A stretch of DNA of 64,000 nucleotides from Calditrichota bacterium (GTDB lineage: Bacteria > Zhuqueibacterota > Zhuqueibacteria > Thermofontimicrobiales > Thermofontimicrobiaceae), in the NCBI GenBank assembly GCA_013152715.1, contig JAADFU010000094.1:76657-140656 (forward strand), written 5' to 3'. Both the position numbers and the translations under genes were made by a program. Shown one piece after another: positions 1 to 64,000 of the stretch. The notes beneath the pieces were generated by a model. That model saw only the letters and a program-made list of their open reading frames with translations, had not been told where the DNA came from and ran no database searches. The first letter of the stretch is position 1. Each line of letters opens with the position of its first letter.

Positions 1-728
1 TGACAAATTTTAAATAATCCTGAATTCTAATCGTCGGCTGCAATTGGTCGCTGCCGAATGACAAAAGGAAATTCAATCCGTAGGGGATGATGATAAAATA
101 GCAAAATAAAGCGCCGACAGCGAAGAAAAAGACAGACACAAATACGAAAACCGGAATGTATTTTTTTTCTTTTTTGTAAAGACCGGGCGAGACAAATTGC
201 CAGAGCTGGTAGAAAATTACCGGAAGGCTCAAAAGGATGCCGGCGAAAAGCGCGATTTTAATATGAACGATAAAGCCTTCAGTCGGAGCGAGAAAGATGA
301 GCTTTTCATTTCGCGGATAAGGATGGAGCAAGATTTGCATGATTTCATGGGACACAAAGTAACTGCCGATGCTGAGAAGAATGACGGACAGGAGACTTTT
401 CAACAATCTTTGCCGCAATTCTTCCAAATGATCAAGAAAAGGCATCACTTTTTCATCGGACGAATCATTCGATCCCTCTGACGCAGAATTCTCTTGATTT
501 TCAATTTTTTCTTTTTCTTCGTCCATTTTTTCCAGTCATTCGTTCGTGAGATATTTGAAATTGAGAGAAACGCTGTTGTAAAGGCTTCCAAAGTACAAAA
601 AATCACGCTAAAAATCAAGACATATTTAACGCTCACAGCGGGGTTTTAGTTTCTTTGAAAAAAAAAGAAGGCGGGCATTGCGGAGATTGAGCGACCAATG
701 TGAGAAAATTAATTCGCCGCCATTATTC

Positions 729-938
729 TTATTTCCAGATATGGTAAATGATTGCCACAATCCAGAAAAAGAAAGAAAGTCCGGCAAACGCAAGCGTCAA
801 AATAGTCAACGGCGTCCACGCAAAAAGATGCGCCCCAAATTCTTTGCCGAATTTAATAATTTGTACTGCCACATGAATCCAGATAGTGGCGATGGAGAGT
901 ACTAACGATGTCTGGGCAATTTTATTGAAAATATCCAT
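729..938 (-). CDS. small two-helix membrane protein (hypothetical), last gene behind the two receiver genes
   Basis: 69-aa ORF with two hydrophobic helices, co-directional and tightly spaced downstream of the receiver gene at 958-1335; no recognisable motif. Confidence 0.35.
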   Translation of the reverse strand: MDIFNKIAQTSLVLSIATIWIHVAVQIIKFGKEFGAHLFAWTPLTILTLAFAGLSFFFWIVAIIYHIWK

Positions 939-957
939 AAATAGCTCCTTGCTCCGG

Positions 958-1335
958 CTAGGGTTTCGTCACTGGGTATTTTGACTGAATGATTTCGATC
1001 AATTCGTCAATAACAAATGGTTTGGCGACTAACGCCAACGGTTTGATTTTTTTGACTTGTGGGTCATCGGTCATAAATGTCAGACCAGTCACAAAAATAA
1101 CATCGATGGGGAATTGTTTTCGAATCGACTTGACGATATCGATGCCGTCCAATCCACTGGAAAAGAAAATTTCCGTCAGTACCAAATCGGGTTGATAATG
1201 CTTTATTTTTTCCAATGCCTGGTTGCTGTTTCTGACAATTTGGATGCGCTTGAATCCGAATGATTCCAAATTCGCTTTTATCTCCAGCGCAATGATTGAT
1301 TCCTCATCGATTATGAGAATCTTTGGCGAAATCAT
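958..1335 (-). CDS. single-domain response-regulator receiver protein (CheY-like), atypical with Glu at the phospho-acceptor position
   Basis: Receiver-domain layout: acidic pair IIDEES, PDLVLTE where a Glu replaces the conserved phospho-Asp, T in VIFVTG, K in VAKPF; no output domain. Confidence 0.75.
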   Translation of the reverse strand: MISPKILIIDEESIIALEIKANLESFGFKRIQIVRNSNQALEKIKHYQPDLVLTEIFFSSGLDGIDIVKSIRKQFPIDVIFVTGLTFMTDDPQVKKIKPLALVAKPFVIDELIEIIQSKYPVTKP

Positions 1336-1385
1336 TTTGTGCCTCGTGCTTTTAATCCCAAGCGGATTAAAAATTGTTTCTTTAG

Positions 1386-1778
1386 TCAGCTTTTTCCGTT
1401 GTTAGAGTTCAGAGCGGATTCAATAGCGTCCAAAAGCTCCCATTCGGCAACCGGCTTGCTGAGTACCGCCGCTGGTTTTGTTTGTTGGAGCTGTTTTTCC
1501 GAAATCAAATCCGTATTCCCCGTGAGAAAAATGACGGGAATTTTTCTCGCCTGTCTGATCTTTTCCGCCGCTTTAATACCGTCAAATTCTCCTTTGATCC
1601 TGACGTCCATCAATACCAGATCGGGCAGTTTTTTGGCTGCCAGATTCACAGCTTGTTGCCCGGAAGTTGCGGTAGAAAGTACCGAAAAACCCTGGGATTC
1701 CAAAATCAGATGAATTTCCAAAGCAATGATTGCCTCGTCTTCGACGACAAGTATTCGCGGTGCGTCCATAGGCTGCAC
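1386..1778 (-). CDS. single-domain response-regulator receiver protein (CheY-like)
   Basis: VVEDEAII, PDLVLMDV (phospho-Asp present), IFLTGN, SKPV; GTG start at 1778 or ATG at 1769. Confidence 0.8.
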   Translation of the reverse strand: MQPMDAPRILVVEDEAIIALEIHLILESQGFSVLSTATSGQQAVNLAAKKLPDLVLMDVRIKGEFDGIKAAEKIRQARKIPVIFLTGNTDLISEKQLQQTKPAAVLSKPVAEWELLDAIESALNSNNGKS

Positions 1779-2349
1779 TTTCTATGTTGTTATTGATTAG
1801 TGGTCTCCAGTGCTTGTTTCGGAACTGCTTTCTTTCTCTCAATTTTTTACAGCAAAAGCAAAGAATCAGGAAATTTATCATTTGCTAAACAGGATGTTGA
1901 TGAGAGTCCCGCTTTTTTTTTAATGTCAATAGAGCCTTCCAATTGATTGTAACCAATGAATGCACTAATTTCATTGCCAGTGATTGTGCTTTTTCCAGCG
2001 AAAATTCAGGCGGTAGCCGATTCGATCTTACCGTCCTTGTTCTTTTTGCAGGAAAGAACTATCTAACTGCTCGTTGTAATTTTTCTGAAAAATTTTTACA
2101 AGTATTTCATTTTGAAAATTTTGTGCTTGGCGTTTTTCATTTCTAATATCAAATGAAAGCTTGTTTTTATTTTCAAAAAAATTTCGTATAATCAAATGAA
2201 GAAAATTTTCTGAATTGTGGCACAATAACCTCATAATAAACAATCGGATATATTGCTGCCTAAAAAAGAAAACAAGTGCTCGTTTTAGTTTGGGAAGATT
2301 GTCTTCAATCTTTACCTGATTCAATTCTTTCTTGCGCAAATGTTATGCC

Positions 2350-2381
2350 AAAAAAAAACCGAATCCCAATGAGGAATTCGG
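2350..2381 (-). terminator. rho-independent terminator ending the rnf operon
   Basis: On the minus strand, hairpin ccgaattcctcattgggattcgg followed by 9 U, about 65 nt downstream of the rnfA stop. Confidence 0.5.
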
Positions 2382-2447
2382 CTCTGGCAAAGCAAAAATT
2401 AATGAATAGATTAGTCAAAAAAAGTGTGGGAGGACTCTTGTTCTAAT

Positions 2448-3089
2448 TTACAGTTTCAACCCGGAAAAACCCAAAAACGCAATAGACATCAAGCCGGCCA
2501 TTAAAAAAGCAATGGGAACGCCGCGCAGCGCTTTGGGAATGGGCGCTAAATCGAGCCGTTCGCGAATCCCGGCCATCAAGACTAACGCCAATGTAAAACC
2601 GATTCCGGCAGTGAAGCCGTACACGATACTTTCGATGAAGTTGAAATTTTCGTCCAGGTTCAAAAACGCCACGCCCAAAATTGCGCAGTTGGTGGTAATC
2701 AAAGGCAAATAAATTCCCAGCGATTTGTACAGCGTGGGGCTGGCTTTTTGCACGACCATTTCCACAAATTGCACCAGGGATGCGATTACCAGAATGAAGG
2801 CGATTGTTTTCAGGTAGGTTAAATCCGGCGGCTCCTTGGCTGAAAAAATTAAATAGAAAATATTTGCAGTGGTGGGCTTGAGCATGAAAGCGTAGATCAG
2901 CCACGTCACCATCGACGCCAGCGTCATGACGAAAGTCACGGCCATGCCCATGCCGACTGCCGAGTCCATATTTTTGGACACGCCGATGTAAGGGCAGATG
3001 CCAAGGAATCTGTTGAGCACGAAGTTGTTGATGAAAATTGCGGAAATGGTGATGACAAACAAATGATTAAAATCCATTTTATCCTCCAA
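2448..3089 (-). CDS. rnfA: Rnf electron-transport complex subunit A (RnfA/NqrE family)
   Basis: Polytopic membrane protein with [16 protein letters not shown] and MGMAVTFVM motifs typical of RnfA/NqrE; last gene of rnfCDGEA. Confidence 0.9.
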
Positions 3090-3102
3090 AAGAAAGCTTA
3101 TT

Positions 3103-3699
3103 TCAAGCGTTTCGTTTCGCGTCTAACCAGTTAAAAAATCCCAAAAACAAGCCCAAAGTCAGAAAGGCGCCGGGCGGCAGAATGAGCAGCAGCACCGGCT
3201 CGAAGCTGTGCGGCATGAGTGGAATTCCCCAAAGACTTCCATTCCCCAGAATTTCTCTGACAATAGAAATTAATGTCAGGGCAAAGGTAAAGCCCAGTCC
3301 CATTCCCAGTCCGTCAAGGAATGAGTAGAAAACCGGATTTTTGCCGGCGAATGCTTCGGCTCGTCCTAAAATAATACAGTTGACAACAATGAGGGGAACA
3401 AAAATGCCCAGCGATTTATGCAATGCCGGCGCAAAACCAGCCATGAATAAATCGACAATGGTAACAAAGGTGGCAATGACGACGATGTAAATAGGAATGC
3501 GAATTTTCTTGGGCACACCTTTGCGGATGAGGGAAACGATGACGTTCGACATCATCAGCACAAATGTCACGGCAACGCCCATTCCGATGGCGTTCTGCAC
3601 GGAATTGGAGACTGCCAGCGTGGGGCACAATCCCAGCACTAATTTGAAAACCGGATTTTGTTTGTAAAACCCTTTTGTGAATTCTTTTATCATCGACAT
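3103..3699 (-). CDS. rnfE: Rnf complex subunit E (RnfE/NqrD family)
   Basis: [26 protein letters not shown] signature; operon position between rnfG and rnfA. Confidence 0.9.
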
Positions 3700-3717
3700 A
3701 ATTTAATGACCCTCTTG

Positions 3718-4329
3718 CTAACTTACTTGTTCGGTTTGTGTTGTATTCTTTTTTGTCTTGAAACCACCGAGACGTTTCTCTAATTGTTTCAGTCCTTCTT
3801 TGATGGAATTTGTAACGGCGCGCGATGAAATAGTCGCGCCGGTTATTGATTTTATCGGACCGTTGTCTTTGTCCACGGCTAACTCATCAGCGTAACGATT
3901 AAGGAACTGAATTTGAAACCAGGGAGAGCTTTCTCCATATTTGACTTGTTCGATTTTCGTGCCCAGCCCTGGCGTTTCCTGTTGTTCCATTATTTTGATG
4001 CCGATGATTTTGCCTGTTGTGTCCACGCCGACCATGGTTTCGATCACGCTGGAATAGCCGGATTTTTTGGCAATAAAAGCGTAGCCGGCAATTTCCTTTT
4101 TCTCCTGTGAAGGGTAACCGATGTAATAAAGAAGCTCATCGTTTTCCGTCACTTTCTCGATAGCTTTGGGGTCTGCTGTGGGAAGAGCGGCGATTAGCGC
4201 ACGTTCGATTACAAGCCGTTTTTGCTCTTCGATTTTCGGTTTAGTTATTTTATTAACCATGGACAGAGCGGCGCTGGCAAGCACTGTTACCAGCAACAAA
4301 ATTCCGCCTAATTTATAAATTTCCTTCAT
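3718..4329 (-). CDS. rnfG: Rnf complex subunit G (FMN-binding)
   Basis: N-terminal TM anchor plus SITGATISSRAV FMN-attachment motif; operon context. Confidence 0.85.
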   Translation of the reverse strand: MKEIYKLGGILLLVTVLASAALSMVNKITKPKIEEQKRLVIERALIAALPTADPKAIEKVTENDELLYYIGYPSQEKKEIAGYAFIAKKSGYSSVIETMVGVDTTGKIIGIKIMEQQETPGLGTKIEQVKYGESSPWFQIQFLNRYADELAVDKDNGPIKSITGATISSRAVTNSIKEGLKQLEKRLGGFKTKKNTTQTEQVS

Positions 4330-5435
4330 TTTTGCTCCACCTTTCCAAATGTTTTCGGTTTTGTGTATCGATCAAGCAAAGGCACGGTTAAGTTCATTAA
4401 TAAAATGGAGTAAGAGACGCCCTCGGGATAGCCGCCGACGAGACGAATGATGACAGTGATCACACCGCAGCCAAATCCGAACCAGACGCGCCCCTTAGGC
4501 GTCACCGGCGAAGTGACCATGTCCGTCGCCATAAAAAAGGCGCCCAAAATCAGTCCTCCTGACAATACTTGAAACAGCGGATCGCCGCTAAAAAATCCCT
4601 CAGTGCCGGCAAAAATCCACGTCAACAGCGCGACAGTTCCGATGTAGGTCAAAGGAATTCGCAAGCCGATGTAGCGTTTGTAGATCAAATACAGCGCGCC
4701 GATAAGCAGCAAAAATACGGATGTTTCTCCGATACAGCCGCCGACTTTTCCCCAGAAGAGATTTGCGTAAGAGTCCGAGAGCTGTGAAATAGCATTATTT
4801 GCGAGATTCGCTTTTGCTTGCAAAACCGGATTTTCAATTCCGCTTTTGAGGACGTCACGCCACTCGGACAAAATGCCGCGCTGCGTTTTGAAGACATTCA
4901 GCGGCGTGGCAGAGGTAATTGCATCGAGGCCGTAGTTTACAATCGCATGTGGGTTTATTCCGGAAAGGCTTCCGCCTCGCGGCGCGACTTTGAAAATAGT
5001 CATGTGCGATGGCCAGGAAGCAAGCAAAAAAGCGCGACCTAACAAAGCCGGATTCATCGGATTGTAGCCTAATCCGCCAAAGGGGATTTTGCCAATGGCA
5101 ATAGCAAAAGCGGAGCCAATCACAGGAATCCACCACGGCACTTCCGGCGGCACATTGAACGCTAACAAAATTCCGGTGACGATTGCGCTGCCGTCAGCTA
5201 TGGTGATCGGTTTTTTTGTCAATTTTTCAATGAGCGCTTCGGTAATCATTGCCGAGAGAATCGCCAGAACAATGGTCCATGCCGCCTGCGCTCCAAAAAA
5301 ATACACTCCGCCAATTGCGGCCGGCAGCAACGCGATGACAACGCCGAACATAATTTTCTGCACAGAATCCTTATGAGCAATGTGCGGCGAGGCTGAAACT
5401 AGTAATCGATTTTCCATTTGTTTCTTTCCCTGCAA
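4326..5435 (-). CDS. rnfD: Rnf complex subunit D (RnfD/NqrB family)
   Basis: Polytopic membrane protein with SASPHI.H N-terminal motif and TGATP-like FMN site region; overlaps rnfG start. Confidence 0.9.
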   Translation of the reverse strand: MQGKKQMENRLLVSASPHIAHKDSVQKIMFGVVIALLPAAIGGVYFFGAQAAWTIVLAILSAMITEALIEKLTKKPITIADGSAIVTGILLAFNVPPEVPWWIPVIGSAFAIAIGKIPFGGLGYNPMNPALLGRAFLLASWPSHMTIFKVAPRGGSLSGINPHAIVNYGLDAITSATPLNVFKTQRGILSEWRDVLKSGIENPVLQAKANLANNAISQLSDSYANLFWGKVGGCIGETSVFLLLIGALYLIYKRYIGLRIPLTYIGTVALLTWIFAGTEGFFSGDPLFQVLSGGLILGAFFMATDMVTSPVTPKGRVWFGFGCGVITVIIRLVGGYPEGVSYSILLMNLTVPLLDRYTKPKTFGKVEQK

Positions 5436-5526
5436 GTCGTTCAGTTAGTAAAGAATTGACGTCAATTTTTCAACATTTGCTTTGAGCCTATTCCTGATAA
5501 ATTAAAAAATAAAAGAGAGAAAAATT

Positions 5527-6861
5527 TTAAGCCCGCGCTTTGAGCGATTTTGTAATTTCCAATTTAGCGTATTTGAATAAATGGACGTGGCGAATTCGCG
5601 ACGGACAAACAAATGAGCACGATCCGCATTCGATACAGTCCAGCACTCCTAACTTGTGCGCTTCTTCGAAATTGTCGTATTCTATCTGACGCGCCATCTC
5701 ATTGGGCAACAAATTCATCGGACACACATCCACGCAACGGGCGCAGCGAATACAGGGATCCGGATCGCGGAGCGCCGTCTCTTTTTCGGTGAGCGCCAGA
5801 ATTCCGGACGTGCCCTTAATCACAGGCACTTCCAGCGTGTACTGCGCAATTCCCATCATGGGTCCGCCGTTGACGATTTTGATGGTATTTTCTTTCAAAC
5901 CACCGCAGAAATCGATCAAATTCTGAAACGGCGTGCCGATACGGGCGAGCACATTTTTTGGCTCGTTGATTCCCAAACCGGTCACCGTGACCACGCGCTC
6001 GATTAATGGTTTTTTGGAAGAAACCGCATCGAAAATTGCTTTGGCGGTGCCGACATTGTGGACCAGACAGCCCACATCCATCGGCAGACCGCCAGCCGGG
6101 ACTTTGCGGTTAGTAATAGCTTTAATTAATTGTTTTTCAGCGCCTTGCGGGTATTTTACAGGCAGAGAAACGACTTCCGCATCCATTTTCATTTCTTTCA
6201 CTGCCTGACGCATGGCACGGACAGCATCTGGCTTATTGTTTTCGATGGCGATGTAGCCATTTTTACAGCCAAGAATTTTCATAATAATTTTGACGCCTTC
6301 CAAAATGTCGCGCGTTTTTTCCAGCATTAAGCGATGGTCTGCCGTAAGATAGGGTTCGCACTCGGCGCCGTTCAAAATAAAAGTATCAATCGGTTTGTCC
6401 GCCGGCGGTGATAATTTGACATGGCTGGGAAAAGTTGCGCCGCCCATGCCTGCCAGACCGGCGTTCAAAATGCGTTTTTTCATTTCGTCCGCGTCCAGTT
6501 CCGCGTAATTTTCGTCAAAAGCAATGTCCGGAGACCATTCGTCTTTGCCGTCATTTTCGATGATGATGGACAAAACTTTTCCGCCGACAGGATGAGGACG
6601 TGGATCGATTGCTTTTACCGTTCCGGAAACGGTTGCGTGCGACGGAACGGAAACAAAACCCTTGGCCTGACAAACGACATCGCCAATTTTTACTTCGTCG
6701 CCTACAGCGACTACTGGCTCCGCCGGCGCACCGATGTGCTGCTGGACCGGAATAATAACCAATTCAGGAGCAGGCATCACTTCAATCGCTTTGTCCTCAG
6801 CGAGTTCCTTGTATTCGTGTGGATGAACACCGCCTTTGAAAGTAAGCTTCTTTAACCTCAT
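5527..6861 (-). CDS. rnfC: Rnf complex subunit C (NADH-binding, two 4Fe-4S clusters)
   Basis: CIRCARCVDVCP and CIECGSCSFVCP ferredoxin motifs, GGATFP nucleotide-binding region; first gene of the operon. Confidence 0.9.
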   Translation of the reverse strand: MRLKKLTFKGGVHPHEYKELAEDKAIEVMPAPELVIIPVQQHIGAPAEPVVAVGDEVKIGDVVCQAKGFVSVPSHATVSGTVKAIDPRPHPVGGKVLSIIIENDGKDEWSPDIAFDENYAELDADEMKKRILNAGLAGMGGATFPSHVKLSPPADKPIDTFILNGAECEPYLTADHRLMLEKTRDILEGVKIIMKILGCKNGYIAIENNKPDAVRAMRQAVKEMKMDAEVVSLPVKYPQGAEKQLIKAITNRKVPAGGLPMDVGCLVHNVGTAKAIFDAVSSKKPLIERVVTVTGLGINEPKNVLARIGTPFQNLIDFCGGLKENTIKIVNGGPMMGIAQYTLEVPVIKGTSGILALTEKETALRDPDPCIRCARCVDVCPMNLLPNEMARQIEYDNFEEAHKLGVLDCIECGSCSFVCPSRIRHVHLFKYAKLEITKSLKARA

Positions 6862-6916
6862 AACACCTCGATCTTGTTTTTGTCAATTAACCATCTGTAA
6901 ATTGATCTCTTGCTTC

Positions 6917-7363
6917 TTAATTTAATCCTTGCAGCTCTTCCAGAAATTCTTCTTTATCTTGAAATTTTCGGTAAACAGACGCAAAACGGACATAAGCCAC
7001 ATGGTCGATTTTTTTCAGTCGTTCCATGACCATCAGCCCGATTTCTTGGGAAGAAATTTCATCGACGGATTTGTCTTTCAATGAATTTTCGATTTGTTCA
7101 ACAAGGTCGTCGATTTTTTTAATGGAAATCGGTCGTTTGGCGCAGGCGACAAGAATGCCCTGCCTTAGTTTCTCCCGATTGAACGCTTCCCGACGATGGT
7201 CCGCTTTGATGACCAGAATCGGCGTCTGTTCGATGTATTCTTTCGTTGTAAATCTTTTGCGGCAAGCCAGACACTCACGTCGGCGGCGAATAATTTTGCC
7301 GTCGTTCTTGGCTCGGGAATCAATTACACGGCTATTTTCGTGACCACAAAACGGACAACGCAT
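6917..7363 (-). CDS. nrdR: transcriptional repressor NrdR (zinc ribbon + ATP-cone)
   Basis: MRCPFCGH...RRRECLACRKRFTTKE zinc ribbon followed by ATP-cone; 148 aa. Confidence 0.9.
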   Translation of the reverse strand: MRCPFCGHENSRVIDSRAKNDGKIIRRRRECLACRKRFTTKEYIEQTPILVIKADHRREAFNREKLRQGILVACAKRPISIKKIDDLVEQIENSLKDKSVDEISSQEIGLMVMERLKKIDHVAYVRFASVYRKFQDKEEFLEELQGLN

Positions 7364-7380
7364 AGGAATCCCTCATAAAA

Positions 7381-8673
7381 TTATTCAAATTTTGGGTAGA
7401 GGGGAAATTTTTGGCACAGATCGAATACCCGCGATTTTATCTTTTCGTGAACGGCTTCACTGTCAATGTTCATTAAAACCTCGTTGATCATCTCAGCGAT
7501 TTCAACCATTTCCGGCTCTTTCATTCCGCGCGTGGTCAAAGCCGGCGTTCCGATTCGAATGCCGCTGGTAACAAAAGGACTCTGGTCGTCGAAAGGAACC
7601 ATGTTTTTATTCACGGTAATTCCCGCCTGTTCTAACGCCTTTTCTGATTGTTTTCCGGTGAGTCCTTTGTTGCGCAGATCAATGAGCATCAAGTGTGTAT
7701 CTGTGCCGTTGGATACAAGATTGTAATCCATTTCCATTAATTTATTTGCCAGCGTTTTGGCGTTTTTGATGACTTGTTTCGAATATTCTTTAAACTCAGG
7801 CTGTAACGCTTCCTTGAATGCCACAGCTTTGGCCGCGATGACGTGCATCAGCGGGCCGCCCTGAAAACCGGGGAAAACGTTGGAATCGACAATCTGTCCG
7901 ATTTTTCTGAGTTTTCCTTTGGGAGTCTTTATTCCCATGTCATTTTCTTCATTTTCCCCGACCAGAATCATGCCGCCGCGCGGTCCGCGCAACGTTTTGT
8001 GCGTTGTCGTCGTCACCAGATGACAGTGGGGAAGCGGGCTTTTAATTAAACCGGCAGCAATCAACCCCGCCGGATGTGCAATGTCGGCGATCAGTTTCGC
8101 ACCGACACGGTCGGCAATTTGGCGAAAAGCGGCGTAGTCAATTTCGCGCGGATAGGCGCTGGCGCCGGTGATAATTAGGCGTGGTTTTTCTTTCAACGCC
8201 AGGTCTTCCACCTGATTCATGTCGATGTAACCGCTCTTTTTGTCCACGCCGTAGGAGATGATGCGAAACAATTTGCCGGAAAAATTAACCGGGCTGCCGT
8301 GCGTCAAATGGCCGCCGTGATCCAGATTCATGCCCATCACGGTGTCGCCGGGCTTGGCGAAAGTAAAATAGGCGGCAATGTTCGCTTGCGAACCGGAATG
8401 GGGCTGGACATTGGCGTATTCTGCCTGGAAAAGTTGTTTGGCCCTTTCGCGCGCTAATTCTTCCGCTACATCGACATAAACGCAGCCGCCGTAGTAACGC
8501 TTTCCCGGATAGCCTTCGGCATATTTATTTGTCATTACCTGACCCATCGCTTCCATCACCGCTGCACTGACAAAATTTTCAGAAGCGATAAGTTCCAGTT
8601 TATCGTTCTGGCGCGAAACTTCATTTTGAATCGCTTGAAAAATTTCAGGGTCTGTTTCTTTTAACATAGACAT
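7381..8673 (-). CDS. glyA: serine hydroxymethyltransferase
   Basis: Full-length SHMT with PLP-lysine region [14 protein letters not shown]; 430 aa. Confidence 0.95.
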
Positions 8674-8795
8674 TTGTTTTCCTCAACAAATTGAAAAGTC
8701 AACTGATTACTCTTAATTTAAAGAGCGTGCTCCAAAACCTGTATTTCCAAAAATGTCAAATAATAGCAATTTATAATTCCAATATAGTCAATTAT

Positions 8796-9236
8796 TTACA
8801 TGCCAGTTAACTGATGAATTTTATTGATTCGTCTCAGATGCCTGCCGCCGTCAAAAGGGGTTTTTAGCCAGACATCGACAATTTTGAGAGCTTCAAAATG
8901 GTCGATGAGTTTTCCCGGCAATGCGAGAACATTTGCATTGTTGTGGCGTCTGCTTAATTCTGCCATTTTCTCAGTCAAACACAATGCCGCTCGGATGCCG
9001 CGTACTTTATTGGCGATGATGGACATGCCAATTCCCGACGCGCACATCAGAATTCCCAGATCAGCTCTTTGCTGGGCGACGGCGCGTGCAGCAAGAATCC
9101 CATAGTCCGGATAATCAACGGATTCGGATTTGAACGTACCAAAATCTTCTACTGCCAAGCCAATTTTTTCCAGATGCTCTTTTATCTTGTTTTTAAGATC
9201 AAGACCTGCATGGTCGGATGCAATCGCTATCGTCAT
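8796..9236 (-). CDS. rpiB: ribose-5-phosphate isomerase B (RpiB/LacAB family)
   Basis: MTIAIASDHAG...LMCASGIGMSIIANK motifs; the track ORF extends to 9296 but the start is probably the ATG at 9236 (146 aa); rpiB-glyA synteny. Confidence 0.85.
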   Translation of the reverse strand: MTIAIASDHAGLDLKNKIKEHLEKIGLAVEDFGTFKSESVDYPDYGILAARAVAQQRADLGILMCASGIGMSIIANKVRGIRAALCLTEKMAELSRRHNNANVLALPGKLIDHFEALKIVDVWLKTPFDGGRHLRRINKIHQLTGM

Positions 9237-9410
9237 TGGGAAAAGACCTTTTATGCCAAAAATTGCAAAATATGAAACGGGAAAACCGTTGCTCAACGAG
9301 GGATTTGATCAGGTTGAGCAAAAAACTCGTAGAATCAATTTGTCAAGCAATAACGAGCCTCAAAGGCGATCTGACTCTGAGGCTCGCTTTAAATCGTCAA
9401 ACTGCAGTTG

Positions 9411-10691
9411 TTAATAAATCCAGCTATAACACTTTTTCTTGGGCTTTGTCTGGCCCTTGTGGAAAAAGCGGTCTTCTTTTTTGGGAATGAAATCTTTGAG
9501 GTAATTGAGACGCGCTTGCGCCGTGTCTTTAAATTGCAAATCAGTTGTTGCTTTTTTGTACTCTTTGTAAGCTAATTCGTAAACAAGCTTGTCGTCAAAG
9601 TCAGCCACATCTTTGCCGGTTTGGCGCATACATTCATCGACGGCCGCTTCGAAAATCTCCGCGCGTACAATGTAAGCCAATCCGTACTGGTTGTCAATTT
9701 TCAACGCCTTGTTTGCGTATTTGCGCGCAGTGGAGAATTGTTTGAGTTCTTTGTAGCAGGTCGCAATGTCCGTGTAAATTTTTTTGTTATCCGGCTCCAT
9801 TTTTACGACTTCTTTGTAAATATTGATGGCGCGCTTGTAGTTGCCGACATTCTGCAATGCGGAAGCCAAATAAGTCATCGCCTGTACGTCATTCGGCTTC
9901 AAACTGAGCATCGCTCCAAAATTCGAGATGGCTTTCTCGTACTCGGCGACATTAAAATATTCTTTCCCCAGATTAAACAGGTTTTCTGTATTCTGCGGAT
10001 CTAACTTTTTTACTGATTCCATTTGCTGAATGGCAGCGTCAGCATTTCCGGTGGATTTGTAGAGCTTGCTCAGCGTTTGCTGGGCGTCATTGTCATTCGG
10101 ATCGAGCTTAACGACTTTCTCATAGGCGCGAATAGCGTCGTCAGTCTGATCGTTTTTAATGTAAAGCAGGGCTAATCGCTTCCAATCTGCGGGCCTCTTT
10201 TCATCAATAGCCAAGGCTTTTTCGTACTGGTCAATCGCCTCTTCGATGCGCCCGAGATTGTCGTAGATGTAGCCCAGGCTGCGATGAAGGTGCGCAATGT
10301 TGGGGAATCTTTGCACTCCCATTTCCAATGCAATTTGCGCTGAGTCCGCTTTGTTCAACTTGATATATGAGTCGGAAAGATAGGTGAATAAGTTTTTGTA
10401 TTTATTGATGGTGTCCAGCTTAGCGACTTTCCAGAAATAGGGAATAGCGTTGCTGTACATCTTGTTTTTATAATTTTCATAGCCCAGACTGAAATTAAGC
10501 GCCATTTTTCGTTCGTAAACTTGCGTTAAAGAATCCTGAATTGCTTTTTGGCGTTCAGGAGAAATTTGCGGCCCTTGCTGTTGGGCTGTCGGCACACAGC
10601 CAAAATTGAAAATTCCAGCGATTGCAAGCAAAGACAGAACCGCGACGATCAGTAATCCGGTTAGAGTTTTGCGTCCTACAAAATCTTTCAT
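9411..10691 (-). CDS. TPR-repeat protein with N-terminal signal/anchor
   Basis: At least 8 tandem TPR units (ALxxxP/AxxxxG periodicity); start refined to the ATG at 10691, preceded by GAGAGGTG (MKDFVGRKTLTGLLIVAVL...). Confidence 0.8.
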   Translation of the reverse strand: MKDFVGRKTLTGLLIVAVLSLLAIAGIFNFGCVPTAQQQGPQISPERQKAIQDSLTQVYERKMALNFSLGYENYKNKMYSNAIPYFWKVAKLDTINKYKNLFTYLSDSYIKLNKADSAQIALEMGVQRFPNIAHLHRSLGYIYDNLGRIEEAIDQYEKALAIDEKRPADWKRLALLYIKNDQTDDAIRAYEKVVKLDPNDNDAQQTLSKLYKSTGNADAAIQQMESVKKLDPQNTENLFNLGKEYFNVAEYEKAISNFGAMLSLKPNDVQAMTYLASALQNVGNYKRAINIYKEVVKMEPDNKKIYTDIATCYKELKQFSTARKYANKALKIDNQYGLAYIVRAEIFEAAVDECMRQTGKDVADFDDKLVYELAYKEYKKATTDLQFKDTAQARLNYLKDFIPKKEDRFFHKGQTKPKKKCYSWIY

Positions 10692-10872
10692 TATGACACC
10701 TCTCAAGAATGTTCGATCTTTTCCAACGTTCAAATTTTTATTAGTGTTATTTAAACAATTGAATTTAAAAATTTTTTTAAAAGATGCAAGAGAAAAGTTA
10801 CAAAATTTTATATTTTCAAAAAATAGTTTTTTTAGAATCGGCAAAATGGGAGCGCCGGAAAACAGCGAAGCG

Positions 10873-12123
10873 CTATTCCGCATTGTTATTTCTGCGAACA
10901 AACCATTTTTCGCCGGCAATCACGCTGATATACACCTTAAAAATCTGTTCTTTTACCGTATTGGTAGTCAATTCGCCGCGCCGGCCGTACTGCAGCGCTA
11001 AATCGACGCGACCCTTGCCGTTATAATAAGGAAATCCGAGTCCGAAAGAAACGCCGTATTCGTTGACAGTTTCGCCGTTTTCGTCTGTGTAATTGAGTTG
11101 CTGCAAAAAATACCCGGCGCGATAGGTCATCTTTTGGTGATATTTTGCCAACATATTAGTCGATGGCAGCATTTCCACGCCGGCGCTGATGCGGAAACGG
11201 TCTTGCAGTTCGCCTGCGACAATGCCGGATCCGTCAAATTTGCTCCACGGATCAGACAGGTAACTGGTCACAAACCGATATTTGTTGCGATACGTGTAGG
11301 ACGTGCCAATTGCCCACATTTCCGGCATGGTCATCTTTTGCTCTTCCGACACATAATCCGCGAGCTTGTTCGGAAACGAGCCTTTTATTGTTCCGAATTG
11401 CGTCTCATCGCGAAACGTCAGGTTGTGCCGCGGAATAAAAAATGCGCCCAAATACAGGGAAGAAATCGGATTGACGTTTGCGCCGAAGGTAAAAGAAGAG
11501 CCCCAGACTTTGCGCGAGATAGCGTCTGAAGTGTCCCAGAACAGATCGGACACATAATCCACACGCCACTTTTTTGTCATTTTCCCGAAATAATAATTGA
11601 AATAAACTCCCAAAGAAACGTTTTTGATCGGCGACAAACCAAAGCCGGCGTGGATTTTATTCAAACCGCCTTCTCCCTCGACTATTTTTGTGTAATGGTA
11701 ATCATCGATAGCGCCGGACACATTGAAAGAGTAGTCAAATTGTGAAAAGGGCGTCAGTCCTGCCGCTACTACAAATCTGTTTGTTTTCAACGGGAACGCG
11801 AGCGATACGCCATTGAAATTGCTGTATTTGGAAAAGCCGCTTCCGGCGTTAGATTTTGACCAAAACGACTGATGGACAAAATCGCCGCTCAATCGAGAAA
11901 GCGTGATGTTCACTAATGTCGCCGGGTTCAGACTATTGATTTGAAAACCGTCGGGCAAGGCGATGTTGGCGCCGCCCAGACCGATTGCCTGAGCGCTGGT
12001 GTAATCGATGCGCTCACCGAATCCGCGGTTGGAAAAAAACGATTGCGCCGTCGCCGGCGAACTGATAGCGATGAAAATTATTCCGATAATGAGAAAAAAT
12101 ATCGTTTTTCGTTTCATTGTCAA
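10873..12123 (-). CDS. FadL/OMPP1-like outer-membrane beta-barrel protein (paralogue 1)
   Basis: Signal peptide, then SAQAIGLGGANIA...NPATL N-terminal signature as in FadL/TodX, beta-rich throughout, C-terminal aromatic-rich strands. Confidence 0.55.
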   Translation of the reverse strand: MTMKRKTIFFLIIGIIFIAISSPATAQSFFSNRGFGERIDYTSAQAIGLGGANIALPDGFQINSLNPATLVNITLSRLSGDFVHQSFWSKSNAGSGFSKYSNFNGVSLAFPLKTNRFVVAAGLTPFSQFDYSFNVSGAIDDYHYTKIVEGEGGLNKIHAGFGLSPIKNVSLGVYFNYYFGKMTKKWRVDYVSDLFWDTSDAISRKVWGSSFTFGANVNPISSLYLGAFFIPRHNLTFRDETQFGTIKGSFPNKLADYVSEEQKMTMPEMWAIGTSYTYRNKYRFVTSYLSDPWSKFDGSGIVAGELQDRFRISAGVEMLPSTNMLAKYHQKMTYRAGYFLQQLNYTDENGETVNEYGVSFGLGFPYYNGKGRVDLALQYGRRGELTTNTVKEQIFKVYISVIAGEKWFVRRNNNAE

Positions 12124-12152
12124 ACTCCGTCTAACTTAAAAGTGGTGCGTCC

Positions 12153-13364
12153 TTAAAATTCATGATTTGCCGGCGTCGTGTAATAGAGATAAATTTTGGG
12201 CTGAAGCGCCGAATCCGCATTGACCGAATAAAATGCGATACGCGCCAGGGTTGTGCCTTCGCTGAATGCCTGCAATTGAAAGCCGTAATTTTCATACTGT
12301 TGCGATATCCACGCCTGTACGGTCGGCGTGATGTCGAACGTGAGCACACTGTCCGCCACTGTTGGGGAGTACGATGCGCTTTGCGGCGTTTCCCACAGCG
12401 AGGCGTCGCCCCAGGGCGAAGTCATGCGATAAATGAGCGCGTTATTTGCGCCTTCAGCATTACGAATGGAATGCGCTGCGTTTGAGGTCAGTTCCAGGAT
12501 AGCGCGATTGATGTGGTAAGTCGTGTCAAATTCAGACAGGTCAAAATCCAGGTAGCTGCGAAACGCCACGCCTCTGCCCATATACAAAAAGTTCGCGTCC
12601 AAAGCGAGGTTTTCCGGTGGATCGAGAAAGATGAATTGATCTTTTGTCGTGTAATAAGTCAATGTGTCTTGCTTATCACCTGTGGAATCTGTGAAATTGT
12701 AAATCAAAGTCATTCTCGGCATGTAAGAAGCTTGCAACGATTCATAGGCGTAAAACACCGCCATGTATTCGGCGCTTTCCGTTTCCAGCCAAAATCCATG
12801 CTGCGCGCCGCTGGAGTCGGTTTTCAGCCATTGATTCACGAGCGTTGTGTCCAACGCAAAACTGATGCCGTTCAACGAGTCGGAATTAATCGTTTGCGTG
12901 GCCAATAGAAAATTGTTATCTGGCAGCGGCGGGTTTTCAGGACCGATGTCTGTGGTGTCCGCTAAATAGATGTTCACAGTCGCCTGCCGGGGTGTGTTCC
13001 AGTAAGTGGTGTCTCCCGGCGCCAGCCGATCCTGAATTTGGAGTTTCAACTCGGCGGAAATCACGTTGATCGTGTCGGGCAAATTGCTGAACTGTAAAAA
13101 AATGCCGCTGTGGTATTGCTCGTACGTTCCCAGCAGCAGATCTGTGCTTTGCGAAGTATCGATTCTTTTGGCTTCGTAAGCACCGCTTTCCGGCGTCGCT
13201 AACAGCGTTTTGTCGGCGATTTCGCCTTCTTGATTGCCGATAATGCGTTGATAACCGTCAGGAAGCGGTTTGTTTTTTTCGCAGCTAGCGACAAGGAGCC
13301 CCAATAACCCAATGAGTAAAATAAAACATCGCGATTGGTTCATCAAATTCCTCTTTGTTTTCAT
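12153..13364 (-). CDS. lipoprotein with two tandem ~190-aa repeats, hypothetical
   Basis: Start refined to MKTKRNLMNQSRCFILLIGLLGLLVASC (lipobox LVASC); two internally similar halves (LKLQIQ.../LELTSN...); immediately upstream of and co-directional with the FadL-like gene. Confidence 0.6.
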   Translation of the reverse strand: MKTKRNLMNQSRCFILLIGLLGLLVASCEKNKPLPDGYQRIIGNQEGEIADKTLLATPESGAYEAKRIDTSQSTDLLLGTYEQYHSGIFLQFSNLPDTINVISAELKLQIQDRLAPGDTTYWNTPRQATVNIYLADTTDIGPENPPLPDNNFLLATQTINSDSLNGISFALDTTLVNQWLKTDSSGAQHGFWLETESAEYMAVFYAYESLQASYMPRMTLIYNFTDSTGDKQDTLTYYTTKDQFIFLDPPENLALDANFLYMGRGVAFRSYLDFDLSEFDTTYHINRAILELTSNAAHSIRNAEGANNALIYRMTSPWGDASLWETPQSASYSPTVADSVLTFDITPTVQAWISQQYENYGFQLQAFSEGTTLARIAFYSVNADSALQPKIYLYYTTPANHEF

Positions 13365-13378
13365 GTCAAAACATCCCT

Positions 13379-14653
13379 TTATCGTTGAACCGAATAATTT
13401 TTTTCCCAGATTACTCTTCCGGATTTTATAACCTGATTCACGTGCGAAACGCCGAAATGATACGGCAAATAGCGGTAATTGGGAATTTCCCACAACGCAA
13501 AATCAGCCTGCGCGCCCGCTTCAATTTTCCCTAATTTTTCTCTGTCAATTGCCTTCGCCGCTGTTGCTGTGGTTGCTGCCCACAACTCTTTTGCGCTCAT
13601 CTTCATGTAAATGGAGGCAATGGTCATCATCAGCGGCAAAGATTGCGTCATGCAACTACCGGGATTGAAATCCGTGGCAATGGCTACTAGCGCGCCAGCG
13701 TCGAGCATTTTTCTCGCCGGCGCGTAGCGATTCAATCCCAGAAAAAACACGGCGCCTGGCAGCAAAACGGGCACGGTATTGCTATTCTTCAGCAGTCCAA
13801 TGACCTCGTCGCTGACATAATCGAGGTGGTCCGCAGAAATCGCATTTAATCGCGCCGCCAGTGCAGCGCCACCGCTGGAACTGAGTTGATCGGCATGAAT
13901 CTTCAATTTCAGCCCGGCATCGAGCGCCGCCGATAAAATTTTCTCTGTTTCTCTTAAATTAAAGACGTGTTCTTCGCAAAAAATGTCGCAAAATTCCGCC
14001 AGGTTTTCTTCGACGACGCGGGGAATCATTTCTTCGATGATCAACTGAATATATTTTTCCCGCTGATTGCGGTATTCATCGGGAATCTCATGGGCGCCCA
14101 AAAAAGTCGGAATCAAATCCAGCGGGTGGATGTCATTCAATTTTTTAATCGCCTGAAGCGATTTGATTTCATCTTCCAGCGACAGACCGTAACCACTTTT
14201 CGCCTCGATGGTTGTGGTGCCGCATTCCACGAATTGATCCAAATAGGGAAGGGCGTGTTCCACAAGTTCGTCTGTGGACGCTTTTCTCAATTGCCGTACC
14301 GAATAGCGAATGCCGCCCCCGGCTTTGGCGATTTCAGCGTAAGTTTTTCCCTGATTGCGCTGTTCGAATTCATGTTCGCGTGTGCCAAAAAACACCGGAT
14401 GCGTGTGCGCGTCAACGAGACCGGGCGACACGACAAATTCCCTGGCATCAATAACATGAGTTTCCGGCGAAAGTGTAATTTCAGCCAAAACCTCTTTTGT
14501 CGAGCCGAACGCCGCTATTTCGCCAGCGACACACGCCACGGCGCCGTCAGGAATAATTTTGAATTTGCTTTCATCAGTCGGCTTGTCAGCAGGACAGATG
14601 AGTTCCCGGGCGCTTTTTATCAAAAGATCGGGTTTAATTGTTTTTTCCGCCAT
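13379..14653 (-). CDS. hutI: imidazolonepropionase (amidohydrolase superfamily)
   Basis: VDAHTHPVFFGTREHEF...GGGIRYSV and downstream metal-binding His/Asp pattern characteristic of HutI; 424 aa. Confidence 0.85.
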   Translation of the reverse strand: MAEKTIKPDLLIKSARELICPADKPTDESKFKIIPDGAVACVAGEIAAFGSTKEVLAEITLSPETHVIDAREFVVSPGLVDAHTHPVFFGTREHEFEQRNQGKTYAEIAKAGGGIRYSVRQLRKASTDELVEHALPYLDQFVECGTTTIEAKSGYGLSLEDEIKSLQAIKKLNDIHPLDLIPTFLGAHEIPDEYRNQREKYIQLIIEEMIPRVVEENLAEFCDIFCEEHVFNLRETEKILSAALDAGLKLKIHADQLSSSGGAALAARLNAISADHLDYVSDEVIGLLKNSNTVPVLLPGAVFFLGLNRYAPARKMLDAGALVAIATDFNPGSCMTQSLPLMMTIASIYMKMSAKELWAATTATAAKAIDREKLGKIEAGAQADFALWEIPNYRYLPYHFGVSHVNQVIKSGRVIWEKNYSVQR

Positions 14654-15148
14654 GAGTGGGTTACATTCTTATTTGAAAAAGCCACGCCAATATAATGAAA
14701 ATTTCAGTGAAATGCCAATAAAAAAATGTGTTTTTCTCAAACAAAACTTTAACTCGCCACTGAGAAGTTTGTTTCATTAGTAAAATGATTTTGCAAACGG
14801 GAAAACAGCGGCTGATAAAACAATGCTCGTCAACTTTTCATATTTTATATTGACTTTTTGATTTAATTTTGTTATCTTAAATTTCTTGAACATTTACAGA
14901 AAGTTAGCAAACGGGGGCGTGCAAAAGGCGGATTATCAGAGCTTATTTTAGAGTAACGACGTCGGAATTGTCTGGCAGATTTTGAGAAAATTGTCAACCA
15001 AAGCCGACGGACGAATTATTTTCATTATTCGGGCGGCATAAAAAAATTGCGCTAATTGCCATTAGCAAAAAAATAATTTGGAAATCCAAAGCCGGGTCGA
15101 ATGCGAAACTCGATTGTAATCGATGAACGGTTCTTAAGGAGGATAACC

Positions 15149-15439
15149 GTGACTAAAGCCGACATCGTCGATATTATTGCCGAGGGAACGGGTTTAACAA
15201 AATTGGAGACGGCTGCTGTGGTTGATGGAGTGATTGCCACGATAAGCTATGCCCTAAAAAAAGGCGAGCCCGTGGATTTGCGTGGTTTCGGTCGCTTTCA
15301 CACTGTGCTGCGTGCGCCGCGCAAGGGAAGAAATCCCAAGACCGGCGAGGAAGTTGACATTCCGTCCCGTCGTATGCCAGTATTCCGCGTCTCCAAACAG
15401 TTGCGTGATTTTGTGAATGCGCCTGACGATGAGTTGTAA
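15149..15439 (+). CDS. hup: DNA-binding protein HU
   Basis: GFGRFHTVLRAPRKGRNPKTGEEVDIPSRRMPVF HU/IHF arm motif; start refined to the GTG at 15149 preceded by AAGGAGG. Confidence 0.85.
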   Translation: MTKADIVDIIAEGTGLTKLETAAVVDGVIATISYALKKGEPVDLRGFGRFHTVLRAPRKGRNPKTGEEVDIPSRRMPVFRVSKQLRDFVNAPDDEL

Positions 15440-15473
15440 AAATTTTAGTTGCCTTGAAAAATAACAGAATTGC

Positions 15474-16238
15474 ATGAATTTAGTTAAACGGCTGAAACAA
15501 TTTGGCAAGACGGCGTCTGACGATCGTGGTGCCTATCAGAATTATCAAAATAGAATCGGTGAATATTATTTAACCCATTTTGTACGAAAATTTTCCACGG
15601 GTAAAAAAGTATTGGACATTGGCTGCGCCGAGGGCGGCGTGTTGGTGCCGTTTCAGCGGGCTGGTTTTCAATGCGCCGGTCTGGAATACAGCGAGCATCG
15701 GGTGCGTTTTGCTCGTGAGCATAGCCCGTCGGACATTCGGTTTTTTCACGGGAATATCGAAGAATTCCATCCGGACGAAAAATTTGATGTGATTTTGATG
15801 CTCGACGTCATTGAGCATCTGCAGCGCAAGCGGCAGGCGCTGGAAAACCTGCAAGCCATGCTGCAGCCGCACGGTTCTCTGATCATTGCATTCCCGCCGT
15901 TTAAATCGGCGTTTGGCGGACACCAGCAGGTGATGAGTTCGATTTTACAGTTCATCCCGTTTCTGCATTTGCTGCCTGAAAAAATTTATCGCTGGTTATT
16001 GGAACACGTGGAGCGCAAAAACGTTGAATCACATTTCCGTAACTACCAGACTGGTCTGACGATTGCCGAGTTCGAAAAATTAGCCCCAAAAGCCGGCTTT
16101 TGCATCATCGAACGCACTTTCCACATTGTTCGCCCGCGGCAAGCGTTTCGTTTTGGCATCAAAATGCGGGAAAATCGCTGCCCTATTTGCCGGGAATTTT
16201 TGAGTTCGGGAGCGATTTATGTGCTTGGTTTAGCCTGA
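15474..16238 (+). CDS. class I SAM-dependent methyltransferase
   Basis: VLDIGCAEGG (motif I), LDVIEHL (motif II-like) and a Rossmann layout. Confidence 0.75.
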   Translation: MNLVKRLKQFGKTASDDRGAYQNYQNRIGEYYLTHFVRKFSTGKKVLDIGCAEGGVLVPFQRAGFQCAGLEYSEHRVRFAREHSPSDIRFFHGNIEEFHPDEKFDVILMLDVIEHLQRKRQALENLQAMLQPHGSLIIAFPPFKSAFGGHQQVMSSILQFIPFLHLLPEKIYRWLLEHVERKNVESHFRNYQTGLTIAEFEKLAPKAGFCIIERTFHIVRPRQAFRFGIKMRENRCPICREFLSSGAIYVLGLA

Positions 16239-16306
16239 GCGTTGAATTGAAATAAATTTAATTGAATACATTAAAGGACAGATGTTACCGTTAAGGAGGT
16301 GGAGAA

Positions 16307-16402
16307 ATGCCGAGCGGAAAAAAGAGAAAAAGAGCGAAGATTGCGACGCATAAAAGGAAAAAAAGACTCAGAAAAGATCGCCACAAAAAGAAAAACCGCT
16401 AA
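16307..16402 (+). CDS. 31-aa highly basic (Lys/Arg-rich) small protein, ribosomal-protein-like; absent from the ORF track
   Basis: AAGGAGGTGGAGAA RBS 6 nt before ATG; MPSGKKRKRAKIATHKRKKRLRKDRHKKKNR*; codons verified base by base. Confidence 0.6.
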   Translation: MPSGKKRKRAKIATHKRKKRLRKDRHKKKNR

Positions 16403-16622
16403 TTGATGGTATATTTGGTGACTGAGATTTTGATTTGCACAGGAATTTAATCCGGAAATTGGGTGGCGTAACGAAGTTTTAAACGAAATTTTTTGTCGGT
16501 CGAAAAAAATGCAGGCCTGACGAATGAAAGCCATATCATCGCACAATTCAATGGATAATTTTTTCCAGTCTGATTTCTTTGAATCCAATGCAAGCGAATT
16601 CTCATTTGAAATTTTAAACATG

Positions 16623-16653
16623 AAAGAGGTATGTTGAGTACCTCTTTTCATTT
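16623..16653 (+). terminator. terminator-like hairpin (9-bp stem aaagaggta/tacctcttt, then a T-tract)
   Basis: Perfect 9-bp stem, 7-nt loop, followed by ttttcattta; lies 220 nt downstream of the small basic gene. Confidence 0.4.
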
Positions 16654-16704
16654 ATATACCTGAAAAGCGTGAAAAGTTAATTACCGCGATTAAAATGAAA
16701 GTTA

Positions 16705-17982
16705 ATGTTGCCGATGTTTGATGAATTTCCTGACATATCAGGCGGCGCTGTTTACACCGTGTCGCAGTTGAATCAGGAGATAAAAATGCTCCTGGAGACA
16801 ACGATTCCGGTGATCTGGTTGGAAGGTGAGATTTCCAATTTGAAATTTCATTCTTCGGGTCATGTCTATTTTTCGCTGAAAGACAGGGATTCGCAGATTC
16901 CGGCAGTGATGTGGCGCTCAAGGAAAGAGCGTCTTGCTTTTACGCCGCAAGACGGCATGAAAGTGCTTGCTCTGGGTCGCGTGGCTGTGTTTCACAAGCG
17001 AGGTTATTACCAATTCGATGTGATGAAATTGCGTCCGGCCGGAGTGGGTGAACTTCAGTTGGCTTTTGAGCAATTGAAAAACAGACTTAAGGCTGAGGGT
17101 CTATTCGATCAGGCGCAAAAAAAGCCGATTCCGCGTTTCCCGCGCAGAATAGGCATTGTGACTTCGCCGACGGGCGCTGCGATTCGCGATTTGTATCAGG
17201 TGCTGAATCGCCGTTTTTCGGGTGTGGAAGTGATTCTTTTTCCGGTGAAAGTTCAGGGCGAGGGCGCTGCTGCAGAAATCGCCGCAGCCATTGATATTTT
17301 CAACGAATACGGCAAGGTGGATGTTTTAATTGTCGGTCGCGGCGGTGGGTCTCTGGAAGATTTGTGGGCGTTTAACGAAGAGGAAGTGGCGCGCGCCATT
17401 TTTCGCTCGAAAATTCCAGTCATCTCTGCCGTCGGACACGAGATCGATTTCACGATTTCGGATTTCGTCGCTGATCTGCGCGCTCCCACGCCGTCGGCAG
17501 CCGCGGAATTGGCAGTTCCCGACCGCGAAGAATTGCTGAGCAGAATTCACAATCTCCGACAACGGATGCAGCAAACCTCTCGCCAGCGGTTACAATTTGA
17601 GCGCGATCGTCTCAGCCGTTTGACCGGCAGTTACAGTTTTCGGCGCGCGCCGGATATGCTGCGCGAACACAAGTTGCATCTGGATGAGCTGCTCAATTCC
17701 CTGCAGCGGAGTGTGCAGCATCGGATTTCCATGTTGAAAACTCAGGTTTCTTCGACCGGGCGGCGTTTGCGGACGCTGTCTCCGATTCATGTTTTGAAAC
17801 GCGGCTACAGCATTTGCCAGAAATCCGACAACGGAAAAGTCGTCCGGCAATTTGATGAATTGGCTGCGGGCGAGCCGGTACAACTGCTTTTTTATCGAGG
17901 AAGCGCACAGGCCGTGGTTGAAAAAATATCAAAGACGAATGCGTTGGAGAAACTTCAACAGCGATTTGCCCAAAATGAGTAA
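16705..17982 (+). CDS. xseA: exodeoxyribonuclease VII large subunit
   Basis: N-terminal OB fold (VYTVSQLNQEIK...WLEGEISNLK) plus long C-terminal helical region; followed by xseB. Confidence 0.9.
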   Translation: MLPMFDEFPDISGGAVYTVSQLNQEIKMLLETTIPVIWLEGEISNLKFHSSGHVYFSLKDRDSQIPAVMWRSRKERLAFTPQDGMKVLALGRVAVFHKRGYYQFDVMKLRPAGVGELQLAFEQLKNRLKAEGLFDQAQKKPIPRFPRRIGIVTSPTGAAIRDLYQVLNRRFSGVEVILFPVKVQGEGAAAEIAAAIDIFNEYGKVDVLIVGRGGGSLEDLWAFNEEEVARAIFRSKIPVISAVGHEIDFTISDFVADLRAPTPSAAAELAVPDREELLSRIHNLRQRMQQTSRQRLQFERDRLSRLTGSYSFRRAPDMLREHKLHLDELLNSLQRSVQHRISMLKTQVSSTGRRLRTLSPIHVLKRGYSICQKSDNGKVVRQFDELAAGEPVQLLFYRGSAQAVVEKISKTNALEKLQQRFAQNE

Positions 17983-18032
17983 AATTTTATTTTGCTGAAA
18001 TTATAAAATGTTCCAAAAGGGAGAAAGACGAG

Positions 18033-18245
18033 ATGGCGGAAAAAACTTTTGAACAAGCCATGGAAAAATTGGAAAAAATTGTGAGCGAATTAGAAACTGG
18101 CGATTTAACTTTGGATGAAACTGTCCGCAAGTTTGAAGAAGGCATGAAGCTGGCGGATTTTTGCACGGAAAAGTTGAATCAAGTCGAACAAAAATTGAAA
18201 AAATTGGTTAAAAACGAGAATGGCATCGCAGAGGAAATTTTTTAG
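18033..18245 (+). CDS. xseB: exodeoxyribonuclease VII small subunit
   Basis: 70-aa helical protein with FEQAMEKLEKIV...LDE motif; xseA-xseB-dxs synteny. Confidence 0.9.
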   Translation: MAEKTFEQAMEKLEKIVSELETGDLTLDETVRKFEEGMKLADFCTEKLNQVEQKLKKLVKNENGIAEEIF

Positions 18246-18258
18246 ATAAGAGGCTTTC

Positions 18259-20202
18259 ATGAACAATTTATTGGACAAAATCGATTCGCCGGAAGATCTG
18301 AAAAAATTATCCATTCCGGAATTGGCTAATTTATGTCGGGAGATGCGCGAATTTCTCATTAATAGCCTGTCCAGGACTGGCGGTCATCTGGCGCCGAGTC
18401 TGGGGGTCGTGGAATTGACGCTGGTGTTACATTATGTTTTTGATTCTCCGCGCGACAAAATTGTCTGGGATGTGGGACATCAGGCGTACGTCCACAAGAT
18501 TTTGACCGGCAGGAGAGACCAGTTCCACACTATTCGTCAATTCAAAGGAATCAGCGGCTTTCCGAACATTTTCGAGAGCGAGTATGATTGTTTTGGCACA
18601 GGACACGCGAGCACGGCGATTTCAGCCGCTTTGGGAATGGCGACGGCTCGCGACCTGCAACTTTTAAATAATCACGTCGTTGCCGTTGTCGGCGACGGCG
18701 CGCTCACCGGCGGTCTGGCGCTGGAAGGTCTGAACAATGCCGGCGCTTCCGGGAGGAATCTTATTGTCATTTTAAATGATAATAAAATGTCCATTTCCAA
18801 AAATGTCGGTGCGCTGTCGAAGTATCTGACGACAATTATTACCGCGCAAAGTTACAATAAATTGAAAAATGAAATCTGGGAAATTACAGGAAGGCTGGCT
18901 TCTTTTGGTGAAAAGCTGCGTTCGGCAGTGGGGCGTCTGGATGAAAGTTTGAAGTCCATTTTGGTGCCGGGTCTTCTTTTTGAACGGCTTGGTTTTCGCT
19001 ATTTTGGACCGGTGGACGGTCACAATATTTCCCGGTTGATGCATGTGTTGCGAGCGGCGAAACGGTTGAAAGGCCCGATTTTGATTCATGTCATGACGAC
19101 AAAAGGCAAGGGCTACCAACTGGCGGAAGAAAACGCGCCAAAATTTCACGGTCTGGGTGCGTTTGACAAGACCACAGGCGAGTCCGTGAAAAAGAGCGCG
19201 CTTCCTTCTTACAGCAAAGTATTCGGCGAGACGTTGGTCGATTTGGCTCAAAAAAATGACAAATTAGTAGCTATCACCGCCGCCATGTCGCTGGGCACGG
19301 GACTGGTTCCTTTTGCGGAGAAACACCCTGACCGGTTTTTTGACGTTGGCATTGCGGAGGGACATGGCGTGACGTTCGCCGCCGGTTTGGCGACGCAAGG
19401 ATTGCGGCCCGTCGTCGCCATCTATTCTACATTTCTGCAGCGCGGATTTGATTCCATCATTCATGATGTTGCGCTGCAAAAATTGCCGGTGATTTTTGCG
19501 CTGGATCGTGCCGGCTTGGTCGGCGATGATGGTCCCACGCATCATGGTGTTTTTGATCTGAGCTATTTGCGCGTTATTCCGAATATGGTTGTCATGTCGC
19601 CAAAAGACGAGGCTGAGCTCAAAAATATGCTCTACACCGCGACAAAATACACAAAAGGCCCCATCGCCGTCCGTTATCCGAGAGGCGTCGGGATCGGAGT
19701 TTCGCTCGATTCTCCGTACCATGAATTGCCAATCGGAAAAGCAGAAACGCTGAAAAAAGGCAGCGACGCGCTCATCGCTGCGATCGGGCCAATGGTGTAT
19801 CACGCACTTGAAGCGAGCAAAAAATTGGCAAACAAAGGAATCAGCGTGGAAGTTATTAACGCGCGATTTGTCAAACCCCTGGATGAGGCTTTATTCAAAA
19901 AGAAATTTAAACATTTTGAGCATATTTTTACGCTGGAGGACAACACTGTTGTCGGTGGTTTCGGGAGCGCCCTGGAAGAATTGCTGCTGAGCACTGAAAG
20001 TTATCACAACGTGACAATTCACCGGCTCGGCGTGCCGGATCATTTTGTGGAGCATGGTACTCAAAATGAATTGTACCAAATCTGCGGAATGGATGTGGAT
20101 TCTATTGCTGAAGTCATAGTCAGCAAAATATCCGGCCATCACCGACGAAAGATGAATCTTCGTCGTTTGTTCAGCGCTAACGGCTCTCGCGAAGGTGCTT
20201 GA
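18259..20202 (+). CDS. dxs: 1-deoxy-D-xylulose-5-phosphate synthase
   Basis: TPP-binding GDGALTGG, GHxSTSxSA motif and transketolase-like C-terminus; 647 aa. Confidence 0.95.
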   Translation: MNNLLDKIDSPEDLKKLSIPELANLCREMREFLINSLSRTGGHLAPSLGVVELTLVLHYVFDSPRDKIVWDVGHQAYVHKILTGRRDQFHTIRQFKGISGFPNIFESEYDCFGTGHASTAISAALGMATARDLQLLNNHVVAVVGDGALTGGLALEGLNNAGASGRNLIVILNDNKMSISKNVGALSKYLTTIITAQSYNKLKNEIWEITGRLASFGEKLRSAVGRLDESLKSILVPGLLFERLGFRYFGPVDGHNISRLMHVLRAAKRLKGPILIHVMTTKGKGYQLAEENAPKFHGLGAFDKTTGESVKKSALPSYSKVFGETLVDLAQKNDKLVAITAAMSLGTGLVPFAEKHPDRFFDVGIAEGHGVTFAAGLATQGLRPVVAIYSTFLQRGFDSIIHDVALQKLPVIFALDRAGLVGDDGPTHHGVFDLSYLRVIPNMVVMSPKDEAELKNMLYTATKYTKGPIAVRYPRGVGIGVSLDSPYHELPIGKAETLKKGSDALIAAIGPMVYHALEASKKLANKGISVEVINARFVKPLDEALFKKKFKHFEHIFTLEDNTVVGGFGSALEELLLSTESYHNVTIHRLGVPDHFVEHGTQNELYQICGMDVDSIAEVIVSKISGHHRRKMNLRRLFSANGSREGA

Positions 20203-20516
20203 AAAAGTGGGGCGGATTAGTTTCACGGATTCAGAGATAAATTTTATTTTGCGTTGAATGGTTGAGTTCATGCCAAAAATTGCTAATTGCACAATTTTAA
20301 CTCTTTTAATTTCAACAAAATCAATTAGTTGAAACTTGTAACAGAGGCTTTTTGAAGCTCATGGTTTCCAATATCAAATTTGTTCAAAGATGGTATTATT
20401 TCAAAGAATCTTTGTGTTTTTTGTTTCTTTACGGCTTGTAATTTTGATTTGCAGAGTTCCATTTCTGCTCAGCAATCTCTTCGGCAAAACATAAATGAAA
20501 AGCGGAGCCTGAATTT

Positions 20517-21392
20517 ATGATTTTTGGCGTCAGCGGCAATACCACGAAAGAACTTGTCAAAAGTGTGATACCTCAATTATTGCGCTGGTTTGCTGATCGA
20601 CGGATAAAATTTATTCTGGATCAGGAATTAGCCAATTTTCTTCAATTGAACGGAGCCGTCGAAACCGGTCAGTTATCCGAGTTTTGTCGGAGTTGCGACG
20701 TCGTTTTGTCCTTTGGCGGCGACGGCACCATTTTGTCAACGGCGAGAACTGTGGGGAAAAGCGCAACGCCAATCCTGGGCGTTAATTTGGGAGGGCTCGG
20801 TTTTTTGACTGAGGTCGGCGTGGACGAGCTCTATCCCACGCTGGAAAATATCATTCACGGTGAGATGTCGATCATTGACAGAAAATTGTTAAAAGCGGCG
20901 GTTGTTCGGGGGCGTCATCGGGAAAAATATTACGCGCTCAACGACGTGGTTGTGGATCGCGGCGGATTCAGCCGCGTGATTCGCCTGGACGTTTACATTG
21001 ATGATTCTTATCTGAATTCTTATCTCGGCGACGGCGTGATAGTGGCGACGCCAACCGGGTCCACGGCATACTCGATGTCGGCAAGCGGCCCTATTTTGTT
21101 TCCCAATGTGAATTGCACGATCATCAATCCCATTTGTCCGCATACGCTGAGCGTGAGACCTGTAGTCATCCATGATCGCAGTGTCGTGAAAATTATTCCT
21201 GATTTGCGGGAAAGCATCATCACCATGAGCGTGGACGGACAAATCAGCCAGCAATTCCCCAAAGGCGATCATGTGGAGATTATTCTGAAAAAAGCGGAAT
21301 TCAGTATCCGCTGCATTCAAAAGGAGAGCAAAAATTTTAATGAGCTTTTGCGGAAAAAGTTGAATTGGGGCATTGACAAGCGGCATGATTGA
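20517..21392 (+). CDS. nadK: NAD+ kinase
   Basis: GGDGT, NLGGLGFLTE and TPTGSTAYSMSASGP motifs. Confidence 0.9.
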   Translation: MIFGVSGNTTKELVKSVIPQLLRWFADRRIKFILDQELANFLQLNGAVETGQLSEFCRSCDVVLSFGGDGTILSTARTVGKSATPILGVNLGGLGFLTEVGVDELYPTLENIIHGEMSIIDRKLLKAAVVRGRHREKYYALNDVVVDRGGFSRVIRLDVYIDDSYLNSYLGDGVIVATPTGSTAYSMSASGPILFPNVNCTIINPICPHTLSVRPVVIHDRSVVKIIPDLRESIITMSVDGQISQQFPKGDHVEIILKKAEFSIRCIQKESKNFNELLRKKLNWGIDKRHD

Positions 21393-21584
21393 TGGGGGGA
21401 TTTGGCTTTTGGCCTCTCGCCTTTGGCTTTTCGCTTTTGACTTTTAGGCATTTTCACTGATAAAAAGTTCGCCAGATGCTCCGAAGTCGCATTTCCGCCA
21501 GTTGGCGGGTGATGCGTTTAATCAGCGTCCTATTTTGGCAAAGATCACAAATGAGAAATTGGAAAAATATTCGGATTTGGGCAC

Positions 21585-24212
21585 ATGAAAGATAGTTCTG
21601 CGTCCACGCCTTTGATGGAACAATATTTAGCGATTAAAGCCAAACATAAAAATGCCATTTTGTTTTATCGCATGGGCGATTTTTATGAAATGTTTTACGA
21701 TGACGCCAAAATCGCTTCCGAAGTGTTGGGGATTACTCTGACTTCTCGCGCCCACGGCAAAGCCGCTAAAGTGCCATTGGCAGGATTCCCTTATCATGCG
21801 CTGGATAATTATTTGACAAAAATGATCAAAGCCGGCTATCGGGTGGCAATTTGCGAGCAGGTTGAAGACCCCAAAACGGCGAAGAAATTAGTCAAGCGCG
21901 ACGTAACAGAAATTGTGACGCCGGGAACGACCTTTTCCGATGAACTGCTGGATTCCAAACGAAATAATTATCTGGTTTCCATTTATCTGCGAAAAGATAT
22001 CTGTGGTTTGGCGGCGGCGGATGTGACCACCGGCGAATTTTTTGTCAATGAATTTTTTCCGGAAAAGCTGCGCGAACAATTGATGCTGATCAACCCCTCG
22101 GAACTACTCGTGGCTGAGTCTCAGCAAAAAAATGTCGCTGACCAAATCGCTTCGGAACTCCATAGTTTCATTACTGCACGCGAAGATTGGGTTTTTAACC
22201 GCGATTTCGGCTACGAGAAACTCATCCATCATTTTAAAACTTCCTCGCTGAAAGGCTTCGGCTGCGAGGATTTGACCGTGGGGATTGTTGCTGCCGGCGC
22301 CCTGCTGGATTATTTGAAAGAAAATCAGAAAAACAGTCTCTCCCATTTCACACAAATCAAACGTCGTTTCGATTCTGATTTTATGGCGGTAGATCCAACC
22401 ACGCAGCGCAATCTGGAGCTCATTCAACCGCTCTCTGCGCGTGACAATCGCGGCGTTTTGATTCACGTTCTGGACAAAACAAAAACCGCCATGGGCGGGC
22501 GTCGCTTGGTAAATTGGCTGCTGAATCCTTTGAACCAAATCGCTCCCATAAACCGTCGGCTGGACGCCGTGGAGGAATTGTTCAAGCAGGAGATGACGCG
22601 TCGCGAGCTGCGCGAATCGCTTGGAAAAATGGGGGATCTGGAACGGCTGTTGTCGCGAATCACCACCGGGCGCGCCAATGCCAGAGATTTGATCGCGCTC
22701 AAGTCGGCGCTGCGCATTGTTCCCGAAATAAAAGAAAAATTAGCGCCGTTGGAAGCGGACTATCTGGCGCAGATCAGAGAACAATTGCACGAGTTGCCCG
22801 AAGTCGTGGATGAAATCGAAGCGGCGCTGGTCGAAGAACCGCCGCTGTCCGTGGTCGACGGCGGACTGATCAAACGCGGCTACAACGAAGAACTGGATCA
22901 ATTGCGCGAAATCGCTTTTTCCGGCAAGGATTGGATCGCCCGTATGCAACAGAGCGAACGCGAACGCACCGGAATTCCCTCGCTGAAAGTGGGATACAAT
23001 AAAGTTTTCGGCTACTACATTGAAATAACCAAGCCGCATCTGGCAAAAGTGCCCACCAATTACATGCGCAAGCAGACGTTAGTCAACGCTGAGCGTTTCA
23101 TCACGCCGGAATTGAAAGAATACGAGGAAAAAATTGTCGGCGCTGAGGAAAAAATCATTGAGCTTGAATTTCAGCTATTCGATCAAATACGTCAGCACGT
23201 GAGTCGGCGGGTGCGCGAAATTCAGGAAAATGCCAGACAAATTGGTGATCTGGATTGCTTGCTGAATTTTGCGCAAATTTCGCGTGATAACGATTACAAC
23301 CGCCCGCAAATTACTTCCGGCGATGAAATTGATATCAAAGAAGGCCGCCACCCGGTGGTGGAACAGCTTCTTCCCGCCGGAGAGTCGTTTGTGCCCAACG
23401 ATGTTTACGCCAACAATAGCAGCGACCAAATTTTGATCATTACGGGTCCTAACATGGCGGGAAAATCGACTTATTTGCGGCAGGTGGGTTTGATCGTGTT
23501 GATGGCGCAAATCGGCTGCTTTGTTCCGGCGCGGGAAGCCAAAATGGGACTCGTGGATAAATTGTTCACGCGCGTGGGGGCGTCGGATAATCTGGCGGGC
23601 GGCGAAAGCACATTTTTAATGGAAATGAACGAAACCGCTAATATTTTGAACAATGCGACGACGAAAAGTTTGATTTTGCTCGACGAAATAGGTCGGGGCA
23701 CGAGCACTTTTGACGGGCTTTCCATTGCCTGGTCGGTGGCAGAATATTTGCACAATACCAGCGCCGTGGCGGCAAAAACGCTTTTTGCGACACATTATCA
23801 TGAATTAACGGAACTTGCGCGGATTCTACCTCGTGTAAAAAACTACAATGTCGCGGTCAAAGAATGGGGCGACCAGGTAATCTTTTTAAGGAAAATTGTG
23901 GCTGGCGGTTGCGACAACAGTTATGGAATCCATGTGGCGCAATTGGCCGGCTTGCCGCGCATCGTGATCGAGCGGGCGCGGCAGGTGCTCAGCAATCTCG
24001 AAAAAGACGAATTCACCGAGACCAGGACGCCGCGTTTGGCGAGGCCTCGGTCGCCGGAGGGTAAGCAAATCGTTCCGAGCCAACTCGATTTTTTTTCAAG
24101 GCAGGAAACGGCACTGAGAGAAAAATTAAAAGAGATCGACGTTAATCAATTAACGCCGCTGGAAGCATTGAATACATTATCTGAACTGAAAAAATTGATT
24201 GATGGCGAATAA
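21585..24212 (+). CDS. mutS: DNA mismatch repair protein MutS
   Basis: N-terminal mismatch-binding domain (TPLMEQYL...FYEMFYDDA), Walker A GPNMAGKST, C-terminal HTH region; 875 aa. Confidence 0.95.
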   Translation: MKDSSASTPLMEQYLAIKAKHKNAILFYRMGDFYEMFYDDAKIASEVLGITLTSRAHGKAAKVPLAGFPYHALDNYLTKMIKAGYRVAICEQVEDPKTAKKLVKRDVTEIVTPGTTFSDELLDSKRNNYLVSIYLRKDICGLAAADVTTGEFFVNEFFPEKLREQLMLINPSELLVAESQQKNVADQIASELHSFITAREDWVFNRDFGYEKLIHHFKTSSLKGFGCEDLTVGIVAAGALLDYLKENQKNSLSHFTQIKRRFDSDFMAVDPTTQRNLELIQPLSARDNRGVLIHVLDKTKTAMGGRRLVNWLLNPLNQIAPINRRLDAVEELFKQEMTRRELRESLGKMGDLERLLSRITTGRANARDLIALKSALRIVPEIKEKLAPLEADYLAQIREQLHELPEVVDEIEAALVEEPPLSVVDGGLIKRGYNEELDQLREIAFSGKDWIARMQQSERERTGIPSLKVGYNKVFGYYIEITKPHLAKVPTNYMRKQTLVNAERFITPELKEYEEKIVGAEEKIIELEFQLFDQIRQHVSRRVREIQENARQIGDLDCLLNFAQISRDNDYNRPQITSGDEIDIKEGRHPVVEQLLPAGESFVPNDVYANNSSDQILIITGPNMAGKSTYLRQVGLIVLMAQIGCFVPAREAKMGLVDKLFTRVGASDNLAGGESTFLMEMNETANILNNATTKSLILLDEIGRGTSTFDGLSIAWSVAEYLHNTSAVAAKTLFATHYHELTELARILPRVKNYNVAVKEWGDQVIFLRKIVAGGCDNSYGIHVAQLAGLPRIVIERARQVLSNLEKDEFTETRTPRLARPRSPEGKQIVPSQLDFFSRQETALREKLKEIDVNQLTPLEALNTLSELKKLIDGE

Positions 24213-24247
24213 AATCGAATAATCAACTAAAATAGCGTGGGATTTCT

Positions 24248-25312
24248 ATGAAATTAAAAAGAAATGTCAGCAATTGTTTAGTTTTGTCAATCTTTGTCTT
24301 TGTCGGTTTCGCGCAGGCCGGCAATATTGTCAAAGCAAAGTATGCGGGTGAATTTTTAGCGAGCGGCGTCGGCGGGCGCGCTCTCGGTATGGGCGGCGCT
24401 TCTGTCGCCATCGCCAACGATGTGACTGCCGGGTACTGGAATCCGGCGCTATTGACGCAAATTGATTACCCGCAAATTATCGGCATGCACGCGCAGCGGT
24501 TCGCCAATATCGTCAATTACAATTACGGCGCCGTGGCTTTGCCTTTCGGGAAAACAAGCACGCTGGCGCTGTCCGTGATTCGTCTGGGAGTGGACGACAT
24601 TCCCAATACGACCGAGGCGCTGTTAGATTACGGCCTTGACGGAAAACCTAACACCGGCGATGAGGGCGAAGGCAATGGCGTCATTGATGAAAATGAACGA
24701 ATTGATCCTTACAAGGTATTTTATTTTAATTCGGCTGAATGGGGCATGTTTTTGAGCTATGGTGCTCGCGCCAATCGGAAAATTTCCTACGGCGGAAGCG
24801 TGAAATTTTTGCTCAAGCAGTTGGGCGAACAGAGCGCCTGGGGAGTGGGTTTTGATGTTGGCATGATCTATCGCTTCAGCGACCGATTTAAACTGGGCGC
24901 CAATTTGCAGGACGCGACAACGACGTTGCTCGTTTGGGAAAAAGGCCGTCAGGAAGCGATTATTCCCACGCTGAAATTGGGAAGCGCTTACATTTGGGAA
25001 TCCTCTCTCATCGGCGGCAGTCTGATTCCGGCCTTCGATGTGGATGTTCGCTTTGAAAATCGTCGGTACGCTTCGCAATGGAATGTCGGCGCCGTCAGTT
25101 TTGACAGCCACGCCGGATTCGAATATCAGTTCAAAAAACTGATCGCGCTCCGTTTCGGAATGGACGCCGGTCGGTTCACCGCTGGCATCGGTATTCGCTT
25201 GCCGAAGTTGATGGTGGATTACGCTTTTCTCAGTCACAATGATTTAGGAGATACCCATCGGATTTCCGTCAAATTGACAATTGATGAGAAGCGATTTCAA
25301 CGCCGTCGTTGA
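24248..25312 (+). CDS. FadL/OMPP1-like outer-membrane beta-barrel protein (paralogue 2)
   Basis: Signal peptide, then GVGGRALGMGGASVAIANDVTAGYWNPALL signature; beta-rich. Confidence 0.55.
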   Translation: MKLKRNVSNCLVLSIFVFVGFAQAGNIVKAKYAGEFLASGVGGRALGMGGASVAIANDVTAGYWNPALLTQIDYPQIIGMHAQRFANIVNYNYGAVALPFGKTSTLALSVIRLGVDDIPNTTEALLDYGLDGKPNTGDEGEGNGVIDENERIDPYKVFYFNSAEWGMFLSYGARANRKISYGGSVKFLLKQLGEQSAWGVGFDVGMIYRFSDRFKLGANLQDATTTLLVWEKGRQEAIIPTLKLGSAYIWESSLIGGSLIPAFDVDVRFENRRYASQWNVGAVSFDSHAGFEYQFKKLIALRFGMDAGRFTAGIGIRLPKLMVDYAFLSHNDLGDTHRISVKLTIDEKRFQRRR

Positions 25313-25402
25313 ACCTCTTCCGATTTGAGCGCATTCTTCTGAATTATTTTCCTGCTATTTGTTCACACGAAAAAGCATGCCGCCTTCTCAAGGGGATTGG
25401 GA

Positions 25403-25448
25403 TGAATATTTATTTTTTTATTTGACGAATAAATATTCATTTTTTTTT
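25403..25448 (+). terminator. rho-independent terminator (AT-rich 12-bp stem + T9)
   Basis: tgaatatttatt / aataaatattca perfect stem followed by ttttttttt, 90 nt after the stop of the gene at 24248-25312. Confidence 0.45.
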
Positions 25449-25622
25449 GATGGAAATAGATTTTTCCGGAAGAAAATGAACGCCAGAATCGTCGGCAATT
25501 TTCAGCGAGACAGTTTTTCGTCTGAAAAAATGAAAAAAAATGGCTTAAACTCAAGACTATAAGCGGTAAAAACGGGATTTGAGATAACTCTTTAAAAAAA
25601 AAGAAAAAACATAAAAAAAAGT

Positions 25623-25651
25623 TTGACAATTTCAAAAAAAATTTGTATAAT
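25623..25651 (+). promoter_or_regulatory. consensus sigma70-type promoter (TTGACA-17-TATAAT) upstream of yicC
   Basis: TTGACA at 25623-25628, 17-nt spacer, TATAAT at 25646-25651; 50 nt upstream of the yicC ATG. Confidence 0.5.
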
Positions 25652-25702
25652 CTAACTCACACTTAATTTTCAACTTATACGTATTTAGGAACGGAAACAC
25701 CA

Positions 25703-26584
25703 ATGATCAAGAGCATGACTGGATTTGGGCGGGCTGAACTTGTACGAAACGATTTTGAAGTGGTGGCAGAGGTTCGCTCGGTGAACAATCGTTTTCTCGA
25801 TATTCAAGTGAAATTGCCAAAACAGTTTTACCATTTGGAGCATGAGGTTAAAAATATTGTCAGGGATTATGTGACGCGCGGCAGGGTTAATATTTATGTG
25901 AATTTGAAATATGAAAATGGCGATGCGCAGAACGGGCTGGAGGTTGACGATCATGCGGTACGAATGTACCTGAAATTGCTCCAAAATTTAAAGAAGAAAT
26001 ATCGCCTGGGCGGAAAAATAAAGATCGATCATTTGCTCAATTTTGCGGATATTTTTTCTTTCGAGGCGGCTGGCGAATACAAGCAGGAAACGTGGGAGAT
26101 CGTCAAGCAGGTGCTTTCTCAGGCGCTGACGCGCTTTTCAGAAATGCGCAGCAGTGAAGGCGAAGAGCTGGGAAAAGATTTGCGTGCGCGCATTGAGAAT
26201 CTGAATCGTGTCGTTGCCAGAATAGAAAAAATTGCGCAAGATCGCCACGAAGAAGATCTGAGTCAGTTGCGGGAGCGAGTTCACGATCTCATTGCCGACG
26301 AAAATGTTGACGAACAGCGTTTGCAGACAGAGTTAGCACTGATGATTAACCGGATGGATGTGACCGAAGAATGCGTTCGTTTTCGCAGTCATAACAAGAT
26401 GTTTCTGGAGTCGCTGAAGGCGGAGCAATCAATTGGGAAAAAATTGAATTTTATTTTGCAGGAGATGACGAGAGAGGCAAACACTATGGGCTCCAAAGCC
26501 AATCACGCGGAGATTGCTCATTTGGTGGTGGACATAAAGGAAGAAGTGGAAAAGATCAGAGAACAAGTACAAAATATTGAATAA
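25703..26584 (+). CDS. yicC: YicC-family stress-induced protein
   Basis: MIKSMTGFGRAE N-terminus and YicC-like C-terminal region; conserved yicC-remA-gmk order. Confidence 0.85.
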   Translation: MIKSMTGFGRAELVRNDFEVVAEVRSVNNRFLDIQVKLPKQFYHLEHEVKNIVRDYVTRGRVNIYVNLKYENGDAQNGLEVDDHAVRMYLKLLQNLKKKYRLGGKIKIDHLLNFADIFSFEAAGEYKQETWEIVKQVLSQALTRFSEMRSSEGEELGKDLRARIENLNRVVARIEKIAQDRHEEDLSQLRERVHDLIADENVDEQRLQTELALMINRMDVTEECVRFRSHNKMFLESLKAEQSIGKKLNFILQEMTREANTMGSKANHAEIAHLVVDIKEEVEKIREQVQNIE

Positions 26585-26632
26585 ATAATTTCAAAAAATC
26601 GGTTAGCGAATTAAAATAGAGAGGATATAACG

Positions 26633-26896
26633 ATGATGATCAGTATCGGATATAGAAATTATTTATTAGCGGAACGGATCGTCGCCATCGTGTCGCCGGA
26701 GACGCGCCCCACAAGGAATCTGATTGCCGGCGCAAAAGAGCGCGGAATGCTCGTCGATGCCACAATGGGGAAAAAGACAAAATCTGTGATTGTCACTAAC
26801 AGCAATCATGTGGTTTTATCGGCAAATTCAGCGGATACCATTGTCCATCGCATTGAAATCTCAGAGGTGAAAATTGGCGTGGACGAGGAGAACTGA
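26633..26896 (+). CDS. remA: DUF370/RemA-family protein
   Basis: ISIGYRNYLLAERIVAIVSPE...RGMLVDATMGKKTKSVIVTNSNHVVLSA, closely parallels Bacillus RemA. Confidence 0.8.
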   Translation: MMISIGYRNYLLAERIVAIVSPETRPTRNLIAGAKERGMLVDATMGKKTKSVIVTNSNHVVLSANSADTIVHRIEISEVKIGVDEEN

Positions 26897-26905
26897 ATCG
26901 GGCGC

Positions 26906-27499
26906 ATGAACGGATTATTGATTTTTTTTGCCTCTCCTTCGGGCGGCGGAAAGACGACGGTCATCAAGGAATTGCTCAACCGCTATCCGGAAAGATTTGT
27001 CTATTCTGTTTCGAGCACCACAAGAAAACCGAGGCCTGGCGAAAAACACGGCGCGGATTATTATTTTCTGGCGGAGCAGGAATTTCGGCAAAAAATCGAT
27101 AGAAATGAGTTTCTGGAATGGGAGCACGTTCATGATTATTACTATGGGACGGACAAAGTTCTCATCGAACGCTATCTGGCGCAGGGTAAACATGTGCTGC
27201 TGGATTTGGACGTCAACGGCACGCTGAATGTCAGCAAGGAATATCCTGAGCATTCAGTGACGATATTTCTCGCGCCGCCATCGGAACAAGTTTTGATCAG
27301 GAGGCTCAAAGCGCGCGGTACAGATTCGGCAGCGGAAATTAGGCGGCGGTTGCAGCGATTTTCAATGGAAATGGAGAAGGCAAAATATTTTCAGCACGTG
27401 GTTGTCAATGATGAACTGGAAAAAACAGTTAGCAAAGTTTTGTCAATTATTTCAAATTATGAAAATAAAATGGACGTTAAAAATATAAAGCAAGCCTAA
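26906..27499 (+). CDS. gmk: guanylate kinase
   Basis: P-loop SPSGGGKTT, ...YYF and RR..R lid motifs. Confidence 0.9.
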   Translation: MNGLLIFFASPSGGGKTTVIKELLNRYPERFVYSVSSTTRKPRPGEKHGADYYFLAEQEFRQKIDRNEFLEWEHVHDYYYGTDKVLIERYLAQGKHVLLDLDVNGTLNVSKEYPEHSVTIFLAPPSEQVLIRRLKARGTDSAAEIRRRLQRFSMEMEKAKYFQHVVVNDELEKTVSKVLSIISNYENKMDVKNIKQA

Positions 27500-27513
27500 G
27501 GAGGGCGTTATTT

Positions 27514-27798
27514 ATGTCAGCAACTATATCTCTGGAAGATTTGGAAAAATTTAGCGAAAATGTTTACGAAGCTATCATCGTCATTGCCAAACGAGCGCGG
27601 CAGATCAATCAGGAACAAAAGCGAATGGTTGAGGAAATTGTGGGCTTGGATGACATGGAAGGCTCCGAAGAGGACGAGGACTATTTGAACGATGAAGAAG
27701 AAAGAAATTACATCACATTACCCAAGCCGACGCGATTGGCGATGGAAGAATTTTTGCAGGGAAAAATAAAATATGAGTTCCTTAAAAATGCTGAGTAA
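27514..27798 (+). CDS. rpoZ: DNA-directed RNA polymerase subunit omega
   Basis: SENVYEAIIVIAKRARQIN core RpoZ motif; position after gmk. Confidence 0.7.
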   Translation: MSATISLEDLEKFSENVYEAIIVIAKRARQINQEQKRMVEEIVGLDDMEGSEEDEDYLNDEEERNYITLPKPTRLAMEEFLQGKIKYEFLKNAE

Positions 27799-27809
27799 TT
27801 TGTAATTTT

Positions 27810-29009
27810 ATGTTTGCCAATAAAAACATTTTAGTCGGAGTCACCGGGGGGATTGCCGCCTATAAAAGTTGCGAGATAATTCGAGAAATAAAAAAGAACG
27901 GCGGAAATGTCCGTGTTGTGATGACGCCGGCGGCGACGAAATTCATCACGCCGCTGACGCTGGCAACGTTGTCGGAAAATCCGGTTTTGATGGATATGTT
28001 TGCTGATGAATTCGGCGGTTCCACAATTCATATTGAATCCGCGCGTTGGGCTGATGCGATTTTGACGTGCCCGGCGACGGCAAACACAATCGGGAAAATT
28101 GCCTCGGGCATTTCAGATAATTTGTTAACCACGCTGGTCATGGCGGCGACGGTGCCTGTTTTGTTGTGTCCTGCGATGAACAAAGAGATGTATCGCAACA
28201 TGATGTTCGTTGAAAATGTCGCCAAATTGAAAAAAGCGGGCTATATTTTTGTCGATGCTGACGAAGGTGAACTGGCGTGCGGCGAAGTCGGTGAAGGACG
28301 GTTGGCGGAAACGCACAAAATTATGTTCGCGCTGAGAAAGGCACTTTTCGGCAAAAATGTGCTATCCGGAAAGAAAATTTTGGTTACCGCCGGAAGGACA
28401 GAAGAAGATCTCGATCCGGTGCGCTTTTTGACGAATCGCTCCAGCGGCAAAATGGGTTACGCCATTGCGGAAGCTGCGGCTATTGCCGGGGGCGAGGTGA
28501 CGCTTGTCAGCGGGCCGACGCAATTGCCGATTTTTTCAGCGGGAAAATTTATCAGTGTACGCACAGCGGCAGAAATAGCGGCGGCGACGGAGAAAGAATT
28601 CCCGAAACAAGATGTGGTCGTCATGGCGGCGGCAGTGGCGGATTTTCGGCCGGAACAAGTTTCAGCGCACAAATTAAAAAAAGACGATGCCCGCTTGACG
28701 CTAAATCTGGCGCGAACCAGGGATATTCTTCAGTGGATGGGAAAAAGAAAAGGCGACAAATGTCTCGTTGGTTTTGCGCTGGAGACTGAGAATGAGGTGC
28801 AAAACGCACTTGGGAAATTGCGACAAAAAAATCTGGATTTAATTGTGGTGAATAATCCGCTGACTTCAGGCGCGGGTTTCGCTCACAGTACCAATGTCGT
28901 AACTATCATCGACAAATCCGGGAATCAGGAACAACTCCCGCTGATGAGCAAATTTGAAGTTGCCAGCCAGTTAGTGGATCGTATTGCGAATTTGTTGACA
29001 AAAAATTAG
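27810..29009 (+). CDS. coaBC: bifunctional phosphopantothenoylcysteine decarboxylase / phosphopantothenate-cysteine ligase
   Basis: N-terminal flavoprotein domain (ILVGVTGGIAAYK) and C-terminal CoaB domain; 399 aa. Confidence 0.9.
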   Translation: MFANKNILVGVTGGIAAYKSCEIIREIKKNGGNVRVVMTPAATKFITPLTLATLSENPVLMDMFADEFGGSTIHIESARWADAILTCPATANTIGKIASGISDNLLTTLVMAATVPVLLCPAMNKEMYRNMMFVENVAKLKKAGYIFVDADEGELACGEVGEGRLAETHKIMFALRKALFGKNVLSGKKILVTAGRTEEDLDPVRFLTNRSSGKMGYAIAEAAAIAGGEVTLVSGPTQLPIFSAGKFISVRTAAEIAAATEKEFPKQDVVVMAAAVADFRPEQVSAHKLKKDDARLTLNLARTRDILQWMGKRKGDKCLVGFALETENEVQNALGKLRQKNLDLIVVNNPLTSGAGFAHSTNVVTIIDKSGNQEQLPLMSKFEVASQLVDRIANLLTKN

Positions 29010-29030
29010 GGGATTTATCTGAGGACAGAA

Positions 29031-29744
29031 GTGGACACATTCATCGACTTGCTCGATAAAACAAAAGAATTTTTTGCCGTTCAGCAGCAGCTTTACGGAG
29101 ATCAAATTTTCACAAATATATCGGCGGAACGACTTTCGTTTTTATCTTCTGAACGTGCATTTCCTGCAATGATGGACCTGTCAAATCGCGTCAGGGATTG
29201 TCAAAAATGTCCGTTGGCAAAAACGAGAAAGCAGGTCGTGTTTGGCGGGGGCGACGTCAATTCAGATATTCTGCTCATTGGCGAAGCTCCGGGTTATTAT
29301 GAGGATCAGGCAGGAGAGGTGTTTGTCGGCGAAGCCGGACAATTATTGGACAAAATTTTGGCGGCGGTAGAATTGGATAGAAAGCAAATTTACATTACGA
29401 ACGTTGTCAAATGCCGTCCGCCAAAAAATCGCGATCCGGAGCCTCACGAGCGGGCCGCGTGTTTTCCGATTTTGCGCAAACAAATGGAGATTTTGAAACC
29501 AAAATACATACTGGCGCTGGGCAGGATCGCAGCGCATGTTTTGCTGAATACCACCAGACCGCTGAGCAATCTGCGAAATCGCGTGTACAGAAAGTACGGC
29601 GCCTTGATGGTCGTCACTTACCATCCGGCGGCGTTATTGCGAAATCAGAAGTTGAAACGGGACACATGGGGAGACGTTCAGGTTTTTCAGAAATGTTTTT
29701 CCGAAAAATATCGCGGTGAAGTGATTGACCTTGATAAACATTAA
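29031..29744 (+). CDS. uracil-DNA glycosylase, family 4
   Basis: CQKCPL...GEAPGYYEDQAGEVFVGEAGQLL motif; about 45 aa of N-terminal extension if the first ATG is used (alternative start near 29169). Confidence 0.8.
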   Translation: MDTFIDLLDKTKEFFAVQQQLYGDQIFTNISAERLSFLSSERAFPAMMDLSNRVRDCQKCPLAKTRKQVVFGGGDVNSDILLIGEAPGYYEDQAGEVFVGEAGQLLDKILAAVELDRKQIYITNVVKCRPPKNRDPEPHERAACFPILRKQMEILKPKYILALGRIAAHVLLNTTRPLSNLRNRVYRKYGALMVVTYHPAALLRNQKLKRDTWGDVQVFQKCFSEKYRGEVIDLDKH

Positions 29745-29780
29745 TTTTTTGTACGGAAATTAATTCACGGGATTGGCGCC

Positions 29781-31160
29781 ATGGCAACGACAAAAGATAA
29801 GATGCCGCAAACGCAGCGTATTCCCCCGCAAGACATCGAAGCGGAGATGGCTGTTCTCGGATCGATGTTTTTGGATCTGGAAGCCGTTGGCAAGACTGTC
29901 GAAGTTATTCGGGATGCGAATTATTTTTATAAAACGGCTCATCAGATTATTTTTGAAGCGGCAAAAGAACTGTACGACAGGCGCGAACCCATCGATGTGA
30001 TCACTTTGTCTGACCGGCTTAAAAAAAGAAATAAATTGGACGCCGTCGGCGGGCAATTTTATCTCGTCCAATTGGCGGAGAAAGTGCCGTCCGCTGCAAA
30101 CGTAGAATTCTATGCCAAGATAGTGCTTGAAAAGGCTTTGTTGCGGCGTTTGATCGAGCTGAACACAAAAATTATTGCCAAGGCTTACGGCCATTCTGGC
30201 GATGTGTTCGAATTGTTTGATGAAGTTGAAAAAGAGATTTTTTCGTTGACAGAGCGGAAACTCATTCGCGGTTTTGAGTGGATTTCGCCCACTCTGCACG
30301 AAACGATGTCGCTGATTCAGGAATTTGCCGGAAAAAAAGGCGGCGTCACAGGCGTCGCGTCCGGGTTTCGCGAGTTGGATGCGAAAACTTCCGGATTTCA
30401 GAAATCTGATTTGGTCATTATTGCCGGGCGGCCATCCATGGGCAAAACAGCTTTGTGTTTGAACATCGCCCGTAACGCTGCGCTGGATCATCAAGTGCCG
30501 GTCGGTTTGTTCAGTTTGGAAATGTCAAGTCATCAATTGGCACTGCGCATGTTGTGCGCCGAAGCGCGCGTCGATTCTAATGCCGTTCGCACCGGAATGT
30601 TGCCAAAACACGAGTTCCCTAAATTGAGCATGAATGTCGGAAAGTTAGCCTCAGCGCCGATTTTTATTGACGACACGCCGGCGATGAATATCCTGGAAAT
30701 TAAAGCTAAGGCGCGACGTTTAAAATATGAGAAAGATATTGGTCTGCTAATTATTGATTATTTGCAGCTCATTCAAGGTCCGGAAAGATCTGAAAGCCGG
30801 CAGATGGAAATTTCTGCCATTTCGCGCTCGTTAAAAGCGCTGGCGAAAGAATTAAATATTCCGGTAATTGCGCTGTCTCAGTTATCTCGGGCCGTGGAAG
30901 CCAGGGGCGGAGATCGCCGCCCGATGCTGTCTGATCTGCGTGATTCCGGAGCTATTGAGCAGGACGCGGATGTAGTGCTTTTTATTTACCGGGCGGAACG
31001 TTACGGAAAAACCGATAAACCGGGAATCGCGGAAATCATTATTGGCAAGCAACGTAACGGGCCGGTGGGCACTGTGGAGTTGTCTTTTATCCCTGAATAT
31101 ACGATGTTTTCTGACTTAGCGCGCGGAAGGGAAGAGCAAGTTGAAGTTAGCACATTCTAA
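29781..31160 (+). CDS. dnaB: replicative DNA helicase DnaB (no intein)
   Basis: N-terminal domain IPPQDIEAEMAVLGSM, Walker A GRPSMGKT, Walker B and RecA-like C-terminus. Confidence 0.95.
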   Translation: MATTKDKMPQTQRIPPQDIEAEMAVLGSMFLDLEAVGKTVEVIRDANYFYKTAHQIIFEAAKELYDRREPIDVITLSDRLKKRNKLDAVGGQFYLVQLAEKVPSAANVEFYAKIVLEKALLRRLIELNTKIIAKAYGHSGDVFELFDEVEKEIFSLTERKLIRGFEWISPTLHETMSLIQEFAGKKGGVTGVASGFRELDAKTSGFQKSDLVIIAGRPSMGKTALCLNIARNAALDHQVPVGLFSLEMSSHQLALRMLCAEARVDSNAVRTGMLPKHEFPKLSMNVGKLASAPIFIDDTPAMNILEIKAKARRLKYEKDIGLLIIDYLQLIQGPERSESRQMEISAISRSLKALAKELNIPVIALSQLSRAVEARGGDRRPMLSDLRDSGAIEQDADVVLFIYRAERYGKTDKPGIAEIIIGKQRNGPVGTVELSFIPEYTMFSDLARGREEQVEVSTF

Positions 31161-31167
31161 AACGAAT

Positions 31168-33396
31168 ATGTTAAAAGAGCGCCAGCCATTCGATATTTCC
31201 GGGGAAATTGAGGAAAGATATCGAAGCGGCTTGCGCAATTTGATTCGCAAAATTCGGAAGTACTATCCCGGATTCGATGTGCAATTGCTCAAGAAAGCGT
31301 ACGAATTTGCTTACAACGCGCATCGTGACCAACTCCGTATGTCCGGGGAGCCTTACTTTGAGCATCCGTTGCATGTGGCAAATCTTTTAGCGGAACTGCG
31401 GATGGATCTGGTCACCATTTGCGGCGGTTTGCTGCATGACGTCGCTGAAGACACCGGCGTTTCGCTGGATGAAGTCCGCGAAGAATTTGGCGCTGAAATC
31501 GCGACGCTGGTGGATGGTGTGACGAAAATCAGCGAGTTGAAATTTGATAGCTTCGAAGCGCAGCAGGCGGAAAATTTTCGCAAGATGATTATTTCCATGG
31601 TTGAAGATATTCGCGTGATTCTGATTAAATTTGCCGATCGACTGCACAACATGCGCACTATTGACTTTTTACCGGAAAAAAAACGCGGTCGGATTGCGCG
31701 GGAAACAATGGATATTTACGCGCCATTGGCGCACCGGCTGGGCATTGCGCGGATCAAGTGGGAATTGGAAGATCTGGCGTTTAAAACGCTTTATCCTGAT
31801 GAATATAAATCTATTGTTCAAAGAATTTCCGACAAACGAGAGGAACGGGAGCGTTACATTCAGCGAGTGAAAAGACCGCTGCAACGGGAATTGAAAAAGT
31901 ACCATCTGCAAGCCGCTATCACCGGCAGACCCAAACATTTGTACAGCATCTACAACAAAATGCGGCGGCGTCATGTGCCGTTCGAGGACATTCTGGACCT
32001 TCAGGCGCTGCGCGTTGTCGTAAAAAAAATCGAAGATTGCTATTTTGCCTTGGGCATTGTTCATAGTTTATTTACGCCTATTCACGAGAAATTTAGCGAT
32101 TACATTGCCACGCCCAAATCGAATATGTATCAATCGTTGCATACGAAAGTGGTCGGTCCCGAAGGAAAAACAGTGGAAATTCAGATTCGTACCGAAGATA
32201 TGCATCGCACCGCCGAAGAAGGCATCGCCGCGCATTGGCGTTACAAAGAAGGAAAGGCAAAAGAAGATGAGTTGGATAAACATCTGATTTGGCTCCGCCG
32301 CGTACTTGAGTGGCAGCAAGATACGCCTGGTTCTTCCGAATTTATGGAGTATTTGAAAATTGACCTGTTCCACGATGAAGTTTTTGTATTTTCCCCCAAG
32401 GGTGATCTTTTTCGTCTGCCGGTCGGGTCGACGCCGATAGATTTTGCTTTTAGTGTGCATACGGCTATTGGCTACCATTGTCTTGGCGCAAAAGTGAACA
32501 AGAAAATTGTTCCTTTGAGTTATCAGTTGCAAAGTGGCGACGCGGTGGAAATTATTACTTCCAAGACTCAGCATCCCAATCCGGATTGGATTCATTTTGC
32601 GAAAACAACCAAAGCGAGATCAAAAATTAAACGCTGGGTAAATGAATCCATGTCCGAGCAGAGTCAGAAGCTGGGGGCGGAAATTTTGAACAAAGAACTG
32701 AAAAAGAGAAAAATTTCCGCGAAACCGGAAGAGTTGCAAGAACTGGCGCCAAGTTATGGCTTTAATGACGTGAACCAGTTTTTTGCCGCGATTGGGCGAG
32801 GCGAAGTGTCGCCGGTGAGCATTGTTCACAAATTAAAGCCTGATACCGAAGAAGAAAGAGAAAGCAGGAGCGGTTTTCAGAAATTTTTGCGACGGCCGAA
32901 AAAGGCGGGCAAGGGTGTTTTGGTTCAAGGGGTGGATAATTTGTTGATTACGTTCGGGAAATGTTGCCAGCCCGTGCCGGGCGAGCAAATTGTTGGCTTT
33001 ATCACCAAAGGACGCGGCGTTGTTATTCATCGCACGGATTGCAAAAATATGTTTACTCTGATGAAGCAGCCGGATCGGATAATTGAAGTCGAATGGGATG
33101 TGGAGAAGGATCAGCTTTTCAATGTCTCATTATTTTTAATAGCTCACTCGCGAAAGAAATTTTTAAATGAATTAATTGATGCCATGTCGCGACTTAATGT
33201 TACAATTTCCAAGTTGAATTTGAAAAAAGCCGAAACTTTCACGCATGTTCATGTTACTCTTGAAGTAAAAAATTTGCATCATCTGAAGCAAATCATCGCC
33301 CGGTTGAATAAATTAGACGGCTTGTTACAGGTCGAGCGAGTGAGCAGCGGGGAAGAAGAAAAAGAGGAGGCGAAATTTTTTCATGTCGTAAATTAA
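31168..33396 (+). CDS. rel: bifunctional (p)ppGpp synthetase/hydrolase (RelA/SpoT family)
   Basis: HD hydrolase motif HDVAEDT, synthetase domain, TGS and C-terminal ACT; the track ORF starts at a TTG at 31141 overlapping dnaB, the ATG at 31168 is more likely. Confidence 0.9.
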   Translation: MLKERQPFDISGEIEERYRSGLRNLIRKIRKYYPGFDVQLLKKAYEFAYNAHRDQLRMSGEPYFEHPLHVANLLAELRMDLVTICGGLLHDVAEDTGVSLDEVREEFGAEIATLVDGVTKISELKFDSFEAQQAENFRKMIISMVEDIRVILIKFADRLHNMRTIDFLPEKKRGRIARETMDIYAPLAHRLGIARIKWELEDLAFKTLYPDEYKSIVQRISDKREERERYIQRVKRPLQRELKKYHLQAAITGRPKHLYSIYNKMRRRHVPFEDILDLQALRVVVKKIEDCYFALGIVHSLFTPIHEKFSDYIATPKSNMYQSLHTKVVGPEGKTVEIQIRTEDMHRTAEEGIAAHWRYKEGKAKEDELDKHLIWLRRVLEWQQDTPGSSEFMEYLKIDLFHDEVFVFSPKGDLFRLPVGSTPIDFAFSVHTAIGYHCLGAKVNKKIVPLSYQLQSGDAVEIITSKTQHPNPDWIHFAKTTKARSKIKRWVNESMSEQSQKLGAEILNKELKKRKISAKPEELQELAPSYGFNDVNQFFAAIGRGEVSPVSIVHKLKPDTEEERESRSGFQKFLRRPKKAGKGVLVQGVDNLLITFGKCCQPVPGEQIVGFITKGRGVVIHRTDCKNMFTLMKQPDRIIEVEWDVEKDQLFNVSLFLIAHSRKKFLNELIDAMSRLNVTISKLNLKKAETFTHVHVTLEVKNLHHLKQIIARLNKLDGLLQVERVSSGEEEKEEAKFFHVVN

Positions 33397-33455
33397 GAAT
33401 AATTAATTCATAGAAATCTAAAAGATTCGTCGCATAAACATAAGGAGCAGACTCA

Positions 33456-33764
33456 ATGAAAAGAACCATCACAAAAAAAGATGTGGCTAAACGTACCGCG
33501 AAACTGGTCGGGGAAAAGATCTATCTTACTGAGAAAATTGTGGATGGTGTTTTTACAACATTGCGTGAGTTCATGTCCGAGGCAGACCCGGAAGTCCGCA
33601 TTGAAATTCGAGATTTTGGCGTGTTTGAAGTAAAAACCACAAAACCAAAACCCAAGGCTCGTAATCCGAAAACAGGGGAAATCATTTATGTCCCGGCGCG
33701 TCGAAAAACCCATTTCAAGGCGGGAAAATTGCTGAAGGAAATATTGAAACAACCGCTTGAATAA
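33456..33764 (+). CDS. HU/IHF-family DNA-binding protein (second paralogue)
   Basis: GFGVFEVKTTKPKPKARNPKTGEIIYVPARRKTHFKAGK arm motif. Confidence 0.8.
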   Translation: MKRTITKKDVAKRTAKLVGEKIYLTEKIVDGVFTTLREFMSEADPEVRIEIRDFGVFEVKTTKPKPKARNPKTGEIIYVPARRKTHFKAGKLLKEILKQPLE

Positions 33765-33780
33765 AAGCGAAATTTCAAGA

Positions 33781-33812
33781 CCGCCGTGATGAATTGATTG
33801 CGGCGGTTTTTG
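33781..33812 (+). terminator. terminator-like hairpin after the HU/IHF-like gene
   Basis: 6-bp GC stem ccgccg/cggcgg, 14-nt loop, followed by tttttgt, 17 nt after the stop codon. Confidence 0.4.
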
Positions 33813-33822
33813 TCATAAATCG

Positions 33823-34266
33823 TTGAAGGAGAGTGATAGCATTCAAGGACGAATATTGTCCGTCGATTTTGGCGAACGACGCGTGGGCATTGCCATCAGC
33901 GATCCCCTGGGCGTCATCGCTCAGCCATTGCCGACGATTGAAGTGAAATCCAACGCACAACTTCTGCGCGATCTCGGAGAAATAATTCAAAAAAAAGCAG
34001 TCGTCCGGATCGTCGTGGGAATGCCGTTGAATTTAAAAGGCGAGCGAGGAAAAACAGCGCAAGCTGTGGAAAAATTTGTGCGGCAGTTGAGAAAAAAAGC
34101 CGCCGTGCCCGTGGAAATTTGGGACGAGCGATTCACCTCTGTGGTGGCGGAACAGACAATTCGCGCCATGGGAAAATCTCCCAGCCGCCACAAAGGAAAA
34201 ATTGATCAAATTTCAGCGCAATTAATCTTACAAAATTATCTGGATGCAAAAGCTCTCAGAAGATGA
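33823..34266 (+). CDS. ruvX: Holliday-junction resolvase-like YqgF/RuvX
   Basis: ILSVDFGERRVGIAISD N-terminal RNase H-like motif; track start is a TTG. Confidence 0.85.
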   Translation: MKESDSIQGRILSVDFGERRVGIAISDPLGVIAQPLPTIEVKSNAQLLRDLGEIIQKKAVVRIVVGMPLNLKGERGKTAQAVEKFVRQLRKKAAVPVEIWDERFTSVVAEQTIRAMGKSPSRHKGKIDQISAQLILQNYLDAKALRR

Positions 34267-34505
34267 GCGCTTAAAAACTGATAATGAGAATTGGTGCCCG
34301 CGAAATGGTACTGTGTCGGCATCGTGCATTTTTCGCGGCAAAGCGCTGAAATTTTCAGGCGTAGCTTGTAATGTCCCGATTTCTCAATAGACTCCGCCGC
34401 GGCGTCCGGGTTTTTGAATGTGCGCCTCCGAGATATTCAAAGCGGAATTCAAATGTGATGCGAAGCCAAAAACACAAAGGAATTTAACGACACGGATTTT
34501 AATTT

Positions 34506-35516
34506 ATGGGATCGAAGAAGTTTCGAGTTGGAGTGAGCGGCGTCAGCGGGATCGCGCAGATGCTTCATTTGCCGATTTTAAGCAAGATGGCAAATGTCGA
34601 GGTCAGCGCGGTTTTCGATTATGATTACTATCGAGCGAAGCGCATCGCTGAAAAATTTAAAATAAAACATGTTTTTAATAATTTTGATGATTTTGTGCGC
34701 TCGCCAAATTTTGATTTGCTGGACATCTGTTCGCCGGTGAATTTGCATTTTAGCGAAGCTTCGTCAGCGATCAAATCTGGCAAGCATGCCCTCATTGAAA
34801 AACCATTCACACAAAACGCAATAGAAGCGGCAGCAATTGTCGAGCTGGCACAGTCGAAGCAAAAGCGCATCATGTCATTGATGAATTTGAAGTTTCGCCC
34901 CGATGCTATTGCGCTGAAAAGTCTCCTCGATTCTAACAAAATTGGCGATGTTTTTTTTGTCAAAGCCGGCTGGCTGAGGCGAAATGAAAAATGGCAACAA
35001 AAGGCTGTTTTTCAAAAAAATCAACAAGGCGTGATCATGCATTTGGGTTTGCAGTTAGTGGATTTGAGCTTGTGGCTGCTGAACGATCCGAATGTGAGAA
35101 CTGTCAAGGCAAACGGTTTTCGCCAAATTATGAAGTCGTGGGTCGAAGACACTGCTTTTTTGCATCTGGGATTGGAAAATAACGTCAGTGTCGCACTTGA
35201 AGTCGGATGGAAGCTCGATTATGGCGCAGATTTTCTCTACGTCAATTTGCTGGGAGAACACGGCGCAGCGAAATTGAACCCCTTTACTCTGTTAACGGAG
35301 AATAATGGAAAATTGGTGGAGACAAGATCCGGCGAAACGATTTTTCATGACGACCCTTTTCATAAATCCTACGAAAACGCGCTCTCGCATTTTTTCTATT
35401 GTCTGGAAAATGATCAACCTTTACAAATCAGCGGCGCTGAAATTATCAACCGCATGAAAATTATCGATGCGGTTTATGAATCAGTCAAGACCGGGAAAGA
35501 GGTAGAACTGACATGA
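34506..35516 (+). CDS. Gfo/Idh/MocA-family oxidoreductase
   Basis: N-terminal Rossmann KFRVGVSGVSGIA, EKP motif (ALIEKPF), C-terminal alpha/beta domain. Confidence 0.8.
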   Translation: MGSKKFRVGVSGVSGIAQMLHLPILSKMANVEVSAVFDYDYYRAKRIAEKFKIKHVFNNFDDFVRSPNFDLLDICSPVNLHFSEASSAIKSGKHALIEKPFTQNAIEAAAIVELAQSKQKRIMSLMNLKFRPDAIALKSLLDSNKIGDVFFVKAGWLRRNEKWQQKAVFQKNQQGVIMHLGLQLVDLSLWLLNDPNVRTVKANGFRQIMKSWVEDTAFLHLGLENNVSVALEVGWKLDYGADFLYVNLLGEHGAAKLNPFTLLTENNGKLVETRSGETIFHDDPFHKSYENALSHFFYCLENDQPLQISGAEIINRMKIIDAVYESVKTGKEVELT

Positions 35517-37063
35517 AGCGAGACCTGATTTTTTCACTATTAACAGGATTTTTTCTTTCTCTTGCTTTTCCGCCGTTTCATCTTGGATTTTTAGCGTATG
35601 TGGCATTGATCCCTTTCTTTTTTCTTTTGCAAAGTAAAAATTTCCGGGAATCGGCTCGCTGGGGCTATGCGACCGGTTTGTTTGTGAATCTGGGGACGCT
35701 TTATTGGATCAGTTGGGTCACAGTCCCCGGGGCAATAGCGGCTATTTTGTATTTGCCGGTATATTTTGTGCTTTATGCCGTTATTCACACTTTTTTGCAA
35801 CGGCGGCTCCCTGAAAAATATTTCTATCTGTGCATTCCTTTTTTGTGGACTGGCATGGAATATTTGCGTTCGCTCGGCGTGTTGGGTTTCCCGTGGAATT
35901 CTTTGGCGTACACGCAAACTTATTACCTGTCGCTGATTCAATATGCCGAGTACACCAGTTTGTTTGGCGTTTCTTTTTGGATCGTATGGTTGAACGTCAT
36001 TATTTTTCTGATCATAAAAAACGTGAATAATTACCGGAAAATTGTCTTCTATTTTGCACTGTTGATTTTACTTTTTCTCTTGCCTTACATTTACGGCAAA
36101 ATTGTCGTGCCGCCGTCGAATGAAGCGCCTCAAGAAAAGATTCGCGTTGGTTTGGTGCAAGGGGACATCGATCCCCTGGAGAAATGGGACGACGCCTTTC
36201 GCATGGAAAATCTGAAAATTTACCAGTCGTTGACCTATCAAATGAACACCGATTCCCTCGATTTGATTATCTGGCCGGAAACTGCGACACCGGTCTATCT
36301 GCGCGATTCTGAAGTTTATCGTCAGGCGATACGGGAAATCGTGGACAGTCTCCATGTTTCGTTGATTACCGGCACTCCGGATTACCAATTTCTTCCCGAC
36401 CATAGCTACAAAACGTTCAACGCCGTATTTTCATTTGTCCCCGGAAAAAAAAACTTTGACGTCTATCGGAAGTTACATTTAGTCCCTTTCGGCGAGCGCG
36501 TGCCCTTTACGGAAACGTTTCCATTCATTGCAGATCTGCTGGAAAAGTTGGAAATGGGCGAGGGGAATTTTTCGCCGGGAGATTCGATCGTGTCCTTTAA
36601 AATTCCTTGGAAAAAGACGTCTGCATCGCGAACGGCGTCTGAACGTCGCTATTTCATGGCGCCGGTGGTTGTCTGTTTTGAGTCGCTTTTTTCCAATTTG
36701 GTGCGAAAATTCGTATTGAACGGGGCCGATATCCTCATCATCATTACCAACGATGCCTGGTTCGGTAAAAGTCAGGCGCCGTTCCATCACGCTCAAGCCG
36801 CTGTTTTTCGCGCCATTGAAAATAGAATTTCTATTGCTCGCTGCGCAAATACGGGAGTTTCCATGTTCATCGACGCCTATGGCCGTACCAGTTCTGAGAC
36901 GCCGATTTGGGTGCGCACCGCTATTTCTGGCGAACTGACGCCACGCCAAAAAAATACTTTCTTCAGCGTTCACGGACATCTGTTTACGAATATTGTTTCC
37001 TTATTCAACTTGCTTCCATTGATTTATGCAATTCTTTCTCTGTTGCGAAAAAATAACAGCTAA
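35513..37063 (+). CDS. lnt: apolipoprotein N-acyltransferase
   Basis: Polytopic N-terminal domain plus CN-hydrolase domain (E...K...C triad region WPETA / CFESLF); 516 aa. Confidence 0.85.
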   Translation: MKRDLIFSLLTGFFLSLAFPPFHLGFLAYVALIPFFFLLQSKNFRESARWGYATGLFVNLGTLYWISWVTVPGAIAAILYLPVYFVLYAVIHTFLQRRLPEKYFYLCIPFLWTGMEYLRSLGVLGFPWNSLAYTQTYYLSLIQYAEYTSLFGVSFWIVWLNVIIFLIIKNVNNYRKIVFYFALLILLFLLPYIYGKIVVPPSNEAPQEKIRVGLVQGDIDPLEKWDDAFRMENLKIYQSLTYQMNTDSLDLIIWPETATPVYLRDSEVYRQAIREIVDSLHVSLITGTPDYQFLPDHSYKTFNAVFSFVPGKKNFDVYRKLHLVPFGERVPFTETFPFIADLLEKLEMGEGNFSPGDSIVSFKIPWKKTSASRTASERRYFMAPVVVCFESLFSNLVRKFVLNGADILIIITNDAWFGKSQAPFHHAQAAVFRAIENRISIARCANTGVSMFIDAYGRTSSETPIWVRTAISGELTPRQKNTFFSVHGHLFTNIVSLFNLLPLIYAILSLLRKNNS

Positions 37064-37283
37064 ATTGCCGCCTTCTGGCAGGATTTTTGAGACTTATTCC
37101 CGACGATAAAATTAAAATATTAAAAACCATTATTATTGCCAAAAGTTGGGAACTATTTAATGAAAGATTGATTAAATGAGTACCCAAAAATTCAAGACAG
37201 TGTAAAATTCAATATTTTTTCCTGATTGCAAAAGCGGTTATTAACAAACGCCTCAGCGGGAAACGTAGGCGACTTACGAACAA

Positions 37284-38312
37284 ATGAAAATTATCATTTT
37301 AAAATATTTGATTCCATTTTTGTTGCTCGGTTCAGTGAGCGTTCAAGCGCAAAATGATTTGTTTCTGTCGCTCAGCACGATGAAGGCAAAGCCGTTGTCC
37401 ATGGCAAGCGCCTACACCTCCGTCGAGGATAATCTTGTTTCCGGACTTTACAATCCGGCGTCTTTGCGTTTGTTCAAAGGGGAAAAGAATTTTCGCGTCA
37501 CGTTTTTCCTGAATCCGATCGCGCCGGCGAGCGCTATTTATGAACGCTACGGCAAAGAGCCGGCGGATCCGAGCCTGGAATCGCGTTCAGTGTGGAAAGA
37601 TGCTTTGCTGCTTTTCAAAGGCGTTGTCATCTCTGCCAAATTTTTAGATTTCGGTCTGGTTTTTAACGAACAAATCATTGATCCGCGCGTGATTTCGCAG
37701 CAGAAAGATATTTTTTCTTATTATGATTTCTCCAAAAATAGTTCTCATTCGGCTATTTTGCATTTGCGGTTAGCAGACCGCGTCTCGCTTGGCGCATCAG
37801 GCACGTTGTTTTTGCGGGAGCAAGGCGATAAGGTTCAGCGAGGCTTCGGATTTAGCTACGGCATTTTGATGAAACCGGCCAAGCGAATGAACGCCGGCGT
37901 TGTCTACCATTACTTGCCGCGACTGATGTCGGACGTTCGTATCCCGCTGGAAAAAATGGTGGATCAAACCATCAACGTCGGGCTTTCTTACTATCCGTTT
38001 GACGCGACGACATTATCGTTAGATTTGAGAAATTTAACCGAGGAAAAAGGCAAGAGCGTCATCGAATTGCGTTTTGGTGTCGAGCAGCGAGTTTTTTCAT
38101 TGTTCGCGTTGCGTGGCGGTTATTTCAAAGAGCGCTTTTCTGATCGGGAACAAATTTCGGCGGGAATCGGCATACTGGATACTAATATTTTCTTCTCGCG
38201 CGCGGAAAAATTTCAGCGCTCCCCGTTTTTGCTCAATTACGCGGTGATTTTCGAGAAAAACAACGCAGTGACCACGCGCTGGCACGTGGTCACTTTTGGC
38301 CTCAGATTTTAA
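37284..38312 (+). CDS. FadL/OMPP1-like outer-membrane beta-barrel protein (paralogue 3, short)
   Basis: Signal peptide (SVSVQAQ), then LSMASAYTSVEDNLVSGLYNPASL signature; ends with an aromatic residue (LRF). Confidence 0.5.
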   Translation: MKIIILKYLIPFLLLGSVSVQAQNDLFLSLSTMKAKPLSMASAYTSVEDNLVSGLYNPASLRLFKGEKNFRVTFFLNPIAPASAIYERYGKEPADPSLESRSVWKDALLLFKGVVISAKFLDFGLVFNEQIIDPRVISQQKDIFSYYDFSKNSSHSAILHLRLADRVSLGASGTLFLREQGDKVQRGFGFSYGILMKPAKRMNAGVVYHYLPRLMSDVRIPLEKMVDQTINVGLSYYPFDATTLSLDLRNLTEEKGKSVIELRFGVEQRVFSLFALRGGYFKERFSDREQISAGIGILDTNIFFSRAEKFQRSPFLLNYAVIFEKNNAVTTRWHVVTFGLRF

Positions 38313-38453
38313 TAAATTTTCTGATTCATCGCTGGCAAATGAAAGCGATAGATGATTTCGCTTCCCTTACAATTGACCACTCGATTTTCCCATGAGCGGG
38401 AACTTTATCCCTACAGTGGAGTTTTATTTGGTGATTATTCTGAAGATAAAAAC

Positions 38454-39077
38454 ATGGCATTTCGTATTTTTCGCGCTCAAATTATTTTTTTGCTAATTTG
38501 TCCGCTTCTGCTGAGCGGTCAAACAAATCAACCCAGCTCTAATGTCGAAATTTTTCAGCGGTTAGCTCATGCCATCGTCTGCGAAGCAGCGCGGGACGCT
38601 GGCGTTGATTCGCTGCACGGCGTCGTTTTTCGTTCCCGAAGCGAAAATGGTTCTGGTGATTGGTTGGTTGAAAATGCGTTCATTCGCTATTTTCTGAAGC
38701 AAAATATCCCGGTGCAGATGGCTAATGACGCGAAAAACGAAAACGCTTTGTTGTTTGAATTTTATCTGACAGAGCTTAAAATTAGCTATCAGAAAGCAGC
38801 CGCCAGAAAGCAAGTGACGCGTCGCTTTTCTGTCAAAATTGACGTGCGCGTTTCGCGCGGACAGGCGAAATCGGTTGTTTTGCTAAAGAGTTATGTTAGA
38901 AAATATCAGGATACGATACCTGTTCATTCTATTGAACAGGTGGAATCTGCACGGTATCCATTCACACATGCGGATTTTTCCGGCAGCCATAAATTTTGGC
39001 GCTGGATCAATCCCGTCGTTATTTTGGCGAGTACAAGCGCCGTAATTTATTCATTCTTTGCCTTGCGGAGTAAATAG
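38454..39077 (+). CDS. hypothetical secreted/membrane-anchored protein
   Basis: Start refined to MAFRIFRAQIIFLLICPLLLSGQ (signal peptide); C-terminal hydrophobic helix; no recognisable domain. Confidence 0.5.
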   Translation: MAFRIFRAQIIFLLICPLLLSGQTNQPSSNVEIFQRLAHAIVCEAARDAGVDSLHGVVFRSRSENGSGDWLVENAFIRYFLKQNIPVQMANDAKNENALLFEFYLTELKISYQKAAARKQVTRRFSVKIDVRVSRGQAKSVVLLKSYVRKYQDTIPVHSIEQVESARYPFTHADFSGSHKFWRWINPVVILASTSAVIYSFFALRSK

Positions 39078-39088
39078 GAAGCAAATAA

Positions 39089-39856
39089 ATGAAAAAGATT
39101 CTGACTCAGTCTGTAATGATTATTCTTCTGTTGATGTTAGCGACAATAGCTTGTAACCGAAACAAAATCAAACCCACGGCGTCCGCCGAAGAGCGAATGA
39201 AAATAGCTGAGAAAATGTTCAAAGACGAGGATTATTTGGATGCGCGCACTCAATTTCGCATCATTATTTATAATTTTCCCGGCAGCGCGGTCAGCGCCAG
39301 GGCGCAATATATGTTTGCCGAATGCTACTTCAAAACGAAAGAGTACCTTATTGCCGCTGCCGAATATGAAAAACTTTTGCGCGTTTATGCGAATAGCGAA
39401 TATGTTGATGACGCTCAGTTTAAAATAGCGCTGTGCTACTACAAACTTTCTCCTAAATATTCATTGGATCAGGAGTACACGCGCAAAGCTGTCGAAGAAT
39501 TGCAAAAATTCCTCGAAGATTATCCGAACAGCGAATTGGCGAAAGAAGCCAATGTTTATTTGCATAAATGCCGCTCTAAATTAGGCAAAAAATATTACAA
39601 GAGCGGTGAAATTTATCAAAAGATGGCGTTTTACAAGTCAGCGATTATTTACTACGATTATGTTCTGGACAATTATTACGATACTGAATTTGCCCCGAAG
39701 GCGCTCATCGGCAAGGCGGAGTGCTATCAAGATATGAAAAAGAACGATGAAGCAATAAAATTTTATCAGTTGTATTTGGAAAAATACCCCAAAGGATCGA
39801 GCGCCAGGAAAGTCAAATCTATTTTGGAAAAATTAAAAAAAAGCAAGCAAGGCTAA
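39089..39856 (+). CDS. bamD: BamD/ComL-like TPR lipoprotein (outer-membrane protein assembly factor)
   Basis: Lipobox LATIAC, TPR helices with AQYMFAECYFK / AQFKIALCYYK pattern typical of BamD. Confidence 0.65.
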   Translation: MKKILTQSVMIILLLMLATIACNRNKIKPTASAEERMKIAEKMFKDEDYLDARTQFRIIIYNFPGSAVSARAQYMFAECYFKTKEYLIAAAEYEKLLRVYANSEYVDDAQFKIALCYYKLSPKYSLDQEYTRKAVEELQKFLEDYPNSELAKEANVYLHKCRSKLGKKYYKSGEIYQKMAFYKSAIIYYDYVLDNYYDTEFAPKALIGKAECYQDMKKNDEAIKFYQLYLEKYPKGSSARKVKSILEKLKKSKQG

Positions 39857-39884
39857 TGACCAGATTCAGCGCGCGGGTGGGTCG

Positions 39885-40499
39885 ATGACTAATCGCTCCA
39901 AAATTGGACTTCTGGGCGGTTCTTTTGATCCGATTCACTACGGTCATCTTCAATTGGCGCAGTGGACGTTTGAGAGATTGGAATTGAACAAAATTTTATT
40001 CATTCCAGCGGCGACTCCTCCGCACAAACGAGACGTCAATCTGACCGCTGCTGTTCATCGGCTGAATATGGTAAAAATCGCTTTGCAAGATTTCCCTCCC
40101 TTTGAAGCTTCCGACATCGAAATTAAACGCAAAGGCGTTTCCTACACCATCGATACAATTCATGAAATTAAAGATTTGTACCAATTGACCGGCGACGACG
40201 TGCATTTGATAATCGGCGCTGACAATCTAGTCACATTTTACAGTTGGCGCGCGCCCGAACAAATTCTCAACGACTGTCGCGTAGTTGTCTTTCGCAGAGC
40301 CGAGTTTGACATCAGCCAGGTGGACGCTGAATTGCTCGACAGCGTTCAAATACTGGATACGCCGCTGCTGCCTGTGTCGTCAACGGAAATCCGGGAAAAA
40401 ATCAGGCTGGGCCAAAGTGTCGCCGGTTTAGTCCCTGAAAAAGTGCTGGCGTACATTGAACAACATGGCTTGTATCGAGAACCGAATTCAAAAAAATAA
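39885..40499 (+). CDS. nadD: nicotinate-nucleotide adenylyltransferase
   Basis: GGSFDPIHYGHL (H/T)xGH motif and SxTxxR (VSSTEIR). Confidence 0.9.
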   Translation: MTNRSKIGLLGGSFDPIHYGHLQLAQWTFERLELNKILFIPAATPPHKRDVNLTAAVHRLNMVKIALQDFPPFEASDIEIKRKGVSYTIDTIHEIKDLYQLTGDDVHLIIGADNLVTFYSWRAPEQILNDCRVVVFRRAEFDISQVDAELLDSVQILDTPLLPVSSTEIREKIRLGQSVAGLVPEKVLAYIEQHGLYREPNSKK

Positions 40500-40851
40500 C
40501 TCGCATTAAAAATCTTCTTGCATTTCTGGAAAATAACTCTTAATTTAAATCAGTCGCAATAAAAATAAAGTCTTTATTTTTCCGTTGTTTTGAAAAAATT
40601 CGGTATGTATCTTATAGTTACGGCCCGCATGTTTTGACTTTGGAGTAAATTGTTAACGGTTATTTTTTATTTGAATTTGCTGCCATTAATATGAGAATTT
40701 TCAAATGCAGAAAAAAGCAAAACTCAAAGAAATACTTAGCCGCTACTTTTTGAATTAGGGAGAAATTTGAAAGTAGCAATTTTTATCGAGCCAATTTGCA
40801 AAATATCATTCGGTTGAGTTCTTTGCCAAATTATCTATTCTCGGAGGGCGT

Positions 40852-41529
40852 ATGGATATTGAATTATTGAAAAAGGTGCCGATTTTTTCCAATCTTAGCG
40901 ATGAGGAATTGCAGAAAATCCGCAAACTGTGCGTAACGCAGCATTATGAAAAAGATCGTCTGATTCTCATTGAAGAAGAGAGCGGAAAGACGCTGTTTTT
41001 GATCCAAAAAGGCAGAGTGAAAGTGTCGCGCATGAGCGATGATGGCAGAGAAGTGATTTTGTCGATTTTGGGCGCCGGCGGTTTTTTCGGCGAGCTTTCG
41101 CTCATCGACGGAAAATCGCGTTCCGCCAGTGTGACCGCTATCGAAGATTCGGAGGTACTGCTGCTTCATCGGGCGGAGTTTTTGGTGCTCTTGGAAGATT
41201 ACCCGCAAATCGCAATCAGCTTGCTCAAAGAATTAGCGGCGCGCATTCGAAAGAGCGACACGCAAATTAAAAGTTTGTCGCTACAAGACGCCATGGGACG
41301 CGTAGCTTCGACTTTGATTTTGCTGGCGGAAGATAGCGGCAGAATCCGCCAGGGCACAGTCATCATTCCGAAAATTCCCTTGCAGCAAGACCTGGCAAAC
41401 ATGTCCGGAACGTCGCGAGAGACCATTTCGCGCGTTTTTCGCTATTTTGAAGAAGAACAGTTGATGACACGAGAAGGGCGGCGCGTCACTATTCCGGAAT
41501 ATGAAAAATTTAAGCGCATGTTTTCATAA
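40852..41529 (+). CDS. Crp/Fnr-family transcriptional regulator
   Basis: cNMP-binding beta-roll (GAGGFFGELSLIDG...RSASV) plus C-terminal HTH (TSRETISRVF). Confidence 0.85.
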   Translation: MDIELLKKVPIFSNLSDEELQKIRKLCVTQHYEKDRLILIEEESGKTLFLIQKGRVKVSRMSDDGREVILSILGAGGFFGELSLIDGKSRSASVTAIEDSEVLLLHRAEFLVLLEDYPQIAISLLKELAARIRKSDTQIKSLSLQDAMGRVASTLILLAEDSGRIRQGTVIIPKIPLQQDLANMSGTSRETISRVFRYFEEEQLMTREGRRVTIPEYEKFKRMFS

Positions 41530-41588
41530 CGACAAATTGAAATGATTAATCCGTAGCCACATTTATCTTTTCAGCCGGAGAATCCATC

Positions 41589-42038
41589 ATGCCTCAGAAT
41601 TTCGAGGGTCCCAGAGTCGGAGTGGGAGCTATTATCTTCAATGACAAAAATCAAGTTTTGCTCATCAAACGCGGCAACGTGCCTTACAAAGGCGTCTGGA
41701 CTATTCCGGGTGGCCGAGTCGAATTAGGCGAACCCGTGAAAGAGGCGGCGTTGCGCGAAGTGCGCGAAGAATGTCACCTCGAAATCGAATTAGTCGATCT
41801 GTTGGGCGTTGTGGATTTGATTTTAAAAAACAAGAATGGGACGGTAGATTTTCATTACGTTCTGATTGATTATCTGGCAAAATTCAAAAGCGGCGCACCT
41901 CGCGCGGATTCTGACGCGACGGACATCGGTTGGTTTTCTCGGGAGCAATGGGAAAAATTGGACATTCCGTCCATTACTCGCAAAATGCTGGAGAAGGCAT
42001 TCACTAAAATTTATCCCAGCGAAGAATCTTACAACTAA
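41589..42038 (+). CDS. NUDIX hydrolase
   Basis: Nudix box GGRVELGEPVKEAALREVREECHLE. Confidence 0.8.
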   Translation: MPQNFEGPRVGVGAIIFNDKNQVLLIKRGNVPYKGVWTIPGGRVELGEPVKEAALREVREECHLEIELVDLLGVVDLILKNKNGTVDFHYVLIDYLAKFKSGAPRADSDATDIGWFSREQWEKLDIPSITRKMLEKAFTKIYPSEESYN

Positions 42039-42102
42039 CTCTCATTTCGCAAATTAAAATGTTTCCGTAAAATTGAAATTATTCTTCAAAACAAATTTTC
42101 CC

Positions 42103-42131
42103 TTGACATTGGAAAAGATATTCGTTATTAT
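42103..42131 (+). promoter_or_regulatory. sigma70-type promoter (TTGACA-17-TATTAT) driving the amidase module via a ~200-nt leader
   Basis: TTGACA 42103-42108, 17-nt spacer, TATTAT 42126-42131. Confidence 0.45.
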
Positions 42132-42338
42132 ATTTTTGCAATATTTATTTTTTGAATGGAAAGTAGTCTCTTTGTCAAGGGCGAGTGGGCTTACTGAAAA
42201 AAAGATGTGAAGTCTCCTTTTCATTTTTTGCTACAAAACCATAGAACGTTTCGCCCGGCGATATTGCGATAATTTTATTTCTGCATTTTTTAACTGCTCG
42301 TACGTACTTACGTTTCGAATCAAAAAACAGGAGGGGCC

Positions 42339-43712
42339 ATGGTCAATTATGATACGATATTTGTTCCTTTGTCCGCCGCGCTGGGGCTTTCCATTACGCT
42401 CGAACGAATATTGGAAATCGCCAAAAACATCATGCACCGGCTCATTGGCAATCAGAGGGGCAAAAGAATTCCTTCTGACGATGACTTTGCACGCGACCTT
42501 GCCGAGCTCGAAAATAGTTACCGCAGAGAAAAGCGGACGCGGGAGATCGAGAAACTGATCAAAGAACAGAAAAAAGAGCGCAAGAAGATTCTGGAACAAC
42601 TCAAAAAGGAACGGGAGACAAAACATCCCGACGTCAAAAAGATTCAATCCTGGAAAAAACAGCTTCAAGAATTGGACACTGACGTCGAGTGCGACGAAGA
42701 ATTTCCGCAAGACACGGTGCTGGTCGAGCCGGCGACCGATCAGGGCGATGGCAAAACAATGAAGCGGTTCTTGTTGCAGATGTTTGGTTTCACTGCCGGA
42801 ATTATCGGTGCTCACTATTCGGGGATTCAGCTATTTAACAGTTTTCTCCAGGCATTGGGCCAGCCGGCGATGCCCGCTAATCTGGATTATTTGTTGACCG
42901 GTTTGTTGATTGGCGGCGGCAGCGGACCGATGCATGTGCTGGTGGAGTTTATTTCGCAGAGAAAAATAGTTTTGCTCAAAGAGAAAAAAACGGAAGGGGA
43001 AGGAGCCGCTGACACGGGGGACAAAGAGGCGCCGACGGTAAAAGTTACTCCTTCTGTGGGCGATGAGAAGCTCTGGGCGGATGTTGTTTACAAAGGCGGC
43101 GTGGATCGCGATTTGTTGGAATATGTCCATCGCCGGGAAAAAGACCCGGATTTGATTGTGTTTCATCACACCGCCATGCCCATGGATGCCAGTTTCGAAG
43201 ATATTGTTCGTTTCATCAAAGACAAACGCGATTCTCAGGGAAATCGCTGGCTTACCGGATACCATTGTGTGGTCATGCCGGACGGCGCAATTAACGCCTT
43301 TTGTCGCTGGGATCGTTATGGCAATCACACCGCCGGAGTGAATTTGACATCGCTGGGAATTGCGCTGCACGGAAATTTTGAAATCGACCATCGCGTTCCT
43401 CATTCCAACGCCGACGGCAGTTTCGGCGACCAACGCCCCACGGAAATTCAACTCAAAAATGCGGCGCGCGTGGTCGCGCTGTGGCATTATTTGTACAAAA
43501 TTCCGCTCGATTTTTCCCGATCAATTCTTCCGCACCGTTATTTTTCAGATAAAGCCTGTCCGGGATCAAACTTTCCTTACCCGGAATTTCAAAAGTGGGT
43601 GGATTTCTTCAGCGAGAGGTGGCAGAAATCCGCTTTCATTCAGGAGAAATTAGCGGAATTCAAATTGAGACCTTATGTTTACGCCGAGCATGGCGGGGAG
43701 GCGAAATCATGA
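42339..43712 (+). CDS. membrane-anchored N-acetylmuramoyl-L-alanine amidase (Amidase_2/PGRP domain) with a novel N-terminal three-helix membrane + coiled-coil module
   Basis: C-terminal 150 aa aligns motif-by-motif with T7 lysozyme/PGRP: IVFHHTAM (Zn His), GYHCVV (Tyr), GNHTAGVN, HRYFSDKACPG (His, Lys, Cys at +0/+6/+8). N-terminus has a TM helix, a highly charged coiled coil (residues ~40-120) and two more hydrophobic helices. Confidence 0.8.
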   Translation: MVNYDTIFVPLSAALGLSITLERILEIAKNIMHRLIGNQRGKRIPSDDDFARDLAELENSYRREKRTREIEKLIKEQKKERKKILEQLKKERETKHPDVKKIQSWKKQLQELDTDVECDEEFPQDTVLVEPATDQGDGKTMKRFLLQMFGFTAGIIGAHYSGIQLFNSFLQALGQPAMPANLDYLLTGLLIGGGSGPMHVLVEFISQRKIVLLKEKKTEGEGAADTGDKEAPTVKVTPSVGDEKLWADVVYKGGVDRDLLEYVHRREKDPDLIVFHHTAMPMDASFEDIVRFIKDKRDSQGNRWLTGYHCVVMPDGAINAFCRWDRYGNHTAGVNLTSLGIALHGNFEIDHRVPHSNADGSFGDQRPTEIQLKNAARVVALWHYLYKIPLDFSRSILPHRYFSDKACPGSNFPYPEFQKWVDFFSERWQKSAFIQEKLAEFKLRPYVYAEHGGEAKS

Positions 43713-44299
43713 CAGTACTGCTGAAAGTGACAGTTTTGTACACGTTGGCCTTAGCGCTTGCTTTCCTGGTTGAACGGCTGTTGGAAATTTTGAAGTCATT
43801 TTATGATTTACTGGATAGCAAATTTGATTTGTACAAATTCTGGACAGTTCGCGCGTACAAAACAAGGAACGTGCTGGAAAACAAACTCCGCGTAGTGGAA
43901 TTTTTAGGCGCAAAAAGCATGGCCAAAATGCTGGATAAATTCAGAGAAAAACTGCTCAACACTTCGGGCGAATATCAGGGCGCGTTGCCCGTGATTTCCG
44001 GCGACCTGGTTCGCGCGATGACGATTCGCACTTATTGCCGAATTTTGGGGATGATTTTTGGCGTCTTTCTGGCGATTTGGATGAAGGTCGATTTGATTCA
44101 AATATTCCAAGGCGCTGTCAGCGACATGACGCACTGGCACCTGGAAATTCGCTCTGATCTGGTGCGCTACATTTTGACGGGCATCACTTTAGGCATTGGC
44201 TCGGAACCGGTGCACAAATTGATCCGAACATTCGAAAGGCGGCAAAAACGGAAAGAAGCCGAAGCTATTCAACTCAAAGCAAAGGAGCATGTACAATGA
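43709..44299 (+). CDS. three-helix membrane protein, paralogue of the amidase's N-terminal module (no enzyme domain)
   Basis: ATG overlaps the upstream stop (ATGA). Shares LERLLEIL first helix, DLIQIFQG second region and LTGITLGIGSEPVHKLIRTFERRQ third region with LERILEIA / GIQLFNSFLQ / LTGLLIGGGSGPMHVLVEFISQRK of the upstream protein. Confidence 0.65.
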   Translation: MTVLLKVTVLYTLALALAFLVERLLEILKSFYDLLDSKFDLYKFWTVRAYKTRNVLENKLRVVEFLGAKSMAKMLDKFREKLLNTSGEYQGALPVISGDLVRAMTIRTYCRILGMIFGVFLAIWMKVDLIQIFQGAVSDMTHWHLEIRSDLVRYILTGITLGIGSEPVHKLIRTFERRQKRKEAEAIQLKAKEHVQ

Positions 44300-44727
44300 C
44301 TTTTGATTTACTTGTGGCGTTAGTCATTGCAATTATCGCAATTGTGATTTTTCTCCTCTACCAGTTGGGAAATTTGCCGAGAAGTAGCAAACGGAGCGTT
44401 TTATATTTCATCAGCGCCGCGGCGGCGATTTTTGGCATTTCCCTTTTCACCAATCATCGTCTGAAGCTTCTGCACAAAGAATTGCAGGAGCGTGAGAAAA
44501 AACTCCGCGAAAAAGAGGAAGAATTGAAGAAATTAAAAGACAAAGAAAAAATGTCGGAAAAAGAGCTGAATTTTATGAAGGCAAAATTGGAGCGGCAGGT
44601 CGACGCCTATCGGAAACTGATGCTGCAGATCAAAGCGAAAAATAAAGCGGAAAAAGAGCGAATCGACAAGTTGTCGGGCGAAGATTTGCACAATGAGTTC
44701 AGCGCCATATTCGGAGGGGGTGAATGA
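44296..44727 (+). CDS. inner-membrane protein with two N-terminal TM helices and a ~90-aa coiled coil
   Basis: ATGA start/stop overlap with the upstream gene; LLVALVIAIIAIVIFLL and VLYFISAAAAIFGISLF helices, then a heptad-rich EKKLREKEEELKKLKDKEK segment. Confidence 0.6.
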   Translation: MTFDLLVALVIAIIAIVIFLLYQLGNLPRSSKRSVLYFISAAAAIFGISLFTNHRLKLLHKELQEREKKLREKEEELKKLKDKEKMSEKELNFMKAKLERQVDAYRKLMLQIKAKNKAEKERIDKLSGEDLHNEFSAIFGGGE

Positions 44728-44786
44728 AAATTTCTGTAATTCCCAAAATTCGCGCGGGATGGTGAAAAACAGAAAAGGAGAAAATT

Positions 44787-45317
44787 ATGCGCAAATTTCA
44801 TTGGAGCCACACATTGGCAATTCTTTTGTTGCTCATTTCTTTTTTGCAGGCGCAAGAAACAAGCGACCAAAAATGTCAAATCGTCAAAGAATATCCGGAC
44901 GGCAGCGTGCTGATCAAAATCAACGACAAAGAGATGCTCGCTATCACCCAGGACATGGAACGGCGCATGTTGAAATTGAAGCGGGATGTTTTGGACGCGG
45001 AAAAGGAGATTTTGCTCAAAGACTCGCTACTTGCCAATTACGACAATACCATCGGCCAATATGAAAAAACGATCACACAGATGAAAGATTATATTCAGGA
45101 ATTGGAATATGTTCTTAAGGGCTACAAAAGCCTGGCGCGCGATTACAAAAAAATGCACGCGCCCTGGCTCAGTCTGCGCTTCGGAGTCGGTGCCACGAGC
45201 CGCGATCACAAACCAGCGATCATGATGGGGCTGGATGTTCGGCGAATTTTAATTTCAGGATTTGTGCAGGAAAGAAATTCCGGCGTGCTTGTGGGGACGA
45301 GCTTCCGCCTTTTTTAA
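44787..45317 (+). CDS. secreted coiled-coil protein with a short C-terminal beta region ending in Phe
   Basis: Signal peptide (cleavage near FLQA/QE), central coiled coil, C-terminal alternating-hydrophobic strands ...VLVGTSFRLF. Confidence 0.6.
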   Translation: MRKFHWSHTLAILLLLISFLQAQETSDQKCQIVKEYPDGSVLIKINDKEMLAITQDMERRMLKLKRDVLDAEKEILLKDSLLANYDNTIGQYEKTITQMKDYIQELEYVLKGYKSLARDYKKMHAPWLSLRFGVGATSRDHKPAIMMGLDVRRILISGFVQERNSGVLVGTSFRLF

Positions 45318-45511
45318 TTAAATTTGTGTCCAATGAGCTGGTTTAATTTCATTAGAGTCTTGCGAGATAGACTGCTAAAAAGTCAAAACATGCCACTCCT
45401 GCGAATGTCGGAGATGCGCTCTGGCATGCGGGAGTTCCCTGCTTATTAATAATGCGAATGACCGGTTAAAACTATTTTTAAAACGCTAATCTGTCGATTT
45501 TAAAAGGATAA

Positions 45512-45557
45512 CGCCTTAATTCCAAATCAGGAACGGAATTGAGGCGTAAAATTTTTA
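45512..45557 (+). terminator. terminator-like hairpin (12-bp stem, one G-U) downstream of the module
   Basis: cgccttaattcc / ggaattgaggcg stem, 11-nt loop, then taaaattttt; 195 nt past the stop at 45317. Confidence 0.4.
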
Positions 45558-45729
45558 TTAGTTTTCTTCAATGCAATTGTTGCGTAATGCGCTTGCCGTT
45601 CTTCAGTCTTTTTGATGTGGATTATCAAGAACATGGGATTCGAGGAACGTATTTTCAACAATGCAGTTACAATATTTGAAAATATCAACTATTTCTGATG
45701 AAATTTGTAATGCCTGGGGATAACATGTC

Positions 45730-46953
45730 ATGAGAACTGTAAATTCTGCAATTGTGATGTCAGATTTGCACCTGGGACGCGAATTGAGTTATCTGGATAC
45801 GCGGCACCCTTCGTTCGAGCAAAACCGCCAGCATTTTTGGGAAGTATTGGAGCAAGCCGGAGAAGTTGAAGAGATTATTATTAATGGCGATTTTTTCGAA
45901 ATTGCGATGGAGGGCTGGAGTGATGTCTGCGAGCAGGCGCGCGCTTTTTTCCGGGCGTTGGCAAAAGTAAGTTCGCCGCAGCGAATTGTTTACATTCCCG
46001 GGAATCATGATCATCATTTGTGGCAATCATTAGTGGAGCGATTTTACATCTTTAGCGCCATCAGGAATAGGCGCGATTTGCCTGATCAAGCGCATTATCC
46101 GCTCTATTTTGTCGACCGGAAATTCAGCAGCGCGAACCCGGAACACGCTGCACACATGATTTTGCCCGATTTATGGCCCGACAAGAAATCGCGGCCGGAA
46201 TTTATCATCAAATATCCGCATCATTTGTTGGGCGTCAAAACCAAACAGGGAATTGATTACTATTTTTTCACTCACGGCCATTTTTTGGAGCCGCTGTTTC
46301 GGCCTTTGAATTTTTTAATTGAACCCGCCCGAATTGATGAGTTGGAAGGTTTCAATGCCTTGTGGTTGGAGTCGTTCAATTATCATTTGGGTCACGCCAG
46401 TCGACTGAGCAAACGGGTGATGGCTATCCTTTCCAGTTACGAGCAAGGCTACAGAAAATCGAAAAAGAAAATCAACCGCATTCTGAACGAAATTTTTCTC
46501 AATGTCAAACGTAAAACTCATTTAGGAGACGTCGGGTCATTTTTTCTGAAAATGGGCATGAAATTCGTCCTCAGATATTTTCCCAAAGAGGGGAGCTCCG
46601 CATTATTTCAAAGACCGATTGACCGAAATCTCCTTTCGGAAATAGACAATTATCTGGAAAAATATATTTTCCAGCGCTACCGACCTGAAAATTACGAGCG
46701 TCTTTTTTTACCGTCCCGCGATAAAATTCCCGTTCCGTTCACTTTTGTCTTCGGCCATACCCATCGACCCAATTTCATGCCGCAGGATCTGGCTTTTTCA
46801 AAAATCAAACTTGACAGCGAAAAAATTTCTGTTTTGAATACCGGCGGCTGGCTGCGCATCGACAGCGAAAAACAGAACGGCGAAAATGCCGGTATCTTGC
46901 TGATCAACGAACAAGGAAATCAATGGCTGTCTCTGGCAGGAAAATTGCGCTGA
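45730..46953 (+). CDS. metallophosphoesterase (calcineurin-like) with a ~200-aa C-terminal extension
   Basis: MPP motifs DLHLG, GDFFE, GNHDHH, THGH, GHTH in canonical order. Confidence 0.8.
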   Translation: MRTVNSAIVMSDLHLGRELSYLDTRHPSFEQNRQHFWEVLEQAGEVEEIIINGDFFEIAMEGWSDVCEQARAFFRALAKVSSPQRIVYIPGNHDHHLWQSLVERFYIFSAIRNRRDLPDQAHYPLYFVDRKFSSANPEHAAHMILPDLWPDKKSRPEFIIKYPHHLLGVKTKQGIDYYFFTHGHFLEPLFRPLNFLIEPARIDELEGFNALWLESFNYHLGHASRLSKRVMAILSSYEQGYRKSKKKINRILNEIFLNVKRKTHLGDVGSFFLKMGMKFVLRYFPKEGSSALFQRPIDRNLLSEIDNYLEKYIFQRYRPENYERLFLPSRDKIPVPFTFVFGHTHRPNFMPQDLAFSKIKLDSEKISVLNTGGWLRIDSEKQNGENAGILLINEQGNQWLSLAGKLR

Positions 46954-47158
46954 ACTGTTTTGTGAGTGAACTGACGCTTTTTGCAAAAGAATTTTATTCA
47001 GCGGAGCAAAGTCGGCAAGCTTTCAATCGAAATTAAAATTAGAATTCACTTGAATCTGAACTGAAAAATTCGTAATATTAATCCAAGTGATTGAATTGTA
47101 ATTTTGGCATGAGCGCCGTTTGGCAAAAAATGTAATTCCGGAAATTTACAGGATAAAT

Positions 47159-48091
47159 ATGAAAGACGTAATTGAAAAATATGAACAGGGCGACAGACGA
47201 GCGTTGGCGCGATTAATTTCTCTGATTGAAAATGAAGATGAGCAAAGCAAGCAGATTCTGGATAAAATTTTTCCGCGTACTGGTCATGCCTATCGCATCG
47301 GCATTACCGGGCCCCCCGGCGTCGGGAAAAGCACTCTCGTGGATCAGTTGACGAAGAAATTTCGTCAGCAGCAAAAAAAAATGGGCATCATCGCGGTTGA
47401 TCCGACGAGTCCGTTTTCCGGCGGCGCTCTTCTCGGAGATCGCATTCGAATGAACGATTTGGCGACCGACGCCGGCGTTTTCATCCGCAGCATGGCGACA
47501 CGCGGCAGTCTCGGCGGTCTGGCGCAGCGGGCGCAAGAGGTCGCGGATTTACTGGATGGGTTCGGCATGGTTATTTTCGAAACCGTCGGCGTGGGGCAAT
47601 CGGAGTTGGATATCGTTGAAGCCGCGGACACGACAATCGTTGTGCTCGTTCCGGAATCGGGCGATGCCATTCAAGCGATGAAAGCCGGTTTAATGGAAAT
47701 TGCGGACATTTTTGTCGTTAATAAATCGGATCGGGACGGCGCAGATCGCACGAAAATCGAAATCGAGTACGCTATTAATCTAGGCAATGATTCGCGGGAA
47801 TGGAGGCCGCCGGTAGTTCAGACAATCGCCAGTACCGCCGTCGGGGTGGAAGAACTGATTGAAAAAATCGAACGTCATCGTGCGTTTCTGGTGAGCAATG
47901 ATCTTCGCACTGAGAAAAAGTTGAGACGTCTGGAAAGAATCGTTCGACAGCGCGTGGCGGAATCGTTGCAGCAGGAATTCTGGAAACAGGAGCGGGAAAA
48001 ATTATTGCAGAAAAAGTTGAAGCAAGCGCTTGGCGGCGAGACTTCGCCCTATCAGTTGAGCGAGCAATTGATGGAAGATTTTTTAAAATAG
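47159..48091 (+). CDS. meaB: MeaB/ArgK-family G3E GTPase
   Basis: P-loop GITGPPGVGKST, switch regions, NKSD motif; start refined to the ATG at 47159 preceded by AGGATAAAT (the track uses a TTG at 47120). Confidence 0.85.
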   Translation: MKDVIEKYEQGDRRALARLISLIENEDEQSKQILDKIFPRTGHAYRIGITGPPGVGKSTLVDQLTKKFRQQQKKMGIIAVDPTSPFSGGALLGDRIRMNDLATDAGVFIRSMATRGSLGGLAQRAQEVADLLDGFGMVIFETVGVGQSELDIVEAADTTIVVLVPESGDAIQAMKAGLMEIADIFVVNKSDRDGADRTKIEIEYAINLGNDSREWRPPVVQTIASTAVGVEELIEKIERHRAFLVSNDLRTEKKLRRLERIVRQRVAESLQQEFWKQEREKLLQKKLKQALGGETSPYQLSEQLMEDFLK

Positions 48092-48102
48092 AAAACTGAA
48101 CA

Positions 48103-48732
48103 ATGGAAGGCGACTGGAAAGGTATGGTGCAGCACATTATTTTTGATCTGGGACAGGTTTTGGTCAGAGTTGCGTTTTTGGACTTTGCCCAAAGATTTGC
48201 GGAACTATTCAATACAGATGCGCAATTGATTTTGAATGCGGACGACAGGGACCCCCACAAGAAATTTTTCGTGGGGGAAATTTCTGGCGAAGAGTTTCAC
48301 CGCGAAATTTGTGCATTGTTTGGGAAAAATGTTTCATTGGAAGAGTTCAAAAAACTCTGGCTGGGCATGTTGGATGGCGAGATTCCGGAGAGCGTGGCAA
48401 TTGTCGAGGAACTGGCGCAAAGGAATTTTTCGCTATCCATTTTATCCAATATCGATGCCTGGCATTATGACTACTGCGAGCGCAATTTTTCGGTGATGCG
48501 GCTTTTCTCGAAAAAGTTTCTTTCTTTTGCTTTGCGAATGAAAAAACCGGATCCGGAAATATTCAAACTTGTCGCGCGGGAGTTGCAAACAAAACCCGAG
48601 CGATGCCTTTTGATTGACGACACTGCGGAGAATATTGAAGCGGCAAAAAAAGTGGGCTATCAAACGATTCATTTCACTGATGGTTGCAGTTTACGAGAAA
48701 TCTTGAGTCAAATGAGTTTGCTGGAAAATTGA
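48103..48732 (+). CDS. HAD-superfamily hydrolase
   Basis: HAD motif I (IIFDLGQVLV), motif III K (RMKKPDPEIF), motif IV (IDDTAEN). Confidence 0.75.
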   Translation: MEGDWKGMVQHIIFDLGQVLVRVAFLDFAQRFAELFNTDAQLILNADDRDPHKKFFVGEISGEEFHREICALFGKNVSLEEFKKLWLGMLDGEIPESVAIVEELAQRNFSLSILSNIDAWHYDYCERNFSVMRLFSKKFLSFALRMKKPDPEIFKLVARELQTKPERCLLIDDTAENIEAAKKVGYQTIHFTDGCSLREILSQMSLLEN

Positions 48733-48760
48733 AATTGACGGTCTGGTTCGCGAATCCAAT

Positions 48761-49105
48761 TCAGTCGTCCCCTCGGGAAAGGGATAAAATTCTGGCTTTT
48801 TGTCCGTTTGCTGCTTGGCGACTCGGTTTTTTCTTTTCGATGATAGCTTCGGCTGATTCTTTGGGAATTTTGACGATTTCGATGCGCATGGGGACGCCGT
48901 TGATCGTGAACTCGCCGCCGCGAATCTGATCGTTGTCCAGAATCCAGGTGGCGGTGAAAACCGGGACCTGCAGCACGAGGAGTTTGACGCGCCACCAATT
49001 CGGTTTCGCATCGGCGTAGATTTTCTCGACGCGGGCGAAAGATGAAGGTTTATTCTCAACATAAATTAACAAGAGGTCATTTTCGACGAATGCTCTTTTT
49101 TTCAA
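48761..49105 (-). CDS. hypothetical protein
   Basis: 114-aa ORF, convergent with neighbours, no recognisable motif. Confidence 0.45.
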   Translation of the reverse strand: MKKRAFVENDLLLIYVENKPSSFARVEKIYADAKPNWWRVKLLVLQVPVFTATWILDNDQIRGGEFTINGVPMRIEIVKIPKESAEAIIEKKKPSRQAANGQKARILSLSRGDD

Positions 49106-49250
49106 GGTAGCGTCCTCTGAAATAGTCCGTTGCTCATTTCTAAAAAATAAAATACAAAATCGGAATGAATTTTACAAGCAAAATTTATGATTTTTTTCAG
49201 GCGACAAAGCAAAACGATAATTGTTTCGGTTAATCACGGAGTGTTTTGAT

Positions 49251-49799
49251 ATGAAAATCAAAAAAACGACTATTTTATTACTCATTGTGATGTTGTTACT
49301 GGCAATCAACACGAACGCTGTGCTGGCTCAGTACAAAACTTACAGCGGCGATGATGAAGACGTCACTACAGTTCAAAATAAATCGAAAGAGGGGAAAATA
49401 ACAAAAAAATCTATTGGCAGATTTTATGTCATCGAGGCCAGCCGCTGGCCCAAGATTCAATTCTTTGGCGTTTACAGCGCCATGATAGTATGGATTTCCT
49501 TCATTCTGGGACTCACAATTTTCTTAATGGCACGCTACGCCGGCGCCAGAGAAAGCAAATTTAAAATCTGGCTTTCAGTTTTCACTGCTGTGTTTATCGG
49601 CACTTTTAGCCGGTCGCTGAATATTTTGATTCGCGATGGTCTTTTTTGGTTGTTTAACCTGATTTTCAGCCAGGTGACTGCTTCTTCTATTGCTGATTTC
49701 CTTAGCTATGTTCTCTGGCTGTTATTTACTGCCGGCGTTGCAGTGCATCTTTATGAAATATTTACCGTGACCGCGAAAGAAGTTTTTCAGAATAGATAG
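49251..49799 (+). CDS. hypothetical membrane protein
   Basis: Start refined to the ATG at 49251 (MKIKKTTILLLIVMLLLA signal/anchor); three further hydrophobic helices. Confidence 0.5.
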   Translation: MKIKKTTILLLIVMLLLAINTNAVLAQYKTYSGDDEDVTTVQNKSKEGKITKKSIGRFYVIEASRWPKIQFFGVYSAMIVWISFILGLTIFLMARYAGARESKFKIWLSVFTAVFIGTFSRSLNILIRDGLFWLFNLIFSQVTASSIADFLSYVLWLLFTAGVAVHLYEIFTVTAKEVFQNR

Positions 49800-49824
49800 C
49801 CCCGGAGTCATTTTCATGCGTGAA

Positions 49825-50058
49825 GTAGCTATTTTGTAGTTTCGAGTTTCGGGTTTGTAGTTTCGAGAATCAATTTTTAAAAGAATGTTTTCGGGAACTA
49901 CGGATATAAATTAACTAATTTAAGTTTAATTTCAAAATAACTGAACTATATTGTATTATTTTGCACTAATACGTAATTTTATTTAAATAATCGCACTTCC
50001 CTCCAACAGCTCGTAGCTCGAAACGCAAAACTCGAAACTCGAAACTCTTGTAGCTATT
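49825..50058. repeat. ~230-bp element: two imperfect ~40-bp inverted arms built from AGTTTCG heptamers flanking a 140-bp AT-rich core
   Basis: Left arm gtagctattttgtagtttcgagtttcgggtttgtagtttcgag (49825-49867); right arm ctcgtagctcgaaacgcaaaactcgaaactcgaaactcttgtagctatt (50010-50058), which is its reverse complement with about 30/36 matches; lies between convergent genes. Confidence 0.6.
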
Positions 50059-50080
50059 AATGCTACTCTTTTCGGGCGAA

Positions 50081-50215
50081 TTATTTTCGTTCAATCTTGT
50101 CGGCGATACGTTCAACAGCTCTAACCAATCTGAAAGCAAGAGTCAGAACAAAAATGACGACACCCAGCCAGATGAAGAAAATCACAAAACCAAAGTACGA
50201 CATGAAATTAATCAT
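50081..50215 (-). CDS. 44-aa hydrophobic single-TM peptide (unannotated small ORF)
   Basis: GGGAGAAG RBS then ATG; MINFMSYFGFVIFFIWLGVVIFVLTLAFRLVRAVERIADKIERK*; verified codon by codon on the minus strand. Confidence 0.4.
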   Translation of the reverse strand: MINFMSYFGFVIFFIWLGVVIFVLTLAFRLVRAVERIADKIERK

Positions 50216-50327
50216 AATTCTTCTCCCGTTTTTTGATGACAGTTGATATTTTGAAAAAGACTTGGTACAGCTATTTCTAAAATCATTCTTGCATCAATTT
50301 TGATTAATCACAATAGCTCGCAAATTA

Positions 50328-50894
50328 TCATTCTCTATATTTTTTCAGTTTATCAGACAAAACTCGATCGGACGTAGTCAGTAAACCTTTGATTATTTCT
50401 AATTGAATAGCAAAAATTAACTTCACGGAATCATAATCTTTGATTTGACCAGCAATCAGCGAATTAATTGTCATAATGCCTATTCCCTGAAGTACTTCCT
50501 GTACTTGATAAACTTTCGAGATTTGGTCTGCCGTGTCGAAATCGATGAAAGAAAAAACTCCAATTGTCGTTGCTGTTTTGTAAGATGAAGAACTGAGCAG
50601 CGGCGGATTAAATCCCTGCCAGCCGGGTATTGCTTCTATTTTTGCTTCTTCGTGTTGCTGGGTCACGGTCAGGCTATCCAAAACGCTTATCATTTTCTTG
50701 TAATATTTCTGCTTATTTTGCAACTGCGCGCGATTTTGCTCGATTTCGGCAGCGATTTTGTGTAATGCAGATTGTGCTTTTGCCTTGTTATTGAAATTTT
50801 CCCGCCATTCATTAGCGACAAATCCCAAAATCACAGCGATGATGATGGAAAAAATTTCGATGAGCAGGGCATTGAGGGAGGTTTTTTTATTCAT
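50328..50894 (-). CDS. hypothetical N-terminally anchored protein
   Basis: Start refined to MNKKTSLNALLIEIFSIIIAVILGF (AGGAAA RBS); helical remainder without a motif. Confidence 0.5.
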   Translation of the reverse strand: MNKKTSLNALLIEIFSIIIAVILGFVANEWRENFNNKAKAQSALHKIAAEIEQNRAQLQNKQKYYKKMISVLDSLTVTQQHEEAKIEAIPGWQGFNPPLLSSSSYKTATTIGVFSFIDFDTADQISKVYQVQEVLQGIGIMTINSLIAGQIKDYDSVKLIFAIQLEIIKGLLTTSDRVLSDKLKKYRE

Positions 50895-51017
50895 TGGAAC
50901 AGTTTCCTGATTCATTCAGTCGGCAAATGCCGAAATTTGTTTTATTTAGGGGTAACTATTTTGTTTACAATAATATAAATGAAAGCGACTTCAATGTCAA
51001 GCAAAAAATCAGCGTAA

Positions 51018-53306
51018 TCAAAAAGAATATTTTTCTTTATTGAAAAAAATCCAGAAGAGCCCTGCTGTTAGATTCAATCCCACAAACAACAAACAACTCC
51101 AACCCACTCCCCAGAATGGCAACAAAATGATCGTAATGAAGATCGAGCCGACGACAGAGCCAATCAGGTCAAAAGCGTAAAGCGATCCGCCACTACGTTC
51201 GGGCGCCGAGCTTCTGTTCGAACTCAAAATTGCGCTCGCGAAAGGAAATTGATGCCCGGTGATAAAGCCGAGGCTGGAAATGAGTAAAAAGAAAATTATT
51301 TGAATGGCAATTTCCGGGAAAGTGATGCTGGAGAGAAATTGCAAAACCGCATACAGGAGCAGGGGATAAATGGCAAAAATGAATTGATAGCGCACAATCT
51401 GATTTGTCAGTGAATTCTCTGTATGGCGAAGTTTTCGCAGTGCGTACCAGCTTCCGGCTGCCAGTCCGATCATAAAACCGCTCATGATGAGCGCGATCTG
51501 GTAGTAGGCGTAGCCGTAAATTGCCTGAAAACCATTGATGATGATAATCTCCAGTGAAATTGAGGCACTGCCTACGATGAAAATAGTGAATTTTGCCAGT
51601 TTGGCTGGAGATTTTGCGCTGCTATTTTTCCCGATCAATGAAAGGGCAAATAGAGCAATTGCAAAAAAAATGATGAGAATCGAAAGCCATGTGATCGCTT
51701 TTTGTACAGTAATTGCTTTTCCGATTATCGGGCTGAAAAATCCGGAGAGCCAGAGATAGATGCTTTGGAAGTAGACGACAGGATGTAAATCTCGGTTAAT
51801 GACCGGTCTGGGCGCGTTCGCGATAGCGCTGCGGAGATAATTTAACCTCATTGGTGTGAGCCGAAATTTGATGTAGTAGTCGCGGATATATTTTGTCGGT
51901 AGGTGCCGCTGCGCTATTCTGTGGGACAATGAATCCGAATTTGTCGTGAGCATATTTTTTGTCTTGCTGGCGAGAAAATGCGTGGAATAGCCGGGAATAA
52001 ATTTGACATCGGCAAAAGTGGTGCGCAGCGTTTTCAGCAGAGAAGCCATGAGTTGCGCCTGTTCGTTCCCGATGACATCGCCGACCGGAACGGAGAAAGA
52101 AAGCACACCGTTTTCAGATAATTTTTTCGCGGCGAGCTGGTAAAATTCCTGTGTGAAATAGCGATTGAGCATGGTCGTTTGCGGCGGCGGAAGATTGATC
52201 AGAATGACGTCGTACTTTTGATTGGTTCGCCGGAGAAATTTTCTGCCGTCTTCGAAATGGATTTTCACTCGCGGATCACGCCGAAGATTCTCGGTTGCCG
52301 GCAAAAATTTTGTGCTCACTTGAAATGACTCCGGATCGAGCAGCAGAAAATCGACTCGTTGGATGCTCGGATGAAATAATATCTGCGGAATTAAGCCTGC
52401 CCAGTTGCCGCTGATGACAAGAATATTTTTCGGCTGGGGATGTTCCAGCAGTGCAAAATGCACAATTTCTTCGTCGTTCAACTCGTCCGGATGCGAGTAA
52501 ATTAACACGCCATTTTCGTAATAGCTCACTGTTCCGCCAAATTCCGTAAATGCGATGTTACCGTAAATGGTGGTGCGCGAGTCAAGTACTTTTAAATCGC
52601 CCCATTTTTTTAATTGGGCGTGGGAATAAAGGTCAGGAAAAAATAGCGAAGCGAACAACGCGCTGATTAAAATGAGTATCAGAGTAACGAAATTATTATC
52701 GCGAAGGACGAAACTATTGAGCAATAAAACAATGGCAAAATTAATTAACGAGATGATGAGGGCGATATCTCGATTTTCCAGATAGCGGAACAGAAAAATG
52801 CTGGCAACGAAAGCAGCGACGCCGGATCCAATGCCTTCCAGCAAATAAACTCTCCCCGGGACTTCATGTATCCGCGAATTAGCATCCGCCAATATTTTGC
52901 ACGCCAAAGCGTAAAGGAATCCGCTTAACAGACATATCGGCGGGAGCAGCACAGCGGGTGTGAGAAAAATGAGTCCGGGCGGCAGGCCTTCGCCCATGGG
53001 AATATTGAGTAAATTGCGCACCGACGAGATGGCAAGCATGACGAGCAAAATCAGCCACGCCAGCGCGAACAGCATCCATCTGAATAAATTGATTGGACTT
53101 TTGCTGCGGGACGCGACGGGACTCAAGGCGCCGGCGCCAATGGCATTGAACAGCAGCCACATCGCCAACACAATGCCAATGGTTAACTCGTTGCCGACGA
53201 ACAAGCTCAAAAATTCCCGCAGCAGCACAATTTGCGTCATCATGGCGGTAAACCCCATGGCAACAAAGCTGATTTGCAGAAAGGTAATTTTTTTTGGCTG
53301 ATTCAA
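51018..53306 (-). CDS. fused polytopic membrane domain / spermidine-synthase-like (aminopropyltransferase-fold) protein
   Basis: 762 aa. About 8 N-terminal and 8 C-terminal TM helices flank a central spermidine-synthase-like domain (KNILVISGNWAGLI ... DVILINLPPP ... GVLSF). Confidence 0.8.
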   Translation of the reverse strand: MNQPKKITFLQISFVAMGFTAMMTQIVLLREFLSLFVGNELTIGIVLAMWLLFNAIGAGALSPVASRSKSPINLFRWMLFALAWLILLVMLAISSVRNLLNIPMGEGLPPGLIFLTPAVLLPPICLLSGFLYALACKILADANSRIHEVPGRVYLLEGIGSGVAAFVASIFLFRYLENRDIALIISLINFAIVLLLNSFVLRDNNFVTLILILISALFASLFFPDLYSHAQLKKWGDLKVLDSRTTIYGNIAFTEFGGTVSYYENGVLIYSHPDELNDEEIVHFALLEHPQPKNILVISGNWAGLIPQILFHPSIQRVDFLLLDPESFQVSTKFLPATENLRRDPRVKIHFEDGRKFLRRTNQKYDVILINLPPPQTTMLNRYFTQEFYQLAAKKLSENGVLSFSVPVGDVIGNEQAQLMASLLKTLRTTFADVKFIPGYSTHFLASKTKNMLTTNSDSLSHRIAQRHLPTKYIRDYYIKFRLTPMRLNYLRSAIANAPRPVINRDLHPVVYFQSIYLWLSGFFSPIIGKAITVQKAITWLSILIIFFAIALFALSLIGKNSSAKSPAKLAKFTIFIVGSASISLEIIIINGFQAIYGYAYYQIALIMSGFMIGLAAGSWYALRKLRHTENSLTNQIVRYQFIFAIYPLLLYAVLQFLSSITFPEIAIQIIFFLLISSLGFITGHQFPFASAILSSNRSSAPERSGGSLYAFDLIGSVVGSIFITIILLPFWGVGWSCLLFVGLNLTAGLFWIFFNKEKYSF

Positions 53307-53453
53307 TGGCGCCTCTCGAAGTCAATGACTTTCTTTTTAGAAAAGTAATCATTCTCAAACAAAAAATCAAGAAATTAGTGAATTTTTTGATTGACTTTAA
53401 TTATTTAATTTTTAAATTTATAGTTCATAAAATTGACAATACGAGGGATGAAA

Positions 53454-54131
53454 ATGTTTTTCCGCCAATCAAACATCAGAACACAAATCATATTTTTATT
53501 AATTATTCTTGCCGTTGTCATTGTTCTTATTATTGCCTCCAGGACTGGCATTTTCAAAATGAGCGTGCCTTTGCGTTTCATGCCGCATTTTGAGGGAAAA
53601 GAAACTATCGTCGGCAACGTCTATTACAACCGAATCTATTTGTTCGGCATTTCCCGGCCGAGTACGCGCTGGCGCATTGCTATGGAAAGAAATATCAAAC
53701 AAGCGCCTGAATTTGGATTCCACACGGAAACATTGGATAAAGCGCATTGGGTGGCGGAACTGCTCCGTTATTCCGGGGATGAAATTTGGGGAGAGGTACT
53801 CGTTGCAGCGCTGCCGTCGGATACATCGAAAACACCGGTCTGGTGGGCGCAGAAATTTTTGGGCGAGATTACGGCTTTGTACTCTCCGCTCGATTCTCTG
53901 GTCATAACGCAGAATGTTACCGCGCGCGGCACTGGCGTTTTTCAGAGCGCCTATTTTATGGTGGAATTACCCGAGCGAAAAAATATTACCTATCCGGCGT
54001 TGGTGGCTTTTTTCCGTGCCCGAGGAGATGTCGCATTGGCGGTTATCTGTCGGGCGAAATTTGAAACGTACGATCTGGTCAAAGCTGATTTTGAAAAAAT
54101 TTTGGCGAGTTTTGAATGGTTTCAGGAGTAA
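53454..54131 (+). CDS. hypothetical signal-anchored protein
   Basis: Start refined to the ATG at 53454 (GAGGG RBS; MFFRQSNIRTQIIFLLIILAVVIVLII); divergent from the aminopropyltransferase-like gene. Confidence 0.5.
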   Translation: MFFRQSNIRTQIIFLLIILAVVIVLIIASRTGIFKMSVPLRFMPHFEGKETIVGNVYYNRIYLFGISRPSTRWRIAMERNIKQAPEFGFHTETLDKAHWVAELLRYSGDEIWGEVLVAALPSDTSKTPVWWAQKFLGEITALYSPLDSLVITQNVTARGTGVFQSAYFMVELPERKNITYPALVAFFRARGDVALAVICRAKFETYDLVKADFEKILASFEWFQE

Positions 54132-54277
54132 GGCAGTTTCGAGTTTTTCCTTGGGAAAAAACCGCCCTTTCTCATCAAAATTAAATGCGAACGCACGAAA
54201 TCCTTTATACCAATCATTAGAATTTAGTTTGTTGCAGACCGGAAATGATGCGGCGTTATATTTAAATCAGGCGAAAA

Positions 54278-55216
54278 ATGGACCAACCACAAATTTTTCT
54301 GTCATCCTGGGCAATTAAAAAATCGATTGAAAATGGAGAGAAGCGCGTCCTGGATTTGCCGGCGTTGGCGAAGGAAAATGATTTTCAGGGCGTGGAGATC
54401 ATCGACCGCCATTTACCTGATCTCGCTCGTGGGACTTTGCAGCATCTCAAAAACGCAATTGTCGAAACCGGGATCGGCGTGACATTGGGCATCTCTACGG
54501 ATTTCACTTCAGACGTGGAGTTTGAATTGGAGGCGCAAATTCAGTACACGAAAAAAATGCTGGAAATCGCGGAATTTTTTGAAGCACGGTCGCTGCGTAT
54601 TTTACTTGGCGGAAATGAATTTTTTTTCCAAAAATGGATGAGGTCGAAGAAGGTTGATCGGCAAAGTTCCCAGCTAACGGAAATTAAAAAGAAAAAAAAA
54701 TTGACAAATTGGTTGCAGAAGATCGGAATTTTTCATATTTTACATAAGCTGACAATTCAAGCAAAAAGACCGCGTCCGTTGAAAGAGCAAGTGAAACGCC
54801 GGGTGCTGCGTGCGTTAGACCAAATTGTGCCGCTTGCTGAGAACAGAAAAATTCCCCTTGCCATTGAAAATCACTGGGGTATCACAACCTTGCCGGAAAA
54901 CATTTTATTCTTTGTGAATCATTATCATTCAAGTTTCCTCGGCACATGTCCTGATTTGGGAAATTTTTCGCACTGGCAAAACAGGTACAGTGAAATCGAA
55001 AAATTGTTACCTCATGCAAAAGAAATTCACGCCAAGACTTACGCTTTCGATGGCTCGGGAAATGAGAAAACGATTGATTACGGACGAATGATTTCTCTGG
55101 TTCGTGAGGCGCGATTTTCCGGGATGATAGTTATTGAATACGAAGGCAGCGGCGATCAATTGGAAAATAGTCTGCATTCCAGAGATTTGGTTTTGAAAAA
55201 TTGGAATCAAAGTTGA
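54278..55216 (+). CDS. sugar-phosphate isomerase/epimerase (xylose-isomerase-like TIM barrel) with a Lys-rich insertion
   Basis: TIM-barrel pattern (GVEI..., LAIENH, EYEG) with a ~60-aa basic insertion (EIKKKKKLTNWLQK...). Confidence 0.65.
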   Translation: MDQPQIFLSSWAIKKSIENGEKRVLDLPALAKENDFQGVEIIDRHLPDLARGTLQHLKNAIVETGIGVTLGISTDFTSDVEFELEAQIQYTKKMLEIAEFFEARSLRILLGGNEFFFQKWMRSKKVDRQSSQLTEIKKKKKLTNWLQKIGIFHILHKLTIQAKRPRPLKEQVKRRVLRALDQIVPLAENRKIPLAIENHWGITTLPENILFFVNHYHSSFLGTCPDLGNFSHWQNRYSEIEKLLPHAKEIHAKTYAFDGSGNEKTIDYGRMISLVREARFSGMIVIEYEGSGDQLENSLHSRDLVLKNWNQS

Positions 55217-55392
55217 TGCGAAAAAAAGTTTGCTCTGCGAGTCGGGAACTCATTTCGCTTTTTTGAATTGAATAGATAACAGCATTTCAAAGAAAATTAC
55301 CGGAAACTGTGATTGCTACCCTGCCAGCGCGCTGAGCGAGAAATTTTTACTCATTCGGTTGAGGAGGCACGGGAAAAAAGAGGGGCGTTAAA

Positions 55393-56223
55393 TTGATTCG
55401 ACTGGCTGTCGTTTCGGATGAAATCTCGCGGGATTTTGCCGTTGCGGTGAAGGTTGGTACTGAATGGGGAATTCGTGATTTTGAGTTGCGTTATTTGAAA
55501 TCGGGCCGAGTGCCATTTGTGTCCAGGGAAGAGGTGGACACAGTATTGCATTTCAAAGAAATGTACGGCGCGCGAATATCGGCGCTTTCGCCCGGCTTGT
55601 TTCAAATTTCTTTGCGCGATGAAGCTGAATTGAAGCAGCAGCTTGAGGAAAATATTTACGAAACTTTTCGGCTGGCGGATCGGCTGGAAACCAAACGCGT
55701 GATCATTTTCGGTTTCAAAAAATATCCGCGCGAGCCTGAAACCAACTACATTCAGATCATTCACATTTTGTCGCGGATGGCGTCGCTGGCGCAAAAATAT
55801 GGTTTTACGCTGTTGCTGGAGAATTTAGCGGATACTTGGGCCGACACCGGTGAAAATACGGCGAAAATTCTCAACGACGTCAATTCCGGGAGTCTGCGCG
55901 CCAATTGGGATTTGGCGAATGCTTACATGTCCGGAGAAATTCCTTACCCCTACGGTTATCTAGCAATTCGCCGCCATCTTTCGGCGATTCATGTCAAAGA
56001 TGTCAAAGAGAACAAAAGTGCAAAATTCGAATTTGCCGTTGTCGGCGACGGCGAGATCGATTGGGACGGGCAAATTCGCGCCATCGTATCCAGTCAGGAG
56101 ACGGATTTTCTCACGATTGAAACGCATTGTCAGCCAATACCGGAAAATTCCCGCCTGAATGTGATGAAGATGAAAAATTTGATAGAAAAATATCAATTGG
56201 ACGAGAATTATATCGTAAAATGA
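55393..56223 (+). CDS. sugar-phosphate isomerase/epimerase (xylose-isomerase-like TIM barrel)
   Basis: TTG start after GAGGGG; LLLENLAD, AIHVKD, TIETHC metal-ligand-like positions. Confidence 0.75.
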   Translation: MIRLAVVSDEISRDFAVAVKVGTEWGIRDFELRYLKSGRVPFVSREEVDTVLHFKEMYGARISALSPGLFQISLRDEAELKQQLEENIYETFRLADRLETKRVIIFGFKKYPREPETNYIQIIHILSRMASLAQKYGFTLLLENLADTWADTGENTAKILNDVNSGSLRANWDLANAYMSGEIPYPYGYLAIRRHLSAIHVKDVKENKSAKFEFAVVGDGEIDWDGQIRAIVSSQETDFLTIETHCQPIPENSRLNVMKMKNLIEKYQLDENYIVK

Positions 56224-56383
56224 ACCCTGGCGCATTTTTTGCTGAAAAAGATTCTTATTTGTTATGACAAAGCAATAGAGAAGTACAAATGCAGTCACTG
56301 TTTTCGAACTTTTCAATTGAGGATTTCAGTTTAATAAAACTAATGAAATACGACGTGAAAATGAACAGATCAGGAGAAATGAA

Positions 56384-57610
56384 ATGGCAAAATTAGCGAT
56401 TAATGGCGGTGATCCGCTACGGAAAAAACCCTTTCCGAAATGGCCTGTGAGAGATGAGAATGAGATCAAGAACTTGAGAGAAGTAGTTGAGAGTGGAAAG
56501 TGGGGAGCTTTGCACGGCGACAAAGTCAAAACTTTCAGCGAAAAATATGCCGCATTTCATAATGCCAAGCACGGAATTTGCGTCAACAGCGGCACCACGG
56601 CGCTGAAAATTGCGTTGTCTGCAGTCGGAATTGGTCAGGGCGATGAAGTTATTTTACCGGCGTACACTTTTATTGCCACGGCGACAGCAATTCTGGACGC
56701 TGGCGCGATTCCCGTTTTTGTCGATATTGATCCCGACACTTACAACATCGACGTGGATAAAATTGAAGAGGCGATCACTGATCGGACGCGTGGCATTATG
56801 CCGGTGCATTTCGGCGGACGCGCCTGCGACATGGACAAAATTAATGCCATCGCCAAAAAACATGATCTGCGGGTGGTTGAAGACGCCGCGCAAGCCTGGG
56901 GTTCGGAGTGGAATGGCAAAAGAGTCGGCGCTTTGGGCGACGCCGGCGGTTTTAGTTTTCAATCTTCCAAAAACATCACGGCTGGCGAGGGTGGGATTAT
57001 CCTCACTAACGACGATGAAATTGCCATGTTCGCTAAGTCGTACATGAATTGCGGCCGGCTGGAAAATGGCATTTGGTACGAGCATTACTACCTGGGCGGA
57101 AATTTTCGCATGACTGAGTTCCAGGGCGCGGTGCTGCTGGCTCAATTCGATCGTTACTGGGAAATGAAGCAGAAACGCGAACAGAACGCCAAATATTTGC
57201 TGGAGAAAATGGCGCAAATCAAAGGAGTCGAAACGCTGGCAGAGGATTCGAGAATAACCAGCAATTCCTATCACCTGTTCATCTTTCGTTACAAAAAAGA
57301 ATATTTCGGCGATGTGCCCAAATCAAAATTCATCGATGCCATGCGCAAAGAAGGATTTATCATCAGCGCTGGCTACTCGATTCCTCTTTACACGCAACCT
57401 TTAATGAAAAATCAGGCATTCGGTCCCCGCGGCAAAAGAGTAGATGTCGGAGTCGATTACACTCAATACAAATTGCCGGAAACTGAAAAAGCTTGTTACG
57501 AAGAGGCTCTCTGGCTGCCGCAATATGTACTGTTCGGTGAAAAAGAGGACATGGATGATATCCTCGACGGCATTTTGAAAATCAAAGAAAATATCGATGA
57601 ACTCAAATAG
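56384..57610 (+). CDS. DegT/DnrJ/EryC1/StrS-family PLP-dependent aminotransferase
   Basis: NSGTTALKIAL, PxHFGG, SFQSSKNITAGEGG (PLP-lysine) motifs; 408 aa. Confidence 0.85.
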   Translation: MAKLAINGGDPLRKKPFPKWPVRDENEIKNLREVVESGKWGALHGDKVKTFSEKYAAFHNAKHGICVNSGTTALKIALSAVGIGQGDEVILPAYTFIATATAILDAGAIPVFVDIDPDTYNIDVDKIEEAITDRTRGIMPVHFGGRACDMDKINAIAKKHDLRVVEDAAQAWGSEWNGKRVGALGDAGGFSFQSSKNITAGEGGIILTNDDEIAMFAKSYMNCGRLENGIWYEHYYLGGNFRMTEFQGAVLLAQFDRYWEMKQKREQNAKYLLEKMAQIKGVETLAEDSRITSNSYHLFIFRYKKEYFGDVPKSKFIDAMRKEGFIISAGYSIPLYTQPLMKNQAFGPRGKRVDVGVDYTQYKLPETEKACYEEALWLPQYVLFGEKEDMDDILDGILKIKENIDELK

Positions 57611-57646
57611 CGATTCACATTTTTTTCCATTTTTTGAAAAAATATC

Positions 57647-57675
57647 TTGACAACTGTCTTTGAATTGTTTATATT
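57647..57675 (+). promoter_or_regulatory. promoter of the aro/tyr operon leader (TTGACA-17-TATATT)
   Basis: TTGACA 57647-57652, 17-nt spacer, TATATT 57670-57675. Confidence 0.5.
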
Positions 57676-57723
57676 AAACAAAAATATTCAGCAATCAGGT
57701 AACTGACAAATCAGGAAATTTTG

Positions 57724-57828
57724 ATGAAACAATTTATTCCCACAACTGTCTTTGGCGTTTATTTTAGCTTTTATTATTATTTTTATTATTTCCGTAAAGA
57801 TAGTGGGTGGGAATCGTTTGTGCATTGA
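57724..57828 (+). CDS. aromatic-amino-acid attenuator leader peptide (34 aa, Tyr/Phe codon run)
   Basis: AGGAAA RBS; MKQFIPTTVFGVYFSFYYYFYYFRKDSGWESFVH* carries 7 Tyr, 7 Phe and 1 Trp, with 10 aromatics within 11 consecutive codons; verified codon by codon. Confidence 0.7.
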   Translation: MKQFIPTTVFGVYFSFYYYFYYFRKDSGWESFVH

Positions 57829-57850
57829 ACAATCAGAATTTTTAAATCAA

Positions 57851-57888
57851 ACCCGCTATCAAAACAAGGTAGCGGGTTTTTTGTTTTT
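57851..57888 (+). terminator. attenuator terminator immediately upstream of the chorismate mutase RBS
   Basis: acccgcta / tagcgggt 8-bp GC-rich stem, 11-nt loop, then tttttgttttt, abutting AGGAGG and the GTG at 57900. The upstream segment gatagtgggt (57799-57808) can alternatively pair with acccgctatc (57851-57860) as an antiterminator. Confidence 0.75.
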
Positions 57889-57899
57889 AGGAGGTTCAC

Positions 57900-58157
57900 G
57901 TGAGGGAATTGGAGAATTTGCGCGCCCGCATTGACAAGATTGACGGGCAGATTGTTTCTTTGTTGAATCAAAGAGCAGAAATAGCAAAACGCCTTGGCAA
58001 AATGAAAAAATTGAGCGGAAAAGAGATCTTCGACGCGAGCAGAGAAAAGATCGTTTTTGACAGGATTAAGTTGTTGAATGAAGGTCCGCTCAGTGAAAAA
58101 TCTCTGGAAAAAATTTATCAGACAATTATCCGGCAATGTCGTGAAATTCAAAAATAA
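57900..58157 (+). CDS. chorismate mutase (AroQ class, CM_2)
   Basis: 85-aa all-helical protein with RARIDKIDGQIVSLLNQRAEIAKRLGKMK matching the AroQ active-site region; GTG start after AGGAGG. Confidence 0.85.
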   Translation: MRELENLRARIDKIDGQIVSLLNQRAEIAKRLGKMKKLSGKEIFDASREKIVFDRIKLLNEGPLSEKSLEKIYQTIIRQCREIQK

Positions 58158-58172
58158 AACAGGGAGACAGAA

Positions 58173-59189
58173 ATGGTGGTAATCATGGAAGATCAGGCGA
58201 CCGAAGAAGAAATTCTCGTTGTAGAGACCAAGATTAAATCTCTGGGCTACGACGTGCACCGATCCGATGGCGCTGAGCGGACAGTCATCGGAGCTGTTGG
58301 CGAACGAAGAGATATTGACCGCAGGAATCTGGAGCTTTTGGCTGGAGTTCGAGAAGTCATTTCCATTACAAAATCTTACAAATTGGCCAGTCGAGAGTTC
58401 AAGCAAGAAGACACCATCGTCCCGTGTTGCGGCGCGCAAATTGGCGGCAACAACGTCGTTATGATGGCAGGGCCGTGCGCCGTGGAAAGCAGAGAGCAAA
58501 TTTCAGAGATTGCAGAGATTTTGCATGGCAGCGACGTGAAAGTGTTGCGCGGCGGCGCTTTTAAACCGCGGACTTCGCCCTACTCGTTTCAAGGTCTGGG
58601 AGAAGACGGACTAAAATTCCTTCGCGAAGCTGGCGATAAGTTTGGCATGGGGGTAATTTCCGAAGTTCTCGACGTCAGCCAAATCGAGATGATGGAAAAT
58701 TATGTGGATATTTTTCAGGTCGGTGCGAGAAATATGCAGAATTTTTGGTTGCTGAAACAATTGGGAAAAACGAAAAAGCCGGTACTTCTCAAACGCGGCA
58801 TGTCGGCGACGGTTGAGGAATTGCTCATGGCTGCGGAATACATTATGTCTAGCGGAAATTACAAAGTGATTCTTTGCGAGCGCGGAATTCGCACGTTTGA
58901 AAACTCCACGCGGAATACGCTGGATTTGTCCGCTATCCCGGTGATTCAAAAATTGAGCCATCTGCCTATTATTGTTGATCCGAGTCACGGAACCGGCCGT
59001 CGCGATAAAGTTGCTCCCATGGCGCGGGCTGCCGTGGCTGCCGGCGCGCAGGGATTGATTATCGAAGTGCACAATCACCCGGAAAATGCGTTGTCCGACG
59101 GCGCGCAGTCATTGTATCCCGAGCAGTTCGAAAAATTAATGGGAGAAATTAAAACCATCGCTTCTGCGGTTCATCGAAAAGTAGTGTAG
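58173..59189 (+). CDS. aroF: 3-deoxy-7-phosphoheptulonate (DAHP) synthase, type I-beta with N-terminal regulatory domain
   Basis: N-terminal ~70-aa ferredoxin-like extension, then KDO8PS/DAHPS I-beta barrel (MAGPCAVES, KPRTSP, GARNMQN, DPSH). Confidence 0.9.
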   Translation: MVVIMEDQATEEEILVVETKIKSLGYDVHRSDGAERTVIGAVGERRDIDRRNLELLAGVREVISITKSYKLASREFKQEDTIVPCCGAQIGGNNVVMMAGPCAVESREQISEIAEILHGSDVKVLRGGAFKPRTSPYSFQGLGEDGLKFLREAGDKFGMGVISEVLDVSQIEMMENYVDIFQVGARNMQNFWLLKQLGKTKKPVLLKRGMSATVEELLMAAEYIMSSGNYKVILCERGIRTFENSTRNTLDLSAIPVIQKLSHLPIIVDPSHGTGRRDKVAPMARAAVAAGAQGLIIEVHNHPENALSDGAQSLYPEQFEKLMGEIKTIASAVHRKVV

Positions 59190-59198
59190 GAAAAAAAC

Positions 59199-60293
59199 AT
59201 GCGATTTTCAACGATATGCGTTATCGGTACGGGACTCATTGGCGGCTCACTTTTGTTGTCGCTGCGTCGGCAAAAAATAGGGGAGAGGCTCATCGCGGTC
59301 GACTTGCCGGAGACGATTCAACGACTTGAAAAAATGGGCATTGTTGATGAGACTTATTCGAACAAGGAGTTAGCTGGTGCGGTGGAAAATGCAGATTTGA
59401 TTTTTGTGGCCACGCAAATAAGCCTCATCGAACAACTTCTGCCGGAAATAGCCCGCCACGCACGGCCTGGCGCTGTCATTTCTGATGTTGGCAGCAGCAA
59501 ACGTCGCATTGTGGAAATAGCTGCACAGGTGTTCTCTTCGCAGCAATATTTTGTCGGAGGACATCCCATGGCTGGCTCCGAAAAGAGCGGGTTTGACGCG
59601 GCGGACCCGTTTTTGTTTGAAAATTGTTTTTACATTTTAACGCCGCAGCCAAAAACGCCAAATGATATTATTGAAAATCTGGCAGATCTATTGGCTGAAA
59701 TCGGCGCTAAAATTTTGGTGCTCGATTCCGCAACGCACGATCGCATTGCTGCCGGCGTGAGTCATTTGCCGCAGATGTTAGCTGTCTCTCTCGTTAATTT
59801 CATCAATCGCTGCAACGAACAGCAGCCACATTTTTTGCAATTGGCTGCCGGCGGATTTAGGGACATGACACGCATCGCTTCCAGTCCGTTCGCCATGTGG
59901 GAAGATATTTGCCGCACAAATGACGAACAGATTCTTTCTTTTTTGGATCAATTTATTGATTATCTTTCTGAATTCCGGAATCAATTTGAAATCAATTTTT
60001 TGAAAAAGCAATTCGAGGATGCTGCCAGAATCAGACTTTCCATTCCCAGAGACACAAAAGGTTTTATCAATCCAAATTACGACATCGCCGTAGTTGTGGA
60101 TGACAAACCGGGTGTCATCGCCAGGATGGCAACTGTCCTCGCTGAACATAAAATCAACATTCGCGATATTGAAGTGCTGAAAGTAAGATTGTTGGAGGGC
60201 GGAACCATTCGACTTTCGTTTGAAACAAAACAGGACAGAGAGGATGCGATGAAATTGCTGCGCGGAATTGGCTTTGAGTGCAGAAAGAGGTGA
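59199..60293 (+). CDS. tyrA: prephenate dehydrogenase with C-terminal ACT domain
   Basis: Rossmann VIGTGLIGGS, HPMAGSE catalytic His region, C-terminal ACT (IAVVVDDKPGVIARM). Confidence 0.85.
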   Translation: MRFSTICVIGTGLIGGSLLLSLRRQKIGERLIAVDLPETIQRLEKMGIVDETYSNKELAGAVENADLIFVATQISLIEQLLPEIARHARPGAVISDVGSSKRRIVEIAAQVFSSQQYFVGGHPMAGSEKSGFDAADPFLFENCFYILTPQPKTPNDIIENLADLLAEIGAKILVLDSATHDRIAAGVSHLPQMLAVSLVNFINRCNEQQPHFLQLAAGGFRDMTRIASSPFAMWEDICRTNDEQILSFLDQFIDYLSEFRNQFEINFLKKQFEDAARIRLSIPRDTKGFINPNYDIAVVVDDKPGVIARMATVLAEHKINIRDIEVLKVRLLEGGTIRLSFETKQDREDAMKLLRGIGFECRKR

Positions 60294-60295
60294 TA

Positions 60296-61576
60296 ATGAA
60301 AAAAGTTATCGTGCCGGTGAGAAAGTTGGCAGGCGAAATTGAACTTCCCGGCGACAAGTCGATTTCCCATCGGGCGTTGATGCTGACGAGTCTCGCTGAT
60401 GGGGAAAGCGAAATTTACAATTTGTCCGCTTGTCAGGATGTAAAAAGCACGGCGCAATGTTTGCGGGAATTAGGCATCAAAATTGAAATGGCAAATAACC
60501 GCTGCGTTGTTCAAGGGAAAGGATTGGTTGGACTAAATCAGCCGGACAAAGTGCTCGATGCCGGAAACTCAGGAACCACAATGCGGCTTTTGTCCGGGAT
60601 TTTAGCGGGGCAGGAATTTCCGAGCTGCATTACCGGCGATGAATCGTTGCGAAGACGACCGATGAGGCGCATCATTGAACCGCTGCGAGCAATGGGTGCT
60701 GTGATTTCTGGCAGGAATGATAATTTTGCGCCGCTGTGCATTGAAAAAGGCGCGTTGAAAGGAATTGAGCACAAGCTGAAAATTGCCAGTGCGCAGGTGA
60801 AGTCGAGCATTTTGTTGGCGGGCCTGTTTGCCGAGGGCGAGACAATTGTGGATGAGCCTGCCCTCTCCCGGGATCACACGGAACGGATGCTGGATTTTTT
60901 AGGCGCAGAAATTGTTGCTAAAAAACGCAGGGTTGTTGTTAAATCTTTTCCGCGATTGAGGGCGAAAAAAATTATCGTGCCTGGCGATATTTCGTCCGCT
61001 GCTTTTTTTCTGGCAGCCGCGGCGATTGTCCCTGATTCCGAAATTCGCCTCAAAAATGTGGGCATGAATCCGTCTCGTACCGGCATTCTGGATGTGCTGA
61101 AAATGATGGGCAAAAACGTGCGCATTGAGAACTTCAAAATTACAAATAACGAGGAAATGGCAGATTTGATCATGACTTCGCACAAGTTAAAAGGCGTCGA
61201 AATTGGCGGCGCGCTGATTCCGCGAGTCATTGACGAAATTCCGATTATCGCGATTTTAGCGACTCAGGCAGAAGGAGAAACTGTCATTCGCGATGCCGTG
61301 GAATTGCGGGTGAAAGAGACCGACCGCATCCGTTCTGTGGTGGAAAATCTGAAAAAGATGGGCGCTCAAGTTCAGGAATTGCCTGATGGTTTGGTTATTC
61401 AGGGAAGTCAGAAGTTGAAGGGCACAAAAATTGACAGCTTTGGCGATCATCGTATTGCCATGTCCTTTGCCGTTGCCGGGCTGGTAGCCGAAGGGGAAAC
61501 GGAAATTTTAGGAGCTGAGTGCGCGGATATTTCTCATCCGAGTTTTTTCGTACAATTGGAGAAGATTTATGCCTGA
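60296..61576 (+). CDS. aroA: 3-phosphoshikimate 1-carboxyvinyltransferase (EPSP synthase)
   Basis: LPGDKSISHRALML, NSGTTMRLL, DHRIAMSFAVAG motifs; ATG at 60296 after AGAAAGAGG (the track ORF begins at 60278). Confidence 0.95.
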   Translation: MKKVIVPVRKLAGEIELPGDKSISHRALMLTSLADGESEIYNLSACQDVKSTAQCLRELGIKIEMANNRCVVQGKGLVGLNQPDKVLDAGNSGTTMRLLSGILAGQEFPSCITGDESLRRRPMRRIIEPLRAMGAVISGRNDNFAPLCIEKGALKGIEHKLKIASAQVKSSILLAGLFAEGETIVDEPALSRDHTERMLDFLGAEIVAKKRRVVVKSFPRLRAKKIIVPGDISSAAFFLAAAAIVPDSEIRLKNVGMNPSRTGILDVLKMMGKNVRIENFKITNNEEMADLIMTSHKLKGVEIGGALIPRVIDEIPIIAILATQAEGETVIRDAVELRVKETDRIRSVVENLKKMGAQVQELPDGLVIQGSQKLKGTKIDSFGDHRIAMSFAVAGLVAEGETEILGAECADISHPSFFVQLEKIYA

Positions 61577-62447
61577 TGCAAAAACAGGAATGCTCGGCGT
61601 CATTGGCGATCCCATCGAGCATAGTTTGTCGCCGATCATGCACAATTTCATTTTTCAGAAACTTGGGCTAAATTTTTGCTACCATGCCTTTCGCGTAATT
61701 GACCGGGATTTGCCTCACGCCATTGATGGGTTTCGCGCGTTGAATTTTCGCGGAATAAATGTTACGCTGCCGCACAAGCAAAATATCATTCAATATCTCG
61801 ATGAGGTTCACGATGACGCAGCGCAGTTGGCGGCGGTAAATACGGTACTTTTCTCGCACGGAAAGGCTTTGGGTTTCAATACGGACGTGAAAGGATTCAT
61901 GAACGCAGTCATTAATTTTGGCGTAAATTTGGAGGGGGAGAAAGCTATTTTGTTAGGCGCTGGTGGATCAGCGAGGGCAGTGGCGTTAGGATTGTTGCGT
62001 CTCGGGTGCAAAGAAATTGCTATTTACAATCGCTCTTTGCCCAACGCGCAAATAATGGCAGCTTTTTTAGTAAAAAAAACTGGCATCAGTGTTTTTTTTG
62101 CTCACGATTTGAAAGATCGTCAGCTTTACCGCGATGTCGAGAATGCAGCCATTTTGGTCAACGCAACAAATGTGGGCATGGCTCCGGACATTGAGAAAAG
62201 TCCATTGCCCTATGATTTGAAATTGAATTCAAAAATGTTCGTTTTTGATCTGATTTACAATCCGGCGGAGACCGCCTTGCTGAGTTTTGCCCGAAAACAG
62301 GGCGTGCAGATACAAAATGGCCTTGAAATGTTAATTTTTCAAGGCATTGCTTCGCTGGAGATATGGTTAGGCAAAGAAATTGACGTCTCCAATTTTTTCA
62401 ACAACTTAAAAAATAAAATTATCGAGGCATTAGAAGAAAATGGCTAA
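61569..62447 (+). CDS. aroE: shikimate dehydrogenase
   Basis: GVIGDPIEHSLSP, NVTLPHK, GAGGSARAV motifs. Confidence 0.9.
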   Translation: MPDAKTGMLGVIGDPIEHSLSPIMHNFIFQKLGLNFCYHAFRVIDRDLPHAIDGFRALNFRGINVTLPHKQNIIQYLDEVHDDAAQLAAVNTVLFSHGKALGFNTDVKGFMNAVINFGVNLEGEKAILLGAGGSARAVALGLLRLGCKEIAIYNRSLPNAQIMAAFLVKKTGISVFFAHDLKDRQLYRDVENAAILVNATNVGMAPDIEKSPLPYDLKLNSKMFVFDLIYNPAETALLSFARKQGVQIQNGLEMLIFQGIASLEIWLGKEIDVSNFFNNLKNKIIEALEENG

Positions 62448-63639
62448 AATCAGATATTTGACTGCCGGTGAATCGCATGGACCAGCCCTGGTGGGAATTA
62501 TAGAGGGGTTACCCGCTGGTCTGGAAATTGATATTGGCGTGGTAAATCTTCAGCTCTCCCGACGTCAGCAAGGTTACGGTAGAGGCGGTCGCATGAAAAT
62601 TGAGAAAGACGAGGCAGTTATTTTGTCTGGCGTGCGGCATGGAAAGACTCTCGGTAGCCCGGTGGCGGTGATGATTAAAAATCGAGATTGGGAAAACTGG
62701 CGGGAAAGTATGAGTGTCGAAAAATTGGATGATTTGAGCAGTGTAACAAAAGTCACCATTCCCAGACCTGGACATGCTGATTTACCCGGGGCGGGAAAAT
62801 ACGGACATGAAGATTTACGTAACGTCTTGGAACGCGCCAGTGCCAGAGAAACTGCCATTCGGGTGGCAATAGGCGCAATTGCGGGACAGTTGCTGCGACA
62901 ATTTGGGATTCAAATTGTCAGCCACGTAAAGCGCATTGGAGACGTGCTGAGTTCTTTTTCGCTCATTTCGTGGACTTCCGCAGAAAAAAATCAGTGGCAA
63001 GGACGTTTGCAAGACCTTTACGCTCGTGTGGAACAATCACCGGTTCGCTGCTTCTCAAAAGAGGTCGGGGAGAAGATGTGCCAAGAAATTGATCTGGCAA
63101 AAGAAAAAGGGGAGTCTCTGGGGGGTGAAATCGAAATCGGCACTTTTTTTCTGCCGCCCGGGCTGGGCAGCCATGTGCATTGGGATAGAAAATTAGACGG
63201 GAAAATTGCCGGCGCCATGATGAGCATTCCGGCAATAAAATGTGTGGAAATCGGAATAGGAAAACTCGCGGGAGGAACATGGGGGTCTGATGTTCATGAT
63301 GAAATTTTCACGGATGAAAACGGAAATATTTTTCGACGAACGAATCGCGCCGGCGGACTGGAAGGGGGAATGACCAACGGCGAGCCGATTGTCGTCAAGT
63401 GTACAATGAAACCGATTCCCACGCTGATGAGACCGCTGCGTTCCGTTGATCTGGAAACAAAGCAAGCAGTTAGTGCCCACAAGGAACGTTCGGACGTATG
63501 CGCCGTCCCAGCAGCGGCAGTAGTGGCGGAATCCGTTTTGGCGCTCGTTTTGGCAGATGAATTTTGCGAAAAATTTGGAGGAGATTCGATTGAGGAAACG
63601 AGGCGGAATTTTGAGAATTACTTGGAAAAACTACCTTGA
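62440..63639 (+). CDS. aroC: chorismate synthase
   Basis: GESHGPALVGIIEG, RPGHAD, GGRSSARETA-like signature regions; 399 aa. Confidence 0.95.
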   Translation: MAKIRYLTAGESHGPALVGIIEGLPAGLEIDIGVVNLQLSRRQQGYGRGGRMKIEKDEAVILSGVRHGKTLGSPVAVMIKNRDWENWRESMSVEKLDDLSSVTKVTIPRPGHADLPGAGKYGHEDLRNVLERASARETAIRVAIGAIAGQLLRQFGIQIVSHVKRIGDVLSSFSLISWTSAEKNQWQGRLQDLYARVEQSPVRCFSKEVGEKMCQEIDLAKEKGESLGGEIEIGTFFLPPGLGSHVHWDRKLDGKIAGAMMSIPAIKCVEIGIGKLAGGTWGSDVHDEIFTDENGNIFRRTNRAGGLEGGMTNGEPIVVKCTMKPIPTLMRPLRSVDLETKQAVSAHKERSDVCAVPAAAVVAESVLALVLADEFCEKFGGDSIEETRRNFENYLEKLP

Positions 63640-63698
63640 AGTCGCATCATCCTTCCAAAGCTTTGAAAGAATTAAACTTAACATATTGTTAAAAGCAA

Positions 63699-64000
63699 AT
63701 GATTAAACATCCTCAAAAAAATATTTACCTCATCGGCTTCATGGGCTCGGGCAAAAGCACTGTGGGGCCTTTACTGGCGAAAAAAATGAACCGCGCCTTT
63801 TTTGACACGGATGAATGGATCATCAACGAAACCGGCAAAACCATTCCGGAAATTTTCGCTGAAGACGGCGAACAATTTTTTCGCGAAAAAGAGCGGGAAG
63901 CGATTCAAATTGTCTGCAAGTTCAAAAATATGCTGGTGTCTGTCGGCGGGGGCGCTGTAGTGGATTCGAGCAACTGGCTGACTCTCAAAAAATCCGGTCT
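63699..64000 (+). CDS. aroK: shikimate kinase (3'-truncated by the window end)
   Basis: ATG at 63699; NIYLIGFMGSGKSTVG P-loop, ...FF.DTD...E motif; runs off the window. Confidence 0.85.
   Translation, partial: MIKHPQKNIYLIGFMGSGKSTVGPLLAKKMNRAFFDTDEWIINETGKTIPEIFAEDGEQFFREKEREAIQIVCKFKNMLVSVGGGAVVDSSNWLTLKKSG

Follow-up and report, generated by a model that had tools for sequence, protein, structure and literature searches.

The 64,000-nucleotide stretch of Calditrichota DNA analysed here (the window) ends in an operon for aromatic amino acid biosynthesis, and the region in front of it raises the question of how transcription of these genes might be tied to the supply of tyrosine and phenylalanine. 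The phylum of the source bacterium has almost no cultured members. A preliminary description of the region had proposed a classical attenuator of the pheL/trpL type, and our in silico analysis was in good agreement with that proposal with respect to a four-segment RNA fold, a model match to trpL and pheL, and a conserved upstream open reading frame (uORF). We consider it highly probable that the element is a ribosome-mediated leader-peptide transcription attenuator of the chorismate mutase-DAHP synthase-tyrA-aroA-aroE-aroC-aroK operon, in which the leader and the terminator very probably switch the aromatic genes on only when Tyr or Phe is short.

Organization of the operon and its leader region

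The features of the region are summarized in Table 1. Pfam searches downstream of the leader identified CM_2, DAHP synthase (FXD and DAHP_synth_1), prephenate dehydrogenase plus ACT, EPSP synthase, shikimate dehydrogenase and chorismate synthase, followed by a shikimate-kinase-like (AroK-like) ORF that was open to the window end. The operon genes were overlapping or closely spaced, and the gene order chorismate mutase-DAHP synthase-tyrA-aroAEC-aroK given previously agreed with the Pfam assignments, its aroK corresponding to the shikimate-kinase-like ORF running off the window. The gene upstream of the leader belongs to the DegT family, and the terminator was located 240 nt past the stop codon of that gene, downstream of the promoter.

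Table 1. Coordinates of the leader features and of the operon that follows them (positions in the window)
Feature	Position	Strand	Remarks
Putative sigma-70-type promoter, TTGACA-17-TATATT	57647..57675	+	11/12 consensus positions
-35 and -10 hexamers	57647-57652 (TTGACA); 57670-57675 (TATATT)	+	spacer 17 nt
Shine-Dalgarno AGGA of leader ORF	57713..57716	+	7 nt 5' of ATG 57724; kept in L001 and L161
Leader peptide ORF, 34 codons + TGA	57724..57828	+	start ATG 57724; stop TGA 57826-57828; product MKQFIPTTVFGVYFSFYYYFYYFRKDSGWESFVH; frame conserved in relatives
Regulatory codon run YFSFYYYFYYF	57760..57792	+	6 TAT, 3 TTT, 1 TTC, 1 AGC
Segment 1, anti-antiterminator 5' arm	57735..57757	+	codons 4-12; pairs with 57794-57815; in MFE fold
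Segment 2, antiterminator 5' arm	57798..57813	+	core gatagtgggt 57799-57808; duplex with 57851-57860
Segment 3, common to antiterminator and terminator	57849..57860	+	AAACCCGCTATC
Segment 4, terminator 3' arm	57868..57879	+	GGTAGCGGGTTT; 12-bp stem with segment 3
T-tract of intrinsic terminator	57877..57888	+	TTTTTTGTTTTT
RBS and chorismate mutase gene, first regulated gene	57889..58157	+	AGGAGG 57889-57894; GTG 57900; Pfam CM_2, E = 2.8e-23
Remaining operon	58173..64000	+	DAHP synthase, TyrA(+ACT), AroA, AroE, AroC, AroK start; Pfam

The near-consensus promoter, which was found as the preliminary description had stated it, was the top-ranked promoter-like site in 57000-58600. Both of its hexamers were unchanged in L001 and L161 (fetched loci carry the prefix L) despite diverged spacer and flanks, and TTGAC(A/T)...TATATT-like sites were also present 5' of the leaders in L026, L081, L083 and L085. 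Between this promoter and the first structural gene lies a translatable ORF having its own RBS, start and stop codons. While the RBS and the 34 codons were as announced, the start codon, previously implied at about 57725, was located at 57724.

The leader ORF was enriched for codons of the amino acids that the operon produces, and the 10 aromatic residues in 11 codons noted earlier could be read directly from it. They comprise six Tyr codons, every one of them TAT and including YYY and YY, and four Phe codons, with two further Phe codons located 5' of the run. This density was the maximum of the six-frame translation of the 64-kb window (the runner-up being one stretch with 8), and when the intergenic region was shuffled 2000 times with its dinucleotide content preserved, it was never attained. 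No other convincing amino-acid-run leader with a terminator on its 3' side came to light when the window was scanned.

An Ile-rich ORF of 60 aa (57752-57934) overlaps the leader in a different frame. Although real as an ORF, it was correctly regarded as spurious in the preliminary description, and we rejected it as the true frame, as the frame was closed in L001 and showed no Ile richness in L026. The 34-codon leader ORF is overlooked or mis-called by gene finders.

Alternative folds of the leader RNA

The leader ORF is separated from the first structural gene by an intrinsic terminator, whose hairpin and T-tract adjoin the RBS of that gene as had been described. The 12-bp stem (57849-57879) had a predicted stability of -18.3 kcal/mol, and the T-tract runs through 57888, directly in front of the AGGAGG. 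As this RBS lies outside the terminator stem, the control would be exerted at the level of transcription and not by RBS masking.

An antiterminator could be formed by pairing of the terminator's 5' arm with a stretch of the leader ORF at its 3' end. The claimed complementarity of gatagtgggt to the left arm of the terminator was recovered over 10 bp with ACCCGCTATC (57851-57860), one of the pairs being G.U. The 2:3 duplex amounted to -18.4 kcal/mol (z = -5.8 versus shuffled leaders) and the 1:2 duplex to -23.7 kcal/mol (z = -4.7). Folding, suggested earlier as a check for alternative 2:3 and 3:4 structures, yielded both of them and the 1:2 helix as well. Helices 1:2, 2:3 and 3:4, built from four RNA segments, make up mutually exclusive folds, and the MFE fold of the 221-nt leader (z = -4.5) consisted of 1:2 plus 3:4. 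The aromatic run lies within the 1:2 hairpin loop, its end being 6 nt upstream of segment 2.

At equilibrium, the terminator was favoured (P = 0.96), and the E. coli controls behaved likewise. Because the terminator always wins at equilibrium, the choice between the folds must be kinetic and co-transcriptional. Folding the entire leader at equilibrium with a ribosome mask was accordingly uninformative, the terminator being favoured in every state and in the E. coli controls too. Masked folding with pairs spanning the ribosome was also discarded; it closed 1:2 with the ribosome enclosed in a loop of 33 nt, a sterically implausible arrangement, and showed no switch.

In the final model, the transcript up to segment 3 was folded and only the RNA downstream of the ribosome was allowed to pair. 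For the free RNA, this gave a probability of 0.21 that segment 3 is sequestered prior to the synthesis of segment 4. With codons 4-20 in the A-site the probability rose to about 0.8; from codon 28 onward it was at most 0.05, and at the stop codon it was 0.00. The identical script gave 0.05, 0.62 and 0.04 (free, stalled and stop, respectively) for the annotated trpL of E. coli, and 0.20, 0.83 and 0.05 for its annotated pheL. In silico, the antiterminator was favoured in the present leader when a ribosome occupied the regulatory codons, and the terminator was favoured when the ribosome had reached the stop codon or was absent. Ribosomes stalled on the final two or three aromatic codons partly overlapped segment 2 in the model, and the proposal that a stalled ribosome would block 1:2 is a steric argument.

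Conservation and covariation in relatives

When the chorismate mutase protein was used as a query for relatives, 4 matches only were obtained. The DAHP synthase, used as a query across genome contigs, was too conserved, with Acidobacteria dominating the matches, and the useful loci were L001 and L026. We looked for loss of the uORF in relatives, on which the preliminary description had staked its proposal, and found the opposite, as the aromatic-rich uORF was kept in L161, L001, L026, L081, L083, L085, L089 and L091, together with compensatory changes in the helices. The relatives bearing the leader include KSB1 4484_87, a second close contig and five more distant metagenome lineages.

L161 and L001 retained the leader while their flanks diverged. 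Tyr-to-Phe changes and synonymous TAT/TAC and TTT/TTC changes were observed in relatives, and the run stayed aromatic throughout. In L026, L081, L083, L085, L089 and L091, an aromatic-run leader and a terminator occupied the equivalent position upstream of the CM-DAHPS-TyrA genes; the terminator sequences of these loci differed, and segment 2 matched the terminator of its own locus in each. Across relatives, segments 1, 2 and 4 varied with the terminator sequence in a compensatory manner, and the distance from the run to segment 2 and the position of the stop codon were conserved. An equivalent 1:2 stem of different sequence was found in L026, L081 and L083 (z = -2.6 to -7.3), and none was evident in L085, L089 and L091.

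In a plain MAFFT alignment of the attenuators, some rows had the left arm shifted by one column, and fixed registers were used in place of this alignment. For the antiterminator helix, 78.6% of cells were paired versus 30-50% in slid registers, with 4 pairs changed on both sides. For the terminator helix, 86.9% of cells were paired and 6 pairs were changed on both sides, the observed score being attained in 0 of 500 shuffles. These covariation counts derive from a small sample of 7 distinct sequences, in fixed registers that were anchored on the conserved CCC/GGG and partly fitted by ourselves.

The fetched loci amounted to 1.1 Mb. All short ORFs in them that had at least 6/8 aromatic residues and were followed by a terminator were located upstream of an aro operon, and the opposite strand contained 0 such ORFs. 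Candidate aromatic leaders in L107/L109, L143 and L152 lay inside coding genes and were discarded. Tyr-run leaders of independent design were also found in other lineages, namely YYYFYYY in L163 (a Calditrichia MAG), YYYYYY in L102 (the carriers of this run being 'Spirochaetes DG_61'-like bacteria) and YYY in L104, those with YYYFYYY and YYYYYY being on unrelated hairpins. Among the leader-bearing relatives, tyrA was present in the operon in every case.

Proposed mechanism

In the mechanism that we propose, transcription would start a few bases past the -10 box, at about 57682, and a ribosome would load at the ATG of the leader and trail the polymerase. With ample Tyr-tRNA and Phe-tRNA, the ribosome would pass the 11-codon run toward the stop codon and cover segment 2, so that segment 3 would be left free to join the emerging segment 4, and the resulting 12-bp hairpin with its U-tract would end transcription ahead of the chorismate mutase gene. 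Under a shortage of charged Tyr-tRNA or Phe-tRNA, the ribosome would stall within the run and hold segment 1 off segment 2, and the exposed segment 2 could pair with segment 3 (10-bp core, -18 kcal/mol) before synthesis of segment 4, by which the terminator would be blocked and the operon read through. With no translating ribosome, 1:2 would form (-24 kcal/mol) and the terminator would be adopted by default.

As to the effective signal, our guess is that both Tyr and Phe are sensed with Tyr dominant, considering the six Tyr codons with their YYY and YY and the Tyr-only runs in some relatives. We regard the amino-acid specificity as not readable from the codons alone, since the F-Y-F leader of C. 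glutamicum reportedly answers to Phe and not to Tyr. By analogy with that leader, aroR, the present one might be translated and attenuating and yet report general translation capacity or Phe only. The aroR-aroF attenuator is reported to be unaffected by Tyr availability despite its Tyr codon (PMC11802643), and the four Phe codons in the run together with the two earlier ones would be compatible with such a reading. It is nevertheless very unlikely in view of the six Tyr codons, the Tyr runs of L102, L104 and L163, and the invariable presence of tyrA in the operon.

Slightly less probable is a genuine terminator/antiterminator switch that is set by an RNA-binding protein, an uncharged tRNA or a small ligand, with the aromatic uORF being incidental. 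Devices of this kind do occur on aro operons elsewhere, as exemplified by a T-box in L112 (122 bits with Rfam) and TRAP-like (T/G)AG arrays in L111 and L115. However, 0 Rfam families reached the gathering score in the window, where the leader is only about 160 nt long and is devoid of the T-box motif. The T-box model (RF00230) gave no match in the window in a search identical to that which detected the L112 element, and (G/U)AG repeats of the TRAP type were not found there. Furthermore, the aromatic codons stay in frame through synonymous changes in lineages whose surrounding nucleotides differ, and neither this nor the conserved spacing between run and segment 2 nor the conserved stop position would be required by a protein or ligand switch.

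Finally, it is exceedingly improbable, and essentially ruled out by the comparative data, that a low-complexity spacer reads Tyr/Phe by chance beside an ordinary terminator of the upstream DegT-family gene, for although the run is T/A-rich (TAT/TTT) and another frame gives the Ile-rich ORF, the run was not reproduced by shuffling, the terminator lies downstream of the promoter and far beyond the stop of that gene, the aromatic frame and not the Ile frame is conserved, and segments 1 to 4 covary.

Significance of the element

The mechanism of the proposed ribosome-mediated attenuator is classical, and the finding leaves the concept of attenuation unchanged; Phe/Tyr leaders on aroF are already known (C. 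glutamicum aroR) and have been proposed in Acholeplasma. The element supplies a regulatory annotation for the aro operon in a little-cultured phylum, and it suggests that ribosome-coupled attenuation of the textbook kind is in operation or, at a minimum, encoded far outside Proteobacteria and Actinobacteria. It also provides candidate tyrosine-responsive leader peptides that are without counterpart in Rfam, Pfam and NCBIfam and marginal in the literature searched.

Whether the element is one of an undescribed set of tyrosine-sensing attenuators ('tyrL') on aroF-tyrA-type operons of several uncultivated lineages, assembled from unrelated hairpins on three or more occasions, is in our judgment evenly balanced. 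The lineages concerned would be Calditrichota/KSB1, the Calditrichia MAG and the 'Spirochaetes DG_61'-like bacteria. If this holds true, Tyr would be sensed by attenuation, as are Trp, Phe, His, Leu, Thr and Ile/Val, and such devices would arise convergently outside Proteobacteria and Actinobacteria. No Tyr-run attenuator was found in the literature, which is weak evidence given the thin coverage of subscription journals, and the literature searched held no description of attenuation in the Calditrichota/KSB1 lineage and with tyrosine bias. A covariance model built from the leaders of the relatives could enable systematic annotation, and the compact part (about 250 nt) could act as a Tyr/Phe-responsive expression switch.

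Comparison with known systems

Searches of leader families returned sub-threshold matches at most. Phe_leader (RF01859) scored 18.6 bits (E = 3.1) against a gathering score of 55, with none at gathering in the window or 13 related loci, and Trp_leader (RF00513) scored 23.5 bits against 41, matching mainly the terminator. At permissive Rfam thresholds, rliG, the trpB motif and Trp_leader were all sub-threshold and driven by the terminator, and were rejected. The leader-peptide families of NCBIfam and Pfam gave no match at E up to 10 with the window peptide and those of four relatives.

The T-box and TRAP systems on aro/trp operons of Firmicutes are alike in purpose and also rely on terminator/antiterminator competition in the 5' leader. 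Unlike the leader-peptide element, they sense uncharged tRNA directly or employ a Trp-activated protein, and translation is not needed.

The closest functional precedent for the Tyr/Phe leader is aroR of C. glutamicum, which has Phe and Tyr codons and controls the aroF DAHP synthase operon by attenuation (Mentz 2013, PMC4046766; PMC11802643). It has an F-Y-F motif only, and a response to Phe and not to Tyr has been reported (Neshat 2014, as cited in PMC11802643). It belongs to another phylum, is not a sequence relative, and was compared here by description only. Similarly, uORFC-13-1 of Acholeplasma is a uORF predicted by comparative genomics (Brewer et al. 2021, PMC8632094); it comes with a promoter and an RBS, contains Phe codons, and is followed directly by an intrinsic terminator and aroF. 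This element, which is predicted only, has by its description one or more Phe encoded by a U-run and no Tyr run (PMC8632094), and the comparison with it, its host being one of the Mollicutes, was likewise by description only.

The architecture resembles that of E. coli pheL-pheA and trpL-trpEDCBA, although sequence homology to these leaders is absent. The analogy drawn in the preliminary description held overall but not in one respect, as the regulatory codons lie inside segment 1 in trpL and pheL and in the loop joining segments 1 and 2 here. Further differences are that the run mixes Tyr with Phe and is far longer (10/11 codons), that the leader has 34 codons versus 14-15, that the operon consists of CM-DAHPS-tyrA plus shikimate genes instead of pheA or trp, and that the host belongs to Calditrichota/KSB1 and not to Proteobacteria. 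Nevertheless, the present element shares with the E. coli systems a promoter followed by a short ORF with many codons for the product of the pathway, the alternative 1:2/3:4 and 2:3 folds, an intrinsic terminator directly before the first structural gene, and the three-state profile in the ribosome-masking model.

Leader architecture

As listed in the table below, the 289-nt spacer that separates a DegT/DnrJ-family aminotransferase gene (stop at 57610) from the chorismate mutase (CM) gene (GTG at 57900) carries a promoter-like site, the top one of the 1.6 kb scanned, followed by a leader ORF and a terminator hairpin. The promoter, leader RBS, leader ORF, aromatic run, terminator and antiterminator segment of the preliminary description were all borne out in the sequence, although the start of the ORF had to be corrected to the ATG listed here. 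An overlapping 60-aa ORF (57752-57934), previously called spurious, lies in another frame, in which the run reads Ile-rich, and crosses the terminator into the CM start; it closes early in the closest relative, is not conserved and is therefore spurious indeed. Gene callers may report this ORF in place of the leader.

Features of the window leader and operon, and of leaders at comparison loci
Locus	Feature	Position	Details
Window	Promoter-like site	57647-57652, 57670-57675	TTGACA, 17 nt, TATATT; 11/12 positions
Window	AGGA ahead of leader ORF	57713-57716	
Window	Leader ORF	ATG 57724 to TGA 57826-57828	MKQFIPTTVFGVYFSFYYYFYYFRKDSGWESFVH
Window	Segment 1 (codons 4-12)	57735-57757	Paired with segment 2 in MFE fold; 1:2 duplex -23.7 kcal/mol, z = -4.7 vs shuffles
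Window	Regulatory run (codons 13-23)	57760-57792	YFSFYYYFYYF; 6 TAT, 3 TTT, 1 TTC, 1 AGC
Window	Segment 2	57794-57815 (in 1:2), 57798-57813 (in 2:3)	
Window	2:3 core	57799-57808 with 57851-57860	gatagtgggt with ACCCGCTATC; 10 bp including one G.U, plus two flanking pairs
Window	Terminator hairpin (3:4)	57849-57860, 57868-57879, tract to 57888	12 bp, AAACCCGCTATC / GGTAGCGGGTTT, then TTTTTTGTTTTT
Window	AGGAGG	57889-57894	5 nt upstream of CM GTG
Window	DAHP synthase (DAHPS)	58173-59186	N-terminal ferredoxin-like FXD domain
Window	Prephenate dehydrogenase (TyrA)	59199-60290	C-terminal ACT domain
L026	Leader peptide		MNFIASYIYFSFYFYFFALRSSGRILLT
L081	Leader peptide		MNSFTVTFFDYFYFGFFGARSSGAIAFS
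L083	Leader peptide		MYSIASYIYFSFYYFYYYFYSKRSSGMIYLI
L085	Leader peptide		MIYYFYNYFYLAVPGSGRK
L089	Leader peptide		MTKHNLSFLYNFYYCQIQRSGRNQ
L091 (= L099)	Leader peptide		MIDLKAKIARYYESYFYFASFGSGGMD
L102 (= L149)	Tyr-only leader	343-447 (L149 2798-2902)	MQYCREDGYYYYYYNRFIR
L104 (= L114)	Tyr-only leader	2849-2939	MNGKRYYYRNSSEP
L113	Leader	2583-2701	...DGHYYVCGLQH

When the full 64 kb was translated in six frames, there was a single 11-codon stretch with 10 aromatic residues, the next best having 8. After dinucleotide-preserving shuffling of the spacer, or of just its T/A-rich core, 10 was not reached in any of 2000 shuffles. A scan of the same 64 kb found no other comparable short ORF with an amino-acid run and a terminator.

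Alternative folds and ribosome position

For the 221-nt leader the folding energy is -55.5 kcal/mol (z = -4.5), and the MFE fold consists of a long 1:2 hairpin (anti-antiterminator), with the aromatic codons in the 36-nt loop, and the 3:4 terminator. Segment 2 begins 6 nt past the end of the aromatic run and is followed after 13 nt by the stop codon. The alternative antiterminator and terminator folds proposed earlier were recovered at -18.4 kcal/mol for 2:3 (z = -5.8 vs shuffles) and -18.3 kcal/mol for 3:4, the antiterminator being therefore as strong as the terminator.

In the ribosome-mask model, the transcript was folded before segment 4 is made; the A-site of a ribosome was placed at each codon in turn, only the RNA 3' of this ribosome being free to pair, and the probability of segment 3 being already sequestered was read out. 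This probability was 0.21 in free RNA, where 1:2 wins, about 0.8 with the A-site at codons 4-20, then 0.65, 0.51, 0.44 and 0.29 at codons 21-24, at most 0.05 from codon 28 and 0.00 at the stop codon. The annotated E. coli trpL and pheL, taken from RefSeq loci and run with the same script, gave 0.05 and 0.20 in free RNA, 0.62 and 0.83 at the regulatory codons, and 0.04 and 0.05 at the stop codon, respectively. Once the full terminator was included, it was favoured at equilibrium in all three (0.95-0.96), and thus the decision must be kinetic in each; an equilibrium-folding version of the model, which favoured the terminator in the window and both controls, was dropped, as was a version with pairing permitted across the ribosome.

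Conservation and covariation

The closest GTDB genome, candidate division KSB1 bacterium 4484_87 (DAHPS 88% identical), has the leader MKQLTPTTILGVYFSFYFYFYYFRKDSGWEASML with the same promoter hexamers, segment 2 and terminator as the window, the divergence lying in the 5' UTR, peptide tail and hairpin loop. A short ENA contig (L161; CM 88% identical) carries MKQFIPTTVFGVYFSFYYYFYYFRKDSGWESSVH. A scan with DAHPS, and a scan of metagenomes with a TyrA profile, yielded more distant lineages with CM-DAHPS-TyrA operons (TyrA 48-51% identical in the distant loci from the TyrA scan); these, L026, L081, L083, L085, L089 and L091, all have a short aromatic-run ORF and a terminator within ~25-30 nt, directly upstream of CM. 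The aromatic-rich upstream ORF, for which the preliminary description had suggested a comparative search, is kept at all eight of these loci, and the synonymous TAC and TTC codons in the aromatic frame argue for its translation. Across loci totalling 1.1 Mb, the combination of a terminator with a short ORF having 6 or more aromatic residues in 8 was confined to this position, and the reverse strand had none.

The terminator varies by clade (ACCCGCTATC / GGTAGCGGGT in the window vs ACCCACTGCTTC / GAGGCAGTGGGT in L026 and L083), and segment 2 shifts along with it (GATAGTGGGT vs GAAGCAGTGG). Seven distinct sequences were aligned in a fixed register, with conserved CCC/GGG motifs as anchors. For 2:3, 78.6% of cells were paired vs 30-50% in slid registers, with 4 pairs changed on both sides and a covariation score of 0.286 against 0.171 shuffled (reached by 2/500 shuffles); for 3:4, the values were 86.9% vs 31-57%, 6 pairs, and 0.361 against 0.214 (0/500). 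Because the sample is small and the registers were chosen by the analyst, this covariation is supportive, short of conclusive. Segment 1 likewise tracks segment 2, as in L083 (AUUCCAUUGCUUCU with AGAAGCAGUGGAAU, -23.8 kcal/mol, z = -7.3), L026 (z = -7.2) and also L081 (z = -2.6); none of the three is related in sequence to the 1:2 stem of the window. No significant 1:2 stem was detected in L085, L089 or L091 by duplex energy against shuffles; at these loci the mask profile goes off directly past the aromatic run.

The mask-model behaviour shared with trpL and pheL, together with the leader and helices conserved in relatives, supports the attenuator interpretation of the preliminary description, and the element very probably functions as a ribosome-mediated attenuator that responds to the supply of Tyr, Phe or both. 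FXD and ACT domains are typical allosteric amino-acid-binding modules, and their presence in DAHPS and TyrA, respectively, suggests that allosteric feedback inhibition acts alongside attenuation.

Other designs at related operons

A second attenuator-like design is represented by Tyr-only leaders upstream of DAHPS-TyrA operons without CM. In the L102/L104/L113 group, the palindrome CTGCAG, repeated 3-4 times, makes up the hairpins, and statistical support for 2:3 is weak (z = -0.7 to -2.2); the DAHPS of L104 bears the name 'Spirochaetes bacterium DG_61'. In a Calditrichia MAG (L163, 255-400), the leader MKNINLTYSLLYYYFYYYSNKGALI follows a TTGACA...TATAAT promoter, and an unrelated terminator (AAGGCTCC...GGAGCCTT plus T-run) stands upstream of DAHPS-AroA-CM-TyrA.

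Different sensors were also observed. In L112, a DAHPS-TyrA-AroA operon is preceded by a T-box (2626-2894; RF00230 of Rfam at 122 bits), another sensor doing the same regulatory job. Upstream of DAHPS in L111 (1-110) and L115 (~1880-1930), arrays of tightly spaced TAG/GAG triplets (e.g. GGTAGTTAGGTAGTATGG...GGTAGGACGGTAGG) followed by a hairpin resemble the TRAP-binding sites of Bacillus-type aro/trp control. At L106 (2749-2877), a 42-codon upstream ORF (MSQATPNIATLTIVNFVSYRVSLRFSLNHANYFAQWWRNHWA) containing WW precedes DAHPS and ends within a strong hairpin, GCCCAGTGGTGGCGTAACCACTGGGC, that has no clear T-tract. Leaders, T-box and TRAP-like arrays across these loci thus indicate that this operon head is commonly under terminator-based control, with an exchangeable sensor.

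CM-DAHPS-TyrA lies directly 3' of trpA, without leader or terminator, in Caldithrix sp. (L003, 2705-4014, after trpF-trpB-trpA) and the metagenome lineages L121, L124, L129 and L154, and the block is therefore embedded in a larger trp-aro operon. CM-TyrA directly after another upstream gene (L082 and similar) likewise has no leader.

Comparison with known systems

In mechanism, the element follows the textbook scheme known from trpL and pheL. Among aromatic pathways other than that of Trp, pheL-pheA attenuation has been established for gamma-proteobacteria, with suspected cases in Bacteroides and Desulfobacterium (PMC3082878); the C. glutamicum aroR leader (F-Y-F) attenuates aroF in response to Phe, reportedly not Tyr (PMC4046766, PMC11802643); and Acholeplasma aroF is preceded by a Phe uORF and terminator motif, uORFC-13-1 (PMC8632094). 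For E. coli aroF-tyrA, attenuation was put forward as a hypothesis only (Camakaris 1980, as cited in PMC8632094, PMC2659441).

Rfam Phe_leader and Trp_leader scored below threshold in the window (18.6 bits vs 55 gathering and 23.5 vs 41, respectively), no Rfam family reached gathering in the window or 13 relatives, and no NCBIfam/Pfam leader-peptide model matched the window leader; judged by sequence, the element is no relative of any curated family. It differs from the known leaders in its long, Tyr-dominated mixed run, the placement of its regulatory codons within the loop that separates segments 1 and 2, its length of 34 codons, its operon joining CM, DAHPS and TyrA with four shikimate genes, and its Calditrichota/KSB1 host. 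While the mechanism itself is not new, the element is a clean, conserved example of an attenuator in an uncultured phylum, and belongs to a set of Tyr-run leaders that may be the first clear one.
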